Part shown: positions 1-10,152 of the stretch, piece by piece
Layout: the number at the start of each line of letters is the position of its first letter
Position numbering within the stretch: the first letter of the stretch is position 1
Source of the DNA: a virus
Lineage: Duplodnaviria; Heunggongvirae; Uroviricota; Caudoviricetes
Reading direction: 5' to 3' (one strand)
DNA: 10,152 nucleotides
Virus record (IMG/VR): IMGVR_UViG_2534681939_000019
The notes under the pieces: generated by a model
What the model saw: the letters and a program-made list of their open reading frames with translations, nothing else
Told to the model about the DNA's origin: nothing
Database searches by the model: none
Program-made: the position numbers and the translations under genes

Positions 1-357
1 GTTCCTGATGGTGTGGCGATGACGGGTACCGGTAATCCGTTCCTGATGTCGTACTTCACTCAGACCACTGACGGCAGAGTGAATCTGATGCATCACAGGA
101 AAGCCGGAAACACGAAGCTGGGGGAGTTCGGCGATTACGGTAACGACTGGCAGACGCTGGAGCTGGTGTTCACCGCCGGCAGTGCCACGGTTACTCCGAA
201 ACTGAATGGAGTGGCTGGCCCGGCATTCCAGGTTATAAAAGACAGTATGACACTGGGACTGAATGCGCTGACGCTGACGGATGTTACAAAAAATGCAGCG
301 TATGGCGTTGAGATAGAAAGTCTGGTGCTGGAGATAAATGCACCGGCATCATCATAA
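1..357 (+). CDS. 3' end of an ORF that continues upstream of the window; unknown function, Thr/Gly/Asn-rich C-terminal domain
   Basis: Frame is open from nt 1 (VPDGVAMTGTGNPF...) to TAA at 355-357, so the gene is 5'-truncated by the window edge. No motif recognised. Confidence 0.4.
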   Translation, partial: VPDGVAMTGTGNPFLMSYFTQTTDGRVNLMHHRKAGNTKLGEFGDYGNDWQTLELVFTAGSATVTPKLNGVAGPAFQVIKDSMTLGLNALTLTDVTKNAAYGVEIESLVLEINAPASS

Positions 358-440
358 AAAGTGAGCCAGTCAAATGGAAGGTATCGTTAAACTCACCGGT
401 AGTGTCAGTGGGTCGTCTGAGACGCCTGCATGAGTTATCA

Positions 441-471
441 GAGCCATCAGTAGTTAACTGGTGGCTTTTTT
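441..471 (+). terminator. Rho-independent terminator-like hairpin just upstream of the holin gene (tR'-like position)
   Basis: Stem GCCATCAG (443-450) pairs with CTGGTGGC (458-465) with one G-U pair, 7-nt loop TAGTTAA, followed by TTTTTT (466-471); sits 36 nt before the holin ATG. Confidence 0.5.
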
Positions 472-506
472 ATTGTTGTCAGCTTCCGGATAACGGGAGA
501 CGGGGT

Positions 507-721
507 ATGTACCAGATGGAAAAAATCACAACGGGTGTGTCATACACCACGTCAGCGTGGGGACGGGATACTGGTTACTGCAGCTGCTGGACAAAGTCTC
601 TCCGTCCCAGTGGGTGGCGATAGGTGTGCTGGGGAGTCTGCTGTTTGGGCTGCTGACATATCTGACGAACCTGTATTTCAAGATTAAAGAAGACCGGCGT
701 AAGGCGGCGCGGGGAGAGTAA
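507..721 (+). pseudogene. S: Class II pinholin S (phage 21 S-like), reading frame disrupted by an apparent 1-bp deletion near 557
   Basis: From ATG 507 the frame gives [17 protein letters not shown] then runs to TAG 621-623; the -1 frame from 557 gives [54 protein letters not shown] ending TAA 719-721. Joined, this matches the phage 21 pinholin as recalled from memory. Dual-start MYQM motif. Confidence 0.8.
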
Positions 722-722
722 A

Positions 723-1070
723 GTGATGAAGAAAAAATACGAACTGGTTGTTAAAGGGATAAATAATTACCCGGATAAGATTACTGTTACTGTGGCACTG
801 GAAATTGGTGGGTATCCGTCACTGTTGTTGCCAGATGTGGCGATTAGTCTTGACCGTACTGAAGGTGCCACGCTGGAGTTTTACGAAGCTGAGGCGAAAA
901 AGCAGGCGAAGCAGTTTTTCATGGATGTTGCTGCCGGGTTATGTGAAGGGGATGGTCCGTTACCGGAAAAGCGTCCCGTAATTTTAGAGGCGCAGGATGT
1001 GTTGATAACCTACAGAGGAAAACTACCGGGAATAATTACGGGTTCTCTGAAGACTCCACCGCTGGCCTGA
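723..1070 (+). CDS. Hypothetical protein between holin and endolysin; possibly like the small DUF1327/YdfR-type proteins found at this position in lambdoid prophages
   Basis: 115-aa ORF with no hydrophobic segments; GTG 723 / ATG 726 immediately after the holin stop, with GGGGAGAG about 7 nt upstream of ATG 726. Family assignment is from memory and unverified. Confidence 0.55.
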   Translation: MMKKKYELVVKGINNYPDKITVTVALEIGGYPSLLLPDVAISLDRTEGATLEFYEAEAKKQAKQFFMDVAAGLCEGDGPLPEKRPVILEAQDVLITYRGKLPGIITGSLKTPPLA

Positions 1071-1120
1071 AGACTTAACATATCCAGGGATTTGAAATCG
1101 ATAAACCCTGATAAATATCC

Positions 1121-1655
1121 ATGAACGCAAAAATCAGATACGGCCTGTCGGCTGCCGTTCTGGCGCTGATTGCCGCAGGTGCGTCTGCGCCTGAAATCCT
1201 CGACCAGTTTCTGGATGAAAAGGAAGGTAACCACACCACAGCATACCGTGATGGTGCGGGTATCTGGACCATCTGCCGTGGAGCCACCCGGGTGGATGGT
1301 AAGCCTGTTATTCCTGGCATGAAGCTGTCGAAGGAAAAATGCGACCGGGTTAACGCCATTGAGCGTGATAAGGCGCTGGCATGGGTGGAGAAAAACATCA
1401 GAGTGCCACTGACCGAACCCCAGAAAGCGGGGATTGCGTCATTCTGTCCGTACAACATTGGCCCCGGTAAGTGTTTCCCGTCGACGTTTTACAGACGGAT
1501 TAATGCAGGAGATCGAAAAGGTGCCTGCGAAGCTATTACGCTGGTGGATTAAGGACGGTGGCAGGGACTGCCGTATTCGCTCAAATAACTGTTACGGTCA
1601 GGTATCCCGTCGTGACCAGGAGAGCGCGCTGGCGTGCTGGGGAATCGACAGATAA
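1121..1655 (+). pseudogene. R: SAR endolysin R (phage 21 R-like lysozyme), reading frame disrupted near 1538
   Basis: N-terminal signal-anchor-release segment (GLSAAVLALIAAGASA) then lysozyme core through GDRKGACEAI, after which this frame stops at 1550-1552 (TLVD*). The +1 frame continues RWWIKDGGRDCRIRSNNCYGQVSRRDQESALACWGIDR to TAA 1653-1655, matching the expected endolysin C-terminus. Confidence 0.8.
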
Positions 1656-1794
1656 GCAGAATATTTTGCTGAAAAATGAGGTTTGCTTACATGGATGGAT
1701 AACACGAAATCCTGCAAATTGGCAAAATGTAAGTGAATAAAGTCAAAACAGTTGTTTAACACTCAGGCACCGTAATGATGCCTTTGTCATTTCT

Positions 1795-1816
1795 GCGCAT
1801 CTCACGCGCATCTCAC
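1795..1816. repeat. Perfect tandem direct repeat, 2 x 11 bp (GCGCATCTCAC), in the intergenic region upstream of the antirepressor-like gene
   Basis: GCGCATCTCAC at 1795-1805 is repeated exactly at 1806-1816; lies about 110 bp upstream of ATG 1926. Confidence 0.6.
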
Positions 1817-1925
1817 AACACAGAACCTTTCAGGATGACCCTTGAGGATACCGGTTTGGCTGTCGGTGCCTTTCTGTGGGCTGGATTCCTGTGAGACAAG
1901 GTTCATCACTAAAAGGAAATAACCG

Positions 1926-2498
1926 ATGAATATGATGGCCGTGCCGTTTCACGGCAACTCTCTTTATGTAGTTAACCATAATGGCGAACCATACGTTCCC
2001 ATGAAACCTGTCGTTGCGGGGATGGGGCTGGCCTGGCAATCACAGTTGGCTAAGTTAAGACAGCGTTTTGCGTCAACTATAACGGAAATCGTTATGGTTG
2101 CTGAGGATGGGAAACAACGCAATATGGTGTCCATGCCACTTCGAAAACTTGCCGGCTGGCTACAAACCATTAATCCCAACAAAGTAAAACCCGAAATCCG
2201 CGATAAGGTCATCCGGTATCAGGAAGAGTGCGACGATGTTCTTTACGAGTACTGGACGAAGGGTTTTGTCGTTAATCCCCGTAAAATGAGCGTGATGGAA
2301 GAACTCAACCAGGCTTGTGCTGACATGAAACGGGATAAAAACATTGCCAGTGTGTTTGCTACCGGGCTGAATGAGTGGAAACAGGTTAAAGCCGCGCAAT
2401 GTATCAAAAAATCCGTAACGCTGGTAAATGAAGCGAATATGCTGATTGATTTTGTCCTGGCTGATACAGGCAAAGGGAAAATAACAAAGGCGGATTGA
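1926..2498 (+). CDS. Phage antirepressor-like protein (P22 Ant N-terminal-domain type)
   Basis: 190-aa ORF with SD AAGGAAAT 5 nt before the ATG; N-terminus VPFHGNSLYVVNHNGEPYVPMKPVVAGMGLAWQSQ ... PLRKLAGWLQTINPNKVKPEIRDKVIRYQEECDDVLYEYWTKG fits the antirepressor N-terminal domain pattern as recalled. Confidence 0.7.
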   Translation: MNMMAVPFHGNSLYVVNHNGEPYVPMKPVVAGMGLAWQSQLAKLRQRFASTITEIVMVAEDGKQRNMVSMPLRKLAGWLQTINPNKVKPEIRDKVIRYQEECDDVLYEYWTKGFVVNPRKMSVMEELNQACADMKRDKNIASVFATGLNEWKQVKAAQCIKKSVTLVNEANMLIDFVLADTGKGKITKAD

Positions 2499-2620
2499 TG
2501 GGGTGGCTAATGATATCAGATAAACTCATAACGCTGGTGAAGAGCCTCTGTGTACTTGTCGGCATTTCATTTTTAGTCATGCTGGTTGCCATTTTCTTTC
2601 CACCGCCTGGCGAGTCCTGA
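2498..2620 (+). CDS. Candidate small single-pass membrane protein (40 aa), translationally coupled to the antirepressor-like gene
   Basis: ATG 2498 overlaps the upstream TGA (ATGA); alternative ATG at 2510 in the same frame. Product MGWLMISDKLITLVKSLCVLVGISFLVMLVAIFFPPPGES has one hydrophobic helix; too short for the ORF track. Confidence 0.3.
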   Translation: MGWLMISDKLITLVKSLCVLVGISFLVMLVAIFFPPPGES

Positions 2621-2650
2621 CGTTATCGGGACTGGTGGGGTGAAAGAGAG

Positions 2651-3122
2651 ATGAACCGTGTTCTGTGTGTGGTGATTATTGTCATGGCGGTTGGACTGTG
2701 GTGCGCTGTGGCCTGGGCAACAAACCATTACCGTGACTACGCGCTCACCTACAAAGCGCAGCGCGATAAAAAAGCCAGAGAGACTGGAACAGGCGAATGC
2801 CACCATTACTGACATGCAGGTGCGCCAGCGTGATGTTGCTGCGCTCGATGCAAAATACTCGAGGGAATTAGCCGATGCGAGAGCTGAAAATGAAACTCTG
2901 CGTGCTGATGTTGCCGCTGGTCGTAAGCGCCTGCGGATCAACGCCACCTGCCCCGGTACCGTGCGTGAAGCCACCGGCACCTCCGGCGTGGGCAATGATG
3001 CCGCCGTCGAACTCTCTCCGGTTGCTGGACGAAACGTTCTCGGTATCAGAGACGGAATCATCAGCGACCAGGCAGCATTGAGAATGCTTCAGGAATATAT
3101 CCGCACTCAGTGTATTAACTAG
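2651..3122 (+). pseudogene. Rz: Rz i-spanin, reading frame disrupted by an apparent 1-bp insertion near 2783
   Basis: ATG 2651 gives MNRVLCVVIIVMAVGLWCAVAWATNHYRDYALTYKAQRDKKARE (transmembrane N-terminus, lambda Rz-like) then stops at 2810-2812. The +1 frame continues LEQANATITDMQVRQRDVAALDAKYSRELADARAENETLRADVAAGRKRL...EYIRTQCIN to TAG 3120-3122, matching lambda Rz. Confidence 0.8.
2875..3081 (+). CDS. Rz1: Rz1 o-spanin lipoprotein, embedded in the +1 frame of Rz
   Basis: MRELKMKLCVLMLPLVVSACGSTPPAPVPCVKPPAPPAWAMMPP: lipobox LVVSAC and proline-rich segment as in lambda Rz1; lies wholly inside Rz in the +1 frame. Confidence 0.7.
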   Translation: MRELKMKLCVLMLPLVVSACGSTPPAPVPCVKPPAPPAWAMMPPSNSLRLLDETFSVSETESSATRQH

Positions 3123-3146
3123 TATTTTTGTTATTCGGAGAATGCA

Positions 3147-3370
3147 TGAAGAAATTATTGGTAACCGTAAAGCCTTTTCAGGGAACAATTCCGTTCCGTA
3201 TTTTGCAGCGTGGTCGTGTTCTTGTTGAAGGTTCGTTCAGTGGTAAATGTACGCAATTACACTCCAGGACCTTTCAGGTGAATGCCACGAATGAAGAGCT
3301 AACCGTTGAGTGTACGATGAATGCCGCTAAATGCCGCATGGTATCCGCTGCATTACAGCCAGTGTGTTGA
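3147..3370 (+). CDS. Hypothetical small protein (74 aa)
   Basis: ATG 3147 (MKKLLVTVKPFQG...) has GGAGAA 6 nt upstream; it is the internal start of track ORF 3128..3370. No motif recognised and no signal peptide, so it is not Bor-like. Confidence 0.4.
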
Positions 3371-3726
3371 GCGACCTTATTATTCATGCGCGGTATTGTC
3401 GCCGTATTCCTGCATTAACAGAGACCGCAGCCCGACCGGGAGAATCCTCTGCGCGAGTGTGCGGGGATAATCAAAAACGATACACACCGGGGTTTACCGC
3501 GTTAACGGAGCGCGGCGTTGTCCCCTCATGGTCGCTGGTCCGGTGCGATGGTGGAAGAAGCCGGATGTTTATCACTATTAATTGATAACACAGAAATGGA
3601 TTCATTGGTTTTCAGCACGTTTTTGTATTCGTATTATTGAACATCTGTTTATTTTACTTTTAACATATTGATAATAAAAAGAGCTGTAAATCATTAGATG
3701 AGTCGATTTTGTCCGGGGAAGTTCAA

Positions 3727-3879
3727 ATGGATTTTATGCTGACGGTTTCTGGTGTGGTTATCCTGTCCATTGCTTATACTGCAGATAAATATGGCTGCCA
3801 TTTGTTATCACGTATTGGCGCTTATTGCTCGTTGATGCTGATTTCCTCGTCGCTTTTTTTGAGTAAGTTATATTAATTA
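3727..3879 (+). CDS. Candidate small hydrophobic protein (49 aa) inside an AT-rich island
   Basis: ATG 3727 with GGGGAAG 5 nt upstream; product MDFMLTVSGVVILSIAYTADKYGCHLLSRIGAYCSLMLISSSLFLSKLY has two hydrophobic stretches. Short and AT-rich, so it could be spurious. Confidence 0.25.
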
Positions 3880-4001
3880 TAACAAATAATTTTCTGTGTT
3901 TTTTCAGGCTATCCCGTCAGACGGGAAGCCTGTACTGCCGGGGGACGAATGGAAAACTGATGTGTCCGGTAAACTGTGTGTTCTTGTGAACACCATGTTA
4001 C

Positions 4002-4184
4002 TTAATTAATGTAATTCATACCCGAACGCTCTGTTGACAGCCTTCTTCTGCAGGCTTCAATAACCCACGCTGAAAAGTTACCGGAACCTTTATGTTCAAG
4101 GGCGATATTGATCTGTTCAATCATGTGATTGGGGAAACGGATATTGCGGATTGTGGTTCTGCGGGTCCGGTTTTTCGATGACAT
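4002..4184 (-). CDS. Small ribbon-helix-helix-like DNA-binding protein (YlcI/YnfO DUF3950-like)
   Basis: 60-aa minus-strand ORF MSSKNRTRRTTIRNIRFPNHMIEQINIALEHKGSGNFSAWVIEACRRRL...: basic N-terminus, a beta-strand-like RNIRF, then two helices. SD AGAGGAAAG lies just upstream of the ATG on the minus strand. Resemblance to K-12 prophage YlcI/YnfO is from memory. Confidence 0.6.
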   Translation of the reverse strand: MSSKNRTRRTTIRNIRFPNHMIEQINIALEHKGSGNFSAWVIEACRRRLSTERSGMNYIN

Positions 4185-4225
4185 TTTCTTTCCTCTGGTG
4201 ACAAGCTATATGGCGAGGATTTTAC

Positions 4226-4768
4226 ATGGCTGTGCTTCGTACGTTACCGGGCAGAATCAAAACTCTGAACACCCGGCGGATAAATGTCCTGAGGGGGGAA
4301 CAGCGTCGTGTCAGTGGCAGTGCCCGGGTTTCCCTCAAACGTCGTATCTGGCGGAGGGATGCCGGACACTGTTGTCTCTGTAGACGCGTGGTTGACCTTC
4401 GTGACAGTGAACTCGATCACCGCATTGCACTTCAGTTCGGTGGTGGTAATGAGGAGACGAACCTCTGGACCCTCTGTACTGAATGCCATCGCCAGAAGTC
4501 AGCGAGTGAAGCGGCGAGTGGTATGCCTGATCCGACGTTGCCTGAGCTTCCTGATGGCACGCTCAGGGCCGACGGAATCACTCGGCCTGTGACCACGACC
4601 CGGGGGGGGATCATCCGGCGAAAAAAAACGATCGCCCTGGACACCGCGCCCCCTCTCACGCAGAGAAAAAATTCCCGTTTCAGGGCAGTTAACATGTTAA
4701 CTGGCTGCCCGGGCATTTTTGCGGTTTTTATCTTTATTATTCAGTTTGTTGTGCGGAAAAAATGTTAA
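4226..4768 (+). CDS. HNH endonuclease (terminase-associated, HK97 gp74-like) with an unusually long C-terminal tail
   Basis: HNH motif HCCLCRRVVDLRDSELDHRIALQFGGGNEETNLWTLCTECHRQK; SD GAGGA 7 nt before ATG 4226; directly upstream of terS. The last 60-80 codons run through G8 and A8 homopolymers and into the palindrome array, so the true stop is uncertain. Confidence 0.75.
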   Translation: MAVLRTLPGRIKTLNTRRINVLRGEQRRVSGSARVSLKRRIWRRDAGHCCLCRRVVDLRDSELDHRIALQFGGGNEETNLWTLCTECHRQKSASEAASGMPDPTLPELPDGTLRADGITRPVTTTRGGIIRRKKTIALDTAPPLTQRKNSRFRAVNMLTGCPGIFAVFIFIIQFVVRKKC

Positions 4769-4814
4769 CAGGCTTTTTCAGCAAATGTTAACCAGGCAGC
4801 AGTTAACATTTGCG
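4683..4814. repeat. Array of GTTAAC-containing inverted repeats between HNH and terS; candidate cos / terminase recognition region
   Basis: Perfect 18-bp palindrome CAGTTAACATGTTAACTG at 4686-4703; AATGTTAACA at 4761-4770; 12-bp inverted arms GCAAATGTTAAC (4781-4792) and GTTAACATTTGC (4802-4813) around a 9-bp spacer. Five copies of ATGTTAAC-like half-sites lie within about 130 bp. Confidence 0.55.
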
Positions 4815-4883
4815 GCATGAGACGCCGGGAAAAATGGGCTGAACCATACCCGGCTGAGTGCGTTCTGGACCCGGGAGGAGGCT

Positions 4884-5447
4884 GTGCTGACAACGCAAAA
4901 ACGAAAATTTGCGCTGGCGCTCATGTCCGGGAAAAACAAAACAGCGTCAGCCATTGCCGCCGGTTATTCGGCGAAGACCGCCAGGGTTAAAGGCTCGCAG
5001 CTGGCAAAAGATCCTGAGGTGCTTGCGTTTATAGCCCGTAAACAATGCGAGACGGTGGAGGTGGATGAGGTTCCTGTTTACCGGCAGAAAAAATCAGAGC
5101 AGGAGGATAAACCCCGTCGCCGTGAGGCGGCTGCAATACCACAGCCGGACGAAAACAATCTGGAGATGCCACCGTCCGCGGTGATGTCTCCTGGTATTGA
5201 ATATATGGAGGATGGTCTTCCCGATCCGGTGAAAGCCATGGGGCGGATCCTGGTGGAAAACCTCTGCATTGATCCGAAACTGGCACTGGATGCGGCCTGG
5301 CGTCTGGCGCAGTTCACGCACCATAAAAAAGGGGATACCGGGAAAAAATCGGCAAAAGGTGATGCCGCGAAAAAAGCGGCTAACCGTTTTGCGGTGCCAC
5401 CGCCACCCCGACTGGTGGTGAATAACGATAATGAGGGCAACGGATGA
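4884..5447 (+). CDS. terS: Terminase small subunit (Terminase_2-like, N-terminal HTH)
   Basis: MLTTQKRKFALALMSGKNKTASAIAAGYSAKTARVKGSQLAKDPEVLAFI fits the TerS HTH pattern (AGYS.KTA...GS.L). GTG 4884 follows GGGAGGAGG (4873-4881); an in-frame ATG at 4833 is an alternative start without a good SD. Stop overlaps the terL start (ATGA at 5444-5447). Confidence 0.8.
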   Translation: MLTTQKRKFALALMSGKNKTASAIAAGYSAKTARVKGSQLAKDPEVLAFIARKQCETVEVDEVPVYRQKKSEQEDKPRRREAAAIPQPDENNLEMPPSAVMSPGIEYMEDGLPDPVKAMGRILVENLCIDPKLALDAAWRLAQFTHHKKGDTGKKSAKGDAAKKAANRFAVPPPPRLVVNNDNEGNG

Positions 5448-7105
5448 TACCTGTATGGAGCACAGCCTGCCCGGACTGGGCAGAGCGCCTGAAAAAGGGG
5501 CTGTCGATTATTCCGGATCCGATTTATCCGGACGAGGCCGCACATGCCCTGGCGATTTTTAAACAACTGCGGATTGTGGATGCACCTGGTAGCCCTACGT
5601 TCGGGGAGTCCTGTGCACCGTGGGTGTTTGACCTGGTGGCGGCCCTGTTTGGCTCCTACGATGCGCAGACCGGTGTACGCCATATCAAGGAAGTTTTTAT
5701 CCTTATCCCCAAGAAAAACAGCAAGTCCACGCTGGCCGCGGGGATCATGATGACTGCACTGTTACTGAACTGGCGGCAGGCGGCGGGTTACACGATTCTG
5801 GCCCCGACTGTGGAGGTGGCGGCCAACGCCTTCAACCCTGCCCGGGATATGGTACGACGGGACGATGATCTGGATGACCTCTGCCAGGTACAGACCCATA
5901 TCCGGACCATCACCCACCGGGTGACGGACACCACCCTGAAGGTGGTGGCAGCCGATCCGAATACGGTGTCCGGTATCAAGTCCGTGGGTACGCTGATTGA
6001 TGAGTTGTGGCTGTTTGGCAAGCAGTGCAAGGCGGAGGACATGTTACGTGAAGCCATAGGCGGCCTTGCCTCCCGCCCGGAAGGGTTTGTGGTGTATACG
6101 ACCACCCAGTCGAATGAACCGCCCGCCGGGGTGTTCAGACAGAAACTGCAGTACGCCCGGGATGTGCGCGACGGCAAAATTCATGATCCGCACTTTCTGC
6201 CGGTGATATTTGAACACCCTCCTGAAATGGTGGAAAGCGGGGCTAACCTGCTGATGGAAAACCTCGCCATGGTCAATCCGAATCTCGGCTATTCAGTGGA
6301 TGAGGCCTTTCTGTACCGGGAGTACCGTAAAGCCCGGGAAGCCGGTGAAGAGACATTCCGGGGGTTCATGTCAAAACACGCCAATGTGGAAATTGGTCTT
6401 GCCCTGCGCTCTGACCGCTGGGCGGGGGCTGATTTCTGGGAAGAGCAGGGCCGTTGTATCAGCCTGGACGATATCCTGCGTCGTGCTGATGTGGTGACGG
6501 TGGGGATTGACGGCGGAGGGCTGGATGATCTGCTGGGGATGTATGTGATTGGGCGTGACCGGGAGACCCGCGAATGGCTGGGCTGGGGCCATGCCTGGGC
6601 GCATGGAACCGCGGTGGTCAGACGGAAGAGTGAGGCATCCCGTTTTCAGGATTTTGTGGCCTGTGGAGACATGACGATTGTCCGTCGGGTCGGGGATGAC
6701 ACGGCGGAAGTGGCGGAATATGTGCGTCGCATTCATGAGGCTGAGTTACTGGACCATATCGGTATTGACCCGTCAGGTGTGGGGCAGATTCTGGATTCAC
6801 TGGCGGAAGCCGGGATCCCCGACGGAATTGTTGTGGGGATAAGCCAGGGCTGGAAGCTGGGCGGGGCCATTAAAACCACCGAGCGCAAACTGGCTGAGGG
6901 AGTACTGGTGCATGGTGGTCAGCCACTGATGGCCTGGTGCGTTGGCAATGCCCGGGTGGAGCCTAAAGGTAACGCTATCCTTATTACCAAACAGGCCAGC
7001 GGACGGGGGAAAATTGACCCGCTGATGGCGCTCTTCAATGCGGTCTCCCTGATGTCCCTTAACCCGGAACCGAAAAAGAAAGAATATGCGGTTTTTTTCA
7101 TATAA
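5444..7105 (+). CDS. terL: Terminase large subunit (ATPase plus nuclease)
   Basis: 553-aa ORF; P-loop-like LIPKKNSKST near the N-terminus, acidic patches in the ATPase region, C-terminal nuclease region with VTVGIDGGG and DPSG. Translationally coupled to terS. Confidence 0.9.
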   Translation: MIPVWSTACPDWAERLKKGLSIIPDPIYPDEAAHALAIFKQLRIVDAPGSPTFGESCAPWVFDLVAALFGSYDAQTGVRHIKEVFILIPKKNSKSTLAAGIMMTALLLNWRQAAGYTILAPTVEVAANAFNPARDMVRRDDDLDDLCQVQTHIRTITHRVTDTTLKVVAADPNTVSGIKSVGTLIDELWLFGKQCKAEDMLREAIGGLASRPEGFVVYTTTQSNEPPAGVFRQKLQYARDVRDGKIHDPHFLPVIFEHPPEMVESGANLLMENLAMVNPNLGYSVDEAFLYREYRKAREAGEETFRGFMSKHANVEIGLALRSDRWAGADFWEEQGRCISLDDILRRADVVTVGIDGGGLDDLLGMYVIGRDRETREWLGWGHAWAHGTAVVRRKSEASRFQDFVACGDMTIVRRVGDDTAEVAEYVRRIHEAELLDHIGIDPSGVGQILDSLAEAGIPDGIVVGISQGWKLGGAIKTTERKLAEGVLVHGGQPLMAWCVGNARVEPKGNAILITKQASGRGKIDPLMALFNAVSLMSLNPEPKKKEYAVFFI

Positions 7106-7130
7106 CCCTGTTCACACTGTAACCATCACG

Positions 7131-7155
7131 AACCGCTCCGGCGGTTTTTTATTTT
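7131..7155 (+). terminator. Small hairpin plus U-tract between terL and the protease gene (possible attenuator)
   Basis: AACCGC (7131-7136), loop TCCG, GCGGTT (7141-7146), then TTTTATTTT; overlaps the protease SD AGGAGG (7157-7162). Confidence 0.35.
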
Positions 7156-7167
7156 CAGGAGGCTGAT

Positions 7168-7746
7168 GTGACTCTTAAACGGGCCTGTTCCCTGCTGACG
7201 GTGAAATCCTTCAGCGAGGATGAACGGGTGATCACCGGGATTGCGTCAACGCCTTCTCCGGATCGGGATGGTGACATCCTGGAGCCGGAGGGGGCGGAGT
7301 TTGGCTGTGCGATCCCGTTTCTCTGGCAGCATGACTATTCCCGTCCGGTGGGCCAGTGTACGGTACGCCGGGTCAGTGAAGGTCTGGAAATCACGGCAAC
7401 ACTGGTGAAGCCCGTACCGGATATGCCGTCGCAACTGGCTGCCCGGCTGGATGAGGCCTGGGCGGCCATTAAGACCGGGCTGGTCAGGGGGCTGTCCGTG
7501 GGCTTCCGTCCCCATGAATACACCTCTCTGGACGGAGGCGGACTGCATTTTCTGCGCTGGGAACTGATGGAGGTGTCTGCCGTCACCGTGCCCGCGAATG
7601 CGGAATGCACCATCCGGACCATTAAATCTTACGACCGCCCGTTTTCTGCCGCGTCCGGCAACCGGAAACCGGTGGTGAAAATCGCATCTTCTGCCGGCGC
7701 TGCGGCACAGTCAACAACCGCTTTTCATAAGGAAAAGACAGAATGA
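7168..7746 (+). CDS. HK97-family prohead protease (peptidase S78/U35)
   Basis: GTG 7168 with AGGAGG 5 nt upstream; VITGIASTPSPDRDGDILEPEG ... FLWQHD ... GLSVGFRPHEY ... MEVSAVTVPANAECTI is the typical motif order of the HK97 protease family. Confidence 0.85.
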   Translation: MTLKRACSLLTVKSFSEDERVITGIASTPSPDRDGDILEPEGAEFGCAIPFLWQHDYSRPVGQCTVRRVSEGLEITATLVKPVPDMPSQLAARLDEAWAAIKTGLVRGLSVGFRPHEYTSLDGGGLHFLRWELMEVSAVTVPANAECTIRTIKSYDRPFSAASGNRKPVVKIASSAGAAAQSTTAFHKEKTE

Positions 7747-7812
7747 ATATTGGCGAACAGATAAAAGTTTTGAAACAAGCGTGCGGCGCTGGCAGCCTCC
7801 CTTGAGGAGGTC

Positions 7813-9102
7813 ATGACCAAAGCCGCAGAGGAAGGGCGCACGCTGGATGTGGAGGAGGAAGAGCATTACGACAACACCGCAGCGGAAATCCGTCAGGTGG
7901 ATGCGCACCTGAAGCGCCTGCGTGAACTGGAAGCCGGTAAGGCCGCCACGGCGCAGCCGGTGAAACAGGCCGGTAACGGGAATGTGGCCGCGGTGGCTTC
8001 TGCGCCGGTGATCCGTGTGGAGCAGAAACTGGATAAGGGGATTGGCTTCGCCCGCTTTGCCAAATCGCTGGCTGCGGCTAAAGGCGTCCGATCTGAAGCC
8101 CTGGAAGTGGCCCGTCGTCAGTATCCGGATGACAGTCGTCTGCATCATGTCCTGAAATCGGCAGTGGGCGCAGGGACCACCACGGATCCACAGTGGGCAG
8201 GCAGCCTGTCTGAATATCAGGAATACGCACAGGACTTTATTGATTACCTGCGTCCGCAGACCATTATCGGGCGATTTGGTCAGGGCGGGATCCCTGCACT
8301 TCGTCAGGTGCCATTCAATATCCGCGTGCACGCCCAGGTGTCCGGCGGTGCTGCCGGCTGGGTGGGGGAGGGTAAGGCAAAACCCCTGACGAAGTTTGAT
8401 TTTGAATCCATCACCTTCAGTCATGCGAAGGTGTCGGCCATTGCGGTACTGACGGAAGAACTGATCCGCTTTTCCAGTCCGGCAGCTGATGCACTGGTCC
8501 GTAATGCGCTGGCAGAAGCGGTGGTGGCGCGTCTGGACACAGACTTTGTGGACCCGAAAAAAGCTGCAGTGGCAGATGTCTCCCCGGCGTCCATCACCCA
8601 TGATGTGAAGGGCACGGCATCAACCGGTAACCCGGATGCGGATGCCGAGGCCGCGTTTGGCCAGTTTGTGACGGCAAATCTGCAGCCCACCGGTGCTGTC
8701 TGGCTGATGTCCAGCACCAATGCCCTGGCACTGTCCATGCGTAAAAATGCGCTGGGTCAGAAGGAATATCCGGACATGACCCTGCTGGGCGGGATCTTTC
8801 AGGGGCTTCCGGTGATTGTCTCCCAGTATGTGGGTGACCAGCTGGTGCTGGTGAATGCCCCGGATATTTATCTGGCGGATGACGGCGGCGTGGCAGTGGA
8901 TATGTCCCGCGAAGCATCACTGGAAATGCAGTCTGAGCCGACCGGCGACAGTACCACGCCGTCCCCGGTGGAGCTGGTTTCCATGTTCCAGACAGGCAGC
9001 GTGGCCATCCGTGCGGAGCGCTGGATCAACTGGCGTCGTCGCCGTACTGCGGCGGTGGCGGTGATCACCGGAGTGAACTACGGCAGTGCGTCCGGCGGCT
9101 GA
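7813..9102 (+). CDS. HK97-fold major capsid protein; the true N-terminus probably starts at ATG 7743 in another frame (apparent frameshift)
   Basis: 429-aa ORF with a coiled-coil-like N-terminal delta region (EIRQVDAHLKRLRELEAG) and Gly/Ala-rich capsid body, placed directly after the protease. ATG 7743 overlaps the protease stop (ATGA) and encodes MNIGEQIKVLKQ before a frame change near 7773-7776. Confidence 0.85.
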   Translation: MTKAAEEGRTLDVEEEEHYDNTAAEIRQVDAHLKRLRELEAGKAATAQPVKQAGNGNVAAVASAPVIRVEQKLDKGIGFARFAKSLAAAKGVRSEALEVARRQYPDDSRLHHVLKSAVGAGTTTDPQWAGSLSEYQEYAQDFIDYLRPQTIIGRFGQGGIPALRQVPFNIRVHAQVSGGAAGWVGEGKAKPLTKFDFESITFSHAKVSAIAVLTEELIRFSSPAADALVRNALAEAVVARLDTDFVDPKKAAVADVSPASITHDVKGTASTGNPDADAEAAFGQFVTANLQPTGAVWLMSSTNALALSMRKNALGQKEYPDMTLLGGIFQGLPVIVSQYVGDQLVLVNAPDIYLADDGGVAVDMSREASLEMQSEPTGDSTTPSPVELVSMFQTGSVAIRAERWINWRRRRTAAVAVITGVNYGSASGG

Positions 9103-9116
9103 GTCTGATAAGGAGG

Positions 9117-9138
9117 ACGGGAGGCGTGCGCCTCCCGT
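9117..9138 (+). other. GC-rich 22-bp palindrome / stem-loop immediately downstream of the major capsid gene
   Basis: ACGGGAGGCG (9117-9126) and CGCCTCCCGT (9129-9138) are perfect reverse complements around a 2-nt centre; no U-tract follows. Confidence 0.45.
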
Positions 9139-9146
9139 AACAGGTT

Positions 9147-9368
9147 ATGGCAAAGATCCGATATCTGCAGGGCACGCATGATGCCCGGCCCGGGGATATC
9201 CGGGATGTCGCACAGCCGTGTGCGGAGGTGCTGGTTCGCCTGAGGAAGGCGGAGTACATCACAGCGCGACGTCCGGCGGGTCAGAAAAAGAAACATGATG
9301 CGGAGCATAGCGAATGTGGAACTTTTTGCGACGAACCCGAAAAAACCAGAAATCAGGACGTGATGTAA
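9147..9368 (+). CDS. Hypothetical small protein (73 aa) between capsid and portal genes
   Basis: Track ORF MAKIRYLQGTHDARPGDIRDVAQPCAEVLVRLRKAEYI...; weak SD; overlaps the predicted portal start by about 55 nt, so it may be shorter or not real. Confidence 0.35.
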   Translation: MAKIRYLQGTHDARPGDIRDVAQPCAEVLVRLRKAEYITARRPAGQKKKHDAEHSECGTFCDEPEKTRNQDVM

Positions 9369-10152
9369 AAGAGGCGGGCTGGACCAGCCTGTTTCAGGCG
9401 GTGGCTGAGCCCTTTGCCGGCGCCTGGCAGCAGGGTGTGAAAGCCGATCCGGAAAGTGTCCTCTCCTTTCATGCGGTGTTTGCATGCATTTCGCTGATAT
9501 CCCAGGATATCGCCAAAATGCGGCTGCGTCTTATGCAGACGGATGCGCATGGGATACGCAGGGAAACGCGCCGGGGGGATATTGCCCGCCTCTGTCGTCG
9601 TCCCAACGCCCAGCAGAACCGCATCCAGTTTTTTGAACTGTGGCTGAACGCCAAACTGCGTCATGGCAATACGGTGGTGCTGAAAATCCGTAATGCCCGG
9701 GGGCAGATCAAAGAACTGCGTATTCTGGACTGGAGCCGGGTTGAACCTCTGGTGGCGGATGACGGCGAGGTGTTCTACCGCATCACACCGGACCGGAACT
9801 GCGGGATCACGGAGGCGGTGACGGTGCCTGCCAGGGAAGTGATCCACGACCGGTTTAACTGTTTTTTTCATCCGCTTATAGGACTGCCGCCGGTGTATGC
9901 CGCCGGGCTGGCGGCCACGCAGGGGCATCATATTCAGGAAAATTCGACGTCTTTTTTCAGAAATGGCGGCAGGCCGTCCGGGGTGATTGAGATCCCCGGC
10001 AGTATTACGGAAGAAAATGCGAAAAAACTGAAGAGCAACTGGGACAGCGGGTATACAGGCGAAAATGCGGGGAAAACGGCCATTCTGAGCAACGGGGCAA
10101 AATACAACCCCACGACGTTTTCACCTGTGGATGCGCAGACGGTGGAACAACT
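9314..10152 (+). CDS. Portal protein (HK97-family), 5' part; continues beyond the window end
   Basis: Frame is open from ATG 9314 to the window end with no stop: MWNFLRRTRKNQKSGRDVKEAGWTSLFQ ... SFHAVFACISLISQDIAKMRLRL ... FFRNGGRPSGVIEIPGSITEENAKKLKSNWDSGYTGENAGKTAILSNGAKYNPTTFSPVDAQTVEQ. The FRNGxRPSG and ENAGK blocks are characteristic of portal proteins. Confidence 0.85.
   Translation, partial: MWNFLRRTRKNQKSGRDVKEAGWTSLFQAVAEPFAGAWQQGVKADPESVLSFHAVFACISLISQDIAKMRLRLMQTDAHGIRRETRRGDIARLCRRPNAQQNRIQFFELWLNAKLRHGNTVVLKIRNARGQIKELRILDWSRVEPLVADDGEVFYRITPDRNCGITEAVTVPAREVIHDRFNCFFHPLIGLPPVYAAGLAATQGHHIQENSTSFFRNGGRPSGVIEIPGSITEENAKKLKSNWDSGYTGENAGKTAILSNGAKYNPTTFSPVDAQTVEQ

Follow-up and report, generated by a model that had tools for sequence, protein, structure and literature searches.

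Late regions of Stx-converting and lambdoid phages, represented by Enterobacteria phage YYZ-2008 and PPyecE_EH1910, match the DNA analysed here at 96.5–97.3% identity over 90–100% of its length. They have in common the gene order esterase, holin, YdfR, lysozyme, Ant, Rz/Rz1, ylcI, HNH, TerS, TerL, protease-capsid and portal, with which the Pfam assignments agree. The genes in these two records are intact, and the window, by which we mean the whole stretch of 10,152 nucleotides, differs from them only by insertions and deletions (indels) and by a mixture of alleles.

The window is the entire contig AIFJ01000017.1 of assembly GCA_000249355.2, the 2012 draft of Escherichia coli DEC3F, and its content is solely a multi-copy prophage late region. 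We take the strain, DEC3F or 493/89, to be a sorbitol-fermenting O157:H- isolate, and its sequencing presumably included 454 reads. A published strain table gives AIFJ as 'DEC 3F (493/89)' (PMC4959244), and the finished genome of 493/89 is NZ_CP038412.1, in which 12 places match the whole window and six match the head genes. Two of the approximately 6–12 copies of the region in this genome, here called L001 and L012, were compared with the window; for the remaining copies the absence of the indels was read from BLAST identity bands.

Several reading frames of the window are interrupted as deposited. Very probably, these disruptions are consensus errors of sequencing or assembly in a draft contig and not mutations of the bacterium, since the broken genes are all intact in the finished genome of 493/89.

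Genes as deposited and after repair

The positions of the indels were obtained from MAFFT and BLAST alignments against three finished relatives, and the features of the window are collected in Table 1. Reverting all 21 indels yields 13 full-length ORFs with zero stop codons, six of which are 100% identical to proteins of 493/89.

Table 1. Features of the window, with sizes as in intact copies
Feature	Position	Strand	Evidence and remarks
SASA-family carbohydrate esterase, 3' end (DUF6645 C-terminal part)	13..357	+	annotation of L001–L003, PF20350; indel-free
Holin, class II (phage 21 S-type), 71 aa	507..721	+	PF04971, 8.5e-33, 112.6 bits on repaired protein
YdfR/DUF1327, intact	726..1070	+	identical to L001; exact protein on 859 contigs
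Phage lysozyme (R, N-terminal signal-anchor type), 177 aa	1121..1655	+	PF00959, 87.1 bits
Antirepressor Ant (P22_AR_N / ORF11CD3), 189 aa in 493/89	1926..2498	+	alignments
Small ORF orf48, 48 aa in relatives	2498..2643	+	alignments
Rz spanin subunit, 155 aa	2651..3122	+	PF03245, 1.9e-39, 135.2 bits on repaired protein
Rz1 lipoprotein, embedded in Rz, intact	2875..3081	+	PF06085, 6.9e-21, 74.2 bits; indel-free span
Small ORF orf46, 46 aa in relatives	3709..3876	+	alignments
ylcI/ynfO-family gene (4002–4184), with patch span	3973..4184	-	annotation and alignments
HNH endonuclease, 121 aa, natural stop 4590–4592	4226..4768	+	PF01844
Terminase small subunit TerS, intact	4884..5447	+	PF03592; exact protein on at least 1000 contigs
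Terminase large subunit TerL, frame intact	5444..7105	+	3 amino-acid differences from L001
Intergenic T-run, one T lost (T7 to T6), non-coding	7144	.	terminator-like GC stem and T-run between TerL and protease
HK97-type prohead protease-major capsid fusion, 645-aa ORF in relatives	7168..9102	+	PF04586 and PF05065 on repaired protein
73-aa ORF between capsid and portal, intact	9147..9368	+	annotation and alignments
Portal, 5' part, intact, extends past contig end	9311..10152	+	translation; PF04860, 9.4e-54

The lysis genes form a cassette of the phage 21 type: the reconstructed proteins pass the Pfam gathering scores and stand in the canonical order S, ydfR, R, ant, Rz/Rz1, as in relatives. The holin, which starts at ATG 507, has lost one G at 557, after codon 17 (GCGGTGGGG becoming GCGTGGGG), and its final 54 codons are readable from 557 to 721. 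The repaired holin is 100% identical to that of L001, and the deletion is absent at 4,041 places in 715 complete E. coli genomes. In the lysozyme gene, an additional A at 1538 (0 of 1,820 places in 675 complete E. coli genomes) leads to a product of 143 aa instead of 177 aa, which among about 15 billion proteins was found on the DEC3F contig only.

Between the lysozyme and Rz, three single-base insertions of A into ant (2399, 2411 and 2418; net +3) recode about six codons before the frame is regained, and the 190-aa product is again unique to the DEC3F contig in the protein collection; IMG/VR gave 0 hits for the allele of the window, whereas an indel-free 29-mer of the window beside the Ant patch, taken as an adjacent control, gave 59. 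The C-terminus of orf48 is altered by the loss of a T at 2599 (T4 to T3), a run that is T4 in 54 of 54 other loci. In Rz, three insertions (2695, 2713 and 2717; net +3) recode the transmembrane segment, and an additional A at 2783 then breaks the frame, leaving 53 aa instead of 155 aa. The Rz segment 'GLWCAVAW...RDY' is absent from 63 other Rz alleles, and none of the 28-mers of 2672–2745, which cover the Rz patch, is present in any complete E. coli genome. From Ant to Rz, the window allele is absent at 4,385 places in the complete E. coli genomes. The possibility that the frame-restoring patches in Ant and Rz are natural alleles was considered and rejected, as the Rz segment is unique to the window and neither IMG/VR nor the complete E. 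coli genomes contain the exact DNA of either patch.

Downstream, orf46 has lost a T at 3860 (T8 to T7), which alters its C-terminus. Two insertions, at 3973 and 3985, lie downstream of the ylcI stop codon and a third, at 4009, within the last codons of the gene; all three are missing in 12 of 12 other loci. In the HNH gene, a C inserted at 4583 causes the natural stop to be skipped and extends the product to 180 aa, a protein not found in the 15-billion-protein collection, while the insertions at 4596 and 4606 are non-coding. The HNH patch resembles the union of two natural alleles, and G8 at 4606 is a run-length variant that also occurs elsewhere. Across 4,480 places matching the ylcI-to-HNH stretch in complete E. 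coli genomes, the top hits are without all, or all but one, of its seven indels, and the lone exception is a single run-length variant.

In the head region, the T6 run at 7144 was also seen in one other locus, which implies that its length is naturally variable. The repaired 645-aa ORF contains Peptidase_S78 and Phage_capsid and, flanked by TerL and portal, constitutes an HK97-type head module that is split as deposited: single bases lost at 7738, 7761 and 7772 give rise to a TGA at 7744–7746 and divide the protein into parts of 192 aa and 429 aa, both in the same frame. In relatives the protease-capsid is annotated as one gene of 641–645 aa. The capsid linker has the three bases missing from the window at each of 2,889 places in 1,248 genomes, 6 of 6 places in 493/89 among them, and the linker allele of the window has 0 hits in IMG/VR. 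The annotation of the portal gene as 'frameshifted' might have been read as a portal-connector fusion; this was rejected, as the connector is annotated separately.

Number and distribution of the indels

The 21 private single-base indels (14 insertions and seven deletions) span positions 557–7772 and affect nine genes as well as several non-coding sites. All four frame breaks claimed in the preliminary description are present in the alignments, at 557, 1538, 2783 and 7738–7772, although its total of four disruptions was too low. It was right to list TerS, TerL and the portal fragment as intact, but not to treat the protease as a separate intact gene, as relatives have a single protease-capsid ORF. 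Three of its four breaks do fall in lysis genes; these account for only three of the nine affected genes, however, and non-coding sites are hit as well. The seeming enrichment in lysis genes arose because only recognisable genes had been looked at. It also noted correctly that some junctions lie outside long homopolymers (five of the 21 indels are in runs of at least four bases, and five are non-homopolymer insertions), but this does not rescue a biological reading, since a merged-repeat consensus has other sources of error.

Against L001 the window requires 20 gap openings per 10.2 kb, or 1.97 per kb, whereas most of about 60 related loci show 0–0.2 per kb, even those with more substitutions than the window. 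The indel density of the window is thus far above background. Ten indels are found at sites 557–2783, yet thousands of surrounding bases have zero or very few substitutions relative to L001. Finished related loci have 100–300 substitutions and 0–2 indels; the window has at most about 14 private substitutions, at sites matching neither L001 nor L012, against its 21 indels. Fifteen of the 21 are arranged in five patches, each of exactly three events of the same sign.

Intact copies in the same strain and in the population

In L001 and L012 every gene is intact and 0 of the 21 indels are present. Both encode the holin, a 177-aa lysozyme, a 189-aa Ant, Rz, a 121-aa HNH endonuclease and the protease-capsid without interruption, and in the capsid linker 6 of 6 places in NZ_CP038412.1 differ from the window by at least the three bases that it lacks. 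The finished genome of 493/89 thereby provides independent sequence with intact frames at all four positions of the preliminary description.

A survey of 5,426 complete E. coli genomes detected none of the frame-breaking indels in any copy, and no complete genome reached 99% identity at any frame-breaking site. The broken proteins were found on one contig only, that of DEC3F, among about 15 billion proteins, and in IMG/VR three clustered window alleles gave 0 hits, compared with 59 for the adjacent control. The only shared exceptions to this privacy are two non-coding variants in run length, T6 at 7144 and G8 at 4606. Shared by none of the 5,426 genomes and by no contig behind the 15 billion proteins, the indels are therefore not inherited.

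Other drafts present a comparable picture. The sister draft DEC3E, from the same project, also has a single-base insertion in this holin, but a different one, at a distance of 8 bases, and two further drafts (L059 and L048) likewise contain patchy single-base indels of the same sign. A 54-aa holin fragment occurring on 35 contigs was considered as a possible shared truncation and rejected, the cases being contig-end cuts or a different indel: at eight of the 35 places, six are contig-end cuts, one is the window itself and one, internal, is DEC3E.

Origin of the frame breaks

The identity of the contig, the intact genes of 493/89 and the privacy of the indels are direct observations; that the indels result from merged repeats combined with read errors is what we infer. 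Strain 493/89 carries some 6–12 near-identical lambdoid late regions, reads from several of which the assembler probably merged into one consensus mixing the alleles of different copies. The 21 single-base indels would then have arisen in patches of that consensus with poor base calls or poorly aligned reads, and misaligned reads from diverged copies probably contributed to them. The real DNA of the strain encodes an ordinary intact late region of a Stx-phage-like prophage, with a phage 21-type holin, YdfR, lysozyme, Ant, Rz/Rz1, HNH, TerS, TerL, protease-capsid fusion and portal.

The distribution of alleles suggests such a merged consensus of repeated prophage copies. Over 6500–7700 the best same-strain match, in NZ_CP038412.1, is 97.3%. 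L001 and L012 differ at 184 sites, and at 184 of 184 the window carries the allele of one or the other (106 against 78, with 33 switches and 0 'other'). However, a finished relative examined as a control, L003, also switches finely between these alleles, 23 times, so that switching alone is no proof of a chimeric consensus; the counting of switches was accordingly downgraded from proof of chimerism to supporting evidence.

The small number of homopolymer sites and the five non-homopolymer insertions imply that homopolymer miscalling is not the whole story. These five insertions are compatible, by reasoning, with 454 flow-order logic, but the fit is uninformative because we estimate that it would occur at random with a chance of about 25%. 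Merging of repeats cannot fully explain the regularity of five patches with three same-sign events each, and this counts against that account.

A genuine process of pseudogenisation, in which a decaying or domesticated DEC3F prophage has suffered frameshifts in its holin, endolysin, Rz and capsid genes and lysis is impossible, is very unlikely. The frame breaks do exist in the deposited sequence, the lysis genes held three of the four that were noticed first, and O157 strains contain many defective lambdoid prophages. However, the indels occur in no copy of the 493/89 finished genome (two copies compared, with the linker examined at six places), and they are shared by none of the 5,426 genomes nor by the contigs behind the 15 billion proteins. 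Nonsense codons, deletions and IS elements are absent, six genes match the intact copies exactly once repaired, and both non-coding DNA and non-lysis genes are affected as well. An excess of 21 indels over at most about 14 private substitutions is, moreover, an unnatural mutation spectrum. On this same-strain and population evidence the domestication or pseudogene reading was rejected. The preliminary description had weighed a domesticated, lysis-defective prophage equally with assembly error; the finished genome strongly favours the latter and leaves the former unsupported.

It is extremely unlikely that the stocks diverged, that is, that the DEC3F culture of 2011–12 differed from the 493/89 stock through a hypermutated copy or a mixed population, the indels being real. 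The two assemblies do come from separate DNA preparations, and no finished copy exceeds the identity given above for 6500–7700. Against this, all 184 informative sites carry alleles already present in L001 or L012, so a mixture of known copies suffices and no new copy is needed. The private holin indel of the sister draft DEC3E points to a process, not to a strain, and we know of no mechanism that confines two indels per kb to one 7-kb stretch. Just as improbable is the related view that at least some of the indels, if not all, are genuine and were left in a prophage copy or subpopulation of the original DEC3F culture by a localised burst of single-base indel mutagenesis. In that event the three-indel patches would reflect a frame-restoring process that left short recoded stretches in Ant, in Rz and in the linker of the capsid.

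Programmed translational frameshifting or recoding, with the genes functional as written, can practically be dismissed: programmed frameshifts are known from phage late genes, such as those of the tail assembly chaperones, and five indel patches regain the frame, but recoding sites are conserved, whereas the homologs examined all have one continuous frame, and two of the patches that regain the frame lie largely in non-coding DNA.

If the frame breaks are consensus errors, as we consider very probable, the contig and the GenBank entries derived from it (a shortened lysozyme, an Rz in pieces, an Ant of 190 aa, an HNH of 180 aa, and a separate 'protease' and 'structural protein') would be artefacts, to be taken neither for pseudogenes nor for novel protein variants, nor for signs of prophage domestication in sorbitol-fermenting O157:H-. 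The main value of the case lies in quality control: frame breaks in short repeat contigs of early drafts need to be checked against a finished genome before they are given a biological meaning. Even if the breaks were real, a lysis-defective Stx-phage-like prophage would be of modest interest only, given how common defective lambdoid prophages are among O157 strains.

The likeness of the window to the cryptic prophages of K-12 (DLP12, Rac and Qin), which have interrupted lysis genes, is superficial. In genuine cryptic prophages the lesions are inherited and shared, and large deletions and IS insertions are found together with substitutions that have accumulated; the window is without all of these. 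A better parallel is offered by the collapsed-repeat contigs of early next-generation assemblies of E. coli O157 prophages. BRIG displays collapsed repeats as a feature of draft assemblies, with an example figure in which the prophage regions of Sakai are marked on a simulated draft (PMC3163573). The window differs from such contigs in that most of its indels are outside homopolymers of at least four bases and in its non-homopolymer insertions; like them, it is short, multi-copy and allele-mixed, with patchy private indels.

Single-base indels and the finished genome of the same strain

The frame breaks are almost certainly consensus errors in a repeat contig of an early draft assembly and not a real biological feature. 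The window was aligned, with gap-sensitive realignment, to three finished relatives: L001 (one of the two copies of the region compared from the O157 strain 493/89), L002 (FORC_042) and L003 (O55:H7). It carries 21 private single-base indels, 14 insertions and 7 deletions (see table). The four junctions of the preliminary description, in the holin, endolysin, Rz and capsid N-terminus, all lie exactly where it had placed them, but the list was incomplete, as nine genes are affected. The protease that it took to be intact is the N-terminal domain of what is, in relatives, one 645-aa ORF with the major capsid protein, and this ORF is split in the window by a TGA.

Sixteen of the indels are changes in run length, only five of the runs concerned having four bases or more; the other five are non-homopolymer insertions. 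Fifteen cluster in five patches, each of exactly three events of the same sign (net +3 or -3). Frame selection is ruled out as the cause of these patches, because two of them lie mostly in non-coding sequence, downstream of ylcI and of the HNH stop. Since indel patches in other drafts comprise 2, 5 and 13 events, the regularity may be a coincidence.

Features of the window and the single-base indels that they carry (+, insertion; -, deletion). The position of the natural HNH stop was taken directly from the sequence.
Feature	Coordinates	Indels	Consequence
SASA-family esterase, 3' end	13-357
Holin, class II, phage 21-type	507-721	557 -G	frame lost past codon 17
YdfR/DUF1327	726-1070
Lysozyme, phage type	1121-1655	1538 +A	stops at 143 aa (177 intact)
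Ant, antirepressor	1926-2498	2399 +A, 2411 +A, 2418 +A	~6 codons recoded, frame regained, 190 aa
orf48 (48-aa ORF)	between Ant and Rz	2599 -T	altered C-terminus
Rz	2651-3122	2695 +A, 2713 +C, 2717 +G	recoded TM segment, frame regained
Rz		2783 +A	stops at 53 aa (155 intact)
Rz1, embedded in Rz	2875-3081
Small ORFs in 40% GC patch	between Rz and ylcI
orf46		3860 -T	altered C-terminus
ylcI (minus strand)	4002-4184	3973 +A, 3985 +T, 4009 +A (3' end)	two past stop, one within last codons
HNH endonuclease	starts 4226	4583 +C	natural stop 4590-4592 skipped, 180 aa (121 intact)
Beyond HNH stop		4596 +C, 4606 +G	non-coding
TerS	4884-5447
TerL	5444-7105
Intergenic T-run		7144 -T	non-coding
Prohead protease (HK97-type) fused to major capsid protein	7168-9102	7738 -C, 7761 -T, 7772 -A (linker)	makes TGA at 7744-7746
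73-aa ORF	between capsid and portal
Portal gene, first 280 codons	9311-10152

The window is the entire contig AIFJ01000017.1 of draft assembly GCA_000249355.2, and a strain table lists 'AIFJ, DEC 3F (493/89)' (PMC4959244). The closest complete-genome match, NZ_CP038412.1, is the finished chromosome of 493/89, so that the strain is represented by a second, independently obtained sequence. Both copies compared from it, L001 (2,565,441-2,576,585) and L012 (2,275,246-2,291,435), have intact holin, lysozyme (177 aa), Ant (189 aa), Rz, HNH (121 aa), TerS and TerL genes, as well as an intact protease–capsid gene (645 and 641 aa). In a three-way alignment both copies lack all 21 indels, and at the capsid linker even the best of six places in the chromosome has three bases absent from the window. 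Independent sequence, proposed in the preliminary description as the way to decide, thus shows intact frames and argues for assembly error.

Reversal of the 21 indels yields 13 full-length ORFs with zero internal stops. The holin, YdfR, Ant, orf48, orf74 and TerS proteins are then 100% identical to those of L001, and long stretches flanking the indels have zero substitutions relative to it. The window differs from L001 by 122 mismatches and 20 gap openings; for related finished loci the values are 100-300 substitutions and 0-2 gap openings. Genuine pseudogene decay does not give an indel-to-substitution ratio like that of the window.

Occurrence of the indels in other genomes and drafts

In an exact look-up among ~15 billion proteins, the 143-aa lysozyme, 190-aa Ant, 53-aa Rz, 192-aa protease and 429-aa capsid protein were each found on one and the same contig only, of 10,152 bp and from E. 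coli DEC3F, to which the exact TerL is likewise confined; the undamaged TerS and YdfR occur as exact proteins on 859 to at least 1,000 contigs. Short indel-centred queries against 5,426 complete E. coli genomes retrieved no record at the threshold of 99% identity or better. The holin deletion is absent from all 4,041 places (715 genomes) and the lysozyme insertion from all 1,820 (675 genomes). Between Ant and Rz (2380-2800; 4,385 places, 1,289 genomes) every top match lacks all eight indels; from ylcI to HNH (3840-4620; 4,480 places, 1,464 genomes) the top matches share none or just one of the seven, and the one shared is a run-length variant. The capsid linker has the three extra bases in all 2,889 places (1,248 genomes), and not one 28-mer of the 74-base Rz patch occurs in a complete genome.

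In IMG/VR, scanning for exact patterns gave 0 copies of the patch alleles of Ant, the linker and Rz, and 59 of an adjoining indel-free 29-mer used as a control. When every indel site was compared against the 12-63 related loci spanning it, only two run-length variants recurred, T6 at 7144 and G8 at 4606, both non-coding. Among 64 Rz alleles, the segment 'GLWCAVAW...RDY' is found in the window only, the others having 'CGAL[WS]L..NHYRDN' or the lambda form.

The sister draft DEC3E (AIFI01000030.1), from the same project, has a private single-base holin insertion eight bases from the holin indel of the window. This insertion (+A, at about 2990-3000 of locus L004, equivalent to window 548) breaks the holin, the lysozyme and Ant being intact, and is likely a further assembly error. 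Single-base deletions, judged against finished genomes, also come in dense patches in four draft-derived IMG/VR contigs, L059, L048, L054 and L021. In L059 and L048 they are patchy and of one sign, like the indels of the window. L059 (IMGVR_UViG_2529293069_000015) has 24 in 8.6 kb, 13 of them inside 250 bp of the capsid gene, and L048 has five inside 45 bp of a contig end. This class of artefact occurs in the viral contig collection.

Mixed alleles and alternative explanations

In 493/89 the region is repeated: the whole window matches at 12 places and the head genes at 6. At 6500-7700 the closest 493/89 copy is 97.3% identical and the closest genome anywhere 97.8%. The L012 allele accounts for 107 of 125 substitutions relative to L001. 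At the 184 sites in 4700-10152 where L001 and L012 differ, the window is L001-like at 106, L012-like at 78 and 'other' at 0, with 33 allele switches. This pattern looks like a merged consensus of paralogous copies, although switching alone is no proof, since the finished relative L003 switches 23 times. About 14 substitutions (2738, 3845, 4400, 6606, 7526, 8469 and others) fit neither copy, and some alter otherwise invariant residues (HNH C59R; Rz N29Y, where the other 63 alleles all have asparagine); base-call errors, or alleles of other 493/89 copies, are the probable source.

Two natural alleles, A (CACT-GG...CCA-GACC) and B (CA-TCGG...CC-CGACC with G8), look as if united or spliced together in the window at the HNH patch and at the first linker deletion. 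This suggests that gapped alignment of reads from diverged copies kept both of the alternative bases. We infer from the sequences that repeat merging would be the source of the errors. For the DEC genomes, 454 chemistry was reportedly part of the sequencing.

We regard it as extremely improbable that the original culture underwent a real burst of localised indel mutagenesis. There is no need to invoke a divergent stock or subpopulation, because the two known copies already supply every informative base. Genuine pseudogenisation, including the domesticated, lysis-defective prophage of the preliminary description, is contradicted by the intact genes of the same-strain finished genome, the privacy of the lesions and the absence of other decay. 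Programmed frameshifting is excluded, since no homolog conserves the two-frame layout. The GenBank proteins derived from this contig are artefacts, of which users should be warned.

Gene content and relation to known prophages

ORF listing, comparison with annotated genomes and Pfam scans identify the window as late-region DNA from an E. coli prophage of the lambdoid, Stx-phage-like type. At least 80% of it is present in >1,000 complete E. coli genomes, the top match among which is only 98.6% identical, and among phage records PPyecE_EH1910 and YYZ-2008 come nearest.

Three finished genomes of different strains, L002 and L003 among them, carry a 'frameshifted' pseudogene annotation for the portal gene of this prophage type (2585, 2579 and 2584 bp; the 493/89 locus is L072:248-2832, NZ_CP038412.1 2575247-2577831). 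In 493/89 an 833-aa ORF stops 83 bp short of the annotated end, and the portal of L012 is intact (753 aa). The annotation could stem from a genuine, shared frameshift at the C-terminus, from a region of variable length or from the annotation model.

At the protease–capsid domain junction (window 7730-7746, L001 about 8228-8240), a Shine–Dalgarno-like AAGGA precedes an ATG (window 7743); the first linker deletion (7738-7739) precedes this ATG by a few bases. Because these signals sit exactly at the junction, the capsid part might also be translated separately from this putative internal start.

Small ORFs (74 and 46 aa in relatives) are all that the low-GC patch at 3500-4000 contains (40% versus 50-60% elsewhere); the patch resembles a 'moron'-like accessory insertion. 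The HNH gene lies immediately 5' of TerS and TerL (window 4226-5447); this layout is known in cos phages of the HK97-like group, whose HNH protein helps in cleavage by the terminase.

The underlying biology is that of an ordinary Stx-phage-like lambdoid late region, with which the window has in common the phage 21-type lysis cassette, the HNH–terminase module and the HK97-type protease–capsid fusion.

Follow-up and report, generated by a model that had tools for sequence, protein, structure and literature searches.

A frame-broken phage 21-type pinholin gene in a draft prophage contig of Escherichia coli O157 and its probable origin in a draft assembly error

Among the known systems, that of phage 21 closely resembles the lysis locus studied here. 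In this phage, the pinholin builds up in the inner membrane and its TMD1 exits the bilayer, while TMD2 forms small heptameric pores, and the depolarisation that they cause frees and activates a membrane-tethered SAR endolysin (bioRxiv 10.1101/2021.04.20.440580). The S, R and Rz genes of phage 21 are contiguous, and its record (OL657228.1) annotates both starts of S, as antipinholin and pinholin. Cassettes pairing a pinholin with a SAR endolysin are ordinary and already known in EHEC lambdoid prophages.

The window, that is, the whole stretch of 10,152 bp that was analyzed, is contig AIFJ01000017.1 of the E. coli DEC 3F (493/89) draft (assembly GCA_000249355.2). The accession prefix AIFJ is listed as "DEC 3F (493/89)", O157 non-motile, and the neighbouring prefix AIFI of the same accession series, which is considered below, as "DEC 3E" (strain table, PMC4959244). 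The window covers the late part of an Stx-phage-like, lambdoid prophage of E. coli O157, a sequence of which each genome carries many near-identical copies: the lysis cassette was found at up to 15 matching places per genome, and S at 11–12 matching places in NZ_CP038412.1, the finished genome of O157:H7 strain 493/89. The gene order (SASA esterase, S, YdfR, R, antirepressor, small ORF, Rz) is shared by the lambdoid and Stx prophages of EHEC and by phage BP-4795. With this phage the cassette has 95% identity, and the flanking DNA is 99.5–99.8% identical to that of the EHEC lambdoid and Stx prophages in which the class II holin WP_000284517.1 is encoded. The window begins (1–357) within a carbohydrate esterase gene of the SASA family, of which it contains the 3' end, encoding the DUF6645 C-terminal region and closing with a stop at 355–357; in those related EHEC copies that were read, S is likewise preceded by a SASA esterase gene. 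The features of the S region are as follows.

495–500, + strand: Shine-Dalgarno-like GGGAGA (direct reading), with GGAG 7 nt before ATG 507.
507–721, + strand: S gene of the S21 pinholin family, with dual starts at Met1 and Met4; 215 nt as written, 216 nt in the relatives.
507–623, + strand: frame-0 open reading frame of 38 aa, made up of 17 authentic and 21 out-of-frame residues, with a TAG stop at 621–623.
555–563, + strand: frameshift site, GCGTGGGGA in the window versus GCGGTGGGGA in the relatives, one G of a GG doublet being lost at 557/558.
557–721, + strand: residual open reading frame with a GTG start, 54 aa, covering TMD2 together with the end of TMD1 before it and the charged C-terminus after it; match to PF04971 with E = 6.2e-26.

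Beyond the break, the rest of the pinholin is carried by the -1 frame (one base back), in which 54 residues are read up to a TAA stop at 719–721. When the window was aligned with its nearest relatives, exactly one base was found to be absent (CAGCGTGGGG in the window versus CAGCGGTGGGG in the relatives). An earlier note on this DNA had described a frame broken by a 1-bp deletion, which the frame-0 stop, the course of the -1 frame and the base absent in comparison with the relatives all bear out. The deletion had been attributed to a G-run: the place was right, the run was not, since what is missing is one G of the GG doublet that immediately precedes the T (557/558), outside the GGGG run itself (GCGGTGGGG giving GCGTGGGG). 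The intact sequence predicted in that note, GCGGTGGGG with its one extra G, is that of all the relatives.

The products expected from the gene as written differ from those that had been proposed. A 73-aa product had been announced, whereas translation from ATG 507 gives 38 aa; the 73 aa correspond to a mechanical open reading frame starting at an upstream GTG (402), in the intergenic stretch 3' of the esterase stop. Nor is this the only product encoded, as had been stated, given that the 54-aa GTG frame (557–721), which retains TMD2, is also there; the gene callers report this frame on the contig, and the look-up in the gene index returned it at the same coordinates on AIFJ01000017.1. The 38-aa product contains no hydrophobic segment (the top 15-residue Kyte-Doolittle mean is -0.13), gave zero Pfam matches in the profile search and is absent from the gene index. 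One uninterrupted frame covering both TMDs is absent in the gene as written and present only once one G is restored.

Restoring this G (GCGTGGGG to GCGGTGGGG) yields a protein of 71 aa identical to the translation of the holin gene in L001, which carries the RefSeq name WP_000284517.1. The repaired protein matches the profile PF04971 (Bacteriophage P21 holin S, Phage_holin_2_1) with E = 8.5e-33 and 112.6 bits, as against a cut-off of 26, and the match covers positions 1–63 of the 64 in the profile. On these sequence comparisons, the resemblance to a pinholin is beyond chance and the gene is assigned to the S21 family, in agreement with the identification of a phage-21-type pinholin in the earlier note. 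The likeness to phage 21 S (S21-68/S21-71; OL657228.1) extends over the full length without a gap, with 75% identity over 71 aa. Both proteins have Met1 and Met4, a weakly hydrophobic TMD1 rich in Gly, Ala, Ser and Thr, a strongly hydrophobic TMD2 and a charged tail beginning KI(K/R). TMD1 (residues 7–28 of the repaired protein) has a mean Kyte-Doolittle value of 0.75 and a G/A/S/T content of 50%, the corresponding values in S21 being 0.52 and 55%, and TMD2 (residues 36–58) has a mean of 1.59. The MYQMEK of the repaired protein aligns with the MKSMDK of S21, which is the dual-start motif (Met1 antiholin, Met4 holin). The N-terminus is however MYQM instead of the MKSM of S21-71, and the longer Met1 form therefore does not have Lys2, the residue bringing the extra positive charge of S21-71. 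The gene in the window also differs from phage 21 S in that, as written, it is split by a 1-bp deletion. In comparison with the prophages carrying WP_000284517.1 (for example those of O157:H7 493/89 and O145 RM11626-C1, and phage BP-4795), the sole difference consists of the private single-base indels of the contig.

Programmed recoding is another conceivable reading. In this case the full-length 71-aa protein would be obtained from the sequence as written, either because ribosomes shift by -1 at GCG-TGG or because of slippage during transcription: if the G of GCG is read twice, the exact wild-type ...TSAVGTGYW is obtained. The site, TCA GCG TGG GGA, contains however neither an X XXY YYZ slippery heptamer nor a long homopolymer, and the two-frame structure is present in no homologue, the relatives all being single-frame. 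The probability of recoding is next to negligible, and programmed frameshifting was ruled out for want of both a slippery site and conservation.

As in phage 21, the pinholin is partnered by a lysozyme with an N-terminal SAR-like segment. The contiguity of the phage 21 genes is not found here: S and R are separated by a DUF1327 (YdfR) gene, and an antirepressor-like gene lies between R and Rz.

726–1070, + strand: YdfR/DUF1327 gene between S and R, intact (PF07041, E = 1.7e-46), equal in length to that of L003.
1121–1655, + strand: R gene, coding for a lysozyme whose N-terminal segment is SAR-like; its frame is shifted by an additional, private A at 1538.

The insertion in R reads ATTACGC in the window versus ATTCGC in the relatives. 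As written, R encodes 143 aa instead of 177 aa, and deleting the A at 1538 restores a SAR-type endolysin. The repaired R protein matches PF00959 (Pfam), its residues 7–27 (YGLSAAVLALIAAGASAPEIL) have a G/A/S/T content of 52%, and it is 32% identical to the SAR endolysin of phage 21, the Glu/Asp/Thr spacing being equal in the aligned N-terminal block. Judging from these sequence features, the partner of S would be a SAR endolysin and not a cytoplasmic one. By analogy with phage 21, the S product can be taken to be a membrane-depolarising timer that releases and activates the SAR endolysin encoded at 1121–1655.

If the deletion were real, some holin function might be kept through initiation at GTG 557, giving a 54-aa truncated pinholin equipped with the aromatic patch YWLLQL and TMD2, which would form pinholes without the delay based on TMD1. 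This frame exists and matches PF04971 (see above), and N-terminal truncations retaining the aromatic patch still form pores (bioRxiv 10.1101/2021.04.20.440580), so that the 54-aa product could work in principle. By direct reading, however, no purine-rich ribosome-binding site was found in the 15 nt before GTG 557 (ACACCACGTCAGC), and since the upstream open reading frame ends at 623, past position 557, termination-reinitiation cannot bring ribosomes to this GTG. The partner endolysin gene R is moreover frameshifted too as written, and the proposal requires a real deletion, which the other evidence makes unlikely. A functional truncated pinholin is thus highly improbable.

The best matches to the window were found in NZ_CP038412.1, at two different prophages, and both of these copies, when read, contained an intact 216-nt holin gene (WP_000284517.1) and the intact 61-mer. 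A 60-mer spanning the deletion matched at 3,728 places, distributed over 717 records and 711 complete genomes of E. coli. The deletion occurred at none of these 3,728 matching places, each record's best place showing less than 99% identity; the matches listed have an identity of 98.4%, which corresponds to one gap. The exact pattern of the deleted allele gave 0 matches in IMG/VR, the GTDB species representatives and the JGI metagenomes, the GTDB scan being a weak test in that each species is represented there by one genome, whereas the intact allele gave at least 120 matches in IMG/VR. All the homologues encode the pinholin in a single frame.

A genuine mutation is the obvious alternative to an error: the DEC 3F stock would harbor a decaying cryptic prophage copy, in which small indels have put the lysis cassette (S, R, Rz) and further late genes out of action, only the 38-aa fragment without TMD2 would be made from S, and that prophage would have no pinholin. 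Defective lambdoid prophages are indeed common in O157, and finished copies also carry genes annotated as frameshifted (antiterminator, portal). The allele is however absent from the 3,728 sites in complete genomes, those of the record named 493/89 included, as well as from three large collections. A pseudogene mutation should be reproduced in independent sequence of the strain or lineage, and this was not the case here.

The gene index look-up for the 54-aa product returned 18 contigs, ten places being shown. Among these ten, the only other mid-contig copy giving this product was AIFI01000030.1 (DEC 3E), which has its own private 1-bp insertion, an extra A located about 10 bp upstream in the same holin gene (CACCAACG versus CACCACG; L125 position 5991). 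Over its full length, AIFI01000030.1 is otherwise 99.9% identical to finished O157:H7 genomes with intact holins, the match being one base shorter. No other indels were observed in its coding regions in comparison with L003. A genuine mutation in DEC 3F sits poorly with a sister draft having a different private indel within the same 50 nt. That the two nearby indels of DEC 3F and DEC 3E mark a biological hotspot was considered and rejected; this proximity was not counted because the 54-aa look-up mainly recovers frameshifts in the approximately 50 nt upstream of GTG 557.

The remaining eight of the ten places shown among the 18 contigs are truncations at contig edges which carry the intact CAGCGGTGGGG. 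They belong to eight unrelated short-read E. coli drafts (L134–L141), whose contigs end at the equivalent of window positions 540–552, i.e., 6–18 nt upstream of GTG 557. The fact that these truncations all start at 540–552 indicates that the stretch of S around the indels is a repeat junction which assemblers find hard. The gene callers emit an identical 54-aa truncated "holin" from these contig edges.

The frame break in S is one of many in the contig. In comparison with L003, the closest full-length relative, 14 insertions and 7 deletions of one base each were counted in the window. Of these 21 indels, 16 change the length of a homopolymer, the other five being non-homopolymer insertions. 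Apart from those in S and R, they are located as follows.

2399–2783, + strand: private indel cluster, with insertions at 2399, 2406 and 2417 in the antirepressor-like gene, a deletion in a T-run at 2596, and insertions at 2695, 2713, 2715 and 2783 in Rz.
3853–4602, no strand assigned: further private indels, with T8 shortened to T7 at 3853, insertions at 3973, 3984 and 4008, and insertions at 4583, 4596 and 4602 at the 3' end of HNH.
7144–7772, + strand: private deletions, with T7 shortened to T6 at 7144 and deletions at 7738, 7761 and 7772 splitting the protease-capsid gene.

These indels are strongly clustered: 10 of the 20 spacings are no greater than 40 bp, which was reached in 0 of 20,000 random placements. 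Same-direction clusters were found at 2399–2417, 2695–2783, 3973–4008, 4583–4602 and 7738–7772; four of them hold three indels each, and that at 2695–2783 holds four. In the clusters at 2399–2417, 4583–4602 and 7738–7772 the indels sum to +3 or -3, and only a short stretch is scrambled before the original frame is regained; in the capsid cluster (7738–7772), a stop nevertheless arises at 7744–7746. The frame is broken in 8 of the 15 genes (S, R, a 48-aa ORF, Rz, a 46-aa ORF, YlcI/YnfO, HNH and the protease-capsid gene), and six residues of the antirepressor-like gene are scrambled by the indels. In addition to the S allele, three further indel contexts (R 1538, the 2399–2417 cluster and the 7761/7772 pair) gave 0 matches each in IMG/VR.

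Substitutions are rare in comparison. When positions 1–6400 were compared in 400-bp tiles with the best-matching reference, 4 substitutions and 16 gaps were counted, and positions 1–2991 showed 5 substitutions and 10 indels versus L001. In natural decay, substitutions are expected to be at least as common as indels and to affect independent sites, and the contig does not show this spectrum. In the mutation accumulation work on E. coli by Lee and colleagues (PNAS, 2012), spontaneous substitutions reportedly outnumbered indels about ten to one. The presence of 16 gaps as compared with only 4 substitutions over 6.4 kb, along with the grouping of the indels in tight same-direction clusters of three or four, argues against a genuine mutation, which, on all the evidence, is unlikely.

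The pattern resembles instead that of draft-assembly indel artefacts in collapsed repeat contigs, in which private indels far outnumber private substitutions, affect mostly homopolymers and form local same-direction clusters. The sequence is likewise multi-copy, and the short-read drafts break inside S too. The five indels of the window that are not homopolymer changes are unlike plain artefacts of this kind.

The observed frame break, gene identity, contig origin, absence of the allele elsewhere and indel pattern are best explained if the G at 557/558 was lost through faulty base calling or consensus building in the draft assembly and not through a mutation in the bacterium. This is very probably the case, an error of sequencing or assembly as the cause being what we infer. 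The deletion is taken to be an artefact because the finished genome bearing the same name is intact, the allele occurs nowhere else, clustered indels extend over the whole contig, a sister draft has its own private indel and S contains a repeat junction. The missing G would thus be one of about 21 single-base length errors in AIFJ01000017.1. The abolition of holin function deduced in the earlier note is not supported, in view of the intact finished 493/89 genome, the absence of the deletion from every complete E. coli genome and the 20 other private indels; GCGGTGGGG, which according to that note would speak against a dead holin if it were read at the site, is what an independent finished sequence of the same strain name contains.

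Three points weigh against a draft error. Prophage lysis genes do decay in nature; the five non-homopolymer insertions (of the 21 indels) go beyond simple homopolymer miscalling; and no finished 493/89 prophage corresponds to the contig over its whole length, 6600–7750 and 9200–9600 being divergent. In these two stretches (approximately 6600–7750 and 9200–9600), the window differs by 2–4% from the closest sequences found, the comparison extending, for 6550–7800, to all complete E. coli genomes (that deposited as 493/89 among them) and, for both stretches, to the fetched loci. The differences in TerL fall mostly at third codon positions, which indicates that they reflect real allelic divergence and not errors. 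An exact mosaic of two prophage copies of NZ_CP038412.1, which were the copies covered by this test, accounts for about 1–6400 of the contig, apart from the indels and a few substitutions; it fails at 6600–7750 and 9200–9600. The divergent stretches may correspond to a prophage segment absent from the finished record, to a consensus of paralogues that is collapsed or chimeric at the SNP level, or to a difference in prophage content between the two stocks named 493/89.

The equivalent of the portal gene, which lies downstream of the capsid gene, runs in the window from about 9314 to the end of the window. Three finished prophage copies, which come from two strains, have this gene annotated as "frameshifted" (L001 17455–19031, L003 10807–13145 and L004 10813–13151). 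The portal frameshift recurring in finished genomes could be real, and either conserved or programmed.

The fact that 6600–7750 matches no finished genome exactly also speaks for a genuine mutation, as the contig could be a copy missing from the finished 493/89 record. In a more specific form of this alternative, a prophage copy that finished 493/89 lacks is really present in DEC 3F, and an indel-prone process has riddled its whole late operon with clustered single-base indels, with almost no substitutions. This is very unlikely; if it were true, the damage would extend to S, R, Rz, HNH and the capsid gene, and the lysis cassette would have been silenced in a manner unlike ordinary prophage decay. 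A real deletion would add another defective lysis gene to those of cryptic EHEC prophages, and would as such be unremarkable.

A draft error, the reading preferred here, calls for caution with other prophages of this kind, since old draft contigs of multi-copy prophage regions may carry many single-base indels resembling those of pseudogenes. The truncated products, such as the 54-aa "holin" and the 143-aa "lysozyme", reach the protein databases via the gene callers. In scans for frameshifted phage genes, the contig-wide ratio of indels to substitutions in comparison with close relatives should therefore come first.

Follow-up and report, generated by a model that had tools for sequence, protein, structure and literature searches.

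The closest described systems to the lysis genes considered here are the endolysin R21 and pinholin S21 of phage 21, and the late region of Enterobacteria phage YYZ-2008. Structures of the phage 21 endolysin are represented by PDB entries 3HDE and 3HDF, the active and the inactive form of R21, respectively. In YYZ-2008, the lysozyme is gp45 (YP_002274181.1), and the genes run in the order holin, YdfR, lysozyme, Ant, Rz, HNH, terS. The window analyzed here, i.e., the whole 10,152-nt stretch of IMG/VR record IMGVR_UViG_2534681939_000019, has the same gene order, and its endolysin gene R is 98.5% identical in DNA to the YYZ-2008 lysozyme gene. The window carries the 3' end of a SASA esterase gene followed by holin, YdfR, lysozyme, Ant, a small ORF, Rz/Rz1, HNH, terS, terL, a protease-capsid fusion and portal. 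It covers the late region of a lambdoid prophage of the Stx-phage-like kind, to which YYZ-2008 also belongs. The cassette differs from that of phage 21 in having Ant placed between R and Rz. The separation of the endolysin gene from Rz/Rz1 by Ant (P22_AR_N) and a 147-nt ORF is common to all close relatives and is a known layout.

As deposited, R is interrupted, and the features that bear on the interruption are as follows (positions are those of the window).

1121-1655, plus strand: endolysin gene R (phage-21-type SAR lysozyme, GH24/PF00959), 535 nt as deposited versus 534 nt in every intact homologue.
1121-1552, plus strand: apparent truncated ORF of 143 aa, comprising 139 native residues followed by TLVD and a stop codon (from translation).
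1538, plus strand: spurious inserted A, the cause of the frameshift (from alignment; absent in the finished genome and in wider searches).
1539-1655, plus strand: 3'-terminal part of native R (38 codons and the stop codon), pushed into the next frame.

A sequence-only reading of the window had described R as split by a frame change near 1538, and our analysis of the deposited sequence bore this out. In translation, the ORF at 1121-1552 contains lysozyme residues up to ...KGACEAI, after which it reads TLVD and stops, while the conserved C-terminus of R (RWWIKDGGRDCRIRSNNCYGQVSRRDQESALACWGIDR) sits in the next frame, within the ORF at 1434-1655. The 139 endolysin-like N-terminal residues, the TLVD ending and the displacement of the conserved C-terminus to the +1 frame are therefore all as that reading had them. 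It was also right that the C-terminal part of the protein is lost; however, the number of residues lost is 38 (177 minus 139) and not the 40 it gave. A multiple alignment of R from the window with four relatives showed the change to be a single extra A at exactly 1538 (GCTATT[A]CGCTGG), flanked by T and C and outside any homopolymer. Intact R homologues from phages and E. coli genomes are 534 nt in length, and repaired R encodes 177 aa; when A1538 is removed, the result is the exact 177-aa allele known from 169 contigs. Hence the deposited sequence does contain the frame change, although in the organism itself such a frameshift is almost certainly absent.

The protein was characterized in its repaired form. 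On PF00959, repaired R scored 87.1 bits against a gathering cut-off of 22.3 and covered profile positions 2-125 of 125, whereas the deposited 143-aa product scored 72.1 bits and covered only positions 2-104 of 125. Residues 12-174 of repaired R aligned with the phage 21 R structures 3HDE and 3HDF (3HDE, E = 2.6e-17). E35, D44 and T50, as read from the translation, have the spacing E-8-D-5-T and align with the matching region of 3HDE. The N-terminal hydrophobic segment is rich in Ala, Gly and Ser (residues 7-23, YGLSAAVLALIAAGASA), fits a SAR domain by inspection and aligns with the SAR region of R21; the Pro that follows ASA in this segment counts against cleavage by signal peptidase. Upstream in the window, the repaired holin scored 112.6 bits on PF04971 ("Bacteriophage P21 holin S"). 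The full-length PF00959 match, the E-8-D-5-T spacing, the Ala/Gly/Ser-rich N-terminus and the upstream PF04971 gene all resemble the R21/pinholin S21 pair, and the structural alignment, the catalytic triad and the P21-type holin support the assignment of R to the phage 21 type that had been made from sequence. "R21-type SAR endolysin" appears to be a fair label for the predicted product. R is nonetheless a divergent relative of R21, matching it with 66 bits over ~160 residues, and close to its C-terminus it carries a short insert with Cys (RDCRIRSNNCYGQ) that R21 lacks.

The window is the entire contig AIFJ01000017.1 of assembly GCA_000249355.2, the proteins of which are named at NCBI as those of "Escherichia coli DEC3F". 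An exact-protein look-up across 153 billion gene positions found the 143-aa product on a single contig, AIFJ01000017.1, where it is deposited as EHU94471.1. The AIFJ accession corresponds to DEC 3F, strain 493/89 (PMC4959244). It is listed as 493-89/AIFJ00000000, a 454 draft in 93+1 contigs credited to Hazen et al. 2012, without an SRA run entry (PMC7175801 Suppl. Table S1). Strain 493/89 also has a finished genome, NZ_CP038412.1, which was the best match to the window as a whole; nine of its places matched R, and 12 matched parts of the window. Four paralogous late regions of this genome, at 2.566, 1.272, 5.103 and 2.283 Mb, were read base by base, and the remaining copies were covered by comparison of the best R match and by a 61-nt query spanning the junction. 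In all four copies R reads GCTATTCGCTGG and the extra A is absent; the motif of the inserted-A allele is GCTATTACGCTGG, and none of the four copies reads so. The best place for R in NZ_CP038412.1 is 99.8% identical to the window, with one gap as the sole difference, and lysozyme WP_000992092.1 of E. coli 493/89 is an R allele identical to that of the window save for the extra A. The holin, Ant, Rz, HNH and capsid genes are likewise intact in the finished genome, and every copy that covers a given site of a private indel in the window is unbroken at that site. These results do not support the proposal, made from the contig sequence, that the organism encodes a truncated endolysin. That proposal had named reads lacking the extra base near 1538 as the evidence that would count against it; sequence without the base was in effect provided by the independent finished genome, not by reads.

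The same 61-nt query matched 1,412 places in 629 complete E. coli genomes, none of them with the extra A. No record matched at ≥99% identity, and 573 records matched at 98.4%, which equals one gap. The exact junction 39-mer was absent from GTDB representative genomes and from IMG/VR. In exact-protein look-ups, four products of the contig (truncated R, variant Ant and the fragments of Rz and protease) occurred on AIFJ01000017.1 only, as compared with control proteins from the same window, i.e., the intact YdfR allele (859 contigs), terS (at least 1000) and repaired R (169). Neither the finished genome nor the 629 genomes supplied the independent confirmation of the frameshifting base that is expected of a genuine pseudogene. 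Instead, as is expected of an artifact, the variant was private to one assembly, and the independently made assembly of 493/89 contradicted it.

Short-read assemblies of such E. coli genomes fragment into many phage-related contigs (PMC7175801). A k-mer comparison of the window with the four real copies of strain 493/89 showed that positions 1-961 track the 2.566-Mb copy and that positions 942-6708, including R, track the 2.283-Mb copy. From 6.7 to 9.9 kb (the 3' end of terL, the capsid gene and the start of the portal gene), at least 26 switches between copies were required, and this part of the window is described by one further feature.

6700-9900, no strand assigned: stretch of blended consensus from at least four paralogous prophage copies of one genome (from k-mer comparison).

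Among 5,426 genomes, no close single source was found for this stretch: identity reached at most 98.3% for 6800-7720 and at most 98.5% for 7205-7545, with no exact match even over the 341 bp of the latter. The best matches to it were different prophages of 493/89 itself. Since no genome matches these stretches exactly and the best matches are different 493/89 prophages, the distal half is a blended consensus of paralogues.

The extra A in R is one of about 21 private single-base indels in the window, all at sites where the relatives agree among themselves. The features of the window outside R, with the indels that affect them, are the following.

507-721, plus strand: P21-type class II holin gene S, disrupted by a private deletion of one base (GG to G) directly after 556.
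723-1070, plus strand: YdfR/DUF1327 gene, intact (exact allele on 859 contigs).
1926-2498, plus strand: Ant antirepressor gene, a private variant of 190 aa with three private +1 insertions at 2398, 2411 and about 2418 (net +3).
2596-4008, no strand assigned: further private single-base indels, i.e., deletion of T at 2596, deletion of T within T8 at 3853, insertion of A at 3971, insertion of T at 3984 and insertion of A at 4008.
2651-3122, plus strand: Rz spanin gene, broken, with Rz1 embedded (ORF 2875-3081); private insertions at 2695, ~2713, ~2716 and 2783.
4226-4768, plus strand: HNH endonuclease ORF, lengthened (180 versus 121 aa); private insertions at 4583, 4596 and ~4604 (G7 to G8).
7144, no strand assigned: private deletion of T within T7.
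7168-9102, plus strand: prohead protease-major capsid fusion gene, split; private deletions at 7738, 7762 and ~7775, the first of which makes a TGA at 7744-7746.

Homopolymer length was changed by one in all seven deletions and in nine of the 14 insertions, while the other five insertions were single A or C bases outside homopolymers. A1538 itself is not a homopolymer change, contrary to most of its companion errors. With the 454 flow order T-A-C-G, the five non-homopolymer insertions all fit a null flow, which by our estimate would happen by chance about one time in four; the fit is thus compatible with 454 chemistry and is not significant. Compared with its true source copy (5.77 kb), window 942-6708 has 14 inserted and 2 deleted bases, 16 indels in all, along with 6 substitutions. 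All but one of these 22 differences fall in 1538-4604, and 942-1537 as well as terS and most of terL (4605-6605) are free of indels. Uniformly poor sequence quality was rejected as a description of the contig, the errors being packed into 1538-4604 and one group in the capsid gene. The substitutions relative to the source copy lie at window positions 2738, 3608, 3693, 3845, 4400 and 6606; these six are probably miscalls too, or bases from unsampled paralogues. A further candidate was that the indels mark sites of paralogue SNPs at which both alleles had been kept (ATT/ATA giving ATTA), and this was rejected for the four copies read, which agree with one another at every indel site. Five tight groups (2398-2418, 2695-2716, 3971-4008, 4583-4604 and 7738-7775) each consist of three same-sign single-base indels with a net change of +3 or -3, and one of them lies partly in non-coding DNA. 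Bursts of errors at single low-quality 454 read ends might account for these groups. Taken with the blended distal half, the window has both platform-type companion errors and a sequence that matches no single real locus, a combination expected of an artifact.

The broken holin was also followed beyond the window. A 54-aa holin fragment occurs on 35 contigs, and in six of the eight places examined it results from truncation at a contig edge. Among these places, the only other internal holin lesion was in the sister 454 draft DEC3E (AIFI01000030.1, ~base 393), where a private +1 insertion (A1 to A2) lies eight bases upstream of the DEC3F lesion. A shared, real holin deletion, as the 54-aa fragment on other contigs might have indicated, was rejected since most of these places are edge truncations and the DEC3E lesion is a different one. 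The DEC3E lesion suggests that the same class of error recurs in prophage contigs of that project.

We consider it highly probable (~95%) that A1538 is an error of 454 base calling or of the consensus, made in a 454-only draft on a poorly resolved multi-copy prophage contig. R is intact in the finished 493/89 genome, which makes the extra base an artifact and not biology, and the assembler failed to resolve the region because the genome holds several near-identical copies of it. In the sequence of events that we propose, the late region, being present in these near-identical copies, would have been beyond the assembler's resolution, and the contig would have been assembled from reads of several copies together with pyrosequencing-type single-base indels, A1538 among them. 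We infer that A1538 arose either from a false-positive A flow or from low coverage in a collapsed repeat. The real gene is an intact 177-aa phage-21-type SAR endolysin, and the cassette around it (pinholin S, YdfR, R, Ant and Rz/Rz1) is a standard one. In its 454-only origin and its predominance of ±1 homopolymer indels, the window resembles known cases of 454 homopolymer and null-flow errors and of collapsed repeat contigs; it also resembles collapsed multi-prophage contigs of O157 drafts in being short, consisting entirely of multi-copy prophage DNA and mixing at least four paralogues. However, it departs from standard 454 error models in two respects, i.e., the position of A1538 outside a homopolymer and the groups of three same-sign indels.

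The alternative that survives best, although we regard it as very unlikely, is that the lesions are real, the prophage of the DEC3F stock being in decay and defective in lysis, with genuine frameshifts in R, S, Rz and the capsid gene. Inactivating mutations are frequent in cryptic lambdoid prophages of O157-lineage E. coli, several lysis and morphogenesis genes of the window are affected together, and the neighboring portal gene is annotated as frameshifted even in finished genomes. Yet such lesions are absent from all four copies read in the finished 493/89 genome, all of the broken products are private to one contig, and that contig corresponds to no single real copy. The lesions themselves also argue against pseudogenization: the indels are of the homopolymer type that 454 sequencing would give, three of them lie in or beside non-coding DNA, and they outnumber substitutions by 16 to 6. 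So many indels and substitutions are not expected between two assemblies of one strain, and natural divergence would show the opposite of an indel-to-substitution ratio near 3:1. This alternative is thus already largely refuted. The draft and finished assemblies may stem from different laboratory stocks of 493/89, which leaves a stock-specific mutation a small probability. The more specific proposal, i.e., that the DEC3F stock, unlike that of the finished genome, carries a recently inactivated, lysis-defective prophage in which the endolysin gene and perhaps those for holin, Rz and capsid are frameshifted, is in our judgment somewhat less probable again.

Still less credence can be given to the converse, that the draft is correct and the finished PacBio-era genome is wrong, e.g., through over-polishing toward a paralogue. 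The A is lacking not only in the four copies but also in the three other closest genomes, in phage YYZ-2008 and at all 1,412 places in the 629 genomes. Long-read sequencing does produce indel errors, and polishing across repeats can copy between paralogues, but the version without the A restores all reading frames and widely shared exact alleles, which is implausible as the outcome of error at ~21 sites. Finally, a programmed +1 ribosomal frameshift or a functional two-piece endolysin at 1538 has a negligible chance of being correct: although both halves are open and overlap (ORFs 1121-1552 and 1434-1655) and the N-terminal piece retains the SAR segment and the E35/D44/T50 triad, the two-frame layout is found in no relative, so that nothing conserved speaks for it, GCT ATT ACG CTG has on inspection no known +1 motif (e.g., a slippery codon followed by a stop or rare codon), and the only contig with the layout is rich in errors.

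The R frameshift is therefore a property of the deposited sequence and not a feature of the organism, and the underlying R is an ordinary, intact R21-type endolysin. It follows that EHU94471.1, which stands in GenBank as a 143-aa "phage lysozyme family protein", is an artifact, as are the other broken products of AIFJ01000017.1 deposited there (holin, Rz, Ant, protease and capsid fragments). The contig could mislead counts of pseudogenized lysis genes, inference of prophage decay, and gene-model training that draws on drafts of multi-prophage E. coli from the 454 era. The value of the result lies in this warning about data quality rather than in biology; indeed, even if the frameshift were true, it would still be a routine prophage pseudogene.

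Two observations were made on genes at the distal end of the late region. The portal gene (window 9314-10152) is annotated as a frameshifted pseudogene in several finished genomes (three copies in 493/89 as well as FORC_042 and USDA5905), but the 2.283-Mb copy of 493/89 has an unbroken portal gene. In this same copy of NZ_CP038412.1, the protease-capsid fusion gene is 1926 nt in length versus 1938 nt in the other copies, and it diverges strongly from them downstream of the site that matches window ~7545.

Follow-up and report, generated by a model that had tools for sequence, protein, structure and literature searches.

A lysis-cassette ant (d_ant) gene of an E. coli prophage contig: a conserved two-domain family and a structured RNA leader also found upstream of P22 rha

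The Ant protein of phage P22 (300 aa) consists of the domains P22_AR_N and P22_AR_C (PF10548), the second of which is also found in gp70 of phage 1717. In Stx phages, a gene of the lysis region is annotated as ant in the records of VT2-Sakai, 933W and BP-4795 (ORF49) and is likewise recorded in YYZ-2008 and, as d_ant, in Phi24B; its protein WP_001056806.1 is named 'phage antirepressor N-terminal domain-containing protein'. An anti-repressor role for d_ant was proposed in 2015 and is stated as a hypothesis in PMC4426718 and PMC10732415, while the Phi24B record HM208303 notes d_ant as 'interrupted'. No published test of repressor binding by the ant/d_ant gene was found in the literature. Functional data exist for a gene of similar name, Phi24B ant, whose knock-out lowers pR' activity after induction (Fogg et al. 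2011). In Gifsy-1 (isrK-orf45-anrP) and P1/P7 (c4-ant), an antirepressor-like gene lies by Q and the lysis genes, and its mRNA is translationally inactive through RNA structure.

Two further described elements belong to the rha locus. The gene rha belongs to the late operon. In hosts deficient in IHF, phage growth is blocked by mis-regulated Rha, an effect known only for the proteins of P22 and phi80. P22F is an 89-nt RNA of phage P22 (21,301–21,389, + strand) that ends 6 nt before the rha ATG (Noncoding RNA 2026, PMC13397905). It was reported as an sRNA with no assigned function, and the available portion of that article describes no structure, conservation or link to Ant, Rha or KilA.

The window analysed here is the whole stretch of 10,152 bp; it constitutes one complete contig in the draft assembly of E. 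coli DEC3F, with the protein recorded as EHU94481.1. The gene order of its lysis cassette is S-YdfR-R-ant-Rz, with the following features:

507–721, + strand: class II holin S, whose frame is broken in two by a 1-base deletion at 556.
1121–1655, + strand: endolysin R (phage lysozyme), whose frame is broken in two by a 1-base insertion at 1538.
1766–1792, + strand: degenerate counterpart of an intrinsic-terminator-like hairpin, from the alignment with relatives.
1795–1809, + strand: small GC hairpin GCGC-N7-GCGC, conserved in position in relatives.
1808–1937, + strand: conserved structured leader (covariance model R1, 122 bits), extending 12 nt into the coding sequence.
1826–1916, + strand: long interrupted hairpin (about 90 nt), from the MFE fold and covariation counts. 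Its helices are CCTTT (1826–1830) with AAAGG (1912–1916), GATGA (1834–1838) with TCATC (1903–1907), CCTTG (1840–1844) with CAAGG (1897–1901), AGGA (1845–1848) with TCCT (1887–1890) and CCGG (1851–1854) with CTGG (1881–1884).
1913–1917, + strand: Shine-Dalgarno sequence AAGGA, 8 nt 5' of the ATG at 1926, with AAGG inside the basal helix.
1926–2498, + strand: ant / d_ant-type gene, ATG start, 190 aa (189 aa in all other genomes), P22_AR_N and ORF11CD3.
2398–2417, + strand: three single-A insertions forming a compensated frameshift (conserved HVSKIR changed to QCIKKSV).
2498–2643, + strand: 48-aa predicted membrane ORF (phrog_4906) between ant and Rz, frameshifted by a 1-base deletion near 2596.
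2651–3122, + strand: i-spanin Rz with embedded Rz1 (about 2890–3081), split by insertions at 2695, 2714–2715 and 2783.

The sequence-only reading had described a 190-aa ORF with a P22 Ant-type N-terminal domain, and this ORF exists as described: Pfam placed P22_AR_N (PF10547) at residues 5–113 (E = 1.5e-45, 154.5 bits, cut-off 30.7), and PHROGs assigned the protein to phrog_524 'anti-repressor Ant' (E = 1.4e-109). A second domain, ORF11CD3 (PF10549), was matched at residues 122–156 (E = 1.8e-5, 25.3 bits, cut-off 25) and extends over about residues 122–173. It was confirmed by BLASTP, in which residues 122–173 matched a KilA-N + ORF11CD3 protein (E = 8e-8); the same domain compared with P22 Rha gave E = 0.011. 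Among the families named for an HMM search by that reading, P22_AR_N was found, and AntA and KilAC were not. At E ≤ 0.1, the Pfam search of the window protein gave no match to KilAC/ANT (PF03374), AntA (PF08346) or Bro-N, and Phage_pRha (PF09669) was absent as well. NCBIfam returned no match, nor did sequence or profile searches of the window protein against solved structures. The AlphaFold2 model was mediocre (mean pLDDT 60.5), and Foldseek with this model found nothing significant (best E = 0.12), giving no support for a DNA-binding fold of the N-terminal domain. The Mbp1 APSES domain and LAGLIDADG proteins appeared in the Foldseek output only at E = 0.4–0.8, which is a hint and not evidence.

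The window protein deviates from the 189-aa reference WP_001056806.1 only at residues 158–164, as a result of single-A insertions at 2398, 2406 and 2417, and is otherwise identical. Single-base indels are also present in the window copies of the holin, lysozyme, 48-aa ORF, Rz, HNH and capsid genes, where they split every affected gene except HNH, whose frame is extended (180 aa vs 121). In total, the window has 21 indels vs 125 substitutions. Since the window is a draft contig, these 21 indels are probably sequencing or assembly errors, and the same probably holds for the three insertions in ant.

The gene was found in 698 of 5,426 complete E. coli genomes. Most EHEC genomes carry several copies (median 4, up to 8), located in different lambdoid prophages. 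A wider search gave 2,596 homologues; the best 120 nearly all combine PF10547 with PF10549, are mostly 187–192 aa long and come from at least 10 genera. The alignment of the family has 36 invariant columns. The ORF is complete and under selection, and belongs as a full-length member to a family of cytoplasmic phage proteins with two domains. These data bear on the view, expressed in the HM208303 annotation, that the gene is what remains of a decaying P22-type ant, an 'interrupted' d_ant with no function of its own. The greater length of phrog_524 (317 profile positions) and of P22 Ant would suit such a history, as would the seven scrambled residues of the window copy; that stretch, however, is confined to a single draft contig. 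The architecture of about 188 aa is kept across Enterobacterales at about 60% identity over many genera, dN/dS is 0.05–0.23 with constraint in both halves, and the C-terminal part is a recognised domain common to Rha and KilA-N proteins. The conservation data already contradict the remnant view, and we regard it as very improbable. Rather than a broken P22 ant, the gene represents a family that is conserved and linked to the lysis cassette.

The position between R and Rz given by the sequence-only reading was borne out, with the addition that the 48-aa membrane ORF separates ant from Rz. The association with lysis genes, also part of that reading, is conserved across genera. Loci in Arsenophonus and X. 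stockiae have the order lysozyme / ANT / Rz, the Serratia locus lysozyme / ANT / DUF2570 / LysC and the Xenorhabdus locus holin_3_1 / 133 aa / ANT / DUF2570 / LysC. In Salmonella, one locus (L013) has GH108 endolysin / ANT, with the downstream spanin not assigned, and another (L011) has ANT / holin; in Photorhabdus the order is Rz / ANT. Lysis genes were adjacent in 18 of 21 full-length loci vs 2–4 of 59 loci with the N-terminal domain only, a comparison whose sensitivity is biased because the reference lysis proteins were drawn from the positive set. In every relative examined, a Q antiterminator is encoded upstream. In Q-dependent lambdoid prophages, members of the family are found within the lysis cassette or beside it, mostly in the slot between endolysin and i-spanin, whichever lysis families are used. 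That this attachment persists although the holin, endolysin and spanin families vary goes beyond the existing annotation.

Expression late with the lysis genes, as had been suggested, is plausible. The 270 bp between R and ant, a conserved element rather than an empty gap, contain no sigma-70-like promoter, and none was detected on the + strand near ant (350–4300 scanned for sigma-70-like sites). As no promoter of its own was detected, ant would be read on the late transcript antiterminated by Q.

The published proposal for d_ant, which the sequence-only reading also raised for co-resident prophages, is that the protein is a true antirepressor: made late, it would bind CI-type repressors, either those of its own prophage or those of co-resident ones, and relieve repression. 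For the window gene, which is the long-annotated Stx-phage ant/d_ant, this idea is not new. P22 Ant (residues 10–136, 127 aa) aligns to window residues 1–126 with 50% identity (E = 1e-38), the copy number in EHEC would provide targets for cross-talk, and control in several layers (a terminator together with a hairpin occluding the Shine-Dalgarno sequence) is characteristic of antirepressor genes, for example P22 ant/sar, P1 ant/c4 and Gifsy-1 anrP/IsrK. However, no alignment to P22 Ant extends past window residue 126, and P22_AR_C was not found by Pfam; in composition the protein is not of the P22 antirepressor type. The only Stx-phage Ant with functional data, that of Phi24B, has its C-terminal and not its N-terminal domain in common with P22 Ant, so that the domain shared by the antirepressor-type proteins that have been measured is the one missing here. 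In the same slot and behind the same leader, Rha, KilA-N or Bro-N heads readily take the place of the N-terminal domain, which argues against one conserved repressor-binding surface, and late expression would leave other prophages little time to profit. The only published link, a site in d_ant for the microRNA-size RNA 24B_1, is no better than chance: the best duplex (-15.7 kcal/mol, 7-nt exact complement) ranks 29th among 1,010 windows, three other sites in the 10,152-bp stretch score better, and this candidate was rejected. An antirepressor function read from the domain name is not supported, as ORF11CD3 stands in the place of P22_AR_C, KilAC or AntA; the label rests on half a protein. Judged by the family comparison, the literature description as a putative or 'interrupted' antirepressor is not supported either. 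A classical repressor-binding antirepressor is the less likely reading, and we consider it unlikely, at roughly one chance in five. Models of Stx-phage induction that build on d_ant are unsupported, because the domain common to the functionally studied Ants is missing.

The region upstream of ant is a conserved RNA module absent from Rfam, consisting of a terminator-like hairpin, a GC hairpin and the hairpin of about 90 nt that covers the Shine-Dalgarno sequence. The module opens with the terminator-like hairpin, for which the consensus of the relatives is AGCCTCGC-nnnn-GCGGGGCTTTTTT; it is intact in loci L141, L172 and L038, and the window version (GGCAccgtaatgaTGCC + TTTGTCATTT) is weak. The leader is conserved across genera in alignment. 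Rfam gave no match in the window at the gathering score, nor at E ≤ 1 within 1600–2000, and no Rfam family overlapped the leader in 15 related loci, with Gifsy-1 as a positive control returning isrK, C4 and isrJ; the leader thus matches none of the RNAs already described as regulators of ant-like genes (sar, C4, IsrK, IsrJ). A prophage anti-sRNA (AgvB/AsxR) in the R-ant gap was considered on account of a CACAACA motif and rejected, as the location of those RNAs is the moron site immediately after pR' and Rfam found nothing.

RNAalifold on a plain MAFFT alignment recovered only 6 pairs, with bulges shifting the register; the hairpin analysis therefore relied on a structure defined by hand, on a covariance model and on folds computed independently. 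In the structure-naive alignment, 80.7% of cells were paired vs 71.7 ± 1.1 in shuffles (0/500), double-sided changes occurred in 77 cells vs 32.7, and the covariation score was 0.431 vs ≤ 0.19 for slid partners. In the model-fitted alignment, 86% were paired, 16 of 23 pairs showed compensatory change across clades, and the covariation score was 0.479 vs at most 0.154. These covariation controls are not strict probabilities, and the sequences are related to one another. Copies outside the seed form the same hairpin; in L038, all 23 pairs are kept and 9 of them are altered on both sides. Independent folding gave the same hairpin in 15 of 15 enterobacterial variants, with a helix that consistently reached the Shine-Dalgarno sequence (mean predicted pairing probability of this segment, 0.4–0.9). 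The hairpin is no more stable than shuffled sequence (z = 0.05), and stability was not used as evidence; the case for the leader accordingly rests on covariation and on P22F. Translation of ant is probably limited by this folded leader.

The unexceptional folding energy would also suit a region acting as DNA, whether as promoter or operator, as a protein-binding palindrome or as a recombination linker for cassette swaps. Near-identical leaders stand before different genes in the same host group (a second copy in L141 has 89.5% identity to the window leader), which fits exchange by recombination, and the minus strand is still 80.9% paired. Against this, the + strand reaches 86.0%, G-U pairs are biased to the sense strand (66 vs 29), the compensatory changes are spread across clades, the helix consistently meets the Shine-Dalgarno sequence, no promoter-like site was found, and the homologous stretch of P22 accumulates as sense-strand RNA. 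A role at the DNA level is improbable on this balance.

The same leader precedes genes for Phage_pRha + ORF11CD3, KilA-N + ORF11CD3, Phage_pRha, KilA-N and Bro-N proteins in the equivalent slot. Upstream of P22 rha (ORF201), model R1 matched with 69 bits (E = 1e-11). Phage_pRha (PF09669) is present in P22 ORF201 and in the proteins of L141, L038 and L011. By slot, leader and C-terminal domain, the Rha proteins of P22 and phi80 are the nearest functional relatives of the window protein. The IHF consensus WATCARNNNNTTR does not occur in the leader, its sole occurrence in the window being at 3661–3673; the link of the window gene to the genetics of Rha and IHF is therefore one of homology in these three respects only.

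The reading we favour, by a modest degree over even odds, is a late-transcribed, translationally throttled, Rha-like late protein. Ant would be carried on the Q-antiterminated late transcript, and the terminator-like hairpin would block transcription not modified by Q, leaving ant silent in the lysogen. The leader hairpin would occlude the ribosome-binding site and keep translation low. It may also be a processing site, given that in P22 the equivalent stretch builds up as a distinct RNA of 89 nt; processing is speculative, since the ends of P22F are unlike those of a simple RNase III product. The protein would act like Rha, as a late regulatory or interference protein whose dose needs limitation, which we infer from the growth block by mis-regulated Rha without IHF. 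The swappable N-terminal domain would provide target specificity, and ORF11CD3 would be the common effector or oligomerisation part.

Some prophage proteins with KilA-N heads are interference or defence factors against competing phages. A dedicated factor of this kind, acting through superinfection exclusion or abortive infection, would account for a portable, moron-like module with interchangeable heads, as expected for target-specific recognition, and blocked phage growth is also what defines the Rha phenotype. None of the PADLOC defence models matched, however, no promoter belonging to the gene was detected, and the module looks expression-blocking in the lysogen, where a defence gene would have to be on. 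We rate defence as an outside chance, on a level with the DNA-level role. An extension of the Rha-like reading is put forward tentatively, as possible but doubtful. In this extension, the module of about 130 nt, with P22F as its P22 copy, would be a cis-acting RNA gate or a processing site of a class not yet described, serving interchangeable 'Rha-slot' proteins (Ant-N, Rha, KilA-N and Bro-N heads, often with an ORF11CD3 tail) of lambdoid phages in Enterobacterales. A failing gate would then underlie the Rha phenotype known for decades, the growth block in IHF-deficient hosts, and the EHEC copies (4–8 per genome) would interfere late with phages that are co-resident or in competition.

The gene itself is ordinary. 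A structured RNA that is missing from Rfam and common to P22 rha offers a concrete handle on the control of dose-sensitive late genes, and it gives the orphan P22F RNA a context. Since ant would share its transcript with stx and the lysis genes, a part played in the timing of lysis or in cross-talk between prophages would have consequences for the release of toxin.

Among known systems, the Stx-phage ant / d_ant is the same gene as that of the window (96.8% protein identity, R-Rz position), and the only difference is the window-specific three-base insertion artefact. P22 Ant has the homologous P22_AR_N domain and, through sar antisense RNA, a translation controlled at the RNA level, as is probable for the window gene through its leader; it differs in lying in immI with arc, mnt and sar (order mnt-arc-ant) whereas the window gene is in the lysis cassette, in carrying P22_AR_C instead of ORF11CD3, and in an unrelated leader. 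The Ant of Phi24B has its name and host phages in common with the window gene, but is encoded by a separate gene in the nin region upstream of Q, is of the AntA-type + P22_AR_C composition and has no domain in common with the window protein. Gifsy-1 isrK-orf45-anrP and P1/P7 c4-ant are analogous to the window locus in logic and location and not homologous; the isrK, C4 and isrJ elements of Gifsy-1 are lacking in the window and related loci. AnrP of Gifsy-1 was considered as a homologue with functional data and rejected (BLASTP E = 2.3, leader model with no match in Gifsy-1). P22F is the P22 copy of the window hairpin at 1826–1916, preceding rha in P22 and an Ant-headed gene in the window. Rha (P22 ORF201, phi80 rha) resembles the window protein in its late-operon slot by the lysis genes, its leader RNA and its ORF11CD3 tail, and differs in the N-terminal domain, which is Phage_pRha in Rha and P22_AR_N in the window protein.

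The 190-aa ORF at 1926-2498 picked out by the sequence-only reading was confirmed on the + strand with an ATG start, and its placement between R and Rz held, with a 48-aa membrane ORF intervening before Rz. The genes of the region are:

507-721, +, class II holin S
726-1070, +, YdfR/DUF1327, between holin and endolysin
1121-1655, +, lysozyme R
1926-2498, +, ant, after R
2498-2643, +, 48-aa membrane ORF, between ant and Rz
2651-3122, +, Rz/Rz1
following Rz/Rz1, +, HNH endonuclease, terminase subunits and HK97-type protease-capsid gene, in this order

The 48-aa ORF, found in this position in E. coli, has a hydrophobic segment (MGWLMISDKLITLVKSLCVLVGISFLVMLVAIFF...), belongs to phrog_4906 (function not assigned) and could be lysis-related. 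In Salmonella, Arsenophonus and Photorhabdus, ant is followed by small ORFs (60-88 aa), which are absent in Xenorhabdus and Serratia. After Rz, a 74-aa ORF (3146-3370), a 'hypothetical protein' in the reference, matched positions 100-172 of the 291 in phrog_2571 only (E = 2.8e-28) and may be a piece of a larger gene. A YlcI/DUF3950 gene lies on the - strand at 4002-4184, ahead of the HNH-terminase block; both this and the YdfR/DUF1327 gene are conserved in this prophage type, with no function assigned.

The closest complete genome was E. coli O157:H7 493/89 (98.6% identity over the full window), from which the window differed by 125 substitutions and 21 single-base indels. The indels were clustered (556, 1538, 2398-2417, 2596, 2695-2783, 3853-4008, 4583-4597, 7144 and 7738-7772) and altered or disrupted the frames of the holin, lysozyme, 48-aa ORF, Rz, HNH and capsid genes; the reference has intact versions of all six. 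In ant, three single-A insertions within 20 bp (2398, 2406 and 2417) restored the frame and changed HVSKIR to QCIKKSV. H158 and K162 of this stretch reach 90% conservation or more among family members. The window version of ant was present in none of the complete genomes (best match 99.7%). The exact 190-aa protein occurs publicly once, as EHU94481.1 from the E. coli DEC3F draft, and contigs with the 189-aa form number at least 1,000; the window thus represents a short draft contig of a prophage region present in several copies. Because it is the whole of that DEC3F contig, its clustered indels are most simply, and probably, errors of sequencing or assembly where multi-copy prophage sequence was collapsed, rather than decay or pseudogenisation.

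The S-YdfR-R-ant-Rz arrangement matched 488 phage records. Among 5,426 complete E. coli genomes, 698 carried ant, in up to 8 copies each (median 4). It is a real gene with a long-standing annotation: 'ant' is used in VT2-Sakai ('similar to antirepressor of bacteriophage P22'), BP-4795, YYZ-2008 and many Stx phages, the P22 GenBank record cross-references the ant genes of VT2-Sa and 933W, and a Stx phage survey counted Ant genes in 126 genomes. In the text examined on d_ant (Nejman-Falenczyk et al.; PMC4426718, PMC10732415), sequence similarity is the sole ground given for the anti-repressor assignment. The Phi24B record describes d_ant as 'likely to be interrupted when compared to related gene in P22'.

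The predicted P22 Ant-type N-terminal domain was recovered in Pfam as P22_AR_N at residues 5-113 (E = 1.5e-45); KilAC and AntA, the other antirepressor families named in that reading, were absent from the ant protein in Pfam, as was P22_AR_C. The second Pfam domain was ORF11CD3 (residues 122-156, E = 1.8e-5, barely over the curated cut-off). The protein matched phrog_524, 'anti-repressor Ant' (E = 1.4e-109), over profile positions 7-210 of 317 only, and no NCBIfam model. Its predicted structure had a mean pLDDT of 60.5 (~65-85 in the N-domain), with a long low-confidence C-terminal helix, and a fold search gave no significant match (APSES/Mbp1 and LAGLIDADG proteins only at E = 0.4-0.8). No relatives were found in the PDB, and PADLOC defence models did not match.

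P22 Ant is a 300-aa protein of P22_AR_N and P22_AR_C, whereas ant combines P22_AR_N with ORF11CD3, and their alignment is limited to P22 Ant residues 10-136 (50% identity, E = 1e-38). The antirepressor function proposed for ant was drawn from a name and finds no support in the domain architecture, although the N-domain might still bind a repressor without P22_AR_C. Phi24B ant, the one ant of Stx phages for which functional data exist, is a different gene, located in the nin region upstream of Q; its knock-out lowered a pR' reporter after induction, and its likeness to P22 Ant lies in the C-terminal domain, with 82% identity over the last 104 residues according to the authors (Fogg et al. 2011). 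It is annotated with AntA and P22_AR_C. The domain common to P22 Ant and Phi24B Ant, the two proteins with antirepressor-type evidence, thus appears to be the one absent from ant. Gifsy-1 AnrP was considered as a homologue and is analogous, not homologous. Separately, Stx2 phage 1717 (locus L004) encodes a full-length P22-type Ant (2965-3888, 307 aa, P22_AR_N and P22_AR_C) between tail genes L and K, a further antirepressor-like gene inside a late structural operon.

The ant protein is not truncated; it is a selected two-domain protein. It had 2,596 homologues, the best 120 of which were nearly all P22_AR_N plus ORF11CD3, mostly of 187-192 aa, from Escherichia, Salmonella, Xenorhabdus, Photorhabdus, Serratia, Proteus, Providencia, Sodalis, Arsenophonus and Hamiltonella. 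The family alignment had 36 invariant columns, and dN/dS was 0.05-0.23 for pairs with unsaturated synonymous sites, with both halves constrained. Residues 122-173 aligned with the C-terminus of a KilA-N plus ORF11CD3 protein (E = 8e-8), and P22 Rha gave a weaker alignment (E = 0.011); judged by sequence comparison, the C-terminal domain is real.

Although the lysis gene families differ, ant adjoins lysis genes in distant relatives:

Xenorhabdus: holin_3_1 / 133 aa / ANT / DUF2570 / LysC
Serratia: lysozyme / ANT / DUF2570 / LysC
Arsenophonus and X. stockiae: lysozyme / ANT / Rz
Salmonella (L013): GH108 endolysin / ANT, no downstream spanin assigned
Proteus: 139 aa / ANT / Rz
Providencia: weak M15-peptidase match / ANT / DUF2570/LysC-like
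Photorhabdus: Rz / ANT
Salmonella (L011): ANT / holin / lysozyme ... Rz

Lysis genes were adjacent in 18 of 21 loci with the full two-domain protein, the three exceptions being contigs of <1.8 kb, and separate lysis-gene matches were found in 2 of 59 loci with the N-domain only (4 of 59 counting two within ~640-aa ORFs). These counts used a local library of lysis proteins drawn from the positive group, which biases their sensitivity; the contrast holds within Enterobacterales despite this bias.

The 170-330 nt 5' of ant could be aligned across genera despite differing upstream genes. This leader is conserved and structured, and covers the Shine-Dalgarno sequence. From 5' to 3' its elements are:

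1766-1792, terminator-like hairpin, degenerate in the window, consensus AGCCTCGC-nnnn-GCGGGGCTTTTTT
1795-1809, small hairpin GCGC-N7-GCGC
1826-1916, ~90-nt interrupted hairpin, basal helix CCTTT/AAAGG, including the Shine-Dalgarno, 8 nt before the ATG

A structure-naive MAFFT alignment of 23 distinct leaders was scored against the 23-pair structure of the window. Paired cells amounted to 80.7% versus 71.7 +/- 1.1 in shuffled alignments (0/500), double-sided changes to 77 cells versus 32.7 +/- 5.4, and the covariation score was 0.431 versus 0.09-0.19 with slid partners. A covariance model (R1) built from this alignment found 37 copies in 94 sources; in the R1-fitted alignment, which leans towards the model, 86% of cells were paired, 16 of 23 pairs had compensatory change and the score was 0.479 versus at most 0.154. 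Folded independently, all 15 enterobacterial variants gave this same architecture, built from helices that differ greatly in sequence. Copies outside the structure definition folded alike, L038 keeping 23/23 pairs with 9 double-sided changes relative to the window. G-U pairs favoured the sense strand (66 versus 29 A-C; 86.0% versus 80.9% paired). The ~90-nt hairpin was no more stable than shuffled sequence (z = 0.05), and stability was therefore left out of the argument. Rfam 15 had no family at the leader, in the window or 15 related loci, and no IHF consensus was found within it.

Other RNAs were also considered. The anti-sRNAs AgvB and AsxR map elsewhere. The published 24B_1 site in d_ant (2050-2075; -15.7 kcal/mol, 7 nt of exact complementarity) was no better than chance in the window, and the 20-mer bound better in silico at 1311-1370, 3461-3520 and 4971-5030. 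The terminator of the isrJ sRNA (Gifsy-1, L175, 33406-33480; AAGCCUCGCCAUCGUGCGGGGUUUU) closely resembles the module terminator in L009, L029 and L141 (AGCCTCGCCATcgTGCGGGGCTTTTTT); Rfam isrJ did not match these three loci, so only the terminator is common to both. In two Psychrobacter loci with more distant homologues (L065, L070), the ~120 nt 5' of the homologue are unrelated and gave no R1 match; they too fold into hairpins beside the start codon (TTCTACCTTG...CAAGGTAGAA).

R1 also matched upstream of a Phage_pRha plus ORF11CD3 gene (L141), a KilA-N plus ORF11CD3 gene (L172), Phage_pRha genes (L011, L038), a KilA-N gene directly 5' of ANT (L027) and a Bro-N gene (L040), in the late region wherever flanks were examined. 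In L141, L172 and L038, the three upstream sequences inspected, the module likewise opens with the terminator hairpin. Symbiopectobacterium (L027/L074, 2958-4525) carries tandem units, leader plus KilA-N gene and, directly after it, leader plus ANT gene, an arrangement suggesting room for several cassettes in the slot. A true CI-binding antirepressor would suit the tight RNA-level control typical of such genes and would have targets in EHEC polylysogens, but its domain composition and the ready replacement of head domains in the slot speak against this, and we consider it unlikely.

We consider the most likely mechanism, by a modest preference, to be a late, Q-transcribed, translationally throttled and dose-sensitive Rha-like protein. 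Transcription would come from the Q-dependent late promoter, because no promoter of its own was found for ant and Q genes lie upstream of it in relatives. The terminator hairpin would block transcripts lacking Q modification, and the ~90-nt hairpin, perhaps processed, would throttle translation. The protein itself may act like Rha as a late regulatory or interference protein, its N-domain giving target specificity and ORF11CD3 forming the common part.

Two points go beyond the known annotation: the attachment of the ant family to lysis cassettes across genera, and a covarying leader that is absent from Rfam, is common to P22 rha and matches the orphan RNA P22F. In P22 (AF217253), R1 matched at 21276-21406 (69 bits, E = 1e-11), after Rz and before ORF201 (rha; Phage_pRha plus ORF11CD3, 21326-21931), whose annotated start at 21326 falls within the leader hairpin and puts the Rha domain at residue 48 versus 25 in relatives. 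The leader model, the Rha domain position and the P22F paper point to ATG 21395 as the true start, giving 178 aa. P22F, reported in a 2026 study of P22 small RNAs with 'no known function' (PMC13397905), is an 89-nt + strand RNA (21,301-21,389) that stops 6 nt short of the rha start codon. In sequence it is the long hairpin of the leader, and it gives independent experimental evidence for sense transcription of the homologous element and for its accumulation as a discrete RNA. According to a secondary source, P22 rha (orf201) and phi80 rha belong to the late operon, and their products impair lytic growth when IHF is absent; Rha- and KilA-type genes have the same leader and ORF11CD3 C-domain as ant.

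Follow-up and report, generated by a model that had tools for sequence, protein, structure and literature searches.

In phage lambda, the outer-membrane step of lysis involves two spanin subunits, Rz and Rz1, and the whole Rz1 gene is contained in Rz, in the +1 frame. When either subunit is defective, lysis stops at the outer membrane and the cells persist as spheres stabilised by Mg2+. Rz loses its activity when shortened by as few as two residues; residues C99 and C152 of Rz and C29 of Rz1 form homodimer disulfides (PMC5295617). Closer to the locus described here, an intact Rz of 155 aa (WP_001082691.1, 'lysis protein') is encoded by lambdoid prophages of E. coli O157:H7 and by phage PPyecE_EH1910 (rzpD), and at these loci the gene neighbourhood is the same as in our sequence from holin through terminase.

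The window, that is the whole stretch of DNA analysed (10,152 nt), was identified through exact protein matches and a locus table as the entire 10,152-bp contig AIFJ01000017.1 of assembly GCA_000249355.2, the draft genome of E. coli DEC3F (O157:H7). Its genes follow the order of EHEC lambdoid prophages: holin, YdfR, lysozyme, antirepressor, a 48-aa ORF and Rz/Rz1, followed by a 74-aa ORF, YlcI/YnfO, HNH, TerS, TerL, a protease-capsid fusion and portal. The Rz/Rz1 locus has the usual lambda-type layout, an embedded two-component spanin cassette with Rz1 inside Rz, and is part of one of the numerous lambdoid prophages found in E. coli O157:H7; among the matches listed, the 601-bp Rz region had 6 to 11 near-identical copies per O157:H7 genome. 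The architecture of Rz/Rz1 is like that of lambda. Unlike in lambda, the antirepressor gene and the 48-aa ORF stand between endolysin and Rz, as in Stx-type prophages. The 74-aa ORF at 3146-3370 (MKKLLVTVKPFQG...), directly after Rz, is identical in finished relatives, has no Pfam match and occupies the slot where lambda has bor, there on the opposite strand. The features of the spanin locus are as follows.

2651 to 2812, plus strand: 5' fragment of Rz (i-spanin), 53 aa, with ATG start and a TGA stop at 2810-2812; GenBank EHU94484.1.
2695 to 2738, plus strand: patch of private changes in the coding region of the Rz membrane segment (+A at 2695, +C at 2712, +G at 2715 and A>T at 2738, giving N30Y).
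2783, plus strand: extra, frame-shifting A, GAGAG[A]CTGG against GAGAGCTGG without the extra A.
2784 to 3122, plus strand: 3' part of Rz, the periplasmic coiled-coil, residues 45-155 of the intact protein, with a stop at 3120-3122.
2814 to 3122, plus strand: 102-aa ORF with ATG start (MQVRQRD...), the Rz body without its membrane anchor; EHU94476.1 in the record.
2875 to 3081, plus strand: intact gene for the Rz1 o-spanin lipoprotein, embedded in the +1 frame of the Rz body; PF06085.

Unlike in lambda, the DEC3F Rz ORF as deposited is split after codon 44 by one extra base. The 5' fragment encodes the hydrophobic N-terminal membrane segment (approximately 2660-2722) and the start of the periplasmic part. 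Its 53-aa product, MNRVLCVVIIVMAVGLWCAVAWATNHYRDYALTYKAQRDKKARE followed by TGTGECHHY and a stop, has 44 residues homologous to Rz, which include the Rz motif NHYRD..YKAQRDKKARE, and then nine out-of-frame residues. The Rz body (..RLEQANATITDMQVRQRD...RTQCIN and a stop) sits in the +1 frame, open from 2679, and the ATG of the 102-aa ORF at 2814 lies 1 nt beyond the TGA of the 5' fragment. Alignment with lambda Rz, as proposed by the initial annotation of this DNA, and with the intact 155-aa O157 Rz placed the frame junction exactly between E44 and L45. Past the junction the Rz body starts LEQANATITDMQ, and the 3' frame aligned with lambda Rz residues 45-153. The 3' frame matched PF03245 (Phage_lysis) with E = 7.9e-38 and 130 bits (cut-off 25.4), and the repaired Rz protein matched the same family at E = 2e-39. 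The initial annotation had placed the Rz membrane segment and the periplasmic coiled-coil in different frames, and the Pfam matches and alignments bear out both the frames and the gene identities. It had put an extra base at about 2783; in the DNA alignment this position is exact, a single A at 2783 within GAGAGACTGG. The deposited sequence has no single ORF joining the transmembrane anchor to the periplasmic domain, the layout of a type II inner-membrane protein, and such an ORF was seen in all relatives examined. Its absence from the deposited sequence is probably an artefact.

The embedded Rz1 gene, which the same annotation had described as intact in the +1 frame, is exactly that. It matched PF06085 with E = 6.9e-21 and 74.2 bits, its frame offset relative to the Rz body is +1 (2875 - 2679 = 196, or 1 modulo 3), and all 68 of its 68 aa are identical to Rz1 of intact relatives. 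The exact protein was present on at least about 998 contigs. In DEC3F Rz1 the lipobox is LVVSAC, its Cys20 encoded at 2932-2934; another Cys follows at residue 30, and the protein also contains the motif PPAPPAW. It is 52% identical to lambda Rz1, with which it has the lipobox Cys20 and the proline-rich PPxPPAW motif in common, and its Cys in PVPC aligns with lambda C29; its C-terminus is 8 residues longer than that of lambda Rz1, as in all close relatives. The repaired DEC3F Rz is 58% identical to lambda Rz, the N-terminal membrane segment and NHYRD..YKAQRDK being common to both, and its Cys residues (in INATC and RTQC) align with lambda C99 and C152.

Compared with the intact O157 Rz, the DEC3F gene carries more than the extra A. 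Beyond what the initial annotation had noted, the same gene has private insertions at 2695, 2712 and 2715 and a private substitution at 2738, so that four private one-base insertions and one private substitution all fall within 2695-2783 (approximately 90 bp). The insertions at 2695, 2712 and 2715 add up to +3 and re-frame the region locally, to GLWCAVAWA instead of GCGALWLA. When four close relatives were aligned, the differences in 2600-3200 were exactly these four insertions and one substitution. The 347 bases of 2784-3130 are identical in DNA to two finished O157:H7 genomes and to strain FORC_042, and PPyecE_EH1910 differs by one base across them. The Rz differences are confined to a local patch and give way to 347 bases that match finished genomes exactly, a pattern that marks sequence error in local stretches of low quality and not evolutionary decay.

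Among the public sequences checked, the extra A at 2783 is private to one draft contig. No match to 2600-3200 better than 99.2% was found in 5,426 complete E. coli genomes. Among approximately 15 billion proteins, the 53-aa fragment was found on one contig, the DEC3F contig itself, and the 52-aa product predicted from the extra A on the standard N-terminus was absent; the intact 155-aa Rz was on at least 998 contigs of the same protein collection. In IMG/VR the extra base occurred in none of the matches to the site (61 of 61 intact), and in metagenome contigs none had the extra A and ten were without it. The GTDB species-representative genomes held neither the shifted nor the intact allele and are hence uninformative.

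The same counts bear on the possibility that the two-frame layout is functional, through +1 recoding when the ribosome or the RNA polymerase slips at the A6 run (2768-2773). Such a slip has a route, as the +1 frame is open from 2679 and tRNA-Lys paired with AAA could shift by one base to the AAG downstream; the product, ...QRDKK-PER-LEQANA..., would have the intact length with three residues changed (ARE to PER). We regard this as very improbable. The two-frame layout occurs in no relative, a single ORF being found in all 61 IMG/VR matches, in all 10 metagenome matches and on at least 998 contigs, and the arrangement thus has none of the conservation by which programmed recoding is recognised. 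The codons at the junction itself, AGA GAG ACU, do not permit +1 re-pairing, and six A in a row are few for slippage to be efficient. Programmed frameshifting, brought to mind by the A6 run just upstream, was rejected on this complete lack of conservation. There is likewise only a slight chance that the extra A is real and that full-length Rz is made at a low level by a transcriptional or translational +1 slip at the A6 run, 10 nt upstream. If so, DEC3F would carry a leaky spanin allele, and its prophage would rupture the outer membrane later or less strongly.

We then compared the whole window with finished genomes. Relative to the closest of these, O157:H7 493/89 (98.6% identity), 14 single bases are inserted and 7 are deleted in the window. 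The 17-mers centred on the 26 private differences (21 indels and 5 substitutions) had no occurrence in 75 related loci (586 kb), and the flanking 17-mers occurred up to 70 times in those loci, except where a flank overlapped another private site or few loci covered the region. Over 1600-6200, the window differed from three close finished relatives by 13 gap openings and 9-18 mismatches, and from a fourth, PPyecE_EH1910, by 14 gap openings and 109 mismatches. When the four finished relatives were compared with each other across these 4.6 kb, gap openings numbered 0-1 and mismatches 6-103. The indel excess of the window over this finished-versus-finished baseline was highly significant (Fisher p = 1.7e-15).

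Several other genes of the window are altered, and none of its genes has a nonsense substitution. In the class II holin gene (507-721), a missing G at 556 causes a frameshift, and the truncated product is absent from the protein collection. In the lysozyme gene (1121-1655), an extra A at 1538 leaves a protein of 143 aa that ends ...ACEAITLVD and a stop instead of ...ACEAIRWWIKDGG.... The antirepressor has a short re-framed patch at 2398/2406/2417, and YlcI/YnfO and HNH are changed at their ends (at 4008 and 4583, respectively); the lysozyme, antirepressor and YlcI variants are protein singletons, confined to the DEC3F contig. The 48-aa membrane ORF (2498-2643), in the interval between antirepressor and Rz, lacks a T near 2596 (in the stretch TTTTCTTT), which shortens it to 40 aa. 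The exact 40-aa product was found on 7 contigs, 6 besides that of DEC3F and among them a finished 5.75-Mb chromosome, and this deletion may be a real allele. The gene for the protease-major capsid fusion (7168-9102) has one-base deletions at 7738, 7761 and 7772, within 35 nt, with a net change of -3 and three stop codons between (..KEKTE stop ILANR stop KF stop NKR..). Altogether, 15 of the 21 indels are grouped in five sets of three with the same sign (2398-2417, 2695-2715, 3971-4008, 4583-4602 and 7738-7772), each with a net change of +3 or -3 that re-frames a few codons.

The right-hand part of the contig differs from finished genomes in another way. For 6400-10152, which covers the TerL end, the capsid gene, a 73-aa ORF and the portal start, the best identity among the 5,426 finished E. 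coli genomes was 97.6%, although O157:H7 is well covered among them; this part is 3,753 nt long in the window, and the full-length matches listed were all 3,757 nt (one of 3,758 nt). An identity of at most 97.6% for the capsid region argues against the contig being a true copy of a single prophage. The right-hand part is a mosaic, and rebuilding it from 10 alleles took 46 switches, many of them at single sites and mostly between alleles like those of the 493/89 and PPompW prophages. This pattern suggests that the right-hand third may be a collapsed consensus of several prophage copies. The portal gene (approximately 9314 to the end of the window) is flagged as 'frameshifted' by RefSeq in two independent finished genomes (L003, 9807-11145, and L004, 9813-11151), where it overlaps the 73-aa ORF, and in phage records it is either approximately 1.4 kb or approximately 2.6 kb long. 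The flag may reflect a conserved two-frame feature or an annotation habit.

The private one-base indels thus exceed substitutions across the contig and break otherwise conserved genes, and for this reason we read the A that splits Rz as most probably a sequencing or assembly error, made in base calling or consensus building of a draft contig of low quality, rather than a mutation of DEC3F itself. We infer that reads of several copies of the lysis-terminase-capsid module covered by the contig, or low-quality read ends, may have been merged into one consensus, and such merging would give both the patches of single-base indels and the fine-grained mixture of alleles. A 10-kb contig over a multi-copy module is a place where a mixed consensus is expected. 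DEC3F reads would likely be without the extra base at 2783.

Some observations sit less easily with an error. The A at 2783 extends no homopolymer. Nine of the 14 insertions lengthen a run; chance alone would give roughly 44%, and the excess is not a clear one, which leaves the classic signature of homopolymer error weak. The five same-sign triplets are not predicted by purely random error and count against a simple artefact; our best guess is that they come from misaligned mixtures of paralogous reads or from low-quality read ends. The recurrence of the 40-aa product on other contigs means that not every difference need be an error. In L013, a contig of another DEC strain over the same module, indels occur only near its ends, and because it is otherwise clean, the noise is specific to the DEC3F contig and not project-wide. 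A homopolymer or 454 flow-order signature was considered as evidence and dropped, as run extension is near chance; the non-homopolymer insertions fit the TACG flow order, in a test with almost no power.

The alternative is that the extra A is genuine, and that Rz is a pseudogene of a decaying lambdoid prophage in which Rz1 happens still to be intact. This is the kind of event that other genomes do contain. Independent disruptions of Rz that keep the Rz1 region were present in L005, L007, L008 to L012 and L014 (Rz at approximately 1340-1809 of each): insertions of IS3-family elements or IS1 in L005, L007 and L009, a GAG>TAG change at Rz codon 44 in L011, the loss of one A from the A6 run of Rz in L012 and L014, and a 1-bp deletion in a divergent Rz allele in L008 and L010. 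Seven independently disrupted copies of the same Rz allele were found in other genomes. The cryptic prophage Rac of K-12 similarly has an Rz-like pseudogene, rzpR, with an intact Rz1-like gene, rzoR. Loss of Rz in resident prophages is therefore recurrent and commonplace, and clearly real disruptions of the same allele lend the alternative support. Inactivation of prophage lysis genes is also frequent; in the closest prophage copy, that of O157:H7 PV15-279 (L001, 726-1939), IS1203 is inserted in the lysozyme gene, which is a genuine lysis-gene knock-out in a finished genome. The allele with the T deleted near 2596 also recurs in other assemblies.

The DEC3F lesion resembles these disrupted alleles in that Rz is inactivated and the embedded Rz1 frame persists. 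It differs from them in its surroundings: the IS insertions, the nonsense codon and the loss of an A from the A6 run lie in otherwise clean sequence, some of them in more than one assembly, whereas that of DEC3F is unique and stands among private indels. Despite the clonality of O157:H7 and the intensity with which it has been sequenced, no other genome has any of the private changes. The surplus of one-base indels relative to substitutions does not resemble the way in which finished genomes diverge over this region. A mutational path on which three neighbouring indels of one sign restore the frame, five times over, is implausible, and the low best identity of the capsid region argues that the contig does not reproduce any single prophage faithfully. 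On balance, a genuine mutation at 2783 appears unlikely. If it were real, the only Rz products of the locus would be the membrane-anchored stub of 53 aa and, at most, a 102-aa fragment in the cytoplasm, neither of them a functional i-spanin; this prophage copy would be unable to complete lysis on its own. Rz would then be an ordinary pseudogene in an already dead prophage and not its limiting defect, because the holin, endolysin and capsid genes are also broken in the sequence.

Collectively, these results confirm the split of Rz in the deposited sequence and indicate that it is most likely not biology. The initial annotation had read the frameshift as a biological loss of Rz, a reading that does not fit an extra A that is private, lies in a 90-bp patch and is one of 21 single-base indels. 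Frameshifts in small, repeat-derived draft contigs should not be read as gene loss, a caution that holds above all for EHEC with its multi-copy lambdoid prophage modules. In GenBank each of the two Rz fragments already has its own protein entry (EHU94484.1 and EHU94476.1), and such singletons pollute protein databases. Should the mutation be real, it would be one more decayed prophage lysis gene, of a kind that is already commonplace.

Follow-up and report, generated by a model that had tools for sequence, protein, structure and literature searches.

A moron is recognized by five features, namely, extra DNA, deviant composition, its own promoter, its own terminator, and expression from the repressed prophage (Juhala et al. 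2000, summarised in PMC3594210), and one such unit, in phage HK97, encodes gp15, a small protein of the inner membrane by which superinfecting phages are excluded (PMC3594210). Here, we analysed a stretch of 10,152 nucleotides of Escherichia coli prophage DNA (the window), in which an AT-rich island holds a small open reading frame (ORF) corresponding to ECs1538. This gene has long been annotated, under the label hypothetical in the genome record of Sakai, and has never been characterized; within the literature searched, neither ECs1538 nor WP_000347013 is named in the main text of any paper. In phage lambda, the bor moron sits between the lysis and packaging genes, roughly the position of the cassette described below. 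Four of the five moron features were found in the stretch, which resembles HK97 gene 15 and lambda bor in being extra DNA between conserved flanks, with deviant composition, its own promoter, and transcription from the repressed prophage (the last from PMC5597208). A small, envelope-directed product, predicted for ECs1538, is a further likeness. Unlike gp15/YebO and Bor, ECs1538 has no sequence relation to these proteins (no Pfam or PHROG match), and its unit differs from both morons in having no recognizable terminator and a product of 46 amino acids (aa) with two helices. Small membrane proteins of the E. coli chromosome offer another comparison: AcrZ, MgtS, and KdpF are alpha-helical, membrane-embedded proteins of fewer than 50 aa, with a single helix and known partners, and such proteins typically bind larger membrane proteins. 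ECs1538 is likewise shorter than 50 aa and predicted to be helical and membrane-embedded, whereas it is prophage-borne, has two predicted helices, and has no known partner.

The window belongs to the late region of a lambdoid E. coli prophage and contains, in order, a fragmented endolysin, an antirepressor-like gene, Rz/Rz1, the island, a ylcI/ynfO-family gene, an HNH endonuclease, TerS, TerL, a prohead protease, and the capsid gene. Positions 2601-4800 share ~99% identity with a prophage of E. coli O157:H7 PV15-279 and 98.6% identity with phage PPyecE_EH1910, and an exact-sequence look-up identified the 49-aa product of the window as EHU94478.1 (ECDEC3F_1362) from a draft contig of E. coli DEC3F, to which the window corresponds in full. 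Compared with the Sakai prophage Sp6, the window has ~27 single-base indel positions, which interrupt the endolysin, HNH, and protease-capsid frames and are probably draft-sequencing errors. The features of the locus are listed in Table 1.

Table 1. Features of the AT-rich island and its surroundings, in window coordinates. The last column gives RNA (RPKM), ribosome footprints (RPKM), ribosomal coverage value (RCV, footprint RPKM divided by RNA RPKM), and coverage in LB, from PMC5597208 Table S2.
Feature	Position	Strand	Description and basis	RNA; footprints; RCV; coverage
Conserved GC-rich block (old annotation ECs1537)	3384-3565		Left anchor of insertion hot spot; 94-96% identity in JLK-2012, BP-4795, and SHP24	
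ECs1537	3367-3585			3.0; 2.1; 0.95; 0.18
Replaceable cassette (moron slot)	3566-4029 (about)		AT-rich core plus last ~9 codons of the ylcI/ynfO-family gene; BLAST breakpoints	
Best candidate sigma-70 promoter	3637-3666	+	TTGAAC (3637-3642), 18-nt spacer, TAACAT (3661-3666); sequence read, 8 of 12 matches	
Shine-Dalgarno-like GGGGAAG	3715-3721	+	~7 nt before ATG; sequence read	
Small ORF, 49 aa, MDFMLTVSGVVILSIAYTADKYGCHLLSRIGAYCSLMLISSSLFLSKLY	3727-3876	+	Window's own version of ECs1538	
ECs1538	3727-3867			57.6; 26.1; 0.46; 0.98
Homopolymer T run	3854-3860	+	Fixes the C-terminus; T7 here	
Extended -10-like TGTTATAAT	3884-3876	-	Allele A only; would start RNA antisense to the ORF	
XECs147	about 3871-4032			37.9; 19.2; 0.52; 0.60
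Downstream ORF, counterpart of published RIBO-seq candidate XECs148	3896-4009	+	Coordinates converted from PMC5597208	
XECs148	about 3897-4001			50.0; 17.9; 0.37; 0.72
Imperfect hairpin CAGGC..CCCG-TCAGA-CGGG..GCCTG	3905-3932		T run precedes stem; no canonical terminator on either strand	
ylcI/ynfO-family gene (DUF3950), ECs1539	4002-4184	-	Pfam PF13132, E = 8e-20; NCBIfam NF041551	
ECs1539	about 3997-4182			45.6; 11.1; 0.25; 0.65

The GC content over 3501-3900 (0.38, 0.34, and 0.37 in 200-nt segments) is the minimum of all 10,152 nt. Upstream of the island it is 0.53-0.54 and downstream 0.44-0.55 (0.44-0.48 just downstream), and the cassette as a whole has a GC content of 0.36, with an AT skew of -0.23 to -0.33 on the T-rich strand of the island. 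An earlier note on this DNA, made from the sequence alone, had described the island as much more AT-rich than its flanks and suggested a separately acquired moron, and both points were borne out. BLAST of the window against related phages (L003, L004, and L005) placed the homology breakpoints at 3565/3572 and 4030/4050, so that the right junction falls within the 3' end of the ylcI/ynfO-family gene. On the left, the GC-rich block is kept in JLK-2012, BP-4795, and SHP24, although the DNA rightward of it differs. Between the flanks, the window carries 457 bp, vB_EcoS-569R3 only 42 bp that encode nothing, BP-4795 266 bp (~175 bp of it without a convincing gene), and JLK-2012 653 bp with a gene for a TonB-C-like lipoprotein. 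Related phages share the flanks, and the slot itself is nearly empty in them or filled with a different insert.

The island was found, at 95-99% identity, in 734 of 5,426 complete E. coli genomes, the carriers including O157:H7, O145, O55:H7, and ST131 strains, and in two of 50,697 phage records; it was absent from the plasmid collection PLSDB. Its 797 matches are far fewer than those of the flanks (5,674 places in 1,615 genomes), indicating that the island is one among alternative inserts of the hot spot. Besides, the module of promoter and ORF occurs in three packaging-gene contexts, that is, ynfO-HNH-TerS-TerL as in the window, ynfO-Nu1-A, and, where the ynfO-family gene is lacking, immediately ahead of a 91-aa ORF and TerL. 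Three alleles of the ORF were distinguished: allele A (the O157 type, our reference for identities), allele B (strain SHP24 and relatives, MGLMLTIAGVIVLFIACNADKYGYPLLSRIGAYCALILIFSSLFF; 71% aa identity to A), and allele C (P0015/P0007; 89% aa identity to A). Allele C accounts for 152 contigs of the cluster table and 250 collection blocks of the contig index. We also considered a MITE-like mobile element and rejected it: a 10-nt inverted repeat (3587-3596/3891-3900) frames the module, ~0.35 such pairs are expected by chance (an estimate), and the repeat is not conserved in allele B.

The ORF with a Shine-Dalgarno sequence (SD) and two hydrophobic segments, noted earlier, is present, although its length of 49 aa is peculiar to this contig. 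Canonical ECs1538 is WP_000347013.1, a 46-aa protein (MDFMLTVSGVVILSIAYTADKYGCHLLSRIGAYCSLMLIFSSLFFE) ending in ...LIFSSLFFE, which is RefSeq-annotated in Sakai (ECs_1538; 1,561,112-1,561,252, prophage Sp6). The three additional residues arise because the window has a T7 instead of a T8 run: the run is T8 in 98 of 101 loci, T9 in two, and T7 in the window only, and the resulting C-termini are ...LFFE, ...LFF, and ...LFLSKLY, respectively. CGGGGAA and the ATG were invariant in all five aligned allele sequences, and a published table places an SD of ECs1538 4 nt upstream with a dG of -3.6 (PMC5597208 Table S4).

In 47% of dinucleotide-preserving shuffles of the island, an ORF of 46 or more codons starting with ATG arose, so the length of the ORF alone is within chance. 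This raises the question of a fortuitous ORF, in which the T-rich strand of an AT-rich moron simply yields a hydrophobic frame (the AT skew of the island favours hydrophobic codons) and the functional part is the RNA, the promoter, or, under pervasive transcription, nothing at all. A C-terminus that varies with homopolymer length would fit this explanation too.

Expression data for the locus come from strand-specific RNA-seq and RIBO-seq of uninduced Sakai (Hücker et al. 2017; PMC5597208), which we placed on the window by subtracting 1,557,244 from the old coordinates; every neighbouring ORF was placed correctly by this conversion. In LB, RNA rises 19-fold from ECs1537, which is nearly silent in lysogens (3.0 RPKM; PMC5597208), to ECs1538, implying a promoter within the island. 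ECs1538 RNA and footprints were 32.7 and 7.3 RPKM in BHI, and the gene was nearly off under cold plus salt (2.1 and 0.6 RPKM; PMC5597208). The same authors list a BPROM promoter (LDF 8) 205/231 bp upstream of XECs147/XECs148, which corresponds to about position 3666 of the window (PMC5597208), the end of our best candidate. That candidate scores below the cut-off of the promoter scan, and the scan's own plus-strand candidate (3609-3637) is not conserved in allele B. Indeed, promoter-like matches within 3300-4300 were about as frequent as in shuffles (two found versus 1.6 expected), and the case for a promoter therefore rests on conservation and on the published RNA-seq: a 42-nt block upstream of the ORF (3641-3682), within which the candidate falls, is 93% identical between alleles A and B, whereas its surroundings are 68-73% identical. 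The earlier note's promoter-like AT-rich sequence thus gained from the conserved block and the RNA rise, though not from motif counts. Transcription of the ECs1538 island in lysogens is well supported. That this non-coding block is the best-conserved stretch is also a point in favour of a fortuitous ORF.

We found no terminator between ECs1538 and the ylcI/ynfO-family gene on either strand. On the plus strand 3' of the ORF, the sole match to an intrinsic terminator (3978-3993) is weak, and RNA is still at 38-50 RPKM downstream, so that the fifth moron feature, an own terminator, was not found. The hairpin at 3905-3932 has its pair G3916-C3922 disrupted in 37 of 49 haplotypes and is not conserved in alleles B and C. 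With regard to structured RNA, an Rfam scan of 3000-4800 at E <= 1 gave one meaningless HgcG match and nothing else, and in the GC-rich block there was neither an Rfam match nor RNA folding in excess (z = 0.0 and +1.5).

As to translation, the transcript and ribosome footprints that the earlier note had asked about are both present over the ORF in the published Sakai lysogen data (PMC5597208 Table S2). The RCV of ECs1538 is below the mean of short annotated genes (1.55; PMC5597208), and the RCVs of the non-conserved downstream ORFs resemble it, which means that the footprints do not single out ECs1538, and this similar footprint density again suits a fortuitous ORF. According to its authors, the reading frame of a single ORF is beyond the resolution of the data set (PMC5597208). 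Translation of the ECs1538 frame is thus supported only when the footprints are read together with the conservation of the frame.

Conservation of the ORF among relatives had been set beforehand as a test, and the ORF is in fact kept in diverged relatives: start codon, SD, and frame persist in three alleles that have diverged by up to 19-21%, and the motifs ADKYG and LLSRIGAYC are invariant. Over the 42 codons preceding the T run, dN/dS between alleles A and B was 0.31 (synonymous differences 11 over 31 sites, nonsynonymous 13 over 95 sites; Fisher p = 0.015), compared with 0.55 and 0.66 in the other two frames, and the synonymous divergence of 0.36 matches that of flanking non-coding DNA (0.28-0.32). 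When the 24 A/B substitutions were placed at random, frame and start survived in 32% of trials, and the frame stayed open with an equally small change in hydropathy in 1.9%. Furthermore, the 126-nt core of the ORF is free of indels, whereas the downstream part of the island has several. XECs148 served as an internal control; its frame is disrupted by stops in alleles B and C, a published classifier labels it 'pseudo' (PMC5597208), and the RNA over it is most likely a 3' untranslated region. For the close pair of alleles A and C, dN/dS ranged from 0.46 to 0.94, based on four to five changes. Judged from sequence comparison, the protein-level constraint on ECs1538 appears weak to modest, with three informative alleles, although the evidence agrees throughout in direction. 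A fortuitous ORF does not readily account for the frame-specific dN/dS, the preserved hydropathy, the invariant SD and ATG, the absence of indels from the core next to a decaying ORF, or the lack of an Rfam family and of excess or conserved RNA structure, and we consider this explanation unlikely, albeit one that deserves serious weight.

The product is a predicted membrane protein. Its hydropathy profile has two hydrophobic stretches (residues ~3-19 and ~26-45) with ADKYGCH between them, and the GRAVY of the 46- to 49-aa forms is 1.1-1.5. AlphaFold2, run on a shallow alignment, gave helices at residues 3-22 and 24-48 with a mean pLDDT of 74, and an inner-membrane protein with two transmembrane helices is also the published prediction (PMC5597208 Table S9). 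These models point to a two-helix inner-membrane hairpin, in which, by the positive-inside rule, the basic K21/R29 loop would be cytoplasmic and the acidic D2 and E46 ends periplasmic.

Searches for relatives returned only the protein's own variants. Neither the 49-aa nor the 46-aa form matched a family in Pfam, NCBIfam, PHROG, or PADLOC at E <= 1. A word-indexed search of 5.8 billion proteins found E. coli variants only, an exhaustive HMMER search of 1.84 billion representatives found only the protein's own E. coli clusters and translated-repeat artefacts, and a scan of 185,579 species-representative genomes found no relative. The ECs1538 family thus seems to be confined to E. coli and young, as would also be expected of a fortuitous ORF.

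The earlier note had likened the ORF to small membrane toxins. Under such a reading, ECs1538 would act on the inner membrane, by depolarising or permeabilising it, and an antisense RNA would restrain it, the two forming a type I toxin-antitoxin or abortive-infection module. The antisense RNA would be the 3' end of a ynfO-family transcript that reads through, or else a short transcript started from the minus-strand TGTTATAAT. ECs1538 does share with Hok/Gef, Ldr, TisB, Ibs, ShoB, DinQ, and ZorO a hydrophobic peptide of fewer than 60 aa, a location in horizontally acquired DNA (an AT-rich, prophage-borne island), and a possible antisense overlap, and its below-average RCV could mean partial translational repression. 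Unlike these toxins, it has no family match (in the comparison proposed with hok, ldr, and other small-toxin families, Hok, Ldr, TisB, and Ibs went unmatched at E <= 1), and in growing lysogens 98% of the ORF carries footprints. Two hydrophobic helices are predicted here, whereas the classical type I toxins of E. coli are single-helix peptides.

For ECs1538, unlike E. coli type I toxins, we found neither a conserved gene for an antisense RNA nor a conserved repeat, and there was little sign of a structured leader. The antisense TGTTATAAT motif, a point for the toxin reading in allele A, is present in the window, L001, and L007 but mutated in L006 (allele B) and deleted in L090/L091 (allele C), so that no antisense promoter is conserved across the three alleles. 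Folding of the single sequence placed the SD in a stem with the end of the ORF (its 3' end), no better than in shuffles (z = -1.1), and an alignment fold of five sequences only gave a single compensatory pair, with a covariation term of +0.16, for an SD-sequestering structure. Inverted or direct repeats like those of tisB/istR were not found, and repeats of 10-12 nt were at chance level and unconserved. The Sakai Hfq-CRAC catalogue contains no Hfq-bound sRNA in the island (PMC4104026 supplement); its only entries in Sp6, EcOnc33 and EcOnc54, lie kilobases away (PMC4104026). The known EHEC prophage sRNAs AgvB, AsxR, HnrS/EcOnc10-12, the Pas sRNAs, and svsR, considered as candidates, all map elsewhere. 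The toxin reading of ECs1538 is therefore possible but unsupported, with size and composition as its sole remaining positive arguments, and we rate it as quite improbable.

Polymorphisms in the ylcI/ynfO-family gene, the neighbour on the minus strand, sit at third codon positions, indicating clear purifying selection. Within the family, residues 1-49 are conserved and the tails are highly variable, because the cassette junction lies inside the 3' end of the gene and the cassette supplies the tail. The conserved core has a strand-helix-helix pattern, and residues 1-49 fit a ribbon-helix-helix (RHH) protein. The structural model was poor (pLDDT 64, no strand called), its best Foldseek matches, the RHH antitoxins ParD2 and ParD1, were non-significant (E = 2.4-6.6), and a PDB sequence search returned nothing; RHH identity is plausible but unproven.

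The earlier note had further proposed that the 3' regions of the ORF and of this convergent RHH gene could interact. The geometry is right for it, since plus-strand RNA extends over the 3' end of the ynfO-family gene (PMC5597208 data), and overlapping 3' ends of the two transcripts are likely; with the convergent arrangement and no terminator in between, these observations would suit an antisense-checked toxin as well. The same holds for the corresponding pair of K-12, ybcW-ylcI, which ExcludonFinder lists among convergent excludons (PMC12288877). As in the ECs1538 pair, a small gene on the plus strand there runs towards a ylcI/ynfO-family gene, with overlapping 3' transcription. We take this pair to lie in the DLP12 prophage at the same prophage position and with the same gene layout, and YbcW to be a soluble 68-aa protein unrelated to ECs1538. 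Unlike in an excludon, mutual exclusion is not evident between ECs1538 and ECs1539, whose RNA levels are similar in the same cultures (57.6 versus 45.6 RPKM). Moreover, any interaction would not be essential, as allele C also sits where the ynfO-family gene is missing; this allele is intact and common there, and the ynfO-family gene is thus no required antidote, which also tells against a toxin. An obligate type II-like toxin-antitoxin pairing with this gene was likewise rejected: the gene mostly occurs without the island (5,674 flank versus 797 island matches), and the island also occurs without the gene.

On balance, we lean, with somewhat better than even confidence, to the AT-rich stretch being a moron with a real small membrane-protein gene, ECs1538. 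The data show a cassette of deviant composition with its own transcription in lysogens, ribosome occupancy, and weak constraint on the protein. On this view, the cassette was inserted at a hot spot of recombination that separates lysis from packaging genes in a lambdoid prophage, and a sigma-70 promoter within the island (~3637-3666) would drive ECs1538 in the repressed prophage. The peptide would then be made, inserted into the membrane, and beneficial to the lysogen, most likely through action at the envelope, for example, by blocking the entry of other phages or by modulating a host membrane protein. We favour an envelope-level role by analogy, on account of HK97 gp15 and of the envelope proteins encoded at the same slot (the JLK-2012 lipoprotein and Bor), and do not think it likely that ECs1538 acts as an addiction-type toxin. 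A bolder proposal is that ECs1538 founds an unrecognised class of two-helix prophage inner-membrane miniproteins, which would block DNA entry by competing phages or kill the cell on infection, with their output tuned by head-on transcription of the ynfO-family gene and by slippage at the T8 run that rewrites the C-terminus; we regard this as a long shot. Readings other than a moron gene, a fortuitous ORF, or a toxin seem very improbable.

About one in seven complete E. coli genomes (734 of 5,426) carries the cassette, and uninduced EHEC transcribes it. Should the peptide be produced, ECs1538 would add a so far uncharacterised factor of lysogenic conversion to the cell envelope of a major pathogen, and would be a simple candidate for tests of phage exclusion or of membrane physiology. 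Otherwise, the locus would be a useful cautionary case, in which an AT-rich moron gives rise to a hydrophobic ORF that looks convincing. Current ideas would stand in either event.

The hot spot between the lysis and packaging genes, at which related phages carry differing inserts, is flanked on the left by a GC-rich block that was formerly annotated as ECs1537. This block was kept at 94 to 96% identity across phages that differ on both of its sides, and it was nearly untranscribed in lysogens. No Rfam match was found for the block, and its RNA structure was not in excess. We consider that it may act as a recombination anchor of the hot spot. The right junction lies inside the ylcI/ynfO-family (DUF3950) gene, and therefore each cassette gives this gene a different C-terminal tail; in this family an invariant 49-residue core is found in proteins with a length of ~48 to 105 aa.

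Features in and around the AT-rich island, with indel sites (window coordinates)
Feature	Position	Strand	Remark
GC-rich block	3384-3565		former ECs1537 annotation
10-nt inverted repeat, AACACAGAAA / TTTCTGTGTT	3587-3596 and 3891-3900		perfect
Extended -10 motif, TGTTATAAT	3876-3884	minus	perfect; directed antisense into small ORF
XECs147	about 3871-4032		published as novel translated small gene of Sakai
XECs148	3896-4009		published as novel translated small gene of Sakai
Right junction of hot spot	4002-4034		codons ~50-60 of ylcI/ynfO-family gene
Single-base indels versus Sakai Sp6	1538, 2399-2417, 2695-2783, 3853-4008, 4583-4602, 7144, 7738-7772

Within the island, the promoter and the small ORF (ECs1538) form a module bounded almost exactly by the inverted repeat. 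The frequency of this repeat was near chance expectation, and its conservation was looked for in allele B (SHP24 and relatives) and found to be absent. The antisense extended -10 motif was restricted to the O157-type allele. Both XECs147 and XECs148 occupy the 3' portion of the island. The frame of XECs148 was interrupted in alleles B and C, and XECs148 is more likely a 3' untranslated region with background footprints.

Outside the hot spot, at 1926-2498, a gene for a 190-aa antirepressor-like protein, followed by a 48-aa ORF, was observed between the endolysin and Rz genes; in relatives the antirepressor-like gene bears the annotation "phage antirepressor N-terminal domain-containing protein." These genes are an apparent further insertion, within the lysis cassette. 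The terminase genes (4950-7100) differed from those of Sakai prophage Sp6 by many substitutions (~3 to 5%), spaced mostly by multiples of three, whereas the stretch from 2600 to 4800 was ~99% identical to Sp6-type prophages; the comparison of sequences thus shows a mosaic joint near 4900.

Against Sp6 we also counted ~27 single-base indel positions, which truncate the endolysin (1121-1552), lengthen the HNH ORF (4226-4768) to 180 aa, and break the protease-capsid fusion in two (7168-7746 and 7813-9102). They resemble sequencing errors (draft or homopolymer) in the DEC3F contig, or several prophages collapsed into one consensus.

In phage JLK-2012, an alternative insert occupies the identical hot spot. 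At 2800-3141 of the phage sequence it codes for a lipoprotein of 113 aa that has a lipobox (LVMGC) and is annotated as TonB-C-like. This cassette is a second envelope-directed moron at the hot spot.

What the first reader, a model, noticed from the sequence alone, without database searches (positions are those of the whole stretch)
4002..4225. Minus-strand RHH (YlcI-like) regulator divergent from HNH with only 41 bp between start codons
It is the only convincing minus-strand gene in the window. A ribbon-helix-helix fold suggests a repressor or antitoxin-type DNA binder, yet no partner gene lies downstream of it. Its promoter must lie inside the first codons of the HNH gene, so its expression could interfere with late transcription into the packaging module.
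Basis: partly seen in the sequence, partly recalled or inferred. Interest (0 to 1): 0.4.

Follow-up and report, generated by a model that had tools for sequence, protein, structure and literature searches.

The report
YlcI-family small regulator gene in prophage
This is a real, strongly conserved 60-codon prophage gene of the already-annotated YlcI/YnfO (DUF3950) family, probably a small DNA-binding protein, that always sits backwards just before the DNA-packaging genes; what it does is still unknown.

Summary
A 60-aa ORF lies at 4002-4184 (-). Its ATG is 41 bp from the ATG of the HNH gene (4226), and both genes have GAGGA ribosome sites.

It is a clear DUF3950 / YlcI-YnfO family member, 97-98% identical to RefSeq proteins of E. 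coli O157 lambdoid prophages. Against the lambda, DLP12 and Qin alleles, silent sites are saturated but the protein barely changes (dN/dS about 0.02). So it is a real gene.

A ribbon-helix-helix fold is likely but not proven. The monomer model gives two helices in the right places. Nearly all of the best structural matches are RHH proteins, but none is individually significant.

In 78 of 78 viral loci with enough flank, the divergent upstream neighbour is the first packaging gene. It is HNH with an invariant 41-42 bp gap, or Nu1-type TerS across cos. The downstream neighbours vary. No partner gene exists here.

Phage lambda itself carries an unannotated orthologue 199 bp from its right end.

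Phage satellites fuse this domain to a copy of the helper TerS DNA-binding domain.

No promoter or operator could be defined.

Verdict: a known family, with the function still open.

The parts
4002..4184 (-). ylcI/ynfO-family CDS (DUF3950). It is 60 aa in the window and 61 aa in close relatives; the last residues are altered by an extra base near 4009.
4185..4225 (.). 41-bp divergent spacer. It carries the GAGGA ribosome site of ylcI (4195->4191, minus strand) and that of HNH (4215-4219, plus strand). The spacer length is invariant in 44 related loci, and two sequence haplotypes exist.
4219..4224 (-). Best candidate -10 element (TAAAAT) for ylcI. It lies within an invariant block GGATTTTACATGGCTG. 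The block also covers the end of the HNH ribosome site and the HNH start codon, so its conservation is ambiguous.
   Evidence: read; conservation; not reported by the consensus scan
4226..4592 (+). HNH endonuclease gene, divergent neighbour. The extent given is the true one, judged by comparison with relatives (121 aa). The window ORF runs on to 4768 because an extra base at 4583 shifts the frame past the true stop; a second extra base lies at 4597.
4685..4813 (.). Array of five AAATGTTAAC motifs in both orientations, between HNH and terS. It is probably the TerS recognition (cosB-like) region. This is context, not shown to bind YlcI.
4884..5447 (+). Terminase small subunit (Terminase_2). Its first ~52 residues (the DNA-binding domain) are 64% identical to the C-terminal domain of satellite DUF3950-TerS fusion proteins.
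3905..4001 (-). Structured RNA region downstream of the ylcI stop, with hairpins at 3969-4001 and 3905-3932. Neither is followed by a U tract, so this is not a canonical intrinsic terminator.

Best explanation
The ORF encodes a small Arc/CopG-like ribbon-helix-helix protein of the YlcI/YnfO (DUF3950) family. It most likely acts as a dimeric sequence-specific DNA binder, that is, a transcriptional regulator.

**Shown**
- The gene is real and under strong purifying selection.
- It belongs to DUF3950.
- In lambdoid phages it is always the last gene before the packaging module and always reads against the late operon.

**Inferred**
- It forms a dimer through an N-terminal beta-strand (T-I-R-N-I-R-F-P, in register with Arc's P-Q-F-N-L-R-W-P) and two helices, and reads DNA with the strand.
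- It is made from its own weak promoter in the prophage state. This is the same design as lambda bor: an antisense orientation insulates it from the Q-dependent late transcript. After induction, late transcription would override it.
- It is an accessory, non-essential function.

Its DNA target is unknown.
For: - Family membership.
- Purifying selection: dN/dS 0.015-0.03 against the lambda/DLP12/Qin alleles, with synonymous sites saturated.
- Fold: two helices at 19-32 and 37-56. The top PDB and viral structural neighbours are almost all RHH repressors or antitoxins. hhalign puts the family profile on Arc in the expected strand/helix-A register (P=0.0028). There is a weak PHROG hit to the HicB RHH domain (E=0.056).
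- Orientation and synteny: 78 of 78 IMG/VR loci with flank have HNH (44) or Nu1-type TerS (34) divergent upstream. 59 of 60 listed phage records have the gene on the strand opposite to the record's orientation. K-12 ylcI and ynfO are arranged the same way.
- Modular domain: it occurs fused to other domains, as expected for a dimerising DNA-binding module. Examples are the TerS DNA-binding domain in satellites and DUF1398 (P0224).
- Regulator-like position: in satellites and other integrase-bearing elements it is the lone gene on the opposite strand between the integrase and replication modules. One satellite copy has two perfect TGGTACGTACCA palindromes 33 bp apart flanking a TATAAT.
- Expression of homologues without induction: the ybcW-ylcI convergent overlap was seen in at least 50% of MG1655 RNA-seq samples (PMC12288877). 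A DUF3950 gene was quantified in O157:H7 RNA-seq (PMC7709258).
Against: - No sequence-level match to any Pfam RHH family for 19 family members, and none to any PDB chain.
- Structural matches are individually non-significant (E>0.2). The model is only moderately confident (pLDDT 67.7), and the strand is not formed in the monomer.
- No consensus promoter, terminator or repeated operator-like motif lies near the gene in this window.
- No experiment on any family member was found in the literature searched.
- An invariant Cys and Trp in helix B (NFSAWVxEAC) are unusual for plain RHH repressors and are unexplained.
Confidence: 0.55

Rival explanations
1. Packaging accessory factor. In this reading YlcI binds at or near cos, or binds the TerS DNA-binding domain, and helps or tunes terminase recognition of the phage chromosome end. 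Satellites would have copied the domain to redirect packaging.
For: - The gene is invariably adjacent to the start of the packaging module, across two unrelated TerS types, while its downstream neighbours vary.
- The lambda orthologue starts 199 bp from the right cohesive end.
- Six diverged satellite protein clusters fuse DUF3950 to a copy of the helper-type TerS DNA-binding domain. That domain is 64% identical to window TerS residues 1-52 and matches SF6 TerS DBD 2CMP at E=1.6e-4.
- Each fusion gene is directly preceded by its own 10-12-nt repeat array, as terS is in the window.
- The architecture parallels the PICI Rpp protein, which is a TerS-DBD mimic plus a dimerisation domain (PMC6739421).
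Against: - The gene is antisense to the late operon, which is the wrong design for a protein needed at packaging time.
- Lambda and the window phage have non-homologous TerS and cos sequences, yet their YlcI proteins are 80% identical.
- The neighbouring right-arm genes bor, p78 and p79 are non-essential in lambda (PMC10695390), although the YlcI ORF itself was not tested there.
- Lambda cos function has been defined without this ORF (established knowledge).
- Family members also occur in non-phage loci: next to cytochrome bd, TonB-receptor/CopC and fimbrial/RM genes.
- The fusion may simply use the domain for dimerisation.
Confidence: 0.15
2. Orphan antitoxin, or the regulator half of a two-gene module. 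In this reading YlcI neutralises or represses a partner (such as DUF1398) encoded elsewhere among the many prophages of the same genome.
For: - The RHH-like fold is typical of ParD, HicB, CopA and TacA antitoxins, which are among the nearest structural matches.
- In Qin, ynfO is followed 57 nt later by ydfO (DUF1398) on the same strand and is listed with it as an operon (PMC12218254).
- 17 of 80 viral loci show the same pairing.
- A read-through YnfO-YdfO fusion exists, with 761 member sequences.
- O157 genomes carry up to 12 copies of this 1.6-kb region.
Against: - There is no same-strand ORF longer than 35 aa downstream in the window.
- 61 of the 78 loci with downstream flank lack a same-strand neighbour.
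- DUF1398 is not a known toxin.
- Neither YlcI nor YdfO matches PADLOC.
- PHROGs files DUF1398 under 'head protein'.
Confidence: 0.1
3. Metal- or redox-responsive small regulator. In this reading the invariant Cys (with the neighbouring Glu/Asp) in helix B would form a sensing site across the dimer.
For: - C45 is invariant, and W40, A44 and an acidic residue at 43 are nearly invariant across the family.
- Chromosomal members sit directly after a TonB-dependent receptor and before CopC, or after cytochrome bd genes, both with DUF2946 upstream.
- A Fur-box-like palindrome lies about 145 bp upstream of the lambda orthologue. It matches 16 of 19 positions of a consensus recalled from memory, and 0 of 200 shuffles reach that.
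Against: - This is entirely circumstantial.
- No metal-binding family matches.
- The window copy has neither a Fur-like box nor metal genes nearby.
- Only two chromosomal contexts were looked at.
Confidence: 0.07
4. Decaying or non-functional remnant that is merely carried along with the HNH/cos module.
For: - The window itself has many frame-breaking indels in late genes.
- No function is known for the gene.
Against: - dN/dS is about 0.02 over the first 50 codons between alleles with saturated silent sites.
- The ORF is intact in all loci examined.
- Strong ribosome sites are conserved in both spacer haplotypes.
Confidence: 0.03

Closest known systems
E. coli K-12 YlcI (DLP12 prophage, b4589) and YnfO (Qin prophage, b4533); Pfam PF13132 DUF3950; NCBIfam NF041551
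   Same: - Same family: about 78-80% identity over the first 50-59 residues.
- Same minus-strand position directly before the packaging genes, divergent from the small terminase.
- Function unknown in all of them.
   Different: - Here the divergent neighbour is an HNH endonuclease only 41 bp away. In K-12 it is Nu1-type TerS about 389 bp away, across cos.
- The C-terminal tail after the conserved core is only about 10 residues, against 14-27 in YlcI and YnfO.
- No DUF1398 gene lies nearby.
Unannotated ORF of phage lambda, complement(48109..48303) of NC_001416
   Same: - It is an orthologue: 64 aa, identical in protein sequence to DLP12 YlcI and 79.7% identical to the window protein.
- It is the last gene before cos and reads inward from the right end.
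   Different: - It is not annotated in the reference record.
- It lies next to cosQ/cosN, not next to an HNH gene.
P22 Arc and Mnt repressors (RHH family, Arc/MetJ/CopG)
   Same: - Size, predicted strand-helix-helix layout, and an N-x-R-[W/F]-P strand motif in the same register (manual alignment, with the Arc sequence recalled from memory).
- Arc structures are among the nearest structural matches.
   Different: - No significant sequence similarity.
- No operator identified.
- The genomic place is different: the packaging end rather than the immI region.
- An invariant Cys/Trp motif in helix B.
Lambda bor (a lysogeny-expressed gene in the Rz-to-cos region)
   Same: - Same genome region and same antisense orientation relative to the late operon.
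- Non-essential accessory status is inferred for both.
   Different: - Bor is an outer-membrane lipoprotein with a demonstrated phenotype and demonstrated expression in lysogens.
- YlcI is a predicted cytoplasmic DNA binder with neither shown.
PICI Rpp proteins (redirecting phage packaging; PMC6739421). Compared with the satellite DUF3950-TerS-DBD fusions, not with the window gene itself.
   Same: - Satellite-encoded.
- Contains a copy of the helper TerS DNA-binding domain plus a dimerising part.
- Accompanied by a satellite-specific repeat array that differs from the helper's.
   Different: - Rpp mimics the Nu1-type winged helix and dimerises through C-terminal helices.
- The fusions carry a Terminase_2-type helix bundle at the C-terminus and a DUF3950 domain at the N-terminus.
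- No experiment exists on the fusions.

Membership tests
DUF3950 / YlcI-YnfO family (PF13132, NF041551) | HMM score above the curated cut-off | tested here: met
   Pfam 70.8 bits against a cut-off of 25. NCBIfam 35.1 bits against a cut-off of 30.
DUF3950 / YlcI-YnfO family (PF13132, NF041551) | Conserved NFS motif within NFSAWVxEAC, and the upstream IRFP segment | tested here: met
   Window residues I15, R16, F17, P18 and N36-C45 are present. These columns are invariant or nearly so in alignments A2 and A3.
DUF3950 / YlcI-YnfO family (PF13132, NF041551) | In lambdoid phages, placement on the strand opposite to the late operon, directly before the packaging module | tested here: met
   78 of 78 IMG/VR loci with flank. 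K-12 DLP12 and Qin. Window.
Ribbon-helix-helix superfamily (Arc/MetJ/CopG) | Strand-helix-helix topology | tested here: inconclusive
   The AF2 monomer gives helices 19-32 and 37-56 in the right places, with pLDDT 67.7. The N-terminal strand is not formed, as expected without the partner chain.
Ribbon-helix-helix superfamily (Arc/MetJ/CopG) | Significant structural or profile similarity to known RHH proteins | tested here: inconclusive
   - The Foldseek top 50 are dominated by RHH proteins at rmsd 1.3-1.7 A, but E=0.8-8. The viral library gives the same pattern.
- hhalign against Arc: P=0.0028, probability 11%.
- No Pfam RHH family matches 19 members at E<=10.
Ribbon-helix-helix superfamily (Arc/MetJ/CopG) | Obligate dimer that binds DNA through the paired strands | not testable with these tools
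   This needs a multimer prediction, biophysics, or EMSA.
Type II toxin-antitoxin antitoxin | Toxin gene adjacent, on the same strand, in one operon | tested here: not met
   The downstream minus-strand ORFs are at most 35 aa and have no family. The next annotated gene is on the plus strand. No PADLOC match.
Lysogeny-expressed accessory gene ('moron', as lambda bor) | Own promoter and terminator, independent of the late operon | tested here: inconclusive
   The orientation fits. No consensus promoter or terminator was found. A candidate -10 TAAAAT lies at 4224->4219. Hairpins without a U tract lie downstream.
Lysogeny-expressed accessory gene ('moron', as lambda bor) | Expression from the repressed prophage | not testable with these tools
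   Only indirect literature evidence exists for homologues (PMC12288877; PMC7709258).

The most novel reading that the evidence does not exclude
YlcI is a conserved 'chromosome-end' gene of lambda-like phages, overlooked even in the lambda reference annotation. In this reading its product works with the cos/TerS recognition apparatus.

Helper-embedded satellites of these phages have taken the same domain and fused it to a copy of the helper TerS DNA-binding domain. The result would be an Rpp-like protein that steers packaging to a satellite-specific repeat array.

The phage gene sits at the DNA end that, in lambda, enters the cell first, and it reads inward. It could therefore also act at the very start of infection.
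Probability: 0.15. Interest if true: 0.6.

Novelty: already known. Interest (0 to 1): 0.28.

Why it matters
The gene itself is routine. NCBI's pipeline already names it, and near-identical copies sit in about 1,600 of 5,426 complete E. coli genomes, often several per genome.

What makes it mildly interesting:
- The family has no known function.
- It is under very strong purifying selection.
- It is present but unannotated in phage lambda.
- It never leaves the packaging end of the genome.

Tried and rejected
- **Sequence search of PDB**, with the protein and with a family profile: nothing relevant.
- **Pfam scan of 19 family members at E<=10**: only DUF3950, no RHH family.
- **Rfam on the whole window**: nothing.
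- **Consensus promoter/terminator scan of 3300-5000**: no site upstream of ylcI. The only minus-strand promoter-like site nearby lies in the GTTAAC array (4791->4762), about 580 nt upstream.
- **Search for the satellite palindrome GGTACGTACC in the window**: no more matches than chance, and none near ylcI.
- **Repeat search of 3880-4420**: only short chance-level pairs.
- **DNA homology between the window cos region and the satellite cos-like region**: none outside the DUF3950 coding core.
- **tblastn hit in phage vB_KppS-Ant (37% identity)**: lies inside another gene's frame; discarded.
- **Genome-collection hits in Streptomyces, Cohnella, Pseudomonas and others**: short lambda-identical contigs, consistent with lambda control-DNA contamination, so not evidence of host range.
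- **Literature searches** for ylcI, ynfO, DUF3950 and the locus tags: no functional study found. The lambda ribosome-profiling paper and the Casjens-Hendrix review are not held.
- **PADLOC**: no defence-system match for YlcI or DUF1398.

Full report
**What is there**

The window is the late region of a lambdoid prophage of E. coli O157. It is 99.3% identical over 3400-5000 to NZ_CP076230 and 98.4% identical to phage PPyecE_EH1910. The gene order on the plus strand is holin, lysozyme, antirepressor-like gene, Rz, small ORFs, HNH endonuclease, small and large terminase, then protease-capsid.

The finding is the one gene on the other strand: an ORF at 4002-4184 (-), 60 aa, with its ATG at 4184. 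The HNH ATG is at 4226, so exactly 41 bp (4185-4225) separate the two start codons. Each gene has a GAGGA ribosome site 6 nt from its ATG. The coordinates in the finding are the CDS plus this spacer.

**Is it a real gene?**

Yes.
- It matches Pfam DUF3950 (E=8e-20), NCBIfam YlcI_YnfO_N above its cut-off, and PHROG 949.
- It is 97-98% identical to RefSeq proteins named 'YlcI/YnfO family protein'.
- Compared with the lambda, DLP12 and Qin alleles, the first 50 codons differ at 24-26 of about 34 synonymous sites but at only 6-7 of about 116 non-synonymous sites. That gives dN/dS of 0.015-0.03 where it can be computed. This is strong purifying selection on the protein.
- After residue ~50 the family diverges freely, which agrees with NCBIfam modelling only an N-terminal domain.
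- None of the eight longer minus-strand ORFs in the window has any family match. RefSeq annotates none of them.

**Quality caveat**

The window differs from its closest relatives by 23-26 one-base indels (24-29 gapped positions).
- One near 4009 changes the last residues of the protein (...NYIIK in relatives, ...NYIN here).
- An extra base at 4583, with a second at 4597, removes the true HNH stop. The real HNH is 121 aa, ending at about 4592, not the 180-aa ORF to 4768.
- The lysozyme, Rz and protease-capsid ORFs are also split relative to the single CDSs annotated in L001, presumably by the same kind of indel.

**Fold**

- No solved structure matches by sequence, and no Pfam RHH family matches any of 19 diverse members.
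- An AlphaFold2 monomer model (pLDDT 67.7) has an extended N-terminal segment followed by helices 19-32 and 37-56. This is the layout of a ribbon-helix-helix protein whose strand pairs only in the dimer.
- Foldseek against PDB returns almost only RHH proteins at the top: NikR, StnY, ParD2, Arc, HicB, MazE9, CopA, TacA, NikA. The rmsd is 1.3-1.7 A over 36-40 residues, but E-values are 0.8-8, as is usual for a 40-residue motif. The viral library gives the same picture.
- hhalign places the family profile on P22 Arc in the expected register (TIRNIRFP on PQFNLRWP; P=0.0028, probability 11%).
- A second, independent model of a satellite fusion protein again shows a two-helix N-domain separated by a disordered linker from a confident TerS-type helix bundle.

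I take the RHH fold as likely, not proven.

**Conserved neighbourhood**

- In 80 IMG/VR loci encoding relatives, every locus with upstream flank (78) has a packaging gene as the divergent upstream neighbour. It is HNH in 44, always with the same 41-42 bp gap. It is a Nu1-type small terminase in 34, at 380-540 bp, with cos in between.
- The downstream side varies. It is a DUF1398 gene on the same strand in 17 loci, and otherwise opposite-strand lysis or hypothetical genes.
- K-12 shows the same arrangement: ylcI divergent from nohD, and ynfO divergent from nohA and followed by ydfO.
- Phage lambda itself encodes a 64-aa orthologue at complement(48109..48303), identical in protein to DLP12 YlcI. 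It starts 199 bp from the right cohesive end and is absent from the NC_001416 annotation.

So the gene is anchored to the packaging end of the genome across two unrelated terminase types.

**Family breadth**

The family is small: 104 clusters at 50% identity out of 1.84 billion representatives. Many of these, and most odd-host genome hits, are short contigs carrying lambda-like or lambda-identical sequence. I read them as lambda control-DNA contamination.

Genuine distant members occur in several settings:
- In satellites and other integrase-bearing elements, as the lone opposite-strand gene.
- In an island between fimbrial and restriction genes.
- In chromosomal loci after a TonB receptor and before CopC, or after cytochrome bd genes.

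**Satellites**

A ~9-kb element inserted in the large-terminase gene of a window-type prophage (CP027459) matches the 'helper-embedded satellite' type described in bioRxiv 10.1101/2022.07.18.500453. Between its integrase/AlpA and Icd/primase modules, on the opposite strand, it carries three features in order:
- A stand-alone YlcI-like gene, whose TATAAT is flanked by two perfect TGGTACGTACCA palindromes 33 bp apart.
- An array of TGTTTAACAC motifs.
- A 120-aa protein made of a DUF3950 domain, a linker, and a copy of the TerS DNA-binding domain.

Six diverged clusters share this fusion architecture, and all end just after the TerS domain. That domain is 64% identical to the first ~52 residues of the window's TerS.

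The window has its own array of five AAATGTTAAC motifs (4685-4813) just upstream of terS. A second satellite has yet another array upstream of its fusion gene. This parallels the PICI Rpp mechanism, a TerS-DBD mimic plus a dimeriser with a satellite-specific cosB (PMC6739421).

It shows that DUF3950 is an autonomous module that has been combined with packaging-recognition parts. It does not show that the phage's own YlcI acts in packaging.

**Promoter and operator**

- No consensus sigma-70 promoter or intrinsic terminator flanks the gene.
- Across 35 distinct sequences, the spacer exists in two haplotypes. Both keep the two ribosome sites and an invariant GGATTTTACATGGCTG block.
- On the minus strand that block contains TAAAAT (4224->4219), the best -10 candidate. 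It also contains the HNH start, so its conservation is ambiguous.
- The matching -35 position (4247->4242) falls in HNH codons 6-8 and differs between haplotypes.
- No repeated or palindromic operator-like motif was found.
- Downstream RNA is structured but lacks a U tract.

**Most likely mechanism**

YlcI is a small dimeric RHH DNA-binding regulator. It is expressed from its own weak promoter in the prophage state and placed antisense to the Q-dependent late operon, so that it is insulated from that operon and then overridden by it after induction. This is the same design as lambda bor.

Indirect support for expression without induction comes from K-12 RNA-seq (ybcW-ylcI overlap; PMC12288877) and from O157 RNA-seq (PMC7709258).

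Rivals are a cos/TerS accessory role, an orphan antitoxin or partner of DUF1398, and a metal/redox-sensing regulator. All are circumstantial.

**Verdict**

The family is already known and annotated. The RHH interpretation is likely right. The promoter and interference claims remain untested, and the function is still open.

The extra observations (the lambda orthologue, the invariant synteny, the satellite fusions) give concrete experiments. They do not change the classification.

Noticed in passing
window 473-9996 (examples: near 4009, 4583, 4597; ORFs 1121-1552, 2651-3122, 7168-9102): The window has about 24 one-base indels relative to 97-99% identical prophages. The lysozyme, Rz and protease-capsid ORFs are split relative to the reference annotation, the HNH stop is removed, and the YlcI C-terminus is altered. 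This is either an error-prone assembly or a decaying prophage.
   Followed up: partly
window 4685-4813: There are five copies of AAATGTTAAC in both orientations between HNH and terS. Five of the nine GTTAAC sites in the window cluster here. This is probably the TerS recognition (cosB-like) region of a cos site.
   Followed up: partly
L005 3610-3804 (= NC_001416 complement 48109..48303): Phage lambda encodes an intact 64-aa YlcI orthologue, identical in protein to DLP12 YlcI. It starts 199 bp from the right cohesive end and is not annotated in the reference record.
   Followed up: yes
L005 3948-3966 (= lambda 48447-48465): A Fur-box-like palindrome, GTAGATGATAATCATTATC, lies about 145 bp upstream of the lambda ylcI start. 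It matches 16 of 19 positions of the Fur consensus as recalled from memory, and 0 of 200 shuffles reach that. It is absent from the window version.
   Followed up: partly
L048 5440-6370; L054 13600-21600 (CP027459): A helper-embedded satellite sits inside terL of a window-type prophage. It carries, in order:
- A YlcI-like gene whose TATAAT is flanked by two TGGTACGTACCA palindromes 33 bp apart.
- A TGTTTAACAC repeat array.
- A 120-aa DUF3950-TerS-DBD fusion protein (P0212).

RefSeq annotates the fusion as two pseudogene fragments, although the ORF is intact and conserved in six diverged clusters.
   Followed up: partly
L053 4520-4646 and 4714-5103: A second satellite has a different repeat (GTGCACAAACAC, 3-5 copies) directly upstream of its own DUF3950-TerS-DBD fusion gene (P0200). 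This suggests that each fusion has a matching DNA site.
   Followed up: no
P0224 (233 aa, 761 member sequences); L004 6757-7458: In many genomes ynfO and the downstream DUF1398 gene ydfO are joined into one reading frame. In K-12 they are separate, 57 nt apart.
   Followed up: no
L055 5001-5180; L144/L145 5001-5225: Distant chromosomal DUF3950 genes sit directly after cytochrome bd genes, or after a TonB-dependent receptor and before CopC, with DUF2946 upstream. Together with the invariant Cys in helix B, this hints at a metal or redox link.
   Followed up: no
L006-L046 (genome-contig hits in Streptomyces, Cohnella, Pseudomonas and others): Many non-enterobacterial 'genomes' contain contigs of about 3.5 kb or 48.5 kb with lambda-identical sequence. 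This is consistent with lambda control-DNA contamination, which also inflates the protein family with error-laden variants.
   Followed up: partly
window 3905-3932 and 3969-4001: Two stable hairpins form in the minus-strand RNA just after the ylcI stop (z=-3.2 against shuffles). No U tract follows them. They lie between ylcI and the convergent small plus-strand ORF (3727-3867).
   Followed up: partly

Follow-up and report, generated by a model that had tools for sequence, protein, structure and literature searches.

A candidate cos region with a GTTAAC site array between the HNH and small terminase genes of an O157-type Pankowvirus prophage

The window, by which we mean the whole stretch of 10,152 nucleotides that was analysed (IMG/VR record IMGVR_UViG_2534681939_000019), belonged to a lambdoid prophage of the E. 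coli O157 type, genus Pankowvirus. Its 4200-5500 segment was 97.5% identical to the Stx1 phage YYZ-2008 (50 kb) and 99.7% identical to an O157:H7 chromosome, and many Stx1a, Stx2a and Stx2c converting phages were among its relatives. Of 5426 complete E. coli genomes, 1283 had a match to the packaging module, with as many as 8 copies in a single genome. The genes followed the order lysis genes, HNH, terS (Terminase_2), terL (HK97 type), a protease-capsid fusion and portal. The features discussed below were the following.

4226-4592, plus strand: HNH endonuclease gene (Pfam HNH match), its extent taken from relatives; the RefSeq relative encodes a 121-aa HNH protein with its TGA at window positions 4590-4592.
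4602-4609, plus strand: G-run, the left landmark of the putative cos region, lying 45 nt to the left of where the cut is predicted and shared by HK97, Bcep176 and all relatives.
4630-4677, plus strand: conserved cos core GATCGCCCTGGACACCGCGCCCCCTCTCACGCAGAGAAAAAATTCCCG, common to 163 distinct loci with any TerS type.
4645-4654, no strand: predicted 10-nt cohesive end CGCGCCCCCT, with nicks predicted at 4644/4645 and 4654/4655 purely by homology.
4686-4703, no strand: proximal GTTAAC dyad CAGTTAACATGTTAACTG, the candidate primary site for the TerS helix-turn-helix, whose offset from the predicted left end is +32 to +49.
4704-4759, no strand: spacer rich in A and T (28-40% GC), containing T-tracts, that separates the proximal dyad from the distal sites; diversity 0.02.
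4760-4771, plus strand: distal site D1, AAATGTTAACAG, with TGTTAACA at 4763-4770 as a perfect 8-bp palindrome.
4781-4813, no strand: distal sites D2 and D3, forming the inverted repeat GCAAATGTTAAC / GTTAACATTTGC with a 9-nt spacer; octamers invariant.
4814-4883, plus strand: leader ending in the terS ribosome-binding site GGGAGGAGG (4873-4881), with the lowest diversity in the region (0.004, 61 haplotypes).
4884-5447, plus strand: terS, encoding a Terminase_2 small terminase whose N-terminal domain is a helix-turn-helix (Pfam PF03592 over residues 2-57).
5444-7105, plus strand: terL, large terminase of HK97 type (Pfam TerL_ATPase and TerL_nuclease matches).

The terS gene begins GTG CTG ACA (MLT...). 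Its product gave weak matches to the DNA-binding domain of SF6 TerS and was 55% identical to TerS of the Salmonella phage FSL SP-016. TerL was 84% identical to that of SP-016, about 58% identical to that of the Burkholderia phage Bcep176 and 23% identical to HK97 gp2 (E = 2e-11), and the HNH proteins of SP-016 and the window were 63% identical. On the evidence of Pfam, RefSeq and the TerL match, the interval under study therefore had the position of an HK97-type cos, between an HNH gene and the terS and terL genes of the HK97 TerL family. An annotated "putative secreted protein" of phage 2851 was rejected as a separate gene in this interval, being just the HNH gene.

The preliminary description had placed a cluster of palindromes between HNH and terS. 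Formally, a 1-nt insertion near 4583 lets the HNH reading frame of the window continue through the first palindrome as far as 4768. However, HNH stops at 4590-4592 in near-identical relatives, and the cluster is therefore truly intergenic. This insertion was one of 23 scattered single-nucleotide or small indels that separate the window from a 98.3%-identical O157:H7 prophage (at 4583, 4596, 4602, 7650-7662, 7742-7773 and others). The indels also leave the protease-major capsid fusion gene, which encodes 641 aa in the relative, broken into two frames at 7168-7746 and 7813-9102. Such scatter points to low-quality sequence or a decaying prophage.

A repeat search confirmed CAGTTAACATGTTAACTG as a perfect 18-bp palindrome. 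A direct repeat, AAATGTTAAC, had copies at 4760-4769 and 4783-4792, and the arms of the 12-bp inverted repeat (4781-4792 and 4802-4813) lay 9 nt apart. GTTAAC occurred nine times in the window against 1.63 expected, a count reached by none of 200 shuffles, and five of the nine copies fell in 4688-4807. The exact octamer ATGTTAAC was confined to the cluster, with all five copies of the 10-kb window within 122 bp (4688-4809). The same five sites were the only copies in the entire genome of YYZ-2008. Thus, the palindrome, the additional half-sites, two of them paired in an inverted repeat, and the excess of GTTAAC that had been described at this locus were all borne out. The repeat unit was longer than 8 bp, roughly GCCAGTTAACAT or TGTTAACA, and its TGTTAACA core was a palindrome in its own right. 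Counted from the end of the ...AGAAAA stretch at 4669, the GTTAAC copies lay at +18, +26, +94, +117 and +132. The resulting spacings of 8, 68, 23 and 15 bp were without helical periodicity.

Palindromes in this position might form RNA or DNA hairpins, for instance an intrinsic terminator or attenuator between HNH and terS. The sequence after the dyad is T-rich, and the distal inverted repeat had a fold z-score of -3.8. However, a scan for intrinsic terminators found no terminator-like sites, and the RNA fold of 4670-4740 was no better than that of shuffled sequence (z-score -1.1). The T-runs did not adjoin a stem, and in relatives the motif lies inside the coding start of terS. We consider a hairpin function extremely improbable.

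Among 61 E. coli haplotypes all five octamers showed zero variation, as did the proximal dyad as a whole, and next to the D1 octamer only the adjoining base 4770 (A/T) was variable. Third-codon-position diversity was 0.066-0.09 in these haplotypes, compared with 0-0.03 across 4640-4883. However, the whole of 4640-4883 was nearly invariant, and its most conserved stretch was the 70-bp leader, which has no GTTAAC motif. Conservation within E. coli therefore does not single out the octamers. Since these haplotypes cannot separate the motifs from their flanks, distant relatives were needed.

Length variation was seen left of the predicted cut, where the G-run (G7 to G11) and an A-run (4621-4628) differed among otherwise near-identical prophages. 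Some E. coli genomes gave only partial matches to the region. These were rejected as divergent variants, since they proved to be insertions of ISCro1, IS1 or ISEc20, located at about 4790 (locus L231), about 4829 (L232) and about 4605 (PPompW prophages). The insertions presumably disable packaging of the prophages that carry them.

To collect relatives, genome contigs were scanned once with a TerS alignment and viral contigs twice with patterns of the core, which together gave 163 distinct loci. These loci are not phylogenetically independent. They came from Enterobacterales, Pseudomonas, Burkholderia and others. All had the same arrangement of a G-run, about 30 nt and then GGACACCGCGCCCCCTCTCACGCACAGAAAAAATTCCC, and this core persisted even in phages without any GTTAAC.

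The position of the cut was predicted from the record ends of two phages. The Bcep176 record has the same 10 nt, CGCACGTTCC, at its start and its end, and this duplicated 10-mer represents the cohesive end. In HK97 the record closes with ...GACCGCCGCCAAA, its last 10 nt being CGCCGCCAAA, and opens with GTTTG. In a gap-free alignment anchored on the G-run, window positions 4645-4654 fell in the same columns as the 10-mer of Bcep176 and the final 10 nt of HK97. The predicted left end therefore begins at 4655 (CTCACGCAGAG), which puts the GTTAAC dyad at +32 to +49. Homology in register with known or terminal cohesive ends, a mark of an HK97-type cos, was thus found outside the 4683-4814 segment highlighted by the preliminary description. 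Judged from this homology, the DNA is probably cut about 35 bases left of the palindromes, leaving a 10-nt cohesive end at 4645-4654. The comparison with HK97-like cos regions that had been proposed thus upheld the HNH-terS interval as the location of cos and moved the cut away from the palindromes.

The contig ends in IMG/VR showed no pile-up at the predicted cut; a single locus, L117, starts nearby, 4 nt to the left. No records of close-family phages were found that begin or end at the cos region. The end of the phi330 record was rejected as a cos end because that record is merely linearised at terL, and the starts of the vB_Pae_CF53a and vB_PR2a records were rejected because they look arbitrary. 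In the literature we found no paper mapping cos, genome ends or TerS sites for this phage family.

The two-fold symmetry of the 18-bp palindrome or the 12-bp inverted repeat, together with a location between HNH and terS, had suggested a symmetric nicking site, equivalent to cosN and cut by TerL with HNH. However, the ends of Bcep176 and HK97 align 32 bp left of the palindrome, and the core around 4645-4654 is kept in phages entirely lacking GTTAAC. Moreover, GTTAAC followed the N-terminal domain of TerS, and not TerL or HNH, across the loci described below. Nicking at the palindromes is therefore very unlikely.

The relation between the motif and TerS was clearest in SP-016. Its HNH-terS gap is 106 bp, aligns to window positions 4599-4701 and ends in GTAAACATGTTAACAG, in which the ATG is the terS start. 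In most of the 163 loci terS begins in this way, directly after the core, as ATG TTA ACA. It follows that the ancestral start of terS corresponds to the window ATG at 4694. When loci were selected by the core only, 117 of 120 distinct loci had GTTAAC at +15 to +35, compared with a background of 0.0055 per locus. The same TerS N-domain was present at 155 loci. The exact GTTAAC was found in 138 of these (+15 to +35) and the variant TGTTAAT-N4-5-TTTAACA, at the same offset, in the other 17.

The remaining eight loci (L161, L198, L205, L237, L238, L267, L272 and L282) had a different TerS N-terminus. None of them had GTTAAC. In its place, just right of the core, each type carried its own repeat pair, namely GTTTGATT..AATCAAAC, TTCAAAT twice, or AATCAGCAAATGG twice. 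The two loci that were checked, L205 and L161, encoded a TerL 57-60% identical to that of the window and an HNH homologue. Their TerS N-terminus was rich in Lys, Arg and Pro and lacked a helix-turn-helix, and only that domain had been replaced. Together, the eight loci are a natural domain-and-site swap series. The motif, or its one-off variant, thus co-varied with the DNA-binding domain of TerS (155/155 against 0/8 loci with another N-terminus). Because of this co-variation and the fixed offset from the core, the proximal dyad is best read as a cosB-like recognition site for TerS. The dimeric TerS-binding site raised in the preliminary description is very probably right to the extent that the cluster includes a TerS recognition element, the distal half-sites being less certain.

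The motif could also be regarded as having no function as a DNA site, with the proximal copy a relic of the old terS start, retained in relatives solely because AT-rich early codons serve translation initiation, and the distal copies decaying duplicates of that junction. Indeed, ATGTTAAC equals the ancestral start ATG TTA AC, every forward copy opens a short ORF starting MLT, and the distal sites occur in one lineage only. In favour of a DNA site, codon use at the start of terS showed nucleotide-level constraint. Leucine codon 2 was TTA in all 109 loci in which the motif overlaps terS, compared with 6 of 735 leucine codons elsewhere in terS, and the single GC-rich Pseudomonas phage examined likewise had TTA at codon 2. 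The offset held whether the motif overlapped the start codon or was non-coding. In lineages with a remote terS start (+49 to +61 or +138 to +141), non-coding GTTAAC copies were kept at +19 to +32, sitting at +19/+20 and +31/+32 and often with a third site added. Retention of non-coding copies at this offset was seen in at least five independent arrangements. Loss of the motif coincided exactly with replacement of the TerS DNA-binding domain, the 61 haplotypes had no octamer substitutions, and no duplication extended beyond site-like matches of about 15 nt. We therefore regard a relic without site function as unlikely.

A regulatory role was also considered, in which the sites would be operators controlling terS and terL, bound by a late-gene regulator, the HNH protein or a host nucleoid protein, possibly with autoregulation by TerS. 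Palindromic octamers are typical of dimeric regulators, and most relatives have the site lying over the start of terS and its ribosome-binding region. There was also a weak promoter-like match on the minus strand (4791-4762), but it merely reflects the sequence of the motif itself. Packaging is indicated instead by the constant distance that the motif keeps from the cleavage core and by the way it varies together with the N-domain of TerS. HNH and TerL remain homologous where the motif is lost, and the IHF consensus WATCAANNNNTTR had no match within 4593-4883. An operator function is quite unlikely.

The distal half-sites (4762-4809) had a narrower distribution than the proximal dyad. All three lie in a segment of about 190 bp that was found only in the E. 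coli lineage and that separates the old terS start codon from the present GTG start at 4884. The D3 and proximal sites share an extended match, CAGG..GCAGTTAACAT. No tandem duplication of the core was seen that could have produced the insert, and internal matches reached only about 15 nt, the size of a site. The distal sites fit the extended site consensus and resemble the arrays of other lineages with a remote terS start, in which arrays of at least three sites recur. On this sequence evidence they are probably additional TerS sites, though less certainly so than the proximal dyad, since their restriction to the E. coli lineage leaves their role less firmly supported.

One of the other arrays belonged to Pantoea/Erwinia-type loci (L130, L176 and L103). 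Here GTTAACCC, GTTAACCC, GTAAACCC and GGTAACC were spaced 9-13 bp apart at +19 to +60, between the cos core and an ATG CTG ACA terS start. This array looks like an independent expansion of the GTTAAC motif.

A mini-ORF opens at the ancestral terS start of the window (4694-4768). It has 24 codons, encodes the hydrophobic peptide MLTGCPGIFAVFIFIIQFVVRKKC and consists mostly of spacer. It was rejected as a selected gene: of its seven polymorphic sites, four, among them the two common ones, were third codon positions, a suggestive pattern that did not reach significance (binomial, about 0.17). The spacer itself may be intrinsically bendable.

We suggest, with moderate confidence, that the HNH-terS interval (approximately 4593-4883) is a two-part cos region of an HK97-type packaging module. 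The first part would be the cleavage core, comprising the G-run and the conserved block, where TerL, aided by the HNH protein, would make staggered nicks to leave a 10-nt 3′ cohesive end. The second part would be a cosB-like recognition array right of the cut, on the end that would enter the capsid first. The array has the form expected of such an element, a short motif that recurs between the predicted cut and terS, is over-represented and is unique to this part of the genome. Its near-palindromic TGTTAACA-type octamers would be bound by the N-terminal helix-turn-helix domains of oligomeric TerS. TerS binding would then position TerL on the core and set the direction of packaging towards terS and terL. 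In this scheme the proximal dyad would be the ancestral, universally conserved site, and the three sites added in E. coli Pankowvirus behind the T-tract spacer would probably provide cooperative TerS contacts, in the manner of the R sites of lambda cosB.

More tentatively, HK97-type cos sites may be modular, with a near-universal core read by TerL and HNH and a swappable repeat cassette that co-evolves with the TerS N-domain. The cassette might have been expanded in O157 Pankowvirus to an array like lambda cosB, of five sites and an intrinsically bent spacer, stranding the old terS start as the 24-codon mini-ORF. Up to 8 prophage copies residing in one genome have this array in identical form, and it may therefore give them a common packaging address, through which one intact terminase could mobilise defective Stx and effector prophages. 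This extended reading is possible rather than likely.

Cross-packaging among O157 prophages with identical cos sites has been proposed (PMC2669165). Knowing the cos cut and the TerS motif would predict which defective prophages a co-resident terminase can package, and would help to orient and finish assemblies of these phages. The rule that a TGTTAACA-type site follows the conserved core 18-33 bp downstream applies to many HK97-type phages of Proteobacteria. The swap series is, in addition, a natural data set on how small terminases of the Terminase_2 type read DNA.

The closest characterised system is HK97, which has a 10-nt 3′ overhang and in which cleavage is stimulated by the HNH protein gp74 (PMC11331095). 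The only cos-TerS complex solved for a module of this type is that of HK97, in which TerS occupies a single non-palindromic 15-bp site at +15 to +29, made up of a G and then an A-tract (PMC11331095). HK97 and the window have in common a cos located between the HNH and terS genes, a homologous TerL, and a G-run and cut register that align without gaps. A 10-nt 3′ overhang, known in HK97, is predicted in the window, and in both the TerS site, a candidate in the window, lies a few tens of bp right of the cut. However, the two TerS proteins are unrelated in sequence, and the single HK97 site contrasts with five near-palindromic octamers, from +32, in the window.

Bcep176 is closer in its recognition elements. 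Its TerS is 38% identical and its TerL about 58% identical to those of the window, it has the same core, CTCACGCGCAGAAAA, and a TGTTAAT..TTTAACA dyad lies at the same offset, over the terS start. Unlike the window, it has a single dyad, with terS starting right after it, and its motif is one base off GTTAAC. The G1P proteins of SPP1 and SF6 share with the window a TerS of Pfam PF03592 with an N-terminal helix-turn-helix, and G1P recognises several short repeated boxes at the pac site. These phages differ in their headful (pac) packaging, Gram-positive hosts, lack of an HNH partner and lack of similarity in site sequence.

In lambda, cosB has the order R3-I1-R2-R1, with sites bound by gpNu1 and an IHF site in the spacer; the overhang is 12 nt and 5′, the TerS is of Nu1 type and there is no HNH partner. 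The window resembles this arrangement in that several repeats, candidates for TerS binding, lie in mixed orientation to the terS side of the predicted nick. In lambda the spacer between proximal and distal sites is bendable, and that of the window may be similar. In contrast to lambda, the window has no IHF consensus between its repeats, its TerS belongs to Terminase_2 and not to the Nu1 type, and the predicted overhang is 3′ and not 5′. By analogy, the recognition array would work like lambda cosB without being a member of the lambda cosB family. Most likely, the window contains an unexceptional site of a known kind that had not been described before, in which the GTTAAC palindromes would mark where TerS grips the DNA.

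Follow-up and report, generated by a model that had tools for sequence, protein, structure and literature searches.

A protease–capsid gene split across two frames in a draft prophage contig of Escherichia coli DEC3F: very probably an assembly artefact

A prophage sequence from Escherichia coli raises the question of whether a major capsid gene can begin in one reading frame and continue in another, immediately behind the gene for its prohead protease. The window, meaning the whole stretch of 10,152 nt analysed here, is the complete contig AIFJ01000017.1 of GCA_000249355.2, a draft assembly of E. coli DEC3F. We examined the junction as deposited, compared it with its relatives and asked which of several explanations accounts best for the split. 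The reported two-frame split is not a real feature, and the gene beneath it belongs to a family that has many members and is already annotated.

The junction in the deposited contig

The protease ORF (7168–7746, plus strand, 192 codons) has a GTG start with AGGAGG 6 nt upstream, and is ended by the TGA at 7744–7746. Overlapping this stop, the ATG at 7743 opens a short ORF of 20 codons (7743–7805, plus strand), which reads MNIGEQIKVLKQACGAGSLP and ends at the TGA at 7803–7805. It begins with seven codons (MNIGEQI) that natively open the capsid delta-domain module, and the rest is out of frame. The capsid ORF (7813–9102, plus strand, 429 codons, ATG start) encodes what remains of the delta (scaffold-like) domain, together with the HK97-fold capsid domain. 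In the frame of 7744, stops occur at 7744, 7762 and 7771 (stop-ILANR-stop-KF-stop), and the frame then opens at 7774 as NKRAALAASLEEVMTKAAEEG, which is the capsid frame (NKRAALAASLEEVM...). The first-pass annotation had described the short ORF with its overlapping ATG and its stop, as well as the +1 frame open from 7774, and all of these coordinates were confirmed. The protease and capsid ORFs share a frame, given that 7168 and 7813 are both 1 mod 3, and the scrambled part amounts to only 27 nt (7747–7773). Across 7700–7830, the window allele carries GACAGAATG...CAGATAAAAG...TTGAAACAAG. With stops at the three positions above, an uninterrupted ORF of about 645 codons with both domains is absent from the deposited window.

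Searches against Pfam matched the product of 7168–7746 to Peptidase_S78 (PF04586; 37.4 bits against a cut-off of 21, E=3.6e-9) and that of 7813–9102 to Phage_capsid of the HK97 type (PF05065; 53.1 bits against a cut-off of 24.2, E=4e-14). By profile match, the former is assigned to the Caudovirus prohead serine protease family (HK97 gp4-like) and the latter to the HK97-type major capsid protein family. About 190 residues separate the junction Met from the start of the PF05065 match, and their composition fits a helical delta domain. In GenBank, the two products appear as EHU94480.1 ('caudovirus prohead protease family protein') and EHU94479.1 ('structural protein'), both labelled [Escherichia coli DEC3F].

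A GAGGAGG had been noted 2 nt before ATG 7813, and it is indeed found there, at 7804–7810. This motif is part of the codons Leu-Glu-Glu-Val and, among the divergent DNAs compared, it is present only in the E. coli versions and not in the non-E. coli relatives. The suggestion attached to it, that the capsid protein starts at ATG 7813 and lacks about 24 residues, is the one adopted in GenBank (EHU94479.1, 429 aa), but this start follows from the errors described below.

Upstream of the junction, between terL and the GTG start (7120–7170), a GC-rich stretch is followed by a T-run (GGCGGTTTTTTATTTTCAGGAGG) and has the look of a terminator. The T-run carries a private shortening by one T at 7145.

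Intact relatives and three missing bases

A search with the 901 bases around the site brought up 93 phage records at 90–99% identity, including phages 2851, BP-4795, YYZ-2008, the Stx2 phage 1717 and many Stx1a and Stx2 phages. A 351-base query found 2,928 places in 1,251 of 5,426 complete E. coli genomes, and all the E. coli matches listed are 354 nt long, against 351 nt in the window. In the relatives, phage 2851, BP-4795 and PPyecE_EH1910 among them, the region is one ORF of 1,938 nt encoding 645 aa, annotated as 'major head protein/prohead protease' or, by PGAP, as 'phage major capsid protein' (645 aa). More generally, protease and capsid protein lie in one ORF of 644–650 aa in every relative checked. 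The TGA at 7744–7746, which the first-pass annotation took for the end of the protease gene, is part of the artefact; the relatives read through this position, and their fusion had been missed.

Alignment to the relatives located three 1-nt deletions in an error patch at 7727–7785 (plus strand), which also contains a private T>G change at 7741 and mixed paralogue alleles at 7727 and 7741. The first deletion removed a C by 7739 (GACCATAATG to GAC-AGAATG, together with the T>G), the second a T by 7762 (GATTAAAAG to GATAAAAG) and the third an A in the run at 7773–7775 (GAAAAC to GAAAC). The three deletions fall within 35 nt, and because their net change is −3, the capsid frame is the same as the protease frame. 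Putting back all three bases yields a single ORF of 645 codons, 8 aa off the closest copy, whereas putting back only the T and the A yields an ORF of 453 codons from 7743 reading MNIGEQIKSFENKRAAL....

The native junction peptide is ...HKEKTIMNIGEQIKSFENKRAALAASLEEVMTK..., the capsid module begins MNIGEQIKSFENKRAAL, and IKSFENKR is encoded in a single frame. An extra base in the A-run around 7773–7775 had been offered as the explanation of the split. There is a small indel at that place, but the run is one base short rather than one base long, and a single error does not suffice, with the T by 7762 and the C by 7739 missing too and the native peptide differing from a join of MNIGEQIKVLK to NKRAAL. 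Homologues were also to be inspected for a start at MNIGEQ, and they show that the start of the capsid module is native: Met is conserved in 114 of 114, and they do not begin at the residue corresponding to M7813. Judged from sequence, the real gene is predicted to encode an S78 prohead protease, a variable linker and an HK97-type capsid protein with an N-terminal delta domain.

The portal gene 3' of the capsid gene (about 9314–10152 in the window) is marked 'frameshifted' by PGAP in several prophage copies of finished genomes (L003 9807–11145, L004 9813–11151 and L007 9836–11201). One such 'frameshifted' portal spans about 2.6 kb, apparently a portal merged with the next ORF. The portal is intact (753 aa) in the 493/89 copy L008, phage records annotate a portal of 1,365 nt, and a 222-nt ORF overlaps the portal start.

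A chimeric contig and the explanations of the split

A published strain table lists AIFJ as 'DEC 3F (493/89)', O157:NM (PMC4959244). Among complete E. coli genomes, the finished 493/89 genome (NZ_CP038412.1) is the best match to the whole window (98.6%). It is also the top match for every longer segment tested (351–10,152 nt), at differing prophage copies (2,573,530; 1,280,071; 2,282,696) and never at 100%. This genome holds six copies of the capsid region, in paralogous lambdoid prophages. Our base-by-base reading covered three of the six (L003, L007 and L008), each of which carries an intact ORF of 645 or 641 aa; the other three were excluded indirectly, by a search with an 84-nt probe (7716–7799). 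This probe had no match in the 20,395 records of the 5,426 complete E. coli genomes, the finished 493/89 genome included, and it cannot seed on intact relatives, as the exact stretches common to both are all shorter than 28 nt. Likewise, the exact 429-aa protein was found on one contig only among indexed assemblies, AIFJ01000017.1 itself. An exact 62-mer across the junction had no match in IMG/VR or in GTDB species representatives, which shows only that the allele is not widespread.

Aligned to the three 493/89 copies read, the window has 1,943 variable columns at which one or more of them shares its base, and a mosaic built from the three would require at least 38 switches, many at single-base granularity. 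Across 6700–10152, the alleles of the three copies alternate, often at successive variable sites only a few bases apart, and for 8450–9550 the best match in any complete genome is 97.8%. The junction patch follows the same pattern, since the window has the copy C (L008) alleles at 7727 (C) and 7741 (G) within a background of copies A and B, and the first base was lost exactly where these alleles mix (7727–7741). The second and third deletions are homopolymer shortenings at positions where all three 493/89 copies compared agree.

Relative to the same three copies, the window has 30 private changes, comprising 18 indel events and 12 substitutions. The same 18 small indels are seen against three independent relatives (493/89, FORC_042 and phage PPyecE_EH1910). 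For 20 of the 30 events another lies within 30 nt, where 4.7 would be expected, and none of 20,000 random placements reached 20. Outside the capsid patch, 15 private indels of 1–2 nt lie at 557, 1538, 2398–2417, 2597, 2695–2783, 3854, 3971–4008, 4583–4602 and 7145. They break or scramble the genes for holin (557), lysozyme (1538), a small ORF (2597) and Rz (2695/2714/2783), as well as the end of the HNH gene (4583/4596) and 20 nt of the antirepressor gene (2398/2406/2417). None of the 787 matches in complete genomes carries the private substitutions at 3608, 3693 or 3845. The other 493/89 copies were considered as their source and rejected, the best identity of the segment in any complete genome being 99.0%, and they, like the indels, are probably errors of the consensus. 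With the capsid patch counted, there are five indel clusters, four of which alter the length by exactly ±3 (+3, +4, +3, +3 and −3). Plain random error would not predict this pattern, which is only marginally unlikely by chance (roughly P=0.05, post hoc). Several private insertions lie outside homopolymers and so escape a simple pyrosequencing-type model. Taken together, the comparison indicates a collapsed-paralogue consensus of merged reads, unlike any real prophage copy.

We therefore consider it very probable, on sequence grounds, that the two-frame split arose from sequencing or assembly errors in a low-quality draft contig of collapsed repeats, and that the real gene is one ORF of 645 codons. 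Reads from the six paralogous 493/89 prophage copies would have been merged by the draft assembler into a 10,152-bp consensus. Where the paralogues diverge (7727–7741), the hybrid consensus may have lost one base, and the nearby homopolymers TT and AAAA may each have been under-called by one base. The first deletion creates the TGA at 7744–7746, and the second and third scramble the frame and then bring it back. Automatic annotation then called a 192-aa protease and a 429-aa capsid protein from the first downstream ATG (7813). A caveat is that laboratory stocks of 493/89 could differ. Along this line, the three deletions could be real mutations in a decaying prophage copy of the DEC3F stock, leaving the fused gene either as a pseudogene or as a separate protease and a capsid protein made from ATG 7813 without 24 residues. 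Such decay would suit the abundance of defective lambdoid prophages in O157-lineage genomes, the wide occurrence of a naturally truncated 189-aa protease remnant and the GAGGAGG in front of ATG 7813. We nevertheless regard it as improbable, given that the allele is missing from the finished 493/89 genome and from all 5,426 complete E. coli genomes and that the contig is a per-base paralogue chimera rather than a real copy. The private changes, moreover, are richer in indel events than in substitutions and cluster together, whereas natural paralogue divergence is nearly all substitutions, and three frameshifts in the same direction within 35 nt form an implausible mutational path.

Two further explanations appear far less credible still. 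A programmed ribosomal +1 frameshift near the A-run might join MNIGEQIKVLK to NKRAAL and so produce the capsid protein, and the A/T-rich run (AAAAGTTTTGAAAC) where the two frames overlap is the sole point in its favour. The two-frame arrangement is confined to one draft contig and was seen in no relative examined, the full-length homologues listed being all continuous ORFs, and the native peptide IKSFENKR is encoded in one frame; programmed frameshifting was rejected on the absence of the arrangement from relatives, and we consider it extremely unlikely. Stop-start overlaps of the ATGA type between protease and capsid genes are found in many HK97-like phages, and the two genes might accordingly be naturally separate here, with only the two downstream deletions being errors. 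With the T and the A restored, a 192-aa protease gene would indeed end in a TGA overlapping the ATG of a 453-aa capsid gene, and databases hold a few stand-alone capsid proteins of 455 aa. The chance of this arrangement appears just as slight, considering that the gene is fused in the three 493/89 copies read and in every other relative checked, that the missing C sits in a patch of mixed paralogue alleles, and that two of the five stand-alone capsid calls had their contigs read and both proved to be artefacts.

These five stand-alone proteins, of 455 or 456 aa, start with MNIAEQ, MNLAEQ or MIIAEQ. Of the two whose contigs were read, one (L009) starts 43 nt from a contig end and is a contig-end truncation. 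The other (L010, 455 aa) comes from an error-prone long-read assembly (ERZ1332392, tig00000001) in which the terminase and portal genes are also fragmented; at 2480–2503, one A was lost from the linker A-run, which places a TGA over the capsid ATG (ENA ERZ1332392). The first codons of the capsid module are ATGAAT, so the loss of any one linker base is enough to create a TGA that overlaps the capsid ATG.

The 189-aa protease (P0137, KZO73662.1) was likewise considered as a natural split and set aside, as it is a deletion remnant with no bearing on the junction. This truncated S78 protease has 70 contigs listed (L015–L018, 3001–3570 among the loci), in which terS, terL and the protease gene run straight into genes for tail fibre and tail-fibre assembly, the mark of a widespread defective prophage.

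If the split is, as we think very probable, an artefact of assembly, the two deposited proteins, EHU94480.1 (192-aa protease) and EHU94479.1 (429-aa 'structural protein'), owe their truncation to it. AIFJ01000017.1 contains about 30 private errors in 10 kb and is unfit for the inference of alleles, pseudogenes or frameshifts. More broadly, a scan of raw sequence can take consensus errors in collapsed repeats for recoding or gene decay.

A candidate nested start and comparison with known systems

The sole biological lead from this locus is a possible nested internal start in the widespread protease–capsid fusion gene. A Met stands four residues before EQIK in 114 of 114 homologues that carry the EQIK motif, with the consensus Met-Asn/Ile-Ile-x-Glu-Gln-Ile-Lys. 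These homologues come from E. coli, Salmonella, Enterobacter, Klebsiella, Serratia, Kosakonia, Pantoea, Citrobacter and others and, where complete, are nearly all fusions of 643–650 aa. The linker before the junction Met is hypervariable (HKEKTI, KKGNNT, IKGKN, QKGKAT, KIRKDS). At the DNA level, the candidate start (7730–7745, plus strand) consists of an AAGGA Shine–Dalgarno (SD)-like motif (7730–7734) and the conserved internal ATG at 7743, with equivalent junctions at 8221–8236 in L003 and in L011–L014. An AGGA-type SD-like motif lies 6–10 nt upstream of the junction ATG in six of six divergent DNAs, and no other internal ATG has such a motif in every one of them.

The chances appear evenly balanced that the fusion ORF is a nested pair, yielding the full-length protease–capsid protein and a free capsid protein translated separately from MNIGEQ. 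The full-length fusion would bring a few protease copies into the prohead as capsid subunits, and the SD-like AGGA and ATG at the junction would drive abundant translation of free capsid protein. If true, a nested start would solve the stoichiometry problem of a protease–capsid fusion. We found no description of protease–capsid fusions or of their internal initiation in the searchable literature, although they may already be described.

The closest known counterpart is the fusion gene of lambdoid Stx-type and related prophages (2851 gp60, YP_009909243.1; BP-4795 ORF56, CAD88857.1; YYZ-2008; 1717), at 98–99% nucleotide identity to the window. Both have PF04586 and PF05065, and in both the gene lies directly after terS and terL and before the portal gene. 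The neighbourhood in the window (HNH, terS, terL, fusion gene, small ORF, portal) is that of Stx-type prophages. The window differs in that it is without three linker bases and reads as two ORFs, which we attribute to assembly error.

In HK97, gp4 and gp5 belong to the same protein families and follow the same order, protease then capsid, but they are two genes, whereas here there is one ORF. Charged residues, Ala and Leu abound in the N-terminal module that follows the junction Met (MNIGEQIKSFENKRAALAASLEEVMTKAAEEGRTLDVEEEEHYDNTAAEIRQVDAHLKRLRELE), a composition expected of a delta or scaffold domain such as that of HK97 gp5. In the C/Nu3 system of lambda, a protease–scaffold fusion is accompanied by the scaffold made from an internal in-frame start. 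We use this system as a working analogy only: in both cases a protease is fused 5' of an assembly module with an SD-like motif and an ATG at the boundary, an arrangement that could supply the abundant partner separately. Unlike in lambda C/Nu3, the downstream module of the fusion gene is the capsid protein itself, and its internal start is a candidate only.

Follow-up and report, generated by a model that had tools for sequence, protein, structure and literature searches.

The head genes of the window, the 10,152-nt stretch of DNA analysed here, are arranged on the + strand in the order terminase small subunit (TerS), terminase large subunit (TerL), S78 protease, HK97-type capsid, a 73-aa ORF and portal. 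We found that this order is a distinct and deeply conserved HK97-like head arrangement and that it involves no local rearrangement; the canonical HK97-like order of TerL, portal, protease and capsid is absent here. The position of protease and capsid ahead of the portal, which had been pointed out in the earlier note, is real, and the identity of every gene was confirmed by Pfam and PHROGs. The whole window is the complete contig AIFJ01000017.1 of the draft assembly GCA_000249355.2, and it very probably represents the late region, from lysis to head genes, of a Pankowvirus / BP-4795-type prophage, a long-tailed lambdoid element of E. coli in which the HK97 plan of the head module occurs in a conserved variant form. 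The features are as follows.

4226..4768, + strand: HNH endonuclease, before the terminase genes (PF01844, phrog_589; annotation of relatives)
4884..5447, + strand: TerS (PF03592; phrog_641, E 8e-68)
5444..7105, + strand: TerL (PF03354 and PF20441; phrog_9)
7130..7157, + strand: terminator-like GC hairpin with a T run, between TerL and the protease-capsid gene (consensus scan; folds of orthologous intergenic regions)
7168..7746, + strand: S78 prohead protease domain (PF04586, Peptidase_S78; positions 7-190 of 626 in phrog_617)
7729..7745, + strand: internal Shine-Dalgarno (SD) AAGGA (7729-7733) and ATG (7743-7745), the predicted start of a free capsid protein (alignment, anti-SD pairing)
7738..7772, + strand: three 1-nt deletions, after 7738, 7761 and 7772 (alignments to relatives)
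7813..9102, + strand: HK97-family major capsid protein ORF in the form found in the window (PF05065; phrog_617 positions 221-626)
9110..9149, + strand: AAGGAGG (9110-9116), GC hairpin (9117-9138) and ATG of the small ORF (9147-9149), just past the capsid stop codon (folds)
9147..9368, + strand: small conserved protein of 73 aa (phrog_829, E 5e-37)
9314..10152, + strand: HK97-family portal, first 279 codons, cut by the contig end (PF04860, E 9e-54; phrog_2271)

The S78 protease family was recognised from residues 49-152 of the 7168-7746 product (PF04586, E 3.6e-9), and the capsid ORF was assigned to the HK97 family by PF05065 (E 4e-14) and also by phrog_617 and phrog_10. The 279 residues of the portal that are present are likewise of the HK97 family. 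The HNH gene is 366 nt long in the relatives, and its ORF is extended to 4768 here because 1-nt insertions at 4583, 4596 and 4602 abolish the usual stop. No scaffold ORF was found between TerL and portal among the ORFs of the window, and an Rfam scan of the window returned zero family matches.

Conservation of the capsid-before-portal order

Comparison with 5,426 complete E. coli genomes revealed that the best match was O157:H7 493/89, with 98.6% identity across all 10,152 nt. In 1,038 of these genomes, at least 80% of the window was covered at a single collinear place each. Additionally, 91 phage records, YYZ-2008, BP-4795, 2851 and 1717 among them, covered at least 80% and were collinear, the E. 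coli genomes and phages together spanning an identity range of 95-99%. In particular, phage YYZ-2008 matched positions 4200-10152 (5,953 nt) in one piece with 97.1% identity, and its TerL and portal were 98% and 98.6% identical to those of the window. Identity and collinearity with the Pankowvirus-type late region therefore extend from the HNH gene to the portal.

The annotated relatives contain, in order, HNH, TerS, TerL, a 645-aa "major capsid protein" with both PF04586 and PF05065, a 73-aa hypothetical protein and the portal, followed by Ad1, head closure, gp10-like and tail terminator genes. The identical order was present in Salmonella and Serratia prophages, as well as in Rhizobium phage RHph_X2_26, Pseudomonas phage IME307, Burkholderia phage vB_FUBS1 and Moraxella phage Mcat7. 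All of the 120 matches listed in a homologous-protein search showed at least 73% identity, and distant synteny was taken from the phage collection and a scan of genome contigs. The resulting diverse set consisted of 80 species-representative genome loci of the protease-capsid gene. TerL was directly upstream in 75 of the 75 loci where it was found, and the portal was downstream on the same strand in 75/75; at two loci (L045 and L062) the portal was not detected in the 8 kb downstream. Where both genes were found, TerL was upstream and the portal downstream in every case (70/70), the canonical order occurring in none (0/70), and the window shows the same placement around its own protease-capsid gene of the phrog_617 lineage. 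Portal identity tracked capsid identity across the lineages from Salmonella to Moraxella. A portal-protease-capsid fusion, which would be a sign of the canonical order, was sought among the long homologues and was not found; AAA ATPase or ClpP domains made up their N-terminal extensions.

The small ORF was always located between capsid and portal, and its last 55 nt overlap the start of the portal gene. Positional orthologues were present in seven lineages, and an iterated HMM detected the phrog_829-type family in at least 62 of 75 loci, while a comparison of the small ORF with Pfam gave no match. A resemblance to the N-terminal domain of ribosomal protein bL9, seen with a profile against PDB sequences, was too weak to use (E 0.12-0.19). 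The portal has 861 codons in the E. coli relatives; for an extra protein after it, the phrog_1289 label "portal protein" was set aside as given by association only.

The order had previously been regarded as unusual, with a distinct module arrangement or a rearrangement offered as explanations. Our synteny comparison revealed that close relatives carry it as a common conserved arrangement, which makes it unremarkable, and the first explanation holds in view of this conservation. A recent rearrangement in the present genome, or an assembly mis-join at 7105-7168 or 9102-9314, has virtually no chance of being correct: the window is a short draft contig with many small errors and its order is unlike that of HK97, but either event is excluded because both junctions are unbroken and collinear in the 1,038 complete E. 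coli genomes and 91 phage records, and the identical order recurs in all 70 distant loci. Relative to HK97, the portal gene and the protease-capsid block have very probably exchanged places in an ancestor of a large phage and prophage lineage reaching well past the enterobacteria, rather than in any event of the present genome.

The protease-capsid gene and its break in the contig

In every close relative, protease and capsid form one fused gene of 645 aa. As evident from alignment to two of the relatives (L001 and L002), the protease ORF of the window corresponds to the N-terminal 192 codons of this 645-codon gene. The earlier note had treated protease and capsid as genes in their own right; the families were right, but the two ORFs (7168-7746 and 7813-9102) are halves of a single fused gene that is broken in the contig. 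The deletions at 7738, 7761 and 7772, each of which shortens a homopolymer run of the reference (CC, TT and AAAA, respectively), split the gene and frameshift the capsid frame that starts at 7743. In particular, the protease ORF stops at the TGA at 7744-7746 because of the deletion at 7738. The capsid ORF at 7813-9102, whose first codon served as the start in the earlier note, opens with an internal Met and is missing the initial 23 residues of the delta/scaffold-like region at the N-terminus; the true capsid start is the ATG upstream at 7743-7745. We judge the missing single gene to be a defect or error of the present contig and not a different architecture.

The fusion was continuous in most of the approximately 130 full-length representatives. 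A stop between protease and capsid was present in the Burkholderia and Moraxella phages and at loci L054, L056, L074, L086 and L092, so that fusion is not obligatory.

Relative to the best relative, the window carries 21 one-base indels that break several genes, including the holin, lysozyme, Rz and the end of the HNH gene. They mostly lengthen or shorten short runs of identical bases, they include five triplet clusters of the same sign (P < 1e-5), and substitutions were not enriched around them. Besides the cluster at 7738-7772, these lie at 2399-2417, 2695-2783, 3973-4008 and 4583-4602. A reading of the triplets as compensated natural frameshifts was rejected as the main explanation because stop codons occur within the shifted stretches, several genes remain disrupted, and no other genome shared any of the indels checked. 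From the single-base, short-run context in a draft contig, the three deletions in the fusion gene are most likely errors in the draft assembly of a multi-copy prophage region.

It is possible, although we consider it rather unlikely, that the split is real biology, either because this prophage copy is defective and decaying or because its genes are naturally unfused, as in the Moraxella and Burkholderia phages. With the first deletion alone, stop and start overlap as ATGA (7743-7746), the exact configuration of Moraxella phage Mcat7 (5597/5600), EHEC-type E. coli hold several copies of the module (up to 7 places per genome), some of them annotated as frameshifted, and the disrupted holin, lysozyme, Rz and HNH genes are compatible with decay. 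However, the deletions at 7761 and 7772 frameshift the capsid frame from 7743, and since no intact capsid protein is then encoded, the window does not hold a working unfused variant. The 1,249 complete E. coli genomes compared contain 2,923 homologous places, and none of the three deletions was found at any of them. Single-base triplets of the same sign without enrichment of substitutions are also more readily explained by a collapsed repeat with read or consensus errors than by natural decay.

A predicted internal start and the flanking hairpins

In the window, the junction between protease and capsid carries both an SD and a start codon, and every fused relative examined had the same pair. 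In the Burkholderia and Moraxella phages, where the capsid gene is separate, its start Met lines up with the junction Met. The capsid Pfam domain begins about 170-190 residues past the junction Met. A Met was found within ±4 residues of the junction in 118 of 128 diverse representatives, and an ATG at the junction in 58 of 65 loci. Anti-SD pairing was markedly stronger there, with a median dG of -5.8 kcal/mol compared with -2.5 kcal/mol at 844 control internal ATGs (p = 5e-26).

These sequence signals suggest that translation also begins internally and gives a free capsid protein. One ORF would then yield two products: a minor protease-capsid fusion, which would co-assemble and bring the protease into the procapsid, and an abundant free capsid protein initiated at the internal SD and ATG. 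The long fusion ORF of the annotations may simply reflect gene callers choosing the longest ORF.

Alternatively, the ORF could yield the fusion protein only, with the protease freeing mature capsid by self-cleavage and the junction ATG and SD left unused. After assembly, HK97-type proteases cut the delta domain from the N-terminus of the capsid protein, and a fusion could be resolved at that step as well; the continuity of the ORF in most full-length representatives is also in keeping with it. We nevertheless find this improbable. It implies one protease per capsid subunit, which to our knowledge is unlike any studied HK97-like system, and it leaves unexplained a strong SD and start codon exactly where separate capsid genes begin, amid a freely varying linker.

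Hairpins were found on both sides of the protease-capsid gene. The position of the hairpin before the protease is conserved among the E. coli, Salmonella, Serratia and Pseudomonas relatives although its sequence is not; apart from HK97, only enterobacterial and Pseudomonas relatives showed this hairpin. The HK97 annotation places a putative terminator at the equivalent position before gp4, and putative terminators bracket gp4-gp5. The hairpin after the capsid gene had a folding energy of -19.5 kcal/mol for a 50-nt segment, and across 73 loci, the 60 nt after the capsid stop showed more structure than coding controls did (p = 1e-17). The layout of GGAGG, hairpin and ATG recurs in Enterobacterales. 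This second hairpin would stabilise or attenuate the message, so that less portal and neck protein would be made.

Relation to known systems and significance

The window is most similar to Pankowvirus and related Stx-converting or lambdoid phages (YYZ-2008, 2851, 1717, BP-4795 and JLK-2012), which share its gene order and intergenic regions with 95-97% nucleotide identity from the HNH gene to the portal; in the closest E. coli genome, the downstream neck and tail genes are also the same as in these phages. The differences lie in the private deletions that split the 645-codon gene and in the 1-nt indels of the holin, lysozyme, Rz and HNH end.

Comparison of the module with HK97 revealed a generally similar plan. 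Both have an HNH-associated terminase, a PF04860 portal (about 27% identity to HK97 gp3), an S78 protease, a PF05065 capsid apparently without a separate scaffold gene, the neck genes Ad1, Hc1, gp10-like and terminator, and hairpins or terminators that flank the protease-capsid pair. In HK97 (gp1-gp5), however, the order is TerS, TerL, portal, protease and major capsid protein, whereas the portal follows the capsid here. Also unlike HK97, the protease is fused to the capsid in most members of the lineage, a further small conserved gene separates capsid from portal, and the E. coli portal of this lineage has a C-terminal extension of ~410 aa.

A nested arrangement is familiar from lambda C/Nu3, P2 gpO and Mu I/Z, in which the protease occupies the N-terminal part of one frame and an assembly domain the C-terminal part, the latter also being made alone from an internal in-frame start with its own RBS. 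Here, the nested product would be the capsid itself, with a delta-like N-terminal region, and not a scaffold; the protease is of the S78 type and not S49/ClpP-like, and two-product expression is predicted from sequence signals. The term "major capsid and protease fusion protein" is already used in annotation for actinobacteriophage clusters AN, AU, AW and EE, for example in PMC9671004 and PMC6606914. Those phages share the idea of a protease-capsid fusion but differ in hosts and sequence families.

The layout is already known, resting on public genome annotation and not on published analysis. It has been visible for years in the genomes of BP-4795, 1717, YYZ-2008 and 2851, now in or near the genus Pankowvirus, and about one in five complete E. 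coli genomes contain it. As a discovery it carries little weight. A search of full-text literature, including the Virfam classification (PMC4362835) and the papers on MD8 (PMC8508860), Ab31 (PMC3974807) and O145 Stx phages (PMC11333237), found no explicit treatment of the order or of a nested capsid start. We tentatively propose, with considerable doubt, that these phages may form a cross-phylum lineage with a fixed layout (protease-capsid cassette, small conserved protein, portal) and a two-product nested ORF whose fusion product would package the protease, both features being apparently undescribed.

For annotators, the order is not a flag of mis-assembly, and the two ORFs of this contig should not be called separate intact genes. 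Whether the order of head genes has consequences, and by what route HK97-like phages bring in their protease, are questions for which this lineage is a natural test case; the conserved junction start yields a simple prediction that inducible Stx phages would allow one to check.

Gene order and source of the window

The window's ORFs, searched for known domains, make up a phage late region with these genes:

upstream genes, + strand, holin, lysozyme, Ant-like antirepressor and Rz
from 4226, + strand, HNH endonuclease, the last of the upstream genes
4884-5447, + strand, TerS
5444-7105, + strand, TerL
7168-7746, + strand, S78 prohead protease ORF
7813-9102, + strand, HK97-family capsid ORF
9147-9368, + strand, 73-aa ORF (phrog_829)
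9314 to past the window end, + strand, portal gene (PF04860)

The gene calls and order proposed in the earlier note were thereby confirmed, as was the difference from HK97, which has the order TerS, TerL, portal, protease and capsid. Upon comparison with HK97, the protease-capsid block was found to have changed places with the portal gene, whereas the region downstream was collinear (Ad1, Hc1, gp10-like, terminator and tail).

The window was the entire 10,152-bp contig AIFJ01000017.1 of the NCBI draft assembly GCA_000249355.2, the sole public contig with the exact protease ORF. The segment 4200-10152 was covered to 80% or more by 91 phage records, at 90-97% identity; the top match was YYZ-2008 (genus Pankowvirus, 97.1%), and the others included 2851, 1717, BP-4795, JLK-2012 and many Stx1a, Stx2a and Stx2c phages. 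They belong to the long-tailed Stx/lambdoid phages, which have been studied extensively (PMC11333237). Of the 5,426 complete E. coli genomes, 1,038 carried 80% or more of the window collinearly at a single site, with O157:H7 strain 493/89 as the best match (98.6%). Because 7105-7168 and 9102-9314 were unbroken in more than 1,000 independent finished genomes, an assembly mis-join at either junction was excluded, as was a rearrangement private to the window, which the note had offered as one explanation.

The protease-capsid fusion and the single-base indels

In YYZ-2008, strain 493/89 and all close relatives, protease and capsid formed a single 645-codon ORF with PF04586 in the N-terminal and PF05065 in the C-terminal part; PHROG family 617 is this fusion. 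The two ORFs described previously were thus both present in the window, but they correspond to one fused ORF in relatives, split here by single-base deletions after 7738, 7761 and 7772. Together, the three deletions regain the original frame, and two ORFs appear because the frame-shifted stretch holds stops. The Met at which the capsid ORF begins (7813) is internal. Capsid natively starts at the ATG at 7743-7745, placed out of frame by the deletions at 7761 and 7772. We examined 1,249 complete E. coli genomes with 2,923 homologous places, none of which shared the three deletions; the best match to 7690-7840 was 96.8% over a 154-nt span. Further fusions were observed among protein homologues from the representative search (P0123, P0132 and P0263): two of about 1,090 aa carried an N-terminal AAA ATPase ahead of the protease-capsid fusion, and in the third a related capsid protein was joined to a ClpP protease instead of S78.

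Compared with its best relative among complete genomes, the window contained 121 substitutions and 21 one-base indels (556, 1538, 2399-2417, 2596, 2695-2783, 3853, 3973-4008, 4583-4602, 7144 and 7738-7772), which hit the holin, lysozyme and Rz genes, the HNH stop and the protease-capsid gene. Most were short runs of identical bases made longer or shorter, and no substitution enrichment was seen near them. The indels formed five same-sign clusters of three within 40 nt, one with a fourth indel 68 nt away; random placement (100,000 trials) never gave more than three same-sign triplet clusters. A related genome can carry as many as seven copies of the junction segment, and the window ends cut two genes (the portal gene and an upstream esterase-like gene), as is common where a multi-copy prophage repeat has been collapsed. 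Since the contig is a short draft contig from such a multi-copy prophage region, the indels are probably consensus errors of the draft assembly, a reading that leaves the triplet pattern unaccounted for; real decay of a defective prophage copy is a less likely explanation.

Conservation of the gene order across lineages

Salmonella and Serratia prophages (capsids 74-77% identical) had the order HNH, TerS, TerL, protease-capsid fusion and portal, followed by a 300-347-aa unknown protein, Ad1 connector, head closure, gp10-like and tail completion genes. The window's order was also found in Rhizobium phage RHph_X2_26 and Pseudomonas phage IME307 (48%, fused) and in Burkholderia phage vB_FUBS1 and Moraxella phage Mcat7 (36-45%, protease and capsid separate), both of the latter with a small ORF ahead of the portal. 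One genome per species was scanned, which yielded 80 loci whose fusion homologue had 35-76% identity. They came from Gamma-, Beta- and Alphaproteobacteria, and some lay in metagenome bins labeled Flavobacteriaceae, Clostridia, Actinobacteria, Acidobacteria, Binatia, Hydrogenedentota and Phycisphaerae. In profile searches of locus ORFs, TerL, where found, was directly upstream of the fusion (75/75), and the portal, where found, was downstream on the same strand (75/75); all 70 loci with both had the window-type order, and none had the canonical order. Two alphaproteobacterial loci (L045 and L062) had TerL and the fusion with no portal detected within 8 kb downstream; these may be degraded prophages or carry a divergent portal. 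The portals of canonical-order HK97, SfI and phi105 were just 22-30% identical. Given the uniform order and these distant portals, the arrangement is an ancient trait that has become fixed in a large lineage. A distinct module arrangement, as the earlier note had suggested, is therefore upheld, and its conservation among relatives makes the order itself unremarkable by the note's own standard.

Portal identity to E. coli dropped in parallel with capsid identity (38-48%), and TerL in some relatives was unrelated to E. coli TerL; protease, capsid, small ORF and portal are thus a co-inherited block, and terminases are exchanged. The Rhizobium and Burkholderia TerL (L007 and L009) had no detectable similarity to that of E. 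coli (L001), although protease, capsid and portal were 38-48% identical, so terminase exchange takes place at the TerL/protease boundary in the fusion lineage.

The E. coli portal gene (L001, 11116-13701) has 861 codons, comprising a portal of about 450 aa and a C-terminal part of about 410 aa (phrog_1289) with weak, sub-threshold Pfam matches. This part was a separate gene in Salmonella, Serratia, Pseudomonas and Rhizobium relatives and absent from the Burkholderia and Moraxella phages; portal regions in relatives lay at 10140-12535 (L003), 10142-12390 (L005), 7319-10133 (L007) and 7502-9884 (L008). The copy of strain 493/89 carries a frameshift annotation.

By iterated HMM over the capsid-portal gaps (L003-L010 and L014-L093), a member of the small-ORF family (window 9147-9368) occupied this gap in at least 62 of 75 loci. 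Its members share a conserved core of about 40 aa, many with a C-terminal Y-[KR]-R-[RK]-D-[ML] motif, and its profile gave only weak matches, to the ribosomal protein bL9 N-terminal domain (E 0.12). The capsid-portal gap held 1.3-4 kb of extra DNA at L031, L042, L046, L048, L075 and L007, such as an SGNH hydrolase in RHph_X2_26, which suggests a tolerated insertion slot.

Hairpins and the putative start at the fusion junction

HK97 has annotated putative terminators directly before gp4 and directly after gp5, matched in the window by a terminator-like hairpin and T run between TerL and protease (7130-7157) and a GC hairpin directly past the capsid stop (9117-9138). Salmonella, Serratia and Pseudomonas relatives also had the upstream hairpin, with stems of different sequence; many alphaproteobacterial loci had a TerL-protease gap of just 10-25 nt, with no space for it. 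The downstream hairpin is general across loci: the 60 nt past the capsid stop had a median of -24.4 kcal/mol, compared with -17.6 for within-ORF windows (73 loci, p = 1e-17). Within 9110-9149, the strong AAGGAGG Shine-Dalgarno of the small ORF is 5' of the GC hairpin and the ATG is 7-9 nt 3' of it, so that only the folded hairpin is predicted to place them at working distance. This layout was repeated with different stems in Enterobacterales (L003 9935-9975, L005 9938-9974, L014-L022 and L024); in Burkholderia, Moraxella and Pseudomonas phages, the Shine-Dalgarno was 3' of the hairpin.

Every fused gene examined had a Met at the start position of the separate capsid genes of Burkholderia and Moraxella phages, with AAGGA, AAGGAG or AGGAGG 6-10 nt ahead and variable linker sequence around it. 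Each of the 113 full-length enterobacterial homologues kept this Met. Among 128 representatives of clusters at 50% identity, 118 had a Met within 4 residues of the junction, and several others had Val there. At the genome loci, the junction codon was ATG in 58 of 65 and GTG or TTG in 5 more. Predicted pairing with the 16S rRNA 3' end had a median of -5.8 kcal/mol at the junction versus -2.5 at the 844 further in-frame internal ATGs used for comparison (p = 5e-26).

The order can be read directly from public annotation, both of numerous named phages and of about one-fifth of complete E. coli genomes; it is already known and as a finding is of low interest. Literature searches found no published statement of the lineage-wide order rule or the nested start, and we therefore attach to the two together, tentatively, a modest residual novelty.

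From the conserved junction start, we infer that one ORF may give two products, the protease-capsid fusion and a free capsid protein from the internal start. Lambda C/Nu3 follows a parallel logic. The fusion protein would carry the protease into the procapsid, and the hairpin that follows capsid would tilt the balance of messages towards this gene and away from the portal and neck genes.
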